Shown here: piece by piece, positions 1 through 32,000 of the stretch
Layout of the letters: each line of letters starts with the position of its first letter
Numbering within the stretch: position 1 is the first letter of the stretch
From: Ktedonobacterales bacterium
GTDB lineage: Bacteria > Chloroflexota > Ktedonobacteria > Ktedonobacterales > JADMIN01
Reading direction: 5' to 3'
Assembly: GCA_030167145.1 (NCBI GenBank)
Contig: CP126532.1
Coordinates: 4,710,001 to 4,742,000, forward strand
DNA length: 32,000 bases
Notes under the pieces: generated by a model
Seen by the model: only the letters and a program-made list of their open reading frames with translations
The model's database searches: none
Told to the model about the DNA's origin: nothing
Made by a program: the position numbers and the translations under genes

Positions 1-1
1 G

Positions 2-100
2 AAGTACAACATGTGGGGACCAGTGCAGAAGTGCATCTCGAACTTCTTCACCGACAGCCACAAGACGACGTACTCAGACTGCCCGAACCCCTATGCTTGA
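2..100 (+). CDS. 3' end of an upstream gene (partial); possibly the solute-binding protein of the adjacent amino-acid ABC transporter
   Basis: Frame 2 is open from the window edge: KYNMWGPVQKCISNFFTDSHKTTYSDCPNPYA, then TGA at 98-100. A hairpin and two ABC permease genes follow. Function is guessed from context only; 32 aa is too short to assign a family. Confidence 0.35.
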   Translation, partial: KYNMWGPVQKCISNFFTDSHKTTYSDCPNPYA

Positions 101-108
101 TCGCGCGT

Positions 109-130
109 GACGCCCACTGGCGTCTCGTTT
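109..130 (+). terminator. Weak intrinsic terminator or attenuating hairpin after the partial upstream gene
   Basis: GACGCC (109-114), loop CACT, GGCGTC (119-124), followed by TCGTTT. The stem is short and the T-tract imperfect. Confidence 0.3.
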
Positions 131-174
131 CCCAGTCTGCCGCGGATGTGAGATAGCGGACGCGGCATGGCTCA

Positions 175-220
175 CGCGACACCGTCGCTGGCAGAGCGCG
201 CTCTCCACGGCGGTGTCGCG
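175..220. repeat. Nested palindromic element in the spacer upstream of the first permease gene
   Basis: Perfect 10-bp inverted repeat CGCGACACCG (175-184) / CGGTGTCGCG (211-220). It encloses a perfect 12-bp palindrome AGAGCGCGCTCT (193-204). Confidence 0.5.
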
Positions 221-265
221 CGGTACGGTGGCGGAAATTCCACACCGCGATACTGTGCATGACAA

Positions 266-1423
266 GTGAGGCGACACGTGAGGCGCATCCCCCCAAGTCT
301 GCGTTTCTTGCTGATGATCGTGCCCGTGATTCTGGTCTTTGGCATCTGCGGGACACTCACCCTTGGTGCGCTCGACAAATCCCAGACGGTCATCACGAAT
401 CCCGCGACGGCTAACGAGCCATTGATTGGCAACGCCTTTGGCTTTGCGATTCATTTTTTGCAAGAGACTGTGCGGGTGCTGACTGTCGGTGTAGACAATC
501 AGGGCACACCGTACCATAGTTTCCTGCTGTCTGGCCTGGGGCTGACCATCACCTTCTGCTTCCTCACTATGCCGCTGGCCCTGATATGTGGCCTCGTTCT
601 GGCGCTGATGTCGCGTTCACCGCTACGTATTCTCCGTGTGCCGGCACGCGCATATGTGGAATTCTTCCGCAATACGCCGTTCCTTGTGCAGATGCTGGCG
701 ATCTATTATGGACTTGCTGTCCTCCCACATGATTTCGTAGATCCTTTCACTGTCGGTCTGGCAGCACTTGTGTTGAACTATGCCGCCTACGAATGCGAGA
801 ACTTGCGTGCGGGCATCGCCGCGCTCGACAAAGGCCAGGGCGAAGCAGCGGCGACGCTAGGGCTGAGCGGTTGGCAGACGCTGCGGCTGATTATCATTCC
901 ACAGATGATTCCCGTCGTTCTCCCACCAGTTATCAACGACATGATCTATCTGTTCAAGGATTCTTCGATCTTAAGCCTGATCACTATTCAGGAATTGACC
1001 TTGCAGACGCAAAATCTGGCACGGCGCGTTCCCTCCAACTCCTGGCAATTCTATCTCATCGCCGCCGTCATCTACTTATTGCTCAGCTTGCCACTTGGTA
1101 AGCTCGCGCGCGTCGCCGAAACGCGTATCAAGTCGGCAGTCGCCGCTCCCAAGCGCGACCTGACCGTTGTTGCCCTTCAGATATTCGCCGCCATGATCTT
1201 TGTCGGCTGGGTCTGCGGCCTCCTCACGGCTCAAGACTTCCGGGGGAATGCCATCCGCGGGATCGGGCAGTTGTTCGCGGGTGTTGGATTGTTGCTGACC
1301 ATTGGGGTGGTCGTGATGGTCGTGTTGGGCGCGCTCGTCTATTTGCCATCTACCGCGTTCATACTATTGCGTGGCCGAGGCAAAACTGGCGACAGAAAAT
1401 CGCTCGTCGCGATTTCGAAGTAA
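266..1423 (+). CDS. Polar amino-acid ABC transporter permease (HisM/GlnP type) with N- and C-terminal membrane extensions
   Basis: ORF starts at GTG 266 (alternative in-frame ATG at 314). EAA-loop region EAAATLGLSGWQTLRLIIIPQMIPVVLPPVINDMIYLFKDSSILSLITIQELT is typical of His/Glu/Gln/Arg permeases. At 385 aa it is much longer than the usual ~220 aa. Confidence 0.85.
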   Translation: MRRHVRRIPPSLRFLLMIVPVILVFGICGTLTLGALDKSQTVITNPATANEPLIGNAFGFAIHFLQETVRVLTVGVDNQGTPYHSFLLSGLGLTITFCFLTMPLALICGLVLALMSRSPLRILRVPARAYVEFFRNTPFLVQMLAIYYGLAVLPHDFVDPFTVGLAALVLNYAAYECENLRAGIAALDKGQGEAAATLGLSGWQTLRLIIIPQMIPVVLPPVINDMIYLFKDSSILSLITIQELTLQTQNLARRVPSNSWQFYLIAAVIYLLLSLPLGKLARVAETRIKSAVAAPKRDLTVVALQIFAAMIFVGWVCGLLTAQDFRGNAIRGIGQLFAGVGLLLTIGVVVMVVLGALVYLPSTAFILLRGRGKTGDRKSLVAISK

Positions 1424-1440
1424 GTTGGAGGAACACCTAG

Positions 1441-2205
1441 ATGGACGTCATCTTCAACAATCTCTCGGGCGCCGCCCCGGCGTTGCTCGCTGGAACCATT
1501 ACCACCATTGTCGCTGCGTTGCTTGCGGGCATTCTCGCTATGCTCTTCGGCATTCCCGCAGGCTTCGGACGTCTCTCGCGTGTGCCGCTGATCCGTAGTA
1601 TCAGCACCTTCTATGTCGAAACCATCCGCGGCACACCGTTGCTGCTTCAGTTGTTCGTCTGGTTCTATGCTGTGAAGATCTTACTGCTGACGATCTTCAA
1701 CCTGAACGTAGATACCTTCGCCTACAGCCTCCTCACCGATATCAACTCGAACAGTATTTTTCCACGCGATACCGGTATCAGCCCCTATTTCTTCGCGATC
1801 TTCGGCCTGGGCTTCAACTATGGCGCCTATATTGCTGAAGTCATACGCGGTGGCATCGAGGCGGTAGAGCATGGACAGATCGAGGCGGCGCAGACGCTCG
1901 GCCTTGGCAGCTTCCAGATTGCCCGCCTGATCATCCTGCCGCAGGCGTTGCGCATCATGATTCCACCACTGACCAACAACTTCATCACCCTGGTGCAGGA
2001 TACTGCATTCCTCGAGGTGCTCGGCATCGCCGAACTTTCACTGGTGGCTTTGCAGAAGGCCCAAGCGGTGGGTTCCAATGTTACGCTCCGCTGGTCGTTC
2101 TACATCACTGATCTGCTGATCTACTTCGTGATTTGCTACAGCCTCGCGCTTATCTCACGGCATATGGAGCGGCGCGTCGCAGTTACGGTGAGCGGGGCGC
2201 ACTAG
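1441..2205 (+). CDS. Polar amino-acid ABC transporter permease (second subunit)
   Basis: GGAGG lies 9 nt upstream of the ATG. EAA-loop EAAQTLGLGSFQIARLIILPQALRIMIPPLTNNFITLVQDTAFLEVLGIAEL. Starts 17 bp after the previous permease gene. Confidence 0.9.
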   Translation: MDVIFNNLSGAAPALLAGTITTIVAALLAGILAMLFGIPAGFGRLSRVPLIRSISTFYVETIRGTPLLLQLFVWFYAVKILLLTIFNLNVDTFAYSLLTDINSNSIFPRDTGISPYFFAIFGLGFNYGAYIAEVIRGGIEAVEHGQIEAAQTLGLGSFQIARLIILPQALRIMIPPLTNNFITLVQDTAFLEVLGIAELSLVALQKAQAVGSNVTLRWSFYITDLLIYFVICYSLALISRHMERRVAVTVSGAH

Positions 2206-2213
2206 CCGCACAC

Positions 2214-2263
2214 GGTGAAGCCGCGCCCGGCCGGCAGCATTGGCGGCGGGGCGCGGCTTCACC
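2214..2263. terminator. Strong GC-rich hairpin between convergent genes (candidate bidirectional terminator)
   Basis: Perfect 15-bp inverted repeat GGTGAAGCCGCGCCC (2214-2228) / GGGCGCGGCTTCACC (2249-2263), extendable by GCCG/CGGC. It lies in the 69-bp gap between the permease stop (2205) and the DoxX stop (2275). No clear U-tract. Confidence 0.5.
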
Positions 2264-2274
2264 CGACACGAGGC

Positions 2275-2949
2275 TTACGAGGTGGCGGCGCCTTGCGGCA
2301 TGCGCGGTGTCGTTTCGGCATCCGCGTGGGTAGTGGGTGGTGTCTGCGTCAGCGAGCCGGTCCACGGCGTGCCGAGCAGCGGCAGCAGGTAGCGGTCAAC
2401 ACCGTAGTACCCCGCGACGCGCCACGCCAGCACCAGGAACAGCGCCAGGATACCCAGGATGGGGTTTGTGCTGACGGCGCCCGCCAGCAGATAGTTGAAG
2501 TTCATGAACAGGCCAAAGAACGCTGCGACGCCAGTGAGCGCGCCGACCAGCAGGCCAACGCCAACCAGGATCTCACCAAACGTGACGGCATAGGCCCAGA
2601 AGCCCGCATTGGGGAGCACAAAAGTTTGCAGGAAATTCGCATACCAGCCCTGCACATTTGGGTGCTGGCCAGTGGTCTGTTTCAGCGCGCCACCCACGAA
2701 GCCTTTGATGGCCGCGCCGGAGTTGGCGGTGAAAACCCAGGCATTGCCGGTGCTCTCACCGAACGAGCCAATGGCGATGGAATGCCCAGTCAGCTTTTCC
2801 CAGCCTGCGGTCAACCATTCATAGCCGACATACAGGCGGACAATAAGCCAAAACCAGGCCATACGAGTGTCGGCAAATAAGAACCTTGCGATAGGCGGTT
2901 CGGGAATCTGCGTCGCGGCCTGTGGCCGGATCGTTGATGTGAAGCGCAT
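2275..2949 (-). CDS. DoxX-family integral membrane protein
   Basis: GAGGAG lies 9 nt upstream of the ATG. N-terminal ARFLFADTRMAWFWLIVRLYVGYEWLTAGWEKL and four hydrophobic segments resemble DoxX/DoxD-like proteins. The plus-strand ORF 2215-2880 is its antisense shadow. Confidence 0.7.
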   Translation of the reverse strand: MRFTSTIRPQAATQIPEPPIARFLFADTRMAWFWLIVRLYVGYEWLTAGWEKLTGHSIAIGSFGESTGNAWVFTANSGAAIKGFVGGALKQTTGQHPNVQGWYANFLQTFVLPNAGFWAYAVTFGEILVGVGLLVGALTGVAAFFGLFMNFNYLLAGAVSTNPILGILALFLVLAWRVAGYYGVDRYLLPLLGTPWTGSLTQTPPTTHADAETTPRMPQGAATS

Positions 2950-3326
2950 GGAAATGTCTCCTCGTGGACGGGAATGCTGGCACCCATGCCTGCTGGCGGT
3001 TGGCCACGTTGTGTGTCATGCTTCTCTCCGTCCGACACCCCTAGGATAGAGCCTCCTTCTCACATGCGTCTCGCGGTCGGGCACACTCATCTCACAGACA
3101 CATCACGAGGGCGCCACTCGATGCATGGACGTGGTATGGGACATGCGGCGATGCCTGGCGTATGTCTGATGTGCGCGCGCTGTGAGATAAGGTTGGCGTG
3201 TTGTGACGTGTTCTTGATGCGGATTCGTGATGGTACGTAAGGAAGGCCGGAACATTCCGGCAAGTCGGGTAGTGTCCGGTATCGGGCTGGCAGTGGCCAC
3301 CGGCACGAAAGAAAGGCAGGAACCGA

Positions 3327-4250
3327 ATGTTTACACGGATAGTGGTTCCGCTGGACGGAACGCGCTTTGCTGAGGCCGCTCTGGCTCCAGCACGGGAACT
3401 AGCCCGCGCGTTCGGCTCGCGAATTCTCGTGGTGCGCGCCGCGCCGCCAATTGCGCCAATTAGCAGCGATATCGAGCGTGACCTGGAGCAGGTGGATGCG
3501 GCAGATGCGTATCTGCATGACATCGTCAGCCATCTGCGGGCAGCAAACTACAATGCGGATATGGCGCTCTATCTTGCGGAGCCAGGGATGAGCATCGCGG
3601 GCGCTGCCTTACTCGACAACGCGGATCTAATCGTCATGGCGGCCCACCTGCGCTGGAAGGACGGCGCAACCAGCCGTGCCAGCACCACTGAGGACGTGCT
3701 GGCGCGTGCGTCTGTCCCCCTGCTGGTGTGGCGCGTTGGCGCTGCCCAGGAGAGTGAGGGTGGCCCGGATGTGGAGGAGCGCCCGCCATATTTTTTGAAC
3801 AGCGCCGAGCCGATTGTGGTTGCGCTGGATGGCACACCCTTTGCCGAGCAAGCGTTACCAATGGCTGAGACGCTCGCGCGCACGTTCGGCACCTACCTCT
3901 TGCTGGTGCGCGCGATGCGGCGGGGCGCGGAAGTGACCGAAGGTGAGGTACGGCAATATCTGTTGCGGATCAAGCAGCAACTTGCGGAGCGTGGCATCCA
4001 GGCGACGACACTGACGCGCCCCGGTGATCCGCTTGGCGTGCTCGAAGCGGCCTGGCGCGAGTATGACGGCAGCATGATCGTGATGACAACCCACGGCTAC
4101 GCTGACACGCGGCGACGTGCCTTCGGCAGCCTGGCCACGCGCATGGTGACGGAGATCGAAGCGCCAGTGCTGATCGTGCGCGCGAGCGGCGCTTCGGCGA
4201 TGCCGACCGATCAGGCCAGCGCGTGGCCTGGTCCTGACATCCCCGTATAA
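3327..4250 (+). CDS. Universal stress protein, tandem UspA domains
   Basis: MFTRIVVPLDGTRFAEAALAPARELARAFGSRILVVRA opens the first Usp domain. A second repeat begins EPIVVALDGTPFAEQALPMAETLARTFGTYLLLVRA and ends with MIVMTTHGY...VTEIEAPVLIVR. Confidence 0.85.
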   Translation: MFTRIVVPLDGTRFAEAALAPARELARAFGSRILVVRAAPPIAPISSDIERDLEQVDAADAYLHDIVSHLRAANYNADMALYLAEPGMSIAGAALLDNADLIVMAAHLRWKDGATSRASTTEDVLARASVPLLVWRVGAAQESEGGPDVEERPPYFLNSAEPIVVALDGTPFAEQALPMAETLARTFGTYLLLVRAMRRGAEVTEGEVRQYLLRIKQQLAERGIQATTLTRPGDPLGVLEAAWREYDGSMIVMTTHGYADTRRRAFGSLATRMVTEIEAPVLIVRASGASAMPTDQASAWPGPDIPV

Positions 4251-4266
4251 AGGAGAGCGGGGGCAT

Positions 4267-5241
4267 ATGAGCGAGATCCAGCGGCTGGCGGTGCTCACTA
4301 GCGGCGGGGACGCGCCGGGGATGAATGCGGCAATCCGCGCGGTGGTGCGTGCCGCAGCGGCGTGTCAGGTGGAGACGGTTGGTGTACGCGATGGCTTTGC
4401 CGGCCTGCTCGCTGGCCGCTTCCAGCCGCTGGATGATCGCTCGGTGGGGGGTATCTTGCATCGTGGCGGCACGATTCTGGGAAGTACACGCTGCCCGGAC
4501 TTCCATACATTCGAGGCGCGGGAGCGAGCGCTGATAGCCCTGGGCGAGCAAGATGTCGGCGGGTTGGTGGTAATCGGCGGCGATGGCTCGCAGCGGGGCG
4601 CACTGGCGCTGCATCAGATGGGGCTGCCAGTGGTGGGGATAGCCTCGACGATAGATAACGACCTGGCGGAGACTGAAGCGACGATTGGCTTCGATACGGC
4701 GCTCAACACCGCCATGAGCGCGATTGACCGACTCAAAGATACGGCCACCTCGCACCATCGTGCATTCCTGGTGGAGGTTATGGGCCGAAATTCGGGATAT
4801 CTGGCGCTGCTGGCGGCGCTCGCGACCGGTGCGGAGTTTGCTGTCCTGCCAGAGCGAGAGATGCCGCTCGAAGCAGTAGCGGACGACATTCAGGCGAGTT
4901 ATGCTCGTGGCAAAGCGCACTATATCGCGGTAGTCGCCGAGGGCGCGAAGCCTTCGGCAAACACACTGGCAGCGTATCTGCGCCAGCATCCCTGTGCCTT
5001 CGACATCCGGCTGACCGTGTTGGGGCATGTGCAGCGTGGCGGCTCGCCCTCAGCGAACGATCGTCTGCTGGCCAGCCGGTTGGGTGCGGCGGCGGTGAGC
5101 GCGTTGCTTGCGGAGCGGGAGGGGGTGGTAGTGGGCTGGCGTGCGGGAGCAGTGGTTGAGATCGGGATGGATGCGGCGGTAGCGCCGTGCAATAAGGTGA
5201 CTCCAGAGTTGCTGGAGCTTGCGGACATGCTGGCACGCTAA
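4267..5241 (+). CDS. pfkA: ATP-dependent 6-phosphofructokinase
   Basis: AAAGGAG upstream of the start. Motifs LAVLTSGGDAPGMNAAIRAVVR, VVIGGDGS, ASTIDNDL, VEVMGRNSGYLA and GHVQRGG. Confidence 0.93.
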   Translation: MSEIQRLAVLTSGGDAPGMNAAIRAVVRAAAACQVETVGVRDGFAGLLAGRFQPLDDRSVGGILHRGGTILGSTRCPDFHTFEARERALIALGEQDVGGLVVIGGDGSQRGALALHQMGLPVVGIASTIDNDLAETEATIGFDTALNTAMSAIDRLKDTATSHHRAFLVEVMGRNSGYLALLAALATGAEFAVLPEREMPLEAVADDIQASYARGKAHYIAVVAEGAKPSANTLAAYLRQHPCAFDIRLTVLGHVQRGGSPSANDRLLASRLGAAAVSALLAEREGVVVGWRAGAVVEIGMDAAVAPCNKVTPELLELADMLAR

Positions 5242-5284
5242 GCAGTCGCGGGGAGGGGCAAGCCATGGCGCAGGTCATGGCGCA

Positions 5285-5314
5285 TTGCGAGGCAGCGTGG
5301 GGAATGCGTACAAT
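5285..5314 (+). promoter_or_regulatory. Sigma-70-type promoter placed for a leaderless holA transcript
   Basis: TTGCGA (5285-5290), 18-nt spacer, TACAAT (5309-5314), then 6 nt to the ATG at 5321. There is no Shine-Dalgarno sequence in between. Confidence 0.5.
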
Positions 5315-5320
5315 GCAGGC

Positions 5321-6397
5321 ATGTTTTTCCTGCTACATGGCCCCGATGAGTTTTCGGCGCGCGAAGAGCTGGCCCGGCTGCGCCAGACAGAGGATTTCGG
5401 CTACAGCCAGGACACGTTCGCGGGCGCGGACGGCCAACTCGACTCCATTCTGGCGACCTGTGATACGCTGCCCTTTCTGAGCGAGCGGCGGCTGGTCGTG
5501 GTCGAAGGGCTGCCCAAGCGAAAACGAGCCAGCAAGGCGGGGGAAGGCGGTGAAGCCGCCGAGGTTGGCGACTCGCCCGCGCCACCGGAAGCAATTGCCC
5601 CCGCGAAGATTGGCGGCAAAGGGAAAAAGGCGAAGGCCGCATCTGGAGCTGATCCGCGCGCCTTCGCGCAAGGATTGGCGGCGCACGTCTCGAAACTTCC
5701 AGAGAGTACTGTCCTGGTCGTGCTGGTGGATGAACTGCTCGAAGCCACGAATCCACTGGTGCAGGCGGCGCAGAAAAATGGCACGGCGCGGGCTTTCACG
5801 CCGCCGAAGGGCGCGCAGCTTGAGGATTGGCTGGCGAAGCGCGCATCTGTGAGCGGCGCACGTCTGATGCCACACGCGGCACGGCTGCTGGCCAGCGAGG
5901 TGGGCGACAACTTACGGCTGCTGGCCAGCGAGATCGAGAAGCTCAGCACCTACGTCGGTCAGGGCGGCACGATTCGCGTGGACGAGGTGCGGCTGCTCAG
6001 CCCGTCGTCACGGCAGGCGCGGGTATTCGATCTGACCGACGCACTGGCGCGGCGCGACCATTCGCGGGCGCTGGCGCTGCTGCATGAGCTATTGGCGGCG
6101 GGAGAGTCGCCGCTGGGGATTGTTGCTATGACGGCCTATCAGACGCGGACGCTGATGCAGGTGAAATCGCTTGCCGAGCGCGGGCTGCGTCCGCCGCAGA
6201 TCGCCCAGACTGCCGGTATGGCGCCATTCGTCGTGGATAAGACGTTGCCGCTGGCGCGACAATTCTCGTTTGCCCAGCTCGAAGCGGCACACCGCACACT
6301 GCTGGATGTAGATCGCGCGCTCAAGAGCAGCCGTATGACCCCGGAGATGGCGCTGGACCTGCTGGTTGTAGAGTTTGGCAAAGCGGTATCAGCCTGA
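5321..6397 (+). CDS. holA: DNA polymerase III delta subunit
   Basis: From ATG 5321: MFFLLHGPDEFSAREELARL..., a typical HolA N-terminus. C-terminal domain reads ALALLHELLAAGESPLGIVAMTAYQTRTLMQVK. The 5219 start in the ORF track would overlap pfkA and add 34 non-conserved-looking residues. Carries a ~47-aa K/G/A/E-rich insertion. Confidence 0.85.
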   Translation: MFFLLHGPDEFSAREELARLRQTEDFGYSQDTFAGADGQLDSILATCDTLPFLSERRLVVVEGLPKRKRASKAGEGGEAAEVGDSPAPPEAIAPAKIGGKGKKAKAASGADPRAFAQGLAAHVSKLPESTVLVVLVDELLEATNPLVQAAQKNGTARAFTPPKGAQLEDWLAKRASVSGARLMPHAARLLASEVGDNLRLLASEIEKLSTYVGQGGTIRVDEVRLLSPSSRQARVFDLTDALARRDHSRALALLHELLAAGESPLGIVAMTAYQTRTLMQVKSLAERGLRPPQIAQTAGMAPFVVDKTLPLARQFSFAQLEAAHRTLLDVDRALKSSRMTPEMALDLLVVEFGKAVSA

Positions 6398-6468
6398 CGC
6401 GCGGAGATAATACTGCTGATATTGCTAGTACCATCCGGCCAGGCTTGCGGCTGTAAGGAGGGTGCGCG

Positions 6469-6555
6469 ATGACAGCGGCGCAGGCATCTGATATGCTCAG
6501 GAGGAGCGCGGCGCAAGCGGAAAGGGCGAACGAGTGGCGCAAACGGATGAGATAA
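6469..6555 (+). CDS. Candidate 28-codon small ORF (MTAAQASDMLRRSAAQAERANEWRKRMR) overlapping the GT39 start
   Basis: Perfect SD AAGGAGG (6455-6461) lies 7 nt upstream of ATG 6469. TAA is at 6553-6555. There is no homology evidence, so it could be fortuitous. Confidence 0.25.
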   Translation: MTAAQASDMLRRSAAQAERANEWRKRMR

Positions 6556-8153
6556 GCAGGGGAATCACGAAGCAGAGAGCGGGCGTGCCGAATCCACTGC
6601 GCTGGCTGGCGAGCCTGCCGTGGGAGACGCGCGCGTTGTTGATTGTCTGTGGGCTTGGGTTGCTGTTGCGCCTGTGGCCCCTGGGCGGCGGTTCGCTTGA
6701 CTATGATGAGGGCGTCTACTGGCAATCGCTGCGGGCGCTGTCTGCGGGACACCCACTCTTCACCGACATTTTCAGTTCGCAGCCGCCGGGGTTCCTGCTC
6801 TGCATCTATCCGTTCTATCTGCTCTTCGGCCAATCTCTGGTTGCCGCGCGACTTGCAATCATGCTCTATTCGCTGGCTGGGTTGGTCGCGATGTATCTGC
6901 TAGGACGGGCGATTGGTGGTCGCTGGACGGGCATCGTCGCTTGCGCGCTGCTCGCGGTTGACCCGCTTTACCTGATCGAGTCACGTACACTCCAGGCCGA
7001 GGCTCCGTCGGTGGCATTTCAACTCGCCTGCGTGGCGCTGGCGGCGCTGGCTATGCGCCGGACGGGACGTGCGCGACATCTGCTGGCGCTGGCGAGTGGG
7101 GTTGCGCTGGGCCTGGGCGTGATGGTGAAGCTCTTCGATGTCGTGGCGGCGGTCCCGGCGCTGATGTACCTGCTGCTGCCTGTTGGCCTGGTCTGCTTGG
7201 ACGAGATGGGAAGATTGCGGCGACCAGCGCGACGGGACCTGGTGCATGGCGCGCGAGAGGCGTTGCCCGATGTGGCGCTGCTGGTGGTGGGGACAGTGGG
7301 GGCCATGCTGCTGGTGTTGTTGCCGTACCTGCCACACTGGGGAGCGGTCTACGATCAGGTTGTGGCGTTCCACCTTCGTGCGGGACATGCGTTTAACTAT
7401 GGATTGCTACACAACTTGCAGGAGATCGCGCGTGCGGGTGAGGAATATCCCGTCTTTATCGTGGCGGTGGTAGCGGTGGCGTTCGCAGTCTATCGGCGTG
7501 ACTGGCGCATTCTGCCGCCTGCGCTGTGGCTCCTCGTGTCGTTTATATTTCTCGTGCAACAACAGCCACTTCTCGACCATCACCGTGTGCTGCTCTCCGC
7601 GCCACTGGCGCTCACGGCGGCGGTTGGGCTGGCAATTGCCGCGTCGGTCTGGCCGAACAGTGCGCCTGCTGGCAAGCGGCGGTCACTGCCGCCAGATCAT
7701 CAGCGTCAGCGCCAAGGCGTGGCGATGTTGGCACTGACGGGGCTAACGCTCATCGCTGGGCTAGCATTTGGCTTGCATGACGCACGTATCTCGGCGCAGC
7801 CTCCCACCGAAGCGCAGATGCAGATGGTGGTCGCGTTGGAGCGCCTGACCGTGCCGGGCGCGGTGGTGGTCTGCGACGACCAGTACATCGCCGGGTTGGC
7901 GGATCGCAATGTGCCGCCAGAGTTGGTGGATACGTCGCTGGTGCGGATCAGGGCGGGGTATCTGACGGCGACGCAACTCGAAGCAGCCATTACGCGCTCG
8001 AATGCGCGGGCGATTCTCTTCGCCAGCGGGCGCTTTGAGTTGATTCCTGGCTTCAAGGAGTGGGTACAGGCGAACTTTCCGCAGCAAGTGAACGCAGGTG
8101 ACGGCCATATCCTCTATATGAAAGCGCCGACGCCAAGTAGTGCTCCGGTGTAG
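6534..8153 (+). CDS. GT39/ArnT/PMT_2-like membrane glycosyltransferase
   Basis: About 12 hydrophobic segments, with the first-loop motif LRLWPLGGGSLDYDEGVYWQSLRAL (DE-containing loop typical of GT-C family 39) and a C-terminal soluble domain. The start is uncertain (GTG 6534 or GTG 6585). Confidence 0.75.
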   Translation: MAQTDEISRGITKQRAGVPNPLRWLASLPWETRALLIVCGLGLLLRLWPLGGGSLDYDEGVYWQSLRALSAGHPLFTDIFSSQPPGFLLCIYPFYLLFGQSLVAARLAIMLYSLAGLVAMYLLGRAIGGRWTGIVACALLAVDPLYLIESRTLQAEAPSVAFQLACVALAALAMRRTGRARHLLALASGVALGLGVMVKLFDVVAAVPALMYLLLPVGLVCLDEMGRLRRPARRDLVHGAREALPDVALLVVGTVGAMLLVLLPYLPHWGAVYDQVVAFHLRAGHAFNYGLLHNLQEIARAGEEYPVFIVAVVAVAFAVYRRDWRILPPALWLLVSFIFLVQQQPLLDHHRVLLSAPLALTAAVGLAIAASVWPNSAPAGKRRSLPPDHQRQRQGVAMLALTGLTLIAGLAFGLHDARISAQPPTEAQMQMVVALERLTVPGAVVVCDDQYIAGLADRNVPPELVDTSLVRIRAGYLTATQLEAAITRSNARAILFASGRFELIPGFKEWVQANFPQQVNAGDGHILYMKAPTPSSAPV

Positions 8154-8157
8154 CCGC

Positions 8158-9003
8158 TCACAGCTTGACCAGGGCGAGCGTGGTAAGCAGCGGCACGAGC
8201 AGCAGCACAGACCAGTCCGCAAGACGCAAGCGGCCTTCGTGGAGCAGCGTGGCTTTGCCAGTGACGCCGTAGCCCCGTGCTTCCAGCGCCGAAGACAAAC
8301 CTTCCGCGCGGCGCAACGCTCCCTGGACGAGCGGCACCAGCAGCGTACCCAAGCGTCGGGCGCGGTCAACGAGCGAACCGGTAGTGAAGTCCGCGCCGCG
8401 CGACATCTGTGCTTTGATGAGTTGCTCGGTTTCCTGCACCAGCACGGGGATGAAGCGCAGTGAGATCAGCGTCATCAACCCGAAGTCTTCGACCGGCAGC
8501 CGGAGCAGCTTCAGTGGGCGCAGCAGCAGCATGACGCCCTCAGCCAGCGCGACGGGAGTAGTGGTGAGTGTCAGGGTCATCGAGCCGAGGAATAGCAGCA
8601 GGAAGATCGCGGTAAACGAGATTACGAACCAGATGCCATCGTAGGTGACGACAATCGGGCCGAGTGGAAGCTGATTGCCGTCCACAGTCACGACCACCGG
8701 GCCGAAGGTATGCCAGGTGATGCCTGGTGTCCACATCAGCGAAAACGGAATACCGATCAGCAAGAGGATCACCAGAATACGCATGCGCCGCCAGATGTAG
8801 CCGAAGTCCACCCGCGCGATGAAGAGGCCGAGTAGCAGCAAGCCAAACATCATGGCATAAGCGCCGTAATGGAAGTAGCGGTGATTCGCCGCGAAGCATA
8901 TGGCAGCCAGCCATGCCAGCACAAGCAGCTTGGTCCGTGCGCGCAACCGGTGCATGAAGGAGTGCCCCGGAACATAGACGCCAATAGGCAGATTATGAAG
9001 CAT
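8158..9003 (-). CDS. ecfT: Energy-coupling factor transporter transmembrane (T) component
   Basis: N-terminus IGVYVPGHSFMHRLRARTKLLVL and C-terminal coupling motifs (RGADF..., LSSALEARGYG) are typical of EcfT/CbiQ. Overlaps ecfA2 by 11 nt. Confidence 0.9.
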   Translation of the reverse strand: MLHNLPIGVYVPGHSFMHRLRARTKLLVLAWLAAICFAANHRYFHYGAYAMMFGLLLLGLFIARVDFGYIWRRMRILVILLLIGIPFSLMWTPGITWHTFGPVVVTVDGNQLPLGPIVVTYDGIWFVISFTAIFLLLFLGSMTLTLTTTPVALAEGVMLLLRPLKLLRLPVEDFGLMTLISLRFIPVLVQETEQLIKAQMSRGADFTTGSLVDRARRLGTLLVPLVQGALRRAEGLSSALEARGYGVTGKATLLHEGRLRLADWSVLLLVPLLTTLALVKL

Positions 9004-9913
9004 GGGGCGTCTCCTGCGCTGGAGGCGTCGCGGCGATAGCTTGGTCGTGATGTGTCTGCCGCGCTTGCACCAGCGCCTCAGCTACTCGCTCAGGCGTCAG
9101 CAAATCTGGGGAGACGGAATAGCCTCGCTCACGTGCCAGCGTGACGGCCTGGGCCAGCGGCGGCGGCAATAGCCCGCAGGAAAGGATGTCGTCTACCCGC
9201 TGAAAAACGTCTTCCGGTGGGCCAGAGAGCCGTAGCTCGCCGTTTGCCAGCACGAAGACGGTATCAGCCAGGTTGGCGACCTCGCCCATGTCGTGTGAAA
9301 CAAGCACGATGGTCAAGCCCTCACTGACGCGCAGGTTTAGCAGTTGGGCGTAGAGTTCGTCGCGGGCCTCAGCGTCCAGCCCGGCGCTCGGCTCGTCCAG
9401 CACTAGCACACGCGGGCGCATCGCCAGCACGCCAGCCAGGGCTACCCGCCGCCGCTGCCCGCCGCTGAGCGCGAACGGCGAGCGGTAGAGCAGTGTTGCA
9501 TCATCACCCAGCGCGACGGCACGCATGGCGGTGTGTACGCGCTCGCGAATTTCACTATCCTTCAGCTTGAGTTGTCGAGGGCCGAACGCGACATCATCGT
9601 AGACGGTTGGAGCAAAGAGTTGCGCTTCGGGGAACTGGAAGAGCAGGCCAACACGTCGTCGAAGCTCGATCATGTGTGCCTTGCGTGTGCCTTGGCTAGT
9701 GAGCGCAATCTCATCCACGTGTACGCTGCCGGTGGTGGGATGCAACAGGCCGTTGAAATGCTGCACCAGTGTGGATTTGCCGGAACCTGTGATGCCGACG
9801 ATGCCGACGCACTCACCATCGGCGATCCGCAGGCTGATATTGCGCAGGGCAACTTGCTCGTGCGGGGTGCCGGAATTGTAGACATGGGTCAAATTATCAA
9901 CGATGATGCTCAT
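8993..9913 (-). CDS. ecfA2: ECF transporter ATPase subunit A2
   Basis: Walker A GITGSGKST, LLFQFPEAQLF, signature LSGGQRRRVALAGVLA, Walker B VLVLDEPSAGLD. ATGA overlap with ecfA1. Confidence 0.9.
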   Translation of the reverse strand: MSIIVDNLTHVYNSGTPHEQVALRNISLRIADGECVGIVGITGSGKSTLVQHFNGLLHPTTGSVHVDEIALTSQGTRKAHMIELRRRVGLLFQFPEAQLFAPTVYDDVAFGPRQLKLKDSEIRERVHTAMRAVALGDDATLLYRSPFALSGGQRRRVALAGVLAMRPRVLVLDEPSAGLDAEARDELYAQLLNLRVSEGLTIVLVSHDMGEVANLADTVFVLANGELRLSGPPEDVFQRVDDILSCGLLPPPLAQAVTLARERGYSVSPDLLTPERVAEALVQARQTHHDQAIAATPPAQETPHAS

Positions 9914-10752
9914 CTGGTGGCCTCCAGCGCGCGAACCAATGCCTGCGGCGAAAGGGCGTCCGCCGGAATGTATATTCCGTGTTCGCGCAGGCGCTGCCCT
10001 AGCTCTGCCAACTCCGGAATTACAAGGCGAAGTGCGCGCAGACGGTCAAGGTCGGCGAGTACTGCGGCTGGTGGCCCTTCGAGGATGACTCGTCCTGCTT
10101 GAAGCACGATGATGCGGTCGGCGAGCGCAGCTTCTTCCAGCAGGTGGGTGACGTGAACGACGGTCAGGCCATGGGTGCGATGCAGATCATGCAATAGCGC
10201 CACCATTTCGCCACGCGCGCGTGGATCGAGAAGCGCGGTCGGCTCATCGGCGACAATACAGGCAGGCTGCAGCGCCAGCACACCGGCGATAGCCAGGCGC
10301 TGCCGCTGCCCACCAGATAGCTGGTGCGGCGGGCGCCCGCGCATCTCGGCTAGGCCTACCGCATCGAGCGCAGCGCCCACTCGCTCCACAATTCTCGGCT
10401 TGGGCCAGCCACGCGCCGCCAGCCCCCACGCTACATCATCCTCGACCAGCGTCGCCACGATCTGGTTGTCGGGATCAGAGAAGATCATACCGACCAACTC
10501 GCGGATGCGCTGCCGGGCGTCCGCGTCGCGCGTATCCATGCCATCCACCAATACCTGCCCGCTTGTGGGTAGCAGCAAGCCATTGAGCAGCCGGGCGAGT
10601 GTGGACTTGCCGCTGCCATTGTGGCCCAGCAGCGCCACATAGTCGCCACGCTTCACTTCAAGTGAGACACGGTTGAGCGCGAGCGGCTGGCCCGTGCCAG
10701 CGTTTTCATAGCCGTAGGAGACATGCTCAATGGCGAAGAGGGTGTCGTTCAT
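9910..10752 (-). CDS. ecfA1: ECF transporter ATPase subunit A1
   Basis: Walker A GHNGSGKST, IFSDPDNQIV, signature LSGGQRQRLAIAGVLA, Walker B CIVADEPTALLD. ATGA overlaps on both sides. Confidence 0.9.
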   Translation of the reverse strand: MNDTLFAIEHVSYGYENAGTGQPLALNRVSLEVKRGDYVALLGHNGSGKSTLARLLNGLLLPTSGQVLVDGMDTRDADARQRIRELVGMIFSDPDNQIVATLVEDDVAWGLAARGWPKPRIVERVGAALDAVGLAEMRGRPPHQLSGGQRQRLAIAGVLALQPACIVADEPTALLDPRARGEMVALLHDLHRTHGLTVVHVTHLLEEAALADRIIVLQAGRVILEGPPAAVLADLDRLRALRLVIPELAELGQRLREHGIYIPADALSPQALVRALEATR

Positions 10753-11705
10753 GGGCGCGCCGCCTTTGCCACTGCGCTCCGCTTGCGACCGCCGAAGAGC
10801 CAGCGCAACGCGCGGCGCGGATAGATGATGGGCGCGAACACCACGAGGAGCAGCAGACGCAGCATGCTCATGAACCAGCGCGGCGGGAATGGACGCACGT
10901 CATAGCCCAGCACCCGCGCCACGCCGTTTGCCACGGCAAAATAGAGCGTGACAATGGGCGCTGCCAGTGCGGCGAGATAGAGGAACAGCAGCAGCGGCCA
11001 GAACCGAAGCGCGAAAAGACCTGCGCCCACGAGGATCGGGCGTACGGTCAGCCAGTCGCCTTCCCAGCCGAGCAGGCTGGCGCCGGTCGCCAGCACCCAT
11101 GCCCCGGAGTTGAGTCCGTTGCGTAGTTCATCCACAATATCGTGCGCGGGAAGGCCGGCAAACAGGATGACAGCAAATGTGGCGGCAAACGCGGCGAGTG
11201 TAACCAGCAAGGTGCCTGCGGCCAACACAAGTGGCGCGCGCATACGTCGCTTCATCATCACGCCAATGAGCAGGCCGACGAGGGCACGCAATCCCATACG
11301 CCAGCCGAAATGCGGTCCGGCGATCACCGTAACGAGAAACATCGCGACAGCGCCCGCCAGCAAGGTCGCGCGGGGGCCACGGCGCAGCGTGAGGATGACA
11401 AATGGGGTGGGAATGGCGGGTTCGAGTACGGTGCCGACGATCGGGAGGTAGATGGAGGCAAGGTCGAGTACTACACCGACATCGGCAAGCAATCCGCCCT
11501 CCGCCAGCCCCACCGCGTCTAGCCAGCCGCTGCCAGGTCGGACGGCGCTCTGCACGCGCTCCTGTTTGACCGCTGACGTTGTGGAGACGAGTGGGCGTGT
11601 GACTGGTGCGGCAAAGTGATGTGCGCTCGGCGCTTGGGACGCTGCACGGGGTGTCGCCTCACCCGACTGGAGCGATTCCTGCACGTTCAGAGTGCGCCTC
11701 CTCAT
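10749..11705 (-). CDS. Polytopic membrane protein of unknown function, first gene of the ecfA1A2T operon (candidate atypical S component)
   Basis: 318 aa: a ~60-aa polar N-terminus, then about 7-8 hydrophobic segments. Its stop overlaps the ecfA1 start (ATGA). I recognise no family motif. Confidence 0.6.
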   Translation of the reverse strand: MRRRTLNVQESLQSGEATPRAASQAPSAHHFAAPVTRPLVSTTSAVKQERVQSAVRPGSGWLDAVGLAEGGLLADVGVVLDLASIYLPIVGTVLEPAIPTPFVILTLRRGPRATLLAGAVAMFLVTVIAGPHFGWRMGLRALVGLLIGVMMKRRMRAPLVLAAGTLLVTLAAFAATFAVILFAGLPAHDIVDELRNGLNSGAWVLATGASLLGWEGDWLTVRPILVGAGLFALRFWPLLLFLYLAALAAPIVTLYFAVANGVARVLGYDVRPFPPRWFMSMLRLLLLVVFAPIIYPRRALRWLFGGRKRSAVAKAARP

Positions 11706-11710
11706 CTCTC

Positions 11711-11737
11711 TTGCGTCGCTGTTCTTCGTGCTATTCT
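11711..11737 (+). promoter_or_regulatory. Candidate promoter for the Nudix gene, overlapping a minus-strand TAGAAT for the ECF operon
   Basis: Plus strand: TTGCGT (11711-11716), 15-nt spacer, TG-C-TATTCT (extended -10; hexamer 11732-11737). On the minus strand the same bases read TAGAAT about 25 nt upstream of the 11705 start. Confidence 0.3.
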
Positions 11738-11840
11738 ACAGCGTGTGGGAGCGCTGGGCCTATGAACTATGTCATATGTCTGGCAGATGTGCGAGATGAG
11801 CGCTCCGTCGAAGAGTCACGTATAGGCGAGAGCAGGTAGT

Positions 11841-12497
11841 ATGTCGGAAACCAAGGCGCAAGAGACGGACGATCAGCGACCGTCGCAGGCATATGCTGAG
11901 CCAGGAGTGGACCCTGGCGAAAGCCCGTGGCGCACGGTGGCGGGGCGCGAAGTATATCGCAACCCCTGGTTGGCAGTGACAGAATACAGCGTGATACGGC
12001 CAGATGGCCTGCCAGGCATCTATGGTGTCACGGATCCAGGGGCAAACGCCACGATTGTTGCGCTGGATGAGCGGCAGAACGTGTGCCTCGTGGGGCAGTT
12101 CGTCTACCCGGTGCGGCGCTATCTGTGGTCGCTGCCGAGCGGGCGGGTGGATGATGGCGAAGATCCACTGCTGGCGGCGCGGCGTGAACTGGCGGAGGAA
12201 GCTGGCCTGACTGCCAGGGTGTGGACGCTGCTCGGCATGTACTATTTGAGTCCGGGCATTTCAACGCAGGCGACATTCATCTATCTTGCCCGTGACATGA
12301 CGGCGGGTACGCCGCAGCCAGAGGGCACGGAACGCATCTCGCTCAAGCACATGCCCCTATCCGCAGCGGTGGAATCCTGCTTGCGAGGCGAGATTTGCGA
12401 TGCGGTCAGTGTGCTGGGTCTGTGGCGCGCACAGGCGCTGCTGCGTGCGGAGGATGATGGGGGACGATCCACGCGCTCAGTCGTCGGCGACCCGTAG
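11841..12497 (+). CDS. Nudix hydrolase (ADP-ribose pyrophosphatase-like)
   Basis: Complete Nudix box GRVDDGEDPLLAARRELAEEAGL (Gx5Ex7REx2EExGU). Confidence 0.88.
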   Translation: MSETKAQETDDQRPSQAYAEPGVDPGESPWRTVAGREVYRNPWLAVTEYSVIRPDGLPGIYGVTDPGANATIVALDERQNVCLVGQFVYPVRRYLWSLPSGRVDDGEDPLLAARRELAEEAGLTARVWTLLGMYYLSPGISTQATFIYLARDMTAGTPQPEGTERISLKHMPLSAAVESCLRGEICDAVSVLGLWRAQALLRAEDDGGRSTRSVVGDP

Positions 12498-15400
12498 CGC
12501 CTGTCCGCCTAATCGCGTTGTGCGGGCGCGGATGAGTGTTAGCCCAGCTATGAACGCGACTACCAGCGCGACGTACAGAATCGCCAGGGTAAGCGGGTTG
12601 AACACTAACATGTATGGTGGCATCATCGGCCCAGACGAGCCAGCCGCCGCGCCCGCGAACTGGAGAAATGGCAGAGTGACGGTGGTGAGCAGATAACCGA
12701 GCGCTGTGCCTGCTAGCAGGCTGAAAGCGTAGACCGCCCACTGTTGCCAGAGGACGATGCCTGTGAGCTGGCGATCACTGCCGCCGAGCGCGTGCAGGAC
12801 GGCGAACTGCGCGTAGCGTCGGCGCGCGGAGACACCGCTTTGCGCAATGCTGGCGAAGATGCCTAGAAAAGCGGCCATGGCGACACCAATGAGCAGAAGT
12901 TTGCCCAGGCCAGCAGTTATGGGATCGTTGCTACTGGTCTGGGCCAGAGTGCTGCGGTCCACGACGGAACCCAGTAGCAGACTCGGATCGGAGAGCGCGC
13001 GGCTGCGCGCCGCGCTGGTATCTGGTGAGCCATCTGTATGAAGCCAGTATTCCGTTGGGCCAGTGATGCCGAGATTGCCGATTTGGGGATTATTGTACGC
13101 TGCAAACAAGTCTTGTTCATCCAGAATCACGTAGCCGCCCTCTGGTGTGTCATACATCGTGGGAAAGGCGGTGACCACTGCGCCGACGACACAAGAGACC
13201 AGATATACCCCACCTTCCTGTGGGTTGATGGCGAAGCGATCACCAGCCTTGAGGTGCAGATCTTGAGCGAAGGTGGTGTTCACGATGGCCCATATCGGCG
13301 CAGATGTCTCGCCCGCTGCCGAACTACCCATATGTGCGCGCATTGTCGTCATCAAGTTGGGTAGTGGATCCGCCGCGAAATCCGCACGCCAGTAGGCCAC
13401 CTGTGCGAAGGTTGCCGGGTCAATTCCTAGCAGGTTTACGAGGCTATTGCCAGTATCGGGCGACGTGTGGGCCTGCGTCCGGTAGATGGGCGTCTCGGCG
13501 CGCACGCCGGGCAACTTGCGGAGTGTCGCACCTAGGTTGCTGGCATAGGTGGTTTTCTGCGCCACGTCTTTCAGGGCCACTTGTGTATCGCCGCCGACGG
13601 TGTAGGCAACACGGTCCTGGGCATTGCGCGCCAGAGACCCAGCAAAGCCAAGCGAGAAGAGACCCATACCCACACAGACAGTGAGCAGCAAGGCCAGCCG
13701 GGTGTATTGCGCTGTGGCGCGCGCCATCTGTGCGAAGGCCAGCACACCTACCGCGCCACGCCCGCGTTTAGCCATCTGCGCGCCCACCGCCGCGCCAACA
13801 GGGAACATACGCAACAATAGCAATCCCCCGGCAAAGAGCGATAGCACCGGCACAAGCGCGAAGATCGGATCCGCCGTTCCCGCGGGGTTTTGCTGGCCGA
13901 GGATGCTGCGCGCCTGGAATGTGCCCAACTGTGTCAGGTCTACGTAGCCAGCGATGCAGAGCACGGCGAGAATGACATCGAGATACAGCCGCTGCCAGAG
14001 CGGACGGCGAGTCGCGCGGGCCTGTTCACGCCTGAATGCGCCAACATCGAGCCGGGCCGCGCGGAAGGCGCCGATGACCACAGCGCCGATTCCGCAGAGC
14101 GCGGCGATGATGGCTGCTTGTGTGGCGCTGCCGGGGGAGGCGACCAGGGAGATGTAGGAGCTATCTACGGGCGCGCCAATCCACCGTGCAAGCAGCAGCA
14201 TGAGGCCAGCCGCGATAGTGGGGCCGATAATCGCAGCCAGCACGGCGAATAGGCTGCCCTGCAATGTATATGCGCTCACTACCTGAATACCGCTGGCGCC
14301 ACGACTCGTCAGCGTGGCGATTTCGCCTTCGGAGTCGTCAATCAGCAGGCTGGCCATCGTGATCGAGAAGAGCAAAGCGACGCCAGCTAGCTCTGCTACG
14401 ACCATCGTGAGAGGCAGCGCCAGCAGTGCCATCTCGCTCAGCAGCGAGGTGATGAGTTTGTCGAGATTGGTGCTGACGACGATACTCCGCAGATTGGCGG
14501 CTCCTGTTTGGGCGTCGAGCCTGGTACGCAGTTGTCCAATGTGATTGGCCACGCCATGGATATTCTGAACGGTGAGCGCGTGTGCGTTGGTAGTGTAGAG
14601 ATAGTCAAGCCGCATGCCTGTAGTTGCGGCGAAGCCTGCCGATGGCGTTGCTACGCCAAGCTGGGTGAGCGCCGAGAAAAAGCCGTCACTGGTGAAGAGC
14701 AGCGGGAAGAGTGGCGGCGGTGGTGGTGGGGAATCGAGAAGGCCCTGGTCGTGCGTATCAAAGGACTGGCCGCCCCAGAAGGCTTCGTTGGGATTCTTGG
14801 GAAACCAGACGCCGACGATGCGAACGGTGACGAACTGGCCAGTGGCGCTGAGCGGAGACAGGGTGATTGTGTCGCCGGTTTTCACACCGAGTTTTGGAGT
14901 AGCGAGCGCCTCCAAGGGCTGCCCGGCGGGCACGTCTTGCGGCAGCCTGCCCGAAAAGAAATGCATATGTGGTGCGCTGGCGGTGTAGTCCAGCACATAG
15001 GGAAGAGCGGCTGAGGTGTCCAGTCCAACCTGGTGAATCGCCTTCTGGCTGCCGTTGAGGCTCTGGAAGCGAAAATTGGCGAGCGAGGCCCAGCGCCATG
15101 TGCTGGCCGTCACGTAGCCGCCCAGCGTTGTCGTTACCTCATCGTCAACCAGACCACTTACGTTGCTCGCTTCCATTGGATAGACAAAGTTTGAGACAGC
15201 GCCTATGTCCATATTGACCTGGGTAGCGGGCGCCTGCGCCAGTGTGGCTTGAAGCTCAATGTTGGACATAAGGCTGGTGTAGAGCGGCAGCCCGCAGATT
15301 AGTATGCTTGCCAGCAGACTGCCCACGTTCACAGCGAAAAGTGAGCGCAGATTGGTGCGCGCACGCAGACCCGCCAGCCGGGCACCAGCCAGCGGCCCCA

Positions 15401-15500
15401 CCCAGCGCATTCGCCACATGCGACGATCACGCTGTTCCTGACGTACTGTTACGCCGTCAGGTGTGGTAGGTGGTGGCTCCACTTGTGGAATACCGGTCAT
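12477..15500 (-). CDS. Large ABC-type permease with two FtsX domains (MacB/YbbP-like), no adjacent ATPase
   Basis: GAGGAG lies 8 nt upstream of the ATG. 1007 aa. It contains two copies of the layout TM helix, large extracytoplasmic domain, three-TM FtsX module (for example LLIDDSEGEIATLTSRGASGIQV... and RRRYAQFAVLHALGGSDRQLTGIV...). Confidence 0.8.
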   Translation of the reverse strand: MTGIPQVEPPPTTPDGVTVRQEQRDRRMWRMRWVGPLAGARLAGLRARTNLRSLFAVNVGSLLASILICGLPLYTSLMSNIELQATLAQAPATQVNMDIGAVSNFVYPMEASNVSGLVDDEVTTTLGGYVTASTWRWASLANFRFQSLNGSQKAIHQVGLDTSAALPYVLDYTASAPHMHFFSGRLPQDVPAGQPLEALATPKLGVKTGDTITLSPLSATGQFVTVRIVGVWFPKNPNEAFWGGQSFDTHDQGLLDSPPPPPPLFPLLFTSDGFFSALTQLGVATPSAGFAATTGMRLDYLYTTNAHALTVQNIHGVANHIGQLRTRLDAQTGAANLRSIVVSTNLDKLITSLLSEMALLALPLTMVVAELAGVALLFSITMASLLIDDSEGEIATLTSRGASGIQVVSAYTLQGSLFAVLAAIIGPTIAAGLMLLLARWIGAPVDSSYISLVASPGSATQAAIIAALCGIGAVVIGAFRAARLDVGAFRREQARATRRPLWQRLYLDVILAVLCIAGYVDLTQLGTFQARSILGQQNPAGTADPIFALVPVLSLFAGGLLLLRMFPVGAAVGAQMAKRGRGAVGVLAFAQMARATAQYTRLALLLTVCVGMGLFSLGFAGSLARNAQDRVAYTVGGDTQVALKDVAQKTTYASNLGATLRKLPGVRAETPIYRTQAHTSPDTGNSLVNLLGIDPATFAQVAYWRADFAADPLPNLMTTMRAHMGSSAAGETSAPIWAIVNTTFAQDLHLKAGDRFAINPQEGGVYLVSCVVGAVVTAFPTMYDTPEGGYVILDEQDLFAAYNNPQIGNLGITGPTEYWLHTDGSPDTSAARSRALSDPSLLLGSVVDRSTLAQTSSNDPITAGLGKLLLIGVAMAAFLGIFASIAQSGVSARRRYAQFAVLHALGGSDRQLTGIVLWQQWAVYAFSLLAGTALGYLLTTVTLPFLQFAGAAAGSSGPMMPPYMLVFNPLTLAILYVALVVAFIAGLTLIRARTTRLGGQALRVADD

Positions 15501-15558
15501 GTGTGGGTCTCCTCATGGCCTTGCGTATACGGGTATAACGTGGGAGACCAGTAAGTTA

Positions 15559-18500
15559 TTACACATGCGCGCGTACATAATCCGCTACAACAGGAACGGG
15601 GTGAGCGGGCACTGCTGATGCCTCGTTGGGTGCTTCATCGGGGTCAGCAGGGCAAACATCGCGAAAGGCGCAGGCGGCGCAGTGGCCGCCAACCTTCGGT
15701 GCGAAGCGTTTTTGTTCGATGCCGAGCGCCGCCGCATCGAGTTTCTGCAGCCGTGACGTCCCTTTGCCTTGGACCGCTTTGAGGTATCTTTCCGCGTCTT
15801 TCTGCGCTTTCTCGGTCACATCGAGTAATCCGCCAGGTGAGCCATCTGGCGTTTCATCAGCCAGCGCATTGCCCACGTAGGCCAGTGCGATCTTGATGGG
15901 TGCCTGGGGGTGGAACTGGTGATAGGCCAGATAGTAAAGGGCAGGATCCATGTCCTTCTCATAATGATCGGGCGATGGACGGCCCGTATGTAGCTGTACC
16001 AACAGCACCTCGGCATCGGCTGGGCGAGTTGGATCCGTGTGTACAAGCCGGTCGGCGGTGAGCTTTACCCGACACGCGGTGAGATTCGCATAGAGATCAT
16101 GCGCCAGCGTCACTCGCTCACGCGTATCGGCCTCGCGCTCAGCGGTCAGCCGCTGCCACTCTTCGCGTAGGATGGCTTCCGCGTGCCGCCAATAATAGGC
16201 ATCATAGGCGTGGCCAGCCGGACCATCGGTTTGCCAGCTCGCGCGCAGGTGTACCTCGGCGTCTTGCCACGTCGCCTGCGGCGCGGCTTCGCATAGAGCA
16301 CGCAGATCGCGTATGCCGTGGCGGACGTAACGGTGGAAGCGGTACACGGCATTCTCAGTGGGATCAAGAAGTCCATAATCATGGGCATACTTGTACTGGC
16401 GCGGACAGCCAATGTATTGTTCCAGCGCGTGAAGCGAATGCGTAGGCTTGACGTCGCGCTGCGTGTTCATTTCTGGCGGTAGGGTCCCGCCGTATTCGTC
16501 GTTTGACTCGTCCTCTTCGCTATCCTCCTCATCTGATTCGTTGTCGGGCGCGGCGAGGAGGGCCATCGCATCGTCTGAGTGTGGTGAAGGCGCGTTCTGG
16601 TATGCTGGCGCTTCGTCGAGCAGGCTGAGCAGTCGTGACGGAGCGGCGGCGCTTTTGCCGTAGTGTAGCGCTCGCGTCAGTACGACCGTGTCGCGTGCGC
16701 GCGTAACGCCGACATAGAAGAGGCAGCGATCATCATCTCCGTCGGCATCCGCAGTGTCATCTACATGGAATCCCGGTGGCGCGGGATCCGGGCGGCGGTT
16801 GTTCCTCGTTGGAAACTGGCCTTGCGCAAGCCGGGGCAGATAGACCACAGGAAATTCGAGTCCTTTGCTGGCGTGGATAGTGAGAACCGCCACAGCATTT
16901 GGATCGCTCGCGGGCACGCTGATCTCTGCCTCTGCCAGCCGCAACGCGCCGAGGTAATGCAAGAAGCACGAGGCGGCGGACGCGCTCTCCGTATCCGCCG
17001 CTATGGCTGGTGTGCCAGCAGTGGTGGGCGCAACATCGGCATCGGGTGGAAGCTCCAGCGCATCGGCGGCGGGAAACGCTGAGGAAGGTACAGCCGCAGA
17101 TATAGATGCCTGTGGAGCGGGAGCGCTGTGCCGAACGGCGCGAATGAGACGTGCGCGGAAATCCTCTTCGCGTGCCCATCGGGAATCAAAGCGCGCTGCC
17201 AGCCGCACCAGCTCGCCAAGCGCCGCCAGCGCGGCGCGCGCCTGGCCCGCATGCGCCAGGGCAGGACTCGGTATAAACATGCTGCTCATATTGGTAGGCA
17301 GCGGAAGGCCATCCGCGACGCAGGCCAGCGCCCATGCGTAACCTCTGGGGCGCAGCAGGAAGCTCGCTAACTGGTCGCTCACGCGCGGCCCATAGCGCAG
17401 CTTTGTTACTACGTTGGCGAGTGTACCCAGGCCCAATCGAGTCTCGTCCCGTATTTGCGCAATGCCCGCTAGACGTGCGGGCAGCGTCGCCAGCCCTCTG
17501 GGCATGGCCTCGTGCATGGCCACAGCTTCACGAATCAGCAGCGCATGCTCGCGTGGCCCTGGCGGCACATGACCCAGGTCTGCCAGTAGTGCGTCAACCC
17601 GTAGCAAGCCACGGCAATCGGGACCAGTGGCAAGGGCCAGCAGTGCCAGTATGTCCTTCACTTCGGGTCGTGCGAAGAAGTTGCCCTGCTGGCTCACGGG
17701 TATCTCGTTCTCTGCGAGCGCCGTCGCGAGCGCCGCTACCTGCTTATTGGAACGGCAGAGCACAGCCTGGTCACGGTATGATGTGCCTGCCGCATGCCGC
17801 TGGGCAATCGTCGCGGCGAGGCCCACGCCCTCGGCTGCGGCAGTGGGATACGCTTCGCAGCGCAGAACTGCTGGGTCTGCGATTGCGCTCCGTACAGGGA
17901 CGAGTGCCACCGGTTGGGCCAGCGCGCTTGGGTCGGGTGCTAGTTCGGCCATGCGCGCGGCCATGGTGGATCCCATGGCGACAATGCCGGGCACCGAGCG
18001 ATAGCAATAGCGCAATGTGTGGACGTGCAACGCGGGATAGTGCTGGCGCAAGAGGCTCAGATTCGCTGGTGACGCACCCCGCCAGCGATAGATGGACTGG
18101 TTACGGTCGCCGACAACCCATAGCCCTGCGCCGGTGTCGCCTGCGAGCAGCAGCAAAAGCTCACCGGCCGCGCGATTAGTATCCTGGAACTCATCCACGA
18201 GAATGTTGCGGTAGCGCTGGCGCACTTCGGCCAGTACGGCAGGGCGAGCATGCAACATCTCGACCGCGCGCTGAATCAAGCCACCGAAATCCACCAGTCC
18301 GCGACGATGCAAAGCGCGATCCCAGACGCCATAGGCTAGCGCACGTTCGTGTGCTTTGTCGATCTGGTCTTTAGAGTAGGTTCCCTCTGGAATCTCTTGC
18401 TTCGGCTTGTTCTTGCGCTTCGTTCCGGCGTTCGCGTCATGGAGTGGTTCTGGTGCGGACTGCATCGTCGCAACCAGCGCCAGGTAGCCATCGGGGGTGT

Positions 18501-19632
18501 GCAGTTCGTCACGTGCCCGTGAGAAGTCGTCCAGTAAGGTCGTGAGATGACGGGTGGGATTGCCGAGCGAGCGATAGAAGCGTAGCGGCAACTCAGCCAG
18601 CAAGTCTTCCATCAGCAGCAGCGCATCGGCCCTATCGAGGATGCGGAAGTCTGGGGTAAGCGGTGGCTCATCTGGGGCGTGGGGCGCCTGAGTCGCGAAC
18701 TCGCGCAGGAGCGTTGCGGCGAGAGCGTGGATGGTCATGACAGGCATGCGTTCGCCGTGAAGGTCATGCAGCGAGAGCCGTTCGCGCATCTCACCCGCTG
18801 CGCGATTCGAGAAGGTGAGCGCCAGGATAGATTCAGGACGCTCACCGCATTCGAGCAGCAGATATGCCGCGCGACCCACGAGCGTTTTTGTCTTACCGGT
18901 GCCCGGCCCGGCCACAATCAGCGCAGGGCCAGATGTGCGCGCGGCGGCGCGTTGCGAGTCATCCAGCGCGGAGAGCAGCTCTGACGGTTCCCCTGGCATT
19001 GGCGCGCTGGTCTCGGCTGCGGGTGGGACGGTATCGGGTTTGAGTGCGGAGAGCACCGCATCCACCAGGCGCTGGCGCATGAGCGGCGTAGAAATGCCGA
19101 AGCGCCTGGCAAGCGTCACGGCATCGGACAGTGCGGATGCGGTGAAGCAGCGCCGCACCTCAGCGCAAGGGGCGAGCAATTCCGCGGCGAATGCGTTGGC
19201 CTCTAATTCACGACGAGCGCGCGGTGTGTATTCTTCGACGCGATGGGGTTCAATCCTTAGTCCGCTGGTATCGGGCGTCTCATTCACTTCGTCTTCTTCG
19301 CAGGCTTCCTCGCGCGCCGCCAGTTCCCCGCGATGCAATACGTAGTGCCCTAACTCGTGCGCAATGGCGAAAAGTTCTTGTTCTTGTGAAAGTCCCGCGC
19401 GCAGATGTATGACACCTTCTTGGGGGGTATCCCAGTCGAAGAGCTGAAGTCGCGCATATGCGCCGCCAAGGACACCATTAGTGGTGGCCTGCGGCGAAAT
19501 CTCGATGCAACGCATCTCGCAGAGCAAGCGCAACACCACGCGGGCGTGGGGCACGTCATCCCAAGTACGCATCGCCAGTGCGTGCGACCGCAACGCGCGC
19601 GCGGCTTGCGCGATGACTTCCATACGCTCCAT
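15559..19632 (-). CDS. Multidomain fusion: N-terminal ImmA/IrrE-type (M78) Zn-metallopeptidase, UvrD/PcrA-type SF1 helicase, and C-terminal Cas4/AddB-like PD-(D/E)XK-fold domain with a 4-Cys cluster
   Basis: Peptidase: HELGH (19345-19359) plus ELEANAFAAELLAP. Helicase: Walker A AGPGTGKT (18889-18909), TFSNRAAGEMRERL, ILVDEFQDTN, VVGDRNQSIYRWRGA, TIHASKGLEFPVV, YVGVTRAR. C-terminus: LEQYIGCPRQYKY ... CAACAFRDVC (15652-15681). The start ATG overlaps the upstream stop (TAATG). Confidence 0.85.
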   Translation of the reverse strand: MERMEVIAQAARALRSHALAMRTWDDVPHARVVLRLLCEMRCIEISPQATTNGVLGGAYARLQLFDWDTPQEGVIHLRAGLSQEQELFAIAHELGHYVLHRGELAAREEACEEDEVNETPDTSGLRIEPHRVEEYTPRARRELEANAFAAELLAPCAEVRRCFTASALSDAVTLARRFGISTPLMRQRLVDAVLSALKPDTVPPAAETSAPMPGEPSELLSALDDSQRAAARTSGPALIVAGPGTGKTKTLVGRAAYLLLECGERPESILALTFSNRAAGEMRERLSLHDLHGERMPVMTIHALAATLLREFATQAPHAPDEPPLTPDFRILDRADALLLMEDLLAELPLRFYRSLGNPTRHLTTLLDDFSRARDELHTPDGYLALVATMQSAPEPLHDANAGTKRKNKPKQEIPEGTYSKDQIDKAHERALAYGVWDRALHRRGLVDFGGLIQRAVEMLHARPAVLAEVRQRYRNILVDEFQDTNRAAGELLLLLAGDTGAGLWVVGDRNQSIYRWRGASPANLSLLRQHYPALHVHTLRYCYRSVPGIVAMGSTMAARMAELAPDPSALAQPVALVPVRSAIADPAVLRCEAYPTAAAEGVGLAATIAQRHAAGTSYRDQAVLCRSNKQVAALATALAENEIPVSQQGNFFARPEVKDILALLALATGPDCRGLLRVDALLADLGHVPPGPREHALLIREAVAMHEAMPRGLATLPARLAGIAQIRDETRLGLGTLANVVTKLRYGPRVSDQLASFLLRPRGYAWALACVADGLPLPTNMSSMFIPSPALAHAGQARAALAALGELVRLAARFDSRWAREEDFRARLIRAVRHSAPAPQASISAAVPSSAFPAADALELPPDADVAPTTAGTPAIAADTESASAASCFLHYLGALRLAEAEISVPASDPNAVAVLTIHASKGLEFPVVYLPRLAQGQFPTRNNRRPDPAPPGFHVDDTADADGDDDRCLFYVGVTRARDTVVLTRALHYGKSAAAPSRLLSLLDEAPAYQNAPSPHSDDAMALLAAPDNESDEEDSEEDESNDEYGGTLPPEMNTQRDVKPTHSLHALEQYIGCPRQYKYAHDYGLLDPTENAVYRFHRYVRHGIRDLRALCEAAPQATWQDAEVHLRASWQTDGPAGHAYDAYYWRHAEAILREEWQRLTAEREADTRERVTLAHDLYANLTACRVKLTADRLVHTDPTRPADAEVLLVQLHTGRPSPDHYEKDMDPALYYLAYHQFHPQAPIKIALAYVGNALADETPDGSPGGLLDVTEKAQKDAERYLKAVQGKGTSRLQKLDAAALGIEQKRFAPKVGGHCAACAFRDVCPADPDEAPNEASAVPAHPVPVVADYVRAHV

Positions 19633-20291
19633 TAGCTCGCTGCCTCGCGAGCGATGATCTCAGCCCACTCGCGTTTCTGGTCGGGCGCGAGCATGCTGCT
19701 CTGGATAGCGCTGGCGAACGACTCCTGGCCGGGTTGCGGAGGTGAGTCGGCGTAGAAGAAGGCGTTCGCCTGAACGGGCTTGCCCAGATAGGCGCTGACG
19801 GCGTCTTCTGGCGCGTGCAGCGTCTCAGCCAGCCGTTTGACAAGTTCGCGGGGGATATCGCCAGGGGTGATCGCGCGTAAGTCGAGCTTGCCCACAATCG
19901 CCATGTTCAGGCCCACTGCCGCGCCGAGTTTCGACATAGTGAGTCCAACCGCTCTCGCGCTCCGGGCCAGACTGAGGATGCGTGTTTCCGCTGCTGGCGC
20001 AGATGCACTCTGGCGTGCGTTTGCCAGCACGCGCTGGGCAGCGGGCGAAAGTGCGGATGCGCGAGTCTCCTCAACAGGCGGGAGGTGGGCCGTCACCGCA
20101 TGGAAGAACAGCGCGAACTCTATCAATTCGGCTGCATAGTCGGGATAGCGCCGTACATAGTCCTCGACATTGGGAGACTTGCCAGCATGGTATTCGTTTG
20201 TATATTGGGCGGTGATGCTATCCAATGTGTCTTCGCGTAGCGCCTGCTCACGTTGCTGATTCGCATTCAGGTTTCGATTTCGCTTAGCCAT
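19632..20291 (-). CDS. XRE-type helix-turn-helix protein (ImmR/DdrO-like candidate partner of the fused protease)
   Basis: ATG 20291 is preceded by GAGGAGGG at 5-nt spacing and overlaps the sigma-gene stop by 8 nt (ATGGCTAA). The central segment LSLARSARAVGLTMSKLGAAVGLNMAIVGKLDLRAITPGDIP looks like an HTH_3 fold. The GTG at 20321 in the track is less likely. Confidence 0.65.
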   Translation of the reverse strand: MAKRNRNLNANQQREQALREDTLDSITAQYTNEYHAGKSPNVEDYVRRYPDYAAELIEFALFFHAVTAHLPPVEETRASALSPAAQRVLANARQSASAPAAETRILSLARSARAVGLTMSKLGAAVGLNMAIVGKLDLRAITPGDIPRELVKRLAETLHAPEDAVSAYLGKPVQANAFFYADSPPQPGQESFASAIQSSMLAPDQKREWAEIIAREAAS

Positions 20292-21078
20292 TGTTGCCCT
20301 CCTCGTCGCGGTAGCGCGCACGTAGGAATGCCATGATTCGTTTCAGACGATTGCGTACTGTTCTGCTATCCACTCCCAACAGCCGCGCGGCGTCATCTTG
20401 CGTCAAGTCGTCCCAGAACAGGAGTGCCAGAAGTTTTTGCTGCTCGGACGTCAATTCGGCAAGCAGCGCATCGAGATCTGCCGCTATCTCCACATTGGTA
20501 TACGCATCGTCTGTGCTTGTGTCTGCTGGATCAGTGCCGGGCATATCATCATCGCCAGATTTCCGAGGACTAGAAAGACTCTGTGTCATGTCCTTGGGGA
20601 TGCGTTCAGGCATATCTACCCCTGGCCGAACCCACTGCCCTTGTTTCTGCATGTAATCCCATGCCACATGTTGCTCTAGGCGTCGCAGGCTAGTGTGGAA
20701 GTGTACCTCGAAGAACTGGCGCAGAGGATTGCGCAGCGTCTCGAGCAGAGCAGTGTAGCCTTCTTGCTCCAGTTCTTCCGCCAACTCAGGAATCTGTCCG
20801 CTTCGAGAGCGATGGGCAATGTCACGCGACCACCTTGACATCTCTGTGGTCAAGGCTGAGAAGATGACCGTCACAATGCGGTTGGCTTCGGCCTCGGCCT
20901 GCGCCGCCAGCCGCTCGCGGAAGCATCTGACCAGTATCTCCACTGGCAGGAGGTCGCCTTCCTTACGCTCGATGGCGAGCCAGTAGTCCGCGCTGCCAGG
21001 GGGAGGCAACTGCTGGAAGAGAGCGTCCAGTTGAACTCGCCTGGCTGCGTGGGCATCTTCGTGGTGATCATCTCCCAT
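20284..21078 (-). CDS. Sigma-70 family RNA polymerase sigma factor, divergent ECF-like
   Basis: Region 4: LTSEQQKLLALLFWDDLTQDDAARLLGVDSRTVRNRLKRIMAFLR. Region-2-like: AEELEQEGYTALLETLRNPLRQFFEVHFHTSLRRLEQHVAWDY. ATG 21078 has AAGGAG 7 nt upstream. The longer 21213 start would contain the predicted promoter. Confidence 0.65.
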   Translation of the reverse strand: MGDDHHEDAHAARRVQLDALFQQLPPPGSADYWLAIERKEGDLLPVEILVRCFRERLAAQAEAEANRIVTVIFSALTTEMSRWSRDIAHRSRSGQIPELAEELEQEGYTALLETLRNPLRQFFEVHFHTSLRRLEQHVAWDYMQKQGQWVRPGVDMPERIPKDMTQSLSSPRKSGDDDMPGTDPADTSTDDAYTNVEIAADLDALLAELTSEQQKLLALLFWDDLTQDDAARLLGVDSRTVRNRLKRIMAFLRARYRDEEGNNG

Positions 21079-21166
21079 GCCGAACTCCTTCTTGCCAGTG
21101 GTGATAGGTCTGGCGACACGCGGAGTTCCCGCGACCACGCGCGGAAAGCGGCATGCCGTCGTCACC

Positions 21167-21195
21167 AGTATAGGAGTCGGATAGGGAACGGTCAA
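21167..21195 (-). promoter_or_regulatory. Sigma-70-type promoter for the sigma/HTH/protease-helicase operon
   Basis: On the minus strand: TTGACC (21195-21190), exactly 17-nt spacer, TATACT (21172-21167), about 82 nt upstream of ATG 21078. Confidence 0.5.
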
Positions 21196-21415
21196 CACTA
21201 GCTCTTGAAACATCGCAAACCTCTCAATTGAGGATATCAGGGACAGCAGCGGTGCGCTGCGCTCATCACTGCCTTCGAAATACGGCGGCGCGGGTCAAAG
21301 TCGGAAAGGGCCGCCCGGCATTCTTACCGTTGACACTGCCGGTACCATAGCTGAGCCAGAGGTGTCGGCCCTGAATTCATGCATGTTAAGCGCATTGGAG
21401 TAGGAGTGATTACGC

Positions 21416-22282
21416 ATGCTTCGCATCTCACGACATCTGTTGTTTCTCGCCATCTTTACCACGAGCATGCTGTTAATGGCATGCGGCAGCGCAACGGGCA
21501 GAGCATCCAGTACCCCGACATCAGCGGCGACGGCGACGGCGACGGCCACGACGCCCAGCGGCTGCGCTGCCGCTTCTGGTTTCGCTTCCGCAGGCGTGCC
21601 CAACCTGGGCGCACACTTCGGCGATGTGAGTTTTCCTTCGGGGGCGATCAGCTATAATACGACGACGCCAGAAACCAATGGCTTCCAATTCCGGCTGGTC
21701 CACACTTGTGTCGTGGGGTTGACGCCTGCCGCACTACGGAATTTTTACAACACGCACAGCACTAGCCAGGGGTGGAGTTTGACCGACACTGTGCCAGTGA
21801 ATGGCGACCTCAGCACGGCCTGCCCCACTCCTGCCTATTGTTGGATAAAGAATGATGGGGTGATCCGGTTCCTGAATCTTGAGGATGTCGCATCGGCTGG
21901 TAGCGTGACCACATACACCCTACGGCTGATTATCGAGCCGCTAGCCAGCGGTGGTGCCCTGCTCAATCCCGGTGATACCTACGACTTCGATCCAACTGGC
22001 CCAGGCAGCGGCGCCAACGATCTGACCTGGACAGGCAGCCAGTTGACACTTGCCAGCGGCGTGACCTATCACGCGGTGGGTAGTGGCGCGTTCAATACGG
22101 TGGGTTATGCAGATGTCGCGGGTTACACCTACGGCGTGGGGCCAGTGCCAGGGAGCGCGCTGGCAGTGGGGGCGATCTTTGCGGTGCAGACCGGAGATCA
22201 TCACTTTGTGAAGGTGCGAGTGGTGAATCATGCAGGCTCGCAACTGAACGTCGAAGCAGTGACCTATCCCTATACCTTTTAG
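21416..22282 (+). CDS. Secreted lipoprotein of unknown function
   Basis: GGAG-rich RBS. Signal peptide with lipobox MLRISRHLLFLAIFTTSMLLMAC, followed by a Ser/Thr/Ala linker (STPTSAATATATATTPSG). No recognisable family. Confidence 0.7.
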   Translation: MLRISRHLLFLAIFTTSMLLMACGSATGRASSTPTSAATATATATTPSGCAAASGFASAGVPNLGAHFGDVSFPSGAISYNTTTPETNGFQFRLVHTCVVGLTPAALRNFYNTHSTSQGWSLTDTVPVNGDLSTACPTPAYCWIKNDGVIRFLNLEDVASAGSVTTYTLRLIIEPLASGGALLNPGDTYDFDPTGPGSGANDLTWTGSQLTLASGVTYHAVGSGAFNTVGYADVAGYTYGVGPVPGSALAVGAIFAVQTGDHHFVKVRVVNHAGSQLNVEAVTYPYTF

Positions 22283-22324
22283 CCGCGTCAGGTGGCCGTG
22301 CTTGCCGCCCACTTGGGGCACGCA

Positions 22325-22354
22325 TTGACGTTCCTTGAACGCCCCTCGTACCAT
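22325..22354 (+). promoter_or_regulatory. Candidate promoter for nadK-recN
   Basis: TTGACG (22325-22330), 18-nt spacer, TACCAT (22349-22354), about 97 nt upstream of ATG 22451. Confidence 0.3.
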
Positions 22355-22450
22355 GTGACAGAGTACACGCATCGCCAGATCTAGGGGGATCTGGTGGCAG
22401 GTACTCTGGACCCGCGCAACAGCCGCGTGGAGCGGAGCGATGGAGGCGGC

Positions 22451-23311
22451 ATGAGCGATAGCGATAGTGTACGCCCGGCCATACACACCGTCGGCATTAT
22501 CTATCGTGAGCGATCAGCGGAGGCGAGTGCGCTGGCCCACACGCTGGCGGCGCGGATGTCTGCGGGTGGGCGGCGTGCGTGGCTCGCCGAACGCGAGGAT
22601 GAAGCGGAGATCGTGGACCAGTTGGTGGGTACAGAGTTGGCGCTCGTACTTGGCGGCGATGGCACGATTTTGTCCGTTGCCCGGCTCTGCGCGCCGCTCC
22701 AGATTCCTATCCTGGGTGTCAACTTTGGGCGCGTCGGCTTCCTGACGGAACTGGAACCGTTGGAGGTCGAGGAAAAGCTGCCGCTCTATCTCAACGGCGA
22801 TTACTGGGTGGACGAGCGCACGATGCTTCAGGCGGAGGTTGGGCACGATGGCGCGACAGAACACCTGATTGCGCTCAACGATGTGGTGCTGGCGCGTGGC
22901 GCTGAGCCACGAGTCATTCGCGTGAAGGTCTGGATTGACGGACATCTCTACAACACCACCGTCGCCGATGGCGTGATTGTCTCCACCGCGACCGGCTCCA
23001 CAGCCTACAATCTGGCGGCAGGCGGCCCGATTCTCCATCCGCAGGTGCGCAGCAGCGTCCTCACACCACTCGCGCCGCATTTGGCCGCTGATCGCTCGCT
23101 GATTCTGGAGCCAAGCGCCGTTATCACGCTCGAAGTGGAGGAGCGCTCCGGAGCGGCGGTGCTCTCCGCCGATGGACAGATCAACCGCGACTTGGCGGTG
23201 GGCAGCCGTGTGGTTATTCGCGGCAACGCGCACATGACGCGCTTTTTGCGCCGCCGCCCGCCGACCTACTTCTATAGGATTCTGACGGCGAAACTGCGAG
23301 ATAATCTCTAG
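22451..23311 (+). CDS. nadK: NAD(+) kinase
   Basis: GGAGG lies upstream of ATG 22451. Motifs LVLGGDGTILSVARL, GVNFGRVGFLTE and STATGSTAYNLAAGGPI. The 22394 start in the track adds 19 residues without an RBS. Confidence 0.9.
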   Translation: MSDSDSVRPAIHTVGIIYRERSAEASALAHTLAARMSAGGRRAWLAEREDEAEIVDQLVGTELALVLGGDGTILSVARLCAPLQIPILGVNFGRVGFLTELEPLEVEEKLPLYLNGDYWVDERTMLQAEVGHDGATEHLIALNDVVLARGAEPRVIRVKVWIDGHLYNTTVADGVIVSTATGSTAYNLAAGGPILHPQVRSSVLTPLAPHLAADRSLILEPSAVITLEVEERSGAAVLSADGQINRDLAVGSRVVIRGNAHMTRFLRRRPPTYFYRILTAKLRDNL

Positions 23312-23359
23312 TGGTCACTCTGGTTGTAGCGATGAGCGCTCAATGGGATATGGACAGCG

Positions 23360-25213
23360 ATGTTGCTCGAACTCACCATCAATAATTTCGCCATCATTGA
23401 TAGCCTGCGTCTCACCTTCGATCCGCATTTCAATGTCTTCACTGGCGAGACGGGCGCTGGCAAATCAATACTCATAGATGCTATCTCGGCGTTGGTGGGC
23501 GAGCGCACTGGCAGCGACGTGGTGCGGGCGGGCAGTGACCGTGCGCTGATCGAAGGTGTCTTCGATCTCGCTATGTTGGCGTCGGCTGGCAACGGCGCAT
23601 CCGACCGTACCCAGAAGCGGCAGGCGCGAGATGAGGAGGAACGGGAAGAGACGGAGACACTTGCCGATGTGCTTGCAGACCTTGGTATCGCGCCAGAAGA
23701 GGATGGCGTGTTGATTCTCTCGCGCGAAATTCTGGCGAGCGGACGCGGCATTGCGCGGGTGAATCGGCGCGCTGTGCCAGTGTCGAGCTTGCAGCGCGTG
23801 GGACGCTTCCTGGTGGATATGCATGGCCAGAGCGCGCATCTGGAACTGCTACGGCCTGAGCAGCACGTCCACTATCTGGACCGCTATGCCGGAACAGTGG
23901 AGCTTCAGCGCCAGGTAGCCGAGCAGGTACTCCAGTTGCGGGCGACGCGCCGTGAGCTAGAACGTCTGCGTCAGGACGAACGCGAAATCGAGCGACAAAT
24001 CGAGTTGCTGCGCTACCAGGTAGACGAGATTGAGGCGGCGCGGTTGCGTCCTGGTGAACTGGAAGACCTGGAGACCGAACGCAGGCGATTAGCCAACGCC
24101 GAACGTCTGGGAGAACTTTCCGCGCTAGCGCATGCCGCGCTTGCCGGCGATGGCGAGAGCGATACGCCGGGCGCGGTGGATCTGCTGGCGGGTGCGGCGC
24201 GCACATTGGGCGACCTGCTACGGCTAGATGATTCGCTGCACGAACACATGGAACCTTTAGAGCAGGCGTTGTATTTGGCGCAGGAAGTGGGCACGGCGCT
24301 GCGCGGTTATCAGGACGAACTGGCGGCGGACCCGGCGCGACAGGCAGAGGTGGAGGAGCGGCTCGACCTGCTGGCGAAGCTCCGTCGCAAGTATGGCGCA
24401 ACGATTGAGGCGATGCTGGACTATGCGACACGCGCCGCGACTGAGCTGGATGAATTGACCCACCGTGAGGAGCGCGCGGAGGCGCTGGCGGAGGTGGAGC
24501 ATGATCTGAAGGTACAGATCGGCGCACTGGCAGGGCGACTCTCGCGGCGGCGGAGCGAGGCGGCGGGGCAGTTAGCGGCAGCGATGGAGCGCGAGCTAGA
24601 CGATCTGAATATGCGCCGGGCACGGGTGCTGGTACGAATTACGCAAGCGCCTGACCCGGAGGGTGTGCCCGCCGAGCTAGAGGGCGCGAGCGCGCCAGTG
24701 TTCTATTCGTTCACGGTAACGGGCATTGACCGCGTGGAGTTTCTCTTTGCACCGAACCCTGGTGAGCCACCAAAGCCACTGGCGCGCATCGCCTCTGGCG
24801 GCGAGACATCACGCCTGATGCTGGCGCTGAAAACGATTCTGGCGGCTGCCGATATTGTACCAGTGCTGATCTTCGATGAGATTGATAGCGGCATAAGCGG
24901 ACGCAGCGGCCAGGTAGTAGCCGAGAAGCTGTGGCAACTTGGCCGTACACATCAAGTGCTCTGCGTAACCCATCTGGCGCAGATCGCGGCGCTGGGCGAC
25001 CGCCACTATCGCGTAGCCAAAGCGAGCGATGACAATCGCACTTCAACGCGCGTGTCAACGCTGGCGGATGGCGAGCGAGTGGCCGAGGTGAGCCAGATGC
25101 TCGGCGGGGCGAACACGGCGGCGGCGCGCGCTAACGCGACGGAACTGCTTGCACGCGGCGCAGCGTGGAAGGCGGCCAGCGCGAGCAACGCGGCGCCCGC
25201 GCAGACTGCCTGA
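23360..25213 (+). CDS. recN: DNA repair protein RecN
   Basis: MLLELTINNFAIIDSLRLTF, Walker A GETGAGKSILIDA, long coiled-coil centre, C-terminal ASGGETSRLMLALK and LIFDEIDSGISG. The conserved nadK-recN adjacency supports the call. Confidence 0.93.
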   Translation: MLLELTINNFAIIDSLRLTFDPHFNVFTGETGAGKSILIDAISALVGERTGSDVVRAGSDRALIEGVFDLAMLASAGNGASDRTQKRQARDEEEREETETLADVLADLGIAPEEDGVLILSREILASGRGIARVNRRAVPVSSLQRVGRFLVDMHGQSAHLELLRPEQHVHYLDRYAGTVELQRQVAEQVLQLRATRRELERLRQDEREIERQIELLRYQVDEIEAARLRPGELEDLETERRRLANAERLGELSALAHAALAGDGESDTPGAVDLLAGAARTLGDLLRLDDSLHEHMEPLEQALYLAQEVGTALRGYQDELAADPARQAEVEERLDLLAKLRRKYGATIEAMLDYATRAATELDELTHREERAEALAEVEHDLKVQIGALAGRLSRRRSEAAGQLAAAMERELDDLNMRRARVLVRITQAPDPEGVPAELEGASAPVFYSFTVTGIDRVEFLFAPNPGEPPKPLARIASGGETSRLMLALKTILAAADIVPVLIFDEIDSGISGRSGQVVAEKLWQLGRTHQVLCVTHLAQIAALGDRHYRVAKASDDNRTSTRVSTLADGERVAEVSQMLGGANTAAARANATELLARGAAWKAASASNAAPAQTA

Positions 25214-25390
25214 GCGCGTAGCACGGCATGCCAGTTGTGTGCTGCCAGCGAACGGCAGGACTTTTGCCCTGGCCCGCTCTGGTACGATTTGCCTGTCGCC
25301 AGTTGTGACGTATGCGACCGCTGAGCCGCTTGGAAAGTAGAGGGCGCACGCGTTCGCCTGCGCTGCACATCGCCTGGCTCTTTCGGCGCA

Positions 25391-25399
25391 TGCTATACT
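25391..25399 (+). promoter_or_regulatory. Extended -10 promoter element upstream of rsfS
   Basis: TGCTATACT (TGnTATAcT) at 25391-25399, inside a tandem ATGCTAT-ACT-ATGCTAT. No convincing -35. Confidence 0.35.
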
Positions 25400-25463
25400 A
25401 TGCTATGTGCGGATGTGCTCAGCGTCGCGAGGCGAACAACGCGCCAGAGTCAACGAGAGTCAC

Positions 25464-25829
25464 ATGTGCGAAAGGAGCGCGTTTCTGGAGCCTACCGAGC
25501 TAGCGAAAACGCTCGTTGATGTCGCGGCGGATAAGAAGGCGATTGATATCGCGCTGCTGGATATTCGCGGGATTTCCGTGCTGGCGGATTACTTTGTGAT
25601 CTGTACAGGCGCGAATTCACGGCAGATCAACGCCATTCTTTCGGCGATTGACGACAAGCTGGATGAATTGGACCTGCCCAGGCATAAGCGCGAGGGCGAC
25701 CCTGAAAGTGGCTGGGTGCTGATTGACGCCGGGGACGTGATTGTCCACGTATTTGGTCCGATGGAGCGCGAGTTTTACCGGCTCGAACGGCTCTGGAGCG
25801 ATGCTCCGACGGTGATGTACCTGCAATAA
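25464..25829 (+). CDS. rsfS: Ribosome silencing factor RsfS (iojap family)
   Basis: LDIRGISVLADYFVICTGANSRQINAI and GWVLIDAGDVIVHVFGPMEREFYRLERLW match RsfS. The start is ambiguous (ATG 25464 preferred; the track uses 25407). Confidence 0.85.
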   Translation: MCERSAFLEPTELAKTLVDVAADKKAIDIALLDIRGISVLADYFVICTGANSRQINAILSAIDDKLDELDLPRHKREGDPESGWVLIDAGDVIVHVFGPMEREFYRLERLWSDAPTVMYLQ

Positions 25830-25844
25830 ACGCAGCGAAGGGGT

Positions 25845-26036
25845 GTGACGGCAATGGCGACGTTACGGAATCGGTTCTTCGTCGAGGGGATTTTGCTGGG
25901 CGGGCTATGTGGCGTGGCGCTAGGCACCATTCTTGCCTTCCAGGTCAATAATGAACGTGTTGGCGCTGCGCGGCGCCTGTTGCAGCGCGCTGTGCGCCGC
26001 GAGCAGACAGTGCCTTTTGAGCTTATTCGTCAATAG
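25845..26036 (+). CDS. Small single-pass membrane protein (hypothetical)
   Basis: Begins 15 bp after rsfS. One hydrophobic helix FFVEGILLGGLCGVALGTILAF, then a basic tail. Start is GTG 25845 or ATG 25854. No homology evidence. Confidence 0.4.
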   Translation: MTAMATLRNRFFVEGILLGGLCGVALGTILAFQVNNERVGAARRLLQRAVRREQTVPFELIRQ

Positions 26037-26122
26037 GCAGTATCCGCGCTGTGACGCTGTTCTGGTGGCTGGCGTGGCGCGTGACCATACGCTTTTCCAT
26101 ACATTCTCGCACTCATCCCATC

Positions 26123-26170
26123 ACCCGTGACACATGGTTCTTGCGTGTCACGGGTTACTTCATTTTGTGG
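26123..26170 (+). terminator. Intrinsic terminator after the rsfS/small-ORF unit
   Basis: Perfect 11-bp stem ACCCGTGACAC (26123-26133) / GTGTCACGGGT (26145-26155), 11-nt loop, followed by TTACTTCATTTTG. Confidence 0.55.
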
Positions 26171-26196
26171 CGGTACGCGCGAAGGAAGGTGGGTGT

Positions 26197-27208
26197 ATGA
26201 GAGAATTTAGTGCGATTGCGCGCGACCCTGGCGCGTTTCAGCAACCCCTCACGCTCGACCAGATACGCGCCGTGTGTCTCCGTGCTTTCGATAGCGATGC
26301 GTTGCTCTCCGTCCGTGAACTCGGTGGCGGCAGTTTCAACACGGTGTACCTTGTGCGCGTGGCTGAGCGAGAGCCGGTAATTCTGCGGATTGCGCCACCG
26401 CCAGAGTGCGCGGTTCCCTGGCACGAGCACGCTTTGATGCGCCGAGAGCACAGCATTCAGCCATATCTTGCGCCCATCGCGCCATTGCTTCCTCAGACTC
26501 TTTTGGCCGACTTTACACATCAGGTGCTGCCGCGCGATTATCTCTTCCAGACGTTTCGCGCTGGTGAGCGTTGGGACCAGATTGCCGCCACTCTCACGGA
26601 TGCGGAAGAAATGCGCGTGGCGGCAATTGGCGCACATTGCGAAGTCTATCCATCAGGTTGAAGGACCAGCCTTTGGGTATCCCTATCCCGGTCAGCAATT
26701 CCCTACGTGGAGCGCCACGGTACTTGCCTGGCTCGCATGGTGTGGCGACGATGTAGATGCCACCGGAGCCGATGCGACCGAGATCCGTGCCTTTGGCGCG
26801 CTCGCAGGTGAGCATGCGAACGTACTTGATGAGATTCGTGTTCCGCGCCTGCTGCATGGCGATCTGTGGCCTTTCAACGTGCTGATCCAGCGCGACGCGG
26901 ATGGGCCGAACATCGTGGCGGTGCTGGATAACGACCGCCTCTCGTGGGGCGATCCGCTCGCTGACTGGACATTTCACCTGCTGCCGCGCAAGGCGTCCGC
27001 AACGGCTCGCGCTGCATTCTGGGACGCCTACGGCCATCCTTCACAGACCGCGAGCGCGCGATTCCGCGACCTGGTCTACGAAGGGTTGCACGCGGGAAAT
27101 GTGCTTGCCGACGTGAAACGCAGGCGGCGAGATGATCTCGTGCCCGCGGTTCAGGAGAGCTTGCACACGGTGGCAGTGTCGCTCATGTCGCATGTCTCCA
27201 CTCTCTGA
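26197..27208 (+). pseudogene. APH-family (aminoglycoside/choline-kinase-like) phosphotransferase interrupted by a frameshift near 26611-26620
   Basis: The N-terminal half is in one frame (ATG 26197 after GAAGGAAGG; LGGGSFNTVYLV...VILRIAPP). The C-terminal half is in the next frame (AWRQLAHIAKSIH, catalytic HGDLWPFNVL, DNDRLSWGDPLAD). The first frame ends at TGA 26659-26661. Confidence 0.7.
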
Positions 27209-27382
27209 AAGGTCGTTGTCAGAACGCCAAGGATTGGCTTCTGGCCGGAGAGCAACACTGATGTGAAGGAATATTGTCCGGCATAAGACATGCCAACTAC
27301 AGCCATACGTCCCCTTGGTGATGAATTTCTTCGCGGGCGAGTGCTATGCTGTGGTCTATGTGTGCAACGCAGATGTTCCCGC

Positions 27383-27402
27383 TGTACGTAGATGTACGTA
27401 GT
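27383..27402. repeat. Tandem direct repeat TGTACGTAG(A/T) x2 upstream of topA
   Basis: TGTACGTAGA (27383-27392) is immediately followed by TGTACGTAGT (27393-27402). A third TACGTAG lies at 27498-27504. Confidence 0.8.
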
Positions 27403-27640
27403 GTGTGCTATGCTGACACGCGCCGTGAGAATTCATAGTCGTGGCTTGCGAGAATGCGCGCCATGTGCATCAATGGCACACATTGCGGCATATGCACTAC
27501 GTAGAAGAAGTGGGATCGCGGTGAAAGCGTCCCAATAGTTGAATGACAAACGATGGCTGGCGCACGTTCTTCGCGAGCAGAGAAGGCTTTTGGCTCGCTG
27601 GAGCCGGTAGCGCTATTGCGCAATGAAAGTGGACCGCAGG

Positions 27641-30040
27641 ATGGCGAAAAATCTGGTGATTGTCGAATCGCCTGCTAAGGCGAAGACGATAGAGAAGTTT
27701 CTCGGCAGCGATTTCGAGGTGCGTGCCTCGATGGGCCATATTCTGGACCTGCCCAAAAAGGGCATTGGTGTGGATACCCGCAAAGATTTCGCGCCGAAGT
27801 ATGTGGTGATCGAAAAGAAAGATCACTTGATTCAAGATTTGAAGACCGCGAGCAAAAAAGCTGATGTCGTCTACCTCGCGCCCGACCCAGACCGCGAGGG
27901 CGAATTCATCGCGTGGTCGCTCAAGAAGTTGCTGGGGCTGCGCCAGCCGCGCCGTGCGGTCTTCAACGAAATTACGAAGAAGGCGGTGCAGGACGCCATC
28001 GCTCACCCGCGCAGCATTGATGAGGATCTCTTCAATGCACAGCAGGCCCGCCGCGTGCTCGACCGGCTTGTCGGCTACAAGATCAGCCCTTTGCTCTGGC
28101 GGCGGGTGCAGTCTGGCACCAGCGCTGGGCGCGTGCAGTCCGTCGCGTTGCGGCTGATCTGCGAGCGTGAGGCAGAGATTCGCGCGTTCGTGCCTGAAGA
28201 ATACTGGACGATTATCGCGACACTGAGCCAGTCCGGGCAGAGGGCCACGTTTGAAGCGCAGCTTGTTGGGCAGCGCGATGGCGTCAGCGCGGACGATGTG
28301 GAGACGGAAGAGGACGCACAGAGCGACAGCGTCGAGGGGCGCGGAGCGCCCGCGCGTGGCAAGTTCCGTGTCACGTCGGGAGAGCAGGCGCAGGCAATTC
28401 TGCGCGCGCTGGATGGTGCGACCTATCGTGTGTTGCGGGTTGCGCGCAAAGATGTGCGGCGGCAACCATTCTTGCCGTACAACACCAGTTCGATGCAGCA
28501 AGACGCATCGGTGCGGCTGCGCTTCAAGCCAAAGAAGACGATGAGCCTGGCGCAGGGCTTGTACGAGGGTATCGAGCTTGGCGCGGCTGGGCATCAGGGT
28601 CTGATCACCTACATGCGTACCGACTCCACCCGCGTCTCCACCGAGGCGCAGTCGGCGGTCAAGCACTATATCGAACAGAGTTTTGGCAAGGAGTACGTTG
28701 GCGCGGGGCGAACGGCGAAGGCCAAGGCCAACGTGCAGGACGCCCATGAGGCGGTGCGCCCGACCGATGTCAATCTGACGCCAGACCAAGTCAAGCCGTA
28801 TCTCAGCGCCGACCAATTCAAACTCTATCAGTTGATTTGGCGGCGGTTCGTCGCGGCGTTCATGGCGCCGGCAGTCTTTGATACCGTGCGTGTGGATATT
28901 GGCGCGGGCGAGTATCTCTTCCGGGCGAATGGCTCAGTGGTCAAGTTTATGGGGTTCTACGCGGTCTGGCCGCGTGAAGACGATGGCACAACACTGCCAT
29001 CACTCAGCGATGGCGAGCCGCTGGATCTGCACAAACTCACTCCTGGGCAGCACTTCACACAGCCTCCCGCGCGCTACAACGAGGCGAGTCTGATCAAGGA
29101 GCTGGAAGAGCGTGGCATCGGGCGGCCAAGCACCTACGTGAGCATCGTCAGCACGGTGCAGGATCGTGGCTATGTGGAGCAGCAGGAGCGCAGGTTCGTG
29201 CCCACATGGCTTGGCGAGACAGTCAACGAGCTGATGATCAAGCACTTCACGGACATTGTGGATGTCAACTTTACCGCCGACATGGAGCGCAAGCTGGATG
29301 AGGTCGAAGAGGGTGAGCGCGAATGGACGGCCTTCCTCAAAGACTTCTACGGCGCCCTAAAGGCTGACCTGACCCGTGCTGAGACGGAGATGGACCGCGT
29401 GCAGCAGCCGGTCGAGGAGGCGAATGAGGCGTGCCCGCAGTGCGGCAAGCCGCTGTTGATCCGCACGGGGCGCTTTGGGCGCTTTATCTCGTGCTCAGGG
29501 TTTCCGGAGTGCGATTTCAAGAAGCCGTTCATGATTAAGACGGGCGCGATTTGCCCCGAATGTGGCGGTGATCTGGTCGAGCGGAAGTCGCGCAAGTCGG
29601 CCAAGGTGTTCTATGGCTGCGCGAATTATCCCACCTGCTCGTTCGCCGTCTGGGATCGCCCGCTGCCGGAGCCATGCCCGGAGTGCGGCGGTCTGCTGAC
29701 GTTGGGCAATGGCAAGACCGAGGCGGCCTGCGAAAAGTGTGGCGCGCTGGTGCGTGGGGCGCTTGAGGGCGAGCCAGAGGTCGTTGGGCATCGTGATCCG
29801 GCGGCGCTGGCGGCGCGTGCGACGGCTGCCGCCCGCCGGACTGCCGCGCGCGCCAAAGCCGAGAGCAACGGCACAAGCGGCAGTGTACGCCGCACTGCGA
29901 AGAGCGCCACCGCGCGCAAAACGACGACCGCGCCCAAAACCGCCACCACACGCAAGACAACGGCAAAGCGAGCGACAACCTCCACGACGGCGCGATCCAG
30001 TGGCAGACGGACAGCAGCCAGCGTGGACGCGAGCGCCTGA
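27641..30040 (+). CDS. topA: DNA topoisomerase I
   Basis: MAKNLVIVESPAKAKTIEKFLG (Toprim), DPDREGE, active-site region GLITYMRTDSTRVS, three C-terminal Cys4 zinc ribbons (CPQCG...CSGFPEC, CPECG...CANYPTC, CPECG...CEKCG), and an 84-aa T/A/R/K-rich tail. The track start 27623 adds 6 residues. Confidence 0.93.
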   Translation: MAKNLVIVESPAKAKTIEKFLGSDFEVRASMGHILDLPKKGIGVDTRKDFAPKYVVIEKKDHLIQDLKTASKKADVVYLAPDPDREGEFIAWSLKKLLGLRQPRRAVFNEITKKAVQDAIAHPRSIDEDLFNAQQARRVLDRLVGYKISPLLWRRVQSGTSAGRVQSVALRLICEREAEIRAFVPEEYWTIIATLSQSGQRATFEAQLVGQRDGVSADDVETEEDAQSDSVEGRGAPARGKFRVTSGEQAQAILRALDGATYRVLRVARKDVRRQPFLPYNTSSMQQDASVRLRFKPKKTMSLAQGLYEGIELGAAGHQGLITYMRTDSTRVSTEAQSAVKHYIEQSFGKEYVGAGRTAKAKANVQDAHEAVRPTDVNLTPDQVKPYLSADQFKLYQLIWRRFVAAFMAPAVFDTVRVDIGAGEYLFRANGSVVKFMGFYAVWPREDDGTTLPSLSDGEPLDLHKLTPGQHFTQPPARYNEASLIKELEERGIGRPSTYVSIVSTVQDRGYVEQQERRFVPTWLGETVNELMIKHFTDIVDVNFTADMERKLDEVEEGEREWTAFLKDFYGALKADLTRAETEMDRVQQPVEEANEACPQCGKPLLIRTGRFGRFISCSGFPECDFKKPFMIKTGAICPECGGDLVERKSRKSAKVFYGCANYPTCSFAVWDRPLPEPCPECGGLLTLGNGKTEAACEKCGALVRGALEGEPEVVGHRDPAALAARATAAARRTAARAKAESNGTSGSVRRTAKSATARKTTTAPKTATTRKTTAKRATTSTTARSSGRRTAASVDASA

Positions 30041-30082
30041 TCTGTGCGCGATGTGAGCCGCATGTGAGTTCTGTGCGTAGAA

Positions 30083-30104
30083 TGATACGAGAGTGATACG
30101 AGAG
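30083..30104. repeat. Perfect 11-bp tandem duplication TGATACGAGAG x2 upstream of hslV
   Basis: TGATACGAGAG at 30083-30093 and again at 30094-30104, directly after a TAGAAT -10-like hexamer (30078-30083). Confidence 0.8.
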
Positions 30105-30158
30105 AAGGCGCGCGCTCAGCGTTTTGTAGCGCCGCGTATACTTCAATAGAAGGCATGT

Positions 30159-30779
30159 ATGACGCAACGAGTGACTGGCGAGATGCACGCGACGACGATT
30201 CTGGCGGTGCGTCGCGGCAGTGATGTCGCTATGGCAGGGGATGGCCAGGTGACGGTGGGCGATGTGGTAATGAAACACAACGCCCGCAAGATCCGCCGCC
30301 TGGCGAACGGCCGTGTCATCGCAGGATTCGCCGGTTCAACTGCTGACGCTCTGACGCTGTTCGATAAGTTCGAGAGCATGGTAGAGCGTTTTCAAGGGAA
30401 TCTGCGGCGTGCGGCGGTCGAACTGACGAAAGACTGGCGCACTGATAAATACCTGCGCCGACTGGAGGCGATGCTGCTGGTGGTCAGCCGTGAAGAGCTA
30501 TTCGTGCTTACGGGTGATGGCGATGTCATCGAGCCGGATGACGGAGTGGCGGCGATTGGCTCTGGAGGCTCCTACGCGCAGGCAGCGGCGCGTGCGCTGG
30601 TGGAGTATACTGAACTTCCGGCACGGGAGATTGCGCGGGCGGCGATGCGTATCGCGGCTTCTATGTGCATCTATACCAATGACAGAATCCTTTTATTCAC
30701 GCTCGATGATGAAGCTGGCGCATCTGGCGGCAGCGAGGCGACGGTTCCGGCGTCGGTGGACGCGGGGCCGCACTCGTGA
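30159..30779 (+). CDS. hslV: ATP-dependent protease subunit HslV (CodW-like)
   Basis: [52 protein letters not shown] and [22 protein letters not shown] lies 6 nt upstream of ATG 30159; an alternative ATG at 30183 gives MHATTIL. Confidence 0.9.
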
Positions 30780-30829
30780 CGCGGGGTGAGAGCGCGGTGC
30801 TTGGTCAGAGGGCGAGGAGAGTATGTACT

Positions 30830-32000
30830 ATGAAGGACCTGACTCCCCAACAGATCGTCAGGGAGCTGGACCGCTATATTGTGGGGCAGGTCGAGGCGAA
30901 GCGAGTCGTGGCGGTGGCGCTACGCAATCGTTTTCGCCGATTGTCGTTGCCTGCTGACGTGCAGGCGGAGATCACTCCCAAGAATATCTTGATGATTGGG
31001 CCGACAGGCGTGGGCAAGACGGAAATTGCGCGGCGGTTGGCAAAGCTGGCTGATGCGCCATTCGTGAAGGTCGAGGCGACGAAGTTTACGCAGGTTGGCT
31101 ATGTTGGGCGGGATGTGGAATCCATTCTCCGTGATCTGATGGACGTGGCGATTGGCATGGCCCATGACGAGCGCGCCAACCAAGTGCGCGAGAAAGCAGC
31201 GGCACGCGCGGAGCTACGCATTCTCGACCTGCTCACTGATAAGATGTTGGCTGACGAGACGCCTCCCTCGGCGACGCGCGAAAAGGCGGCTGCGAAGTCA
31301 TCACGCAAGACCGGGGGCGCGTCTTCGCTGGCAGTGCCGGTTGCCGCATCGTCGGCGACGGTGGGTAAGCCTGCGGCGCCCGTGCCCGCGCGCCGCAAGC
31401 GCCAGCAGACACAGAAGTTGGTGGCGGAGCAATTGGCGCGGCAAGAGCTTGAAGAGCAGATGATCGAGATCGAGTTGGACCCAGAGGAAGGCTTTTCCTC
31501 GGTCTTCGAGTTCGTGGCGGGGATGTCGTCAGAAGATCTGGGTGATGGCTTCCAGGAGTTCTTGAATACGATGCCAAGTGGACGGCGCCGGAGTAAGCTG
31601 GTGTCGGTGAAAGAGGCGCGGCGGCTGCTGACGCAGGAGGAAGCCAACCGGCTGATTGACTTCGATGCGGTGATCGAACAGGCGACGCAGCGCGTCGAGC
31701 AGGCGGGTGTCGTGTTTCTGGACGAGATTGACAAGGTGGTGGGCAGCAAGGTGGATATGGGGCCGGATGTCTCTGGCGAAGGGGTGCAGCGCGACCTGCT
31801 GCCCATCGTCGAAGGCTCAACCGTGATGACGCGCTTTGGCCCGATCAAGACGGACCATATTCTCTGGATTGCGGCAGGCGCGTTCCACCATGCCAAGCCG
31901 TCTGATCTCATCCCTGAGCTACAGGGGCGCTTGCCGCTGCGTGTGGAACTTGCGTCGCTCGCCGAGGCGGATTACCACCGCATCTTGACGCAACCGGAGA
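30830..32000 (+). CDS. hslU: ATP-dependent protease ATPase subunit HslU (partial; runs off the window)
   Basis: Not in the ORF track because there is no stop in the window. My translation from ATG 30830: MKDLTPQQIVRELDRYIVGQVEAKRVVAVALRNRFRR...ILMIGPTGVGKTEIARRLAKLADAPFVKVEATKFTQVGYVGRDVESI..., later VFLDEIDKV and LIPELQGRLPLRVEL. GAGGAG lies upstream. Confidence 0.92.
   Translation, partial: MKDLTPQQIVRELDRYIVGQVEAKRVVAVALRNRFRRLSLPADVQAEITPKNILMIGPTGVGKTEIARRLAKLADAPFVKVEATKFTQVGYVGRDVESILRDLMDVAIGMAHDERANQVREKAAARAELRILDLLTDKMLADETPPSATREKAAAKSSRKTGGASSLAVPVAASSATVGKPAAPVPARRKRQQTQKLVAEQLARQELEEQMIEIELDPEEGFSSVFEFVAGMSSEDLGDGFQEFLNTMPSGRRRSKLVSVKEARRLLTQEEANRLIDFDAVIEQATQRVEQAGVVFLDEIDKVVGSKVDMGPDVSGEGVQRDLLPIVEGSTVMTRFGPIKTDHILWIAAGAFHHAKPSDLIPELQGRLPLRVELASLAEADYHRILTQPE

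Follow-up and report, generated by a model that had tools for sequence, protein, structure and literature searches.

A candidate DNA-sensing regulatory cassette of a sigma factor, an XRE-fold partner and an M78 peptidase-UvrD helicase fusion in a Ktedonobacterales genome

Three coupled genes in the window (the whole 32-kb stretch of Ktedonobacterales DNA that was analyzed) probably form, on balance, a sensor-regulator cassette of a widespread three-gene type, present here as a stand-alone copy, in which engagement of DNA by a helicase would release a protease, the protease would cleave a partner protein, and sigma-dependent transcription would thereby be freed. By analogy, the cassette would be built on the principle of CapH/CapP, as well as of ImmA/ImmR and IrrE/DdrO. 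The features of the locus are collected in Table 1.

The open reading frame listing comprised three minus-strand frames at this position, i.e., 15559-19632, 19632-20321/20291, and 20284-21213. A preceding sequence-only reading had described three minus-strand genes with stop/start overlaps, the last encoding a 1357-aa fusion in a single frame; both overlaps were exact in the sequence, and the frame was present as described. The start of the sigma gene was set to the ATG at 21078, which is preceded by a Shine-Dalgarno sequence (AAGGAG, 21090-21085). The start at 21213 (309-aa frame) was rejected, as the seemingly conserved N-terminal 45 aa turned out to be translated promoter.

Table 1. Features of the cassette, given as window positions or, for parts of the partner protein, as residues
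Feature	Position	Strand	Details
Bipartite promoter-like element	21276..21307	-	TTTCCGA (21307-21301), 17-nt spacer, GTATTTCG (21283-21276)
Sigma-70-type promoter	21167..21195	-	TTGACC-17-TATACT; fixed spacing in at least 11 loci
Second TTTCCGC copy with imperfect inverted partner GCGGGAA	21126..21147	-	weak operator candidate; TTTCCGC 21147-21141, GCGGGAA 21132-21126
Sigma-70-family (ECF-like) sigma factor gene	20284..21078	-	264 aa; HMM matches
Partner protein gene	19632..20291	-	219 aa; start overlaps sigma stop (ATGGCTAA, 20291-20284)
Fusion protein gene	15559..19632	-	1357 aa; start overlaps partner stop (TAATG, 19634-19630)
CapP-like M78 metallopeptidase domain	19066..19443	-	aa 64-189; H92-E93-x-x-H96, C111-EEDE, E144
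UvrD/Rep/PcrA-type SF1A helicase core	16675..18960	-	aa 225-986
Cas4/AdnA-like PD-(D/E)XK-fold domain	15649..16437	-	aa 1066-1328; C1076, C1318, C1321, C1327 invariant
Partner N-terminal helical module	aa 7-96		motif EDYVRRYPDYAAEL
Partner XRE-type HTH	aa about 108-170		predicted fold and family-level matches
Partner disordered linker	aa 171-190		conserved, AFFYADSPP
Partner C-terminal helical pair	aa 192-218		

The assignment of the first gene to the sigma factors was upheld by profile search, in which the protein matched Sigma70_r4_2 at 6e-12 and TIGR02937 with 49.8 bits (cut-off 42.9), and sigma homologues from all cassette types were recovered at HMM E-values of 1e-6 to 1e-55. The protein is extended N-terminally by ~85 aa, and a long linker separates sigma2 from sigma4. 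Its identity rests on the HMMs, because the AF2 model (pLDDT 56) was unusable.

The near-consensus promoter noticed earlier was present and is conserved in 11 loci. Sites of this type were found four times in 7 kb by promoter scan, with 1.9 expected, and the site taken alone is hence weak evidence. The arrangement TTGAC(A/C/G)-17/18-TATACT followed by AAGGAG-N6-(A/G)TG was kept in nine loci, and L052 and L053, two close relatives, carry the promoter at 100% identity. As for the bipartite element, TTCCGV-N17-GKAT had exactly one match in the window (0.17 expected), upstream of the sigma gene, and 6 of 11 Chloroflexota-type lineages carry the element ahead of their sigma gene (P about 1e-9), with the patterns being post hoc, i.e., defined after the data had been seen, and a relaxed form occurring once per 9 kb. 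Both boxes are invariant in L052 and L053, where the substitutions fall in the spacer. A related T(A/T)CCG(G/C)-N16-C(G/T)AT lies ~80 nt upstream of the Ubl gene in all seven effector-linked loci tested, and an identical TTTCCGGTTT-N12-CCTATTGAT precedes both the cassette and the Ubl operon of L006. The bipartite element is probably the own, autoregulatory promoter of the cassette sigma factor, and its occurrence at both cassette and effector promoters of related loci makes a sigma-dependent output of the cassette plausible. The second TTTCCGC copy and its inverted partner are located at about +13 to +34 from the predicted transcription start, and L004 carries a perfect TTTCCGC-N5-GCGGAAA. Of the repeat in the window, the left half-site was kept in L052 and L053 and the right arm was not; therefore, no operator is established for the HTH.

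The sequence of the partner protein matched no Pfam, NCBIfam, or PADLOC profile, and the XRE-type HTH proposed for it from the sequence was instead retained on indirect support from the family and the predicted fold. HTH_31 was matched by 22 of the 33 partner family members when E-values up to 1 were accepted (best 2e-5), the top PDB profile match was the XRE-type protein 3kxa, and residues ~108-170 of the AF2 model (pLDDT 79) matched the 434 repressor, SinR, P22 c2, and the N-terminal domain of CapH (TM to target 0.7-0.76). The linker motif is conserved across phyla and lies within the low-confidence region of the model. The N-terminal motif also heads Ser/Thr kinases encoded directly after canonical ECF sigma genes (L041 and L043), and the partner, a predicted protease substrate, may via this extra module be an anti-sigma factor instead of or besides a DNA-binding repressor.

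All three domains previously read from the fusion (M78, UvrD, and Cas4/AddB-like) were confirmed by profile searches (Peptidase_M78, 6e-15; UvrD-helicase, 1e-57, and UvrD_C, 3e-29; PDDEXK_1, 5e-11), and HELGH, EANAFAAELL, Walker A, DEFQD, and the four cysteines are invariant or nearly so in 115 homologues. An assembly artefact was ruled out by ~66 full-length Ktedonobacterales homologues and by shorter forms with the same architecture. The M78 domain matched PADLOC capP at 2e-15, and its closest solved relative is CapP (7T5T, profile E 3.6e-13), with the family-invariant C111 aligning with the CapP switch cysteine and acidic residues following it. This loop, which corresponds to the autoinhibitory cysteine-switch loop of CapP, fits a latent, DNA-gated protease. 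Gating cannot be uniform, however, because Alphaproteobacterial and cyanobacterial fusions are devoid of the cysteine switch. The helicase has an insertion of ~230 aa (aa about 680-910) relative to forms of 1130 aa. For the Cas4/AddB-like domain, the fold and the four cysteines stood, but the catalytic residues are absent: nuclease motif III, (D/E)xK, is Q1213-L-H1215 here and R-x-H/R family-wide (register confirmed against AdnA). The loss of the acid and the lysine in every family member, with the four cysteines kept, points to sensing and not to cutting, and the domain is probably an Fe-S module that binds DNA without cleaving it.

Further copies of the cassette were found in Chloroflexota, on plasmids of Alphaproteobacteria, and on one cyanobacterial plasmid, with complete triads in 17 loci and frequent stop-start overlaps among them. 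A conservation survey bore out the proposed three-gene linkage, as the partner gene is followed directly by the M78-helicase gene in 20 of the 21 metagenome loci whose flanks were long enough, and most of these loci also have a sigma-like gene upstream. Fusions without partners (L011 and L013) and one sigma-plus-partner pair without a fusion (L031) were also found. Outside Chloroflexota, the cassettes lie directly upstream of Type II Bub or Bil ubiquitin-like operons; this position was found in Rhizobiales, Roseovarius, and Leptolyngbya plasmids as well as in L006 and L044. In the 32-kb window, neither a Bub/Bil nor another effector operon adjoins the cassette, and no target gene besides the cassette operon itself was identified; further target genes, if any, therefore lie elsewhere. 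The term "self-contained" used in the sequence-only reading thus agrees with the locus in the window, but not with the homologous cassettes that precede Type II Bub/Bil operons.

Strong similarity links the helicase core to Rep, UvrD, and PcrA (E about 1e-50) as well as to AdnB, the surroundings of the cassette in the window are housekeeping genes (including RecN, TopA, and the Pol III delta subunit), and synteny shared with closely related genomes suggests vertical inheritance. Together with the orphan fusions, these observations would suit a fusion acting mainly as a UvrD/AdnAB-like DNA-repair or recombination helicase, with the sigma factor and the partner controlling only its expression and the M78 domain being structural or self-processing. 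This is unlikely, as end-resection is improbable after the family-wide loss of the nuclease residues, the conserved HExxH and cysteine switch point to a working, regulated protease, the XRE partner is tightly linked, and the cassettes of relatives are connected with Bub and Bil operons located in defence islands.

Defence had already been raised as an alternative from the sequence, and it persists as a link of the family to Bub/Bil operons, with no defence link visible at the locus in the window. The cassettes of relatives adjoin AbiEii, methylase, GmrSD, and Bil/Bub genes, and PADLOC models of GajB and DRT-helicase match the motor, as would be expected if the three genes were an anti-phage system with the helicase fusion as effector (as in Gabija or Hachiman) and not a regulator. 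This is quite unlikely: the GajB matches reflect generic UvrD similarity, neither GajA nor another partner nuclease is encoded, the sole nuclease-like domain is without catalytic residues, and the window context is not a defence island. Furthermore, the cassette occupies the regulator position at effector-linked loci, with a shared promoter element, and every match to a phage record was confined to the helicase part of the query, none reaching the M78 part.

Distinctly improbable is an evolutionary remnant, i.e., a former regulator cassette of a Bub/Bil system, left without its effector operon and drifting without function, in keeping with which no Bub/Bil genes were found near any Chloroflexota-type triad, the copy in L007 is frameshifted, and the M78 region (77-78% DNA identity) evolves faster than the remainder. 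Against drift, the ~66 full-length homologues retain all peptidase, helicase, and cysteine motifs, the promoters are conserved, the intergenic region is conserved on par with coding DNA, and translational coupling is kept. A toxin-antitoxin-like module of the XRE-COG2856 type, in which the M78 protein would be the toxin and the HTH protein its antitoxin, is scarcely credible, since a 1357-aa helicase fusion with a linked sigma factor is unlike the layout of such modules and CapP and IrrE are experimentally proteases of repressors, even if XRE-COG2856 gene pairs have been proposed as toxin-antitoxin modules (PMC4257102) and the 7T5T chain was named "CapP toxin" by its depositors.

For the favored reading as a sensor-regulator cassette, we infer gating by DNA, cleavage and the cleavage site, the role of the partner as anti-sigma factor or repressor, and the match of sigma factor and promoter as follows. 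The fusion would be a latent, cysteine-switch-gated M78 peptidase attached to a DNA-sensing module, which would consist of the complete UvrD-type motor and the nuclease-dead four-cysteine Cas4/AdnA-like DNA-binding domain. Loading of the motor on ssDNA, DNA ends, or foreign or damaged DNA would release the peptidase, which would then cleave the co-translated partner, most likely in the linker between the XRE HTH and the C-terminal helical pair. The partner would until then keep the system switched off, acting as a transcriptional repressor, holding the sigma factor sequestered via its ECF-linked N-terminal module, or doing both. Once freed by cleavage, the ECF-like sigma factor would transcribe from TTTCCGx-N17-GTAT-type promoters, among them the promoter that precedes its own operon, and promoters of this type would, in other lineages, drive the adjacent Type II Bub or Bil ubiquitin-like operon.

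No description of a helicase-fused CapP-like cassette with a sigma factor was found in the open-access literature searched, and the sequence-only reading had likewise known no characterized example of the architecture; a partial precedent does exist, as a sigma-70-family gene accompanies capH and capP in 24 CBASS systems (Lau et al. 2022, 10.1101/2022.04.27.489752). In the CapH/CapP system, ssDNA activates the protease CapP, whose substrate is the XRE protein CapH (10.1101/2022.04.27.489752; PMC13228613). In both systems, an M78 peptidase carries a cysteine-switch loop and acidic residues (Lau et al. 2022; Calloji et al. 2026, PMC13228613) and is encoded next to an XRE-fold protein composed of HTH, linker, and short C-terminal helical domain; homologous cassettes, like CapH and CapP, also take the position of regulator beside Bub and Bil operons. 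In contrast, the C-terminal GAF domain that forms the ssDNA groove of CapP is replaced here by ~1150 aa of UvrD motor and Fe-S nuclease-like domain. The partner was identified as CapH neither by PADLOC nor from its sequence, and an N-terminal domain of ~100 aa sets it further apart. The genes of the cassette all run in one direction and are coupled to a sigma gene instead of being divergent from an effector operon, and no effector adjoins the copy in the window.

IrrE/DdrO of Deinococcus and ImmA/ImmR of ICEBs1 are likewise pairs of M78 protease and XRE repressor that answer DNA damage or ssDNA, and the chromosomal, effector-less setting here resembles that of IrrE/DdrO, which controls a dispersed regulon. 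IrrE, which lacks a cysteine switch, is, however, more distant from the M78 domain (profile E 9e-6 vs 3.6e-13 for CapP), neither pair has a helicase fusion or a sigma factor, and no RDRM-like operator was identified at this locus. With AdnAB, AddAB, RecB, and Cas4, the fusion shares an SF1 motor followed by a PD-(D/E)XK-fold domain with the Cas4/AddB-type four-cysteine signature, AdnA being the best PDB match of the C-terminal domain (E 5e-9); it differs in that every member has R/Q-x-H/R in place of (D/E)xK, a gene for a second subunit is missing, and an N-terminal protease is present. Gabija GajB is a UvrD-like helicase of defence contexts as well (PADLOC E 8e-70), but is without protease or Fe-S domain. 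ECF sigma/anti-sigma systems, including ECF43-type pairs of sigma factor and Ser/Thr kinase, also couple a small sigma-70 group-4-like protein translationally to a downstream regulator, and the recurrence of the partner's N-terminal motif in such kinases and the apparent autoregulatory promoter add to this likeness. The partner, in contrast, is cytoplasmic, with an XRE HTH and no recognizable anti-sigma domain, and release of the sigma factor would proceed via a cytoplasmic M78 protease instead of membrane proteolysis or phosphorylation.

All three minus-strand open reading frames proposed in the sequence-only reading were present, the stop-start overlaps joining them were exact, and the near-consensus promoter named there was found in front of the first gene (see the table for coordinates). 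Its product had been called a sigma factor, which was borne out by TIGR02937 (NCBIfam, sigma-70/ECF superfamily; 49.8 bits versus a cut-off of 42.9, covering aa 129-299 of the 309-aa ORF) and, for sigma region 4, by Sigma70_r4_2 (Pfam, 6e-12); the orthologue in locus L005 matched Sigma70_r2 above cut-off. A homologue search with this protein returned six matches dominated by generic sigma factors, and the resulting AF2 model (pLDDT 56) was discarded. Sigma homologues are likewise called at ~309 aa, and the N-terminal residues they share (L-T...P-I-L...K-E-x-G-V/M) are translated conserved DNA, namely TTGAC(A/C/G)-17/18-TATACT(GG) followed ~90-110 nt on by AAGGAG-N6-(A/G)TG, in the window and in loci L001, L002, L007-L010, L016, L017, and L021 of other genomes. 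Since the extra N-terminus is translated promoter DNA, the 309-aa form was dropped and the gene is read as the 264-aa form; the conservation of the promoter DNA across loci also supports the sigma-70-type promoter by phylogenetic footprinting. The divergent 288-aa gene had no Pfam match, and the intergenic region between it and the sigma gene is ~88% identical to that of the close relatives L052 and L053; this equals the conservation of flanking coding DNA (82-90%) and exceeds that of the M78-coding region (77-78%). After a gap of 58 nt, the fusion gene is followed on the same strand by a gene for a membrane protein of 1007 aa with an FtsX domain. It could be co-transcribed with the fusion gene, but other triad loci do not conserve the equivalent position.

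Coordinates of the cassette, its surroundings and features of homologous loci
Feature	Record	Coordinates	Strand	Remark
Sigma gene, predicted start	window	21078-20284	minus	264 aa
Sigma ORF, full length	window	20284-21213	minus	309 aa
Partner gene	window	20291-19632	minus	219 aa
Partner ORF, full length	window	19632-20321	minus	
Fusion gene	window	19632-15559	minus	1357 aa
Sigma-partner overlap	window	20291-20284	minus	ATGGCTAA
Partner-fusion overlap	window	19634-19630	minus	TAATG
Sigma-70-type promoter	window	21195-21167	minus	TTGACC-17-TATACT
Bipartite element	window	21306-21280		TTCCG(C/G/A)-N17-G(T/G)AT
Intergenic region	window	21079-21415		
288-aa gene	window	21416-22282		divergent
FtsX-domain gene	window	12477-15500	minus	1007 aa
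Helicase 2B insertion	window	16900-17590	minus	fusion aa ~680-910
Second exact AAGCGGAAA	window	6517-6525		
PMT-type glycosyltransferase ORF	window	6534-8153		
ECF sigma and Ser/Thr kinase genes	L041	1794-2717		start-stop overlap
ECF sigma and Ser/Thr kinase genes	L043	486-1441		start-stop overlap
Cassette, then BilA, BilB, BilD	L006	9810-12681		
Orphan fusion P0250	L011	6001-10089		
Orphan fusion P0107	L013	1462-5280		
Sigma, partner, nickel-insertion gene	L031	1640-4312		
Broken cassette	L007	4290-9342		
IS605-family OrfB/TnpB gene	L001	14657-15829		near triad
IS605-family OrfB/TnpB gene	L012	1480-2595		near triad

The fusion protein had been described as an M78 peptidase joined to a UvrD helicase and a Cas4/AddB-like domain, and profile searches upheld the first two parts in full. 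Peptidase_M78 (PF06114) matched aa 64-189 at 6e-15 (Pfam; 55.6 bits versus a cut-off of 22), and H92, E93, H96, and E144 showed little or no variation among 115 homologues. The domain is CapP-like: the PADLOC capP model matched the fusion at 2e-15, and the M78 family profile hit CapP (7T5T) at 3.6e-13 versus IrrE at 9e-6. Residue C111, invariant in alignment A8, aligned with the CapP switch cysteine and is followed by an acidic run (C-E-E-D-E); a cysteine of this type was found in 163 of 181 fusions, at least two acidic residues following it in 136, and the switch is missing from the Alphaproteobacterial and cyanobacterial (plasmid-type) clade. No GAF domain was matched in the fusion by Pfam, the helicase occupying residue 225 onward. 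The helicase matched UvrD-helicase (PF00580, 1e-57) and UvrD_C (PF13361, 3e-29) in Pfam and Rep, UvrD, and PcrA at E ~1e-50, and its motifs I-VI are intact, with GPGTGKT and DE(F/Y)QD invariant in the 115 homologues. Compared with the 1130-aa forms, Ktedonobacterales-type fusions have an insertion of ~230 residues in region 2B of the helicase, which explains most of the length difference between the two.

For the Cas4/AddB-like domain, the fold assignment and the four cysteines stood, but the catalytic (D/E)xK is absent. PDDEXK_1 (PF12705) matched aa 1066-1328 at 5e-11; a PDB search with the single C-terminal domain sequence gave no match and a family profile was required, which hit M. smegmatis AdnA at 5e-9. 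The motif register was set by aligning the family sequence 'llVrlrtGrp' to the catalytic motif of AdnA, 'VVVDLKTGKS' (mutated in 6PPJ). At this position the family reads R-x-H/R (Q-L-H in the window): the acid is replaced by R in 110 of 115 homologues and by Q in the window, the Lys by H or R, and D/E was missing at the acid position in at least 70 of 71 more diverse representatives. The motif-II Asp and the four cysteines are conserved in the 115 homologues, C1076, C1318, C1321, and C1327 being invariant and forming the signature C...CxxCx5C (putative Fe-S). The domain is thus probably a non-catalytic Fe-S DNA-binding module.

The middle protein had been called an XRE-type HTH protein. Its own sequence gave no match in single-sequence Pfam, NCBIfam, and PADLOC searches, hence no CapH or XRE model recognises it, but the assignment is supported at the level of family and predicted fold. 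HTH_31 was matched by 22 of 33 partner-family members (accepting E up to 1; best 2e-5), HTH_3 matched at family level only, and the top PDB match of the family profile was the XRE-type protein 3kxa (E 0.013). In an AF2 model (pLDDT 79), the centre of the protein folds into five helices, a domain that Foldseek matched to the 434 repressor, SinR, P22 c2, C.AhdI, and the N-terminal domain of CapH (TM to target 0.64-0.76; 0.73 for CapH 7t5u), each of these XRE matches having an E of 0.05-0.5. A helical module precedes it at the N-terminus (aa 7-96); after it come a linker that is conserved but modelled with low confidence (aa 171-190) and two predicted C-terminal helices (192-218). The partners form one family (BLASTP or HMM E 1e-12 to 1e-48), and a linker motif, [AS]-[FYM]-[YK]-[AS]-D-x-x-P, is common to them across phyla. 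The N-terminal motif EDYVRRYP-x-YA-x-EL also heads Ser/Thr kinases in two further loci, L041 and L043, where the kinase gene directly follows a canonical ECF sigma gene. There, the sigma and kinase genes overlap and the kinases begin with EYLRRYPEFAxEL; such a gene pairing is known as the ECF43 type. Because of the motif common with these kinases, docking of the partner's N-terminal module on sigma factors is hinted at, and it may be a portable sigma-docking module. No anti-sigma fold, model or PDB match was obtained for the partner with Pfam, the family-profile PDB search or Foldseek; partner-sigma gene coupling and the shared motif are the sole points toward an anti-sigma role.

The fusion belongs to a large, real family, as the proposed survey of genomes made clear: ~66 full-length Ktedonobacterales proteins share 42-53% identity, and shorter homologues of 1100-1200 aa have the same architecture. 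The M78 module alone gave 619 matches among 1.84 billion representatives; among the best 150 of these (50%-identity clusters), 79 had at least 1000 aa and contained HExxH and Walker A, mostly together with DEFQD and the C-terminal CxxCx5C. With tblastn, the M78-helicase junction was found at ≥80% coverage in 72 plasmid records (Rhizobiales, Roseovarius, Polymorphum, and the cyanobacterium Leptolyngbya); the M78 part was covered by no phage record, and a scan of viral contigs with the M78 module found no relatives. One full-length homologue, P0042, comes from a MAG labelled as a Nitrososphaerota archaeon, probably a binning error because it is 49% identical to the Ktedonobacterales protein.

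The three-gene linkage that was to be surveyed also recurs widely, in the order sigma-like gene, partner (~185-230 aa), and fusion, between unrelated flanking genes. Triads were found in L001, L002/L003, L004, L005 (Chloroflexia), L006, L008, L009, L012, L044, six plasmid loci, and the two syntenic close relatives L052 and L053. A partner-alignment profile scan of genome contigs yielded three loci, owing to a narrow pattern. Among 31 metagenome loci retrieved with the partner protein, 21 had enough downstream DNA to be informative, and the M78-helicase gene came next after the partner in 20; in most, a sigma-like gene lay upstream. The sigma-like proteins are weakly but significantly related across loci, and the fusions are collinear. 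Synteny groups the window with L052 and L053, L002 with L007, and L001 with L008 and L010, and the window cassette is, as judged from these comparisons, an effector-less, vertically inherited version. Exceptions were found as well. Two fusions are orphans, with neither a sigma nor a partner gene in the vicinity; one of them, P0250, has no cysteine switch, and its 250-aa N-terminal extension, considered as a fused partner, proved to be an over-extended ORF across a divergent cysteine desulfurase gene. In L031, sigma and partner genes are followed by a gene of the Ni_insertion family instead of the fusion, so the pair can exist without an adjacent fusion. In L007, the partner gene is spread over three frames and the fusion comes in two pieces (1113 + 218 aa), which reflects either a pseudogene or assembly errors. 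Two triads, those of L001 and L012, have an IS605-family OrfB/TnpB gene at a distance of a few kb or less.

Upstream of the sigma genes, a TTTCCGC-like word was enriched: AAGCGG was present in eight of eight regions, and AAGCGGAA occurred six times versus 0.09 expected. In L006, an identical TTTCCGGTTT-N12-CCTATTGAT precedes both the sigma gene and bilA. In plasmid-type loci (L045-L049 and L051), T(A/T)CCG(G/C)-N16-CGATT precedes bubA by ~80 nt. A second copy is found ahead of the partner gene: in L044 and five of the six plasmid loci it is ~210 nt away from the partner start and falls within the 3' portion of the sigma gene, and in L045 it is close to the 5' end of that gene. In Ktedonobacterales-type loci, TTCCG(C/G/A)-N17-G(T/G)AT lies 60-240 nt upstream of the sigma-70-type promoter; it occurs once in the 32-kb window (0.17 expected), and both boxes are invariant in L052 and L053 while the spacer varies. 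Enrichment at the expected places was P ~1e-9 (6 of 11 lineages) and 6e-16 (7 of 7 effector-linked loci) for patterns that were defined post hoc. Fixed spacing, gene-ward orientation, and presence before both cassette and effector agree with the bipartite element being a promoter recognised by the sigma factor of the cassette itself. This reading fits better than a palindromic operator of TTTCCGC half-sites, which is weak: its placement differs between loci, and the right arm in the window is not conserved in L052 and L053. A second exact AAGCGGAAA upstream of the PMT-type glycosyltransferase ORF was set aside, as one 9-mer per 32 kb is compatible with chance.

That the locus is a defence system had been offered as an alternative; this link was found next to relatives of the cassette but not at the window. 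Multi_ubiq, ThiF (E1), and DUF6527 genes directly follow the cassette on all sampled plasmids with downstream sequence and in L044, and together these genes constitute a Type II Bub operon (PMC11601603), one kind of ubiquitin-like defence operon. Bub or Bil genes adjoin the cassette in L006, L044, L045-L049, and L051, often with AbiEii/DUF6088, N-6 methylase or second UvrD helicase genes nearby. According to the Bub and Bil papers, which make no mention of a helicase, CapH and CapP adjoin 31% of Bub and 15% of Bil operons. In 24 CBASS systems, a sigma factor lies beside capH and capP (Lau et al., 10.1101/2022.04.27.489752). No Bub or Bil genes are present in the window or near any Chloroflexota-type triad. 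The window neighbours are housekeeping genes (Pol III delta subunit, PMT-type glycosyltransferase, DUF2232, NUDIX, FtsX permease, NAD kinase, RecN, APH, and TopA).

In the CapH/CapP, IrrE/DdrO, and ImmA/ImmR pairs, M78 proteases convert DNA-damage signals into transcription. The best-supported model, in which we place somewhat more belief than doubt, is that the window cassette would be a CapH/CapP-type proteolytic switch whose DNA sensing is handed to the UvrD motor and the predicted nuclease-dead Fe-S domain, and whose output would run via a dedicated ECF-like sigma factor. A helicase serving repair, a defence system acting by itself, a relic of a former system, and a toxin-antitoxin module are each less consistent with the data, since the protease motifs are intact, the nuclease motif is dead, the cassette holds a regulator position, and its promoters are conserved. 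Going beyond the proteolytic-switch model, a defence-operon regulator cassette might have been domesticated in Ktedonobacterales as the master switch of an SOS-independent response to DNA damage or foreign DNA. The ATP-driven helicase, not passive ssDNA binding, would then allow the M78 protease to destroy a protein that is anti-sigma factor and repressor in one, and the ECF-like sigma factor would act on a dispersed regulon at TTTCCGx-N17-GTAT promoters. We consider this speculative and rather improbable; if true, a translocating DNA motor would for the first time be seen to trigger a sigma/anti-sigma pathway.

If the proteolytic-switch model holds, the family offers a natural experiment in the coupling of protease gating to DNA engagement, with ATP dependence, polarity, and end-versus-gap preference directly testable. 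A probable regulator would also be identified for many Type II Bub and Bil operons, and the persistence of the cassette without effector in a whole bacterial order would point either to a stress regulon of dispersed genes or to a new use. Experiments are feasible because family members occur in culturable Rhizobium, Agrobacterium, and Sinorhizobium strains, with tractable cassette homologues on Rhizobiaceae plasmids.

No description of an M78-UvrD fusion or of the sigma-partner-fusion triad was found in the searchable open-access literature. Compared with Gabija, the fusion neighbours are sigma, partner, an FtsX permease, and a 288-aa protein without family match, and GajA is not among them. 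With AddAB/AdnAB/RecB and Cas4, the fusion shares the PD-(D/E)XK domain and four-cysteine signature but not the catalytic (D/E)xK. The partner may resemble CapH in its predicted XRE-type fold and C-terminal helices and differs in an extra N-terminal domain and in matching no CapH model. CapP is inactive until ssDNA occupies the peptidase-GAF groove and displaces the cysteine switch loop (C114, D117, D118) (PMC13228613); once activated, it cuts the XRE protein CapH. Signal reading by M78 switches, as passive ssDNA binding in this groove, is being worked out only now. The fusion shares with CapP the peptidase domain and the cysteine switch with acidic residues, but has a helicase in place of GAF, so that the family replaces the groove-forming domain with a full SF1 motor and a predicted Fe-S end-binding module and adds a dedicated sigma factor. 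The cassette would belong among the known M78/XRE switches, with the helicase fusion and dedicated sigma factor as its distinguishing parts.
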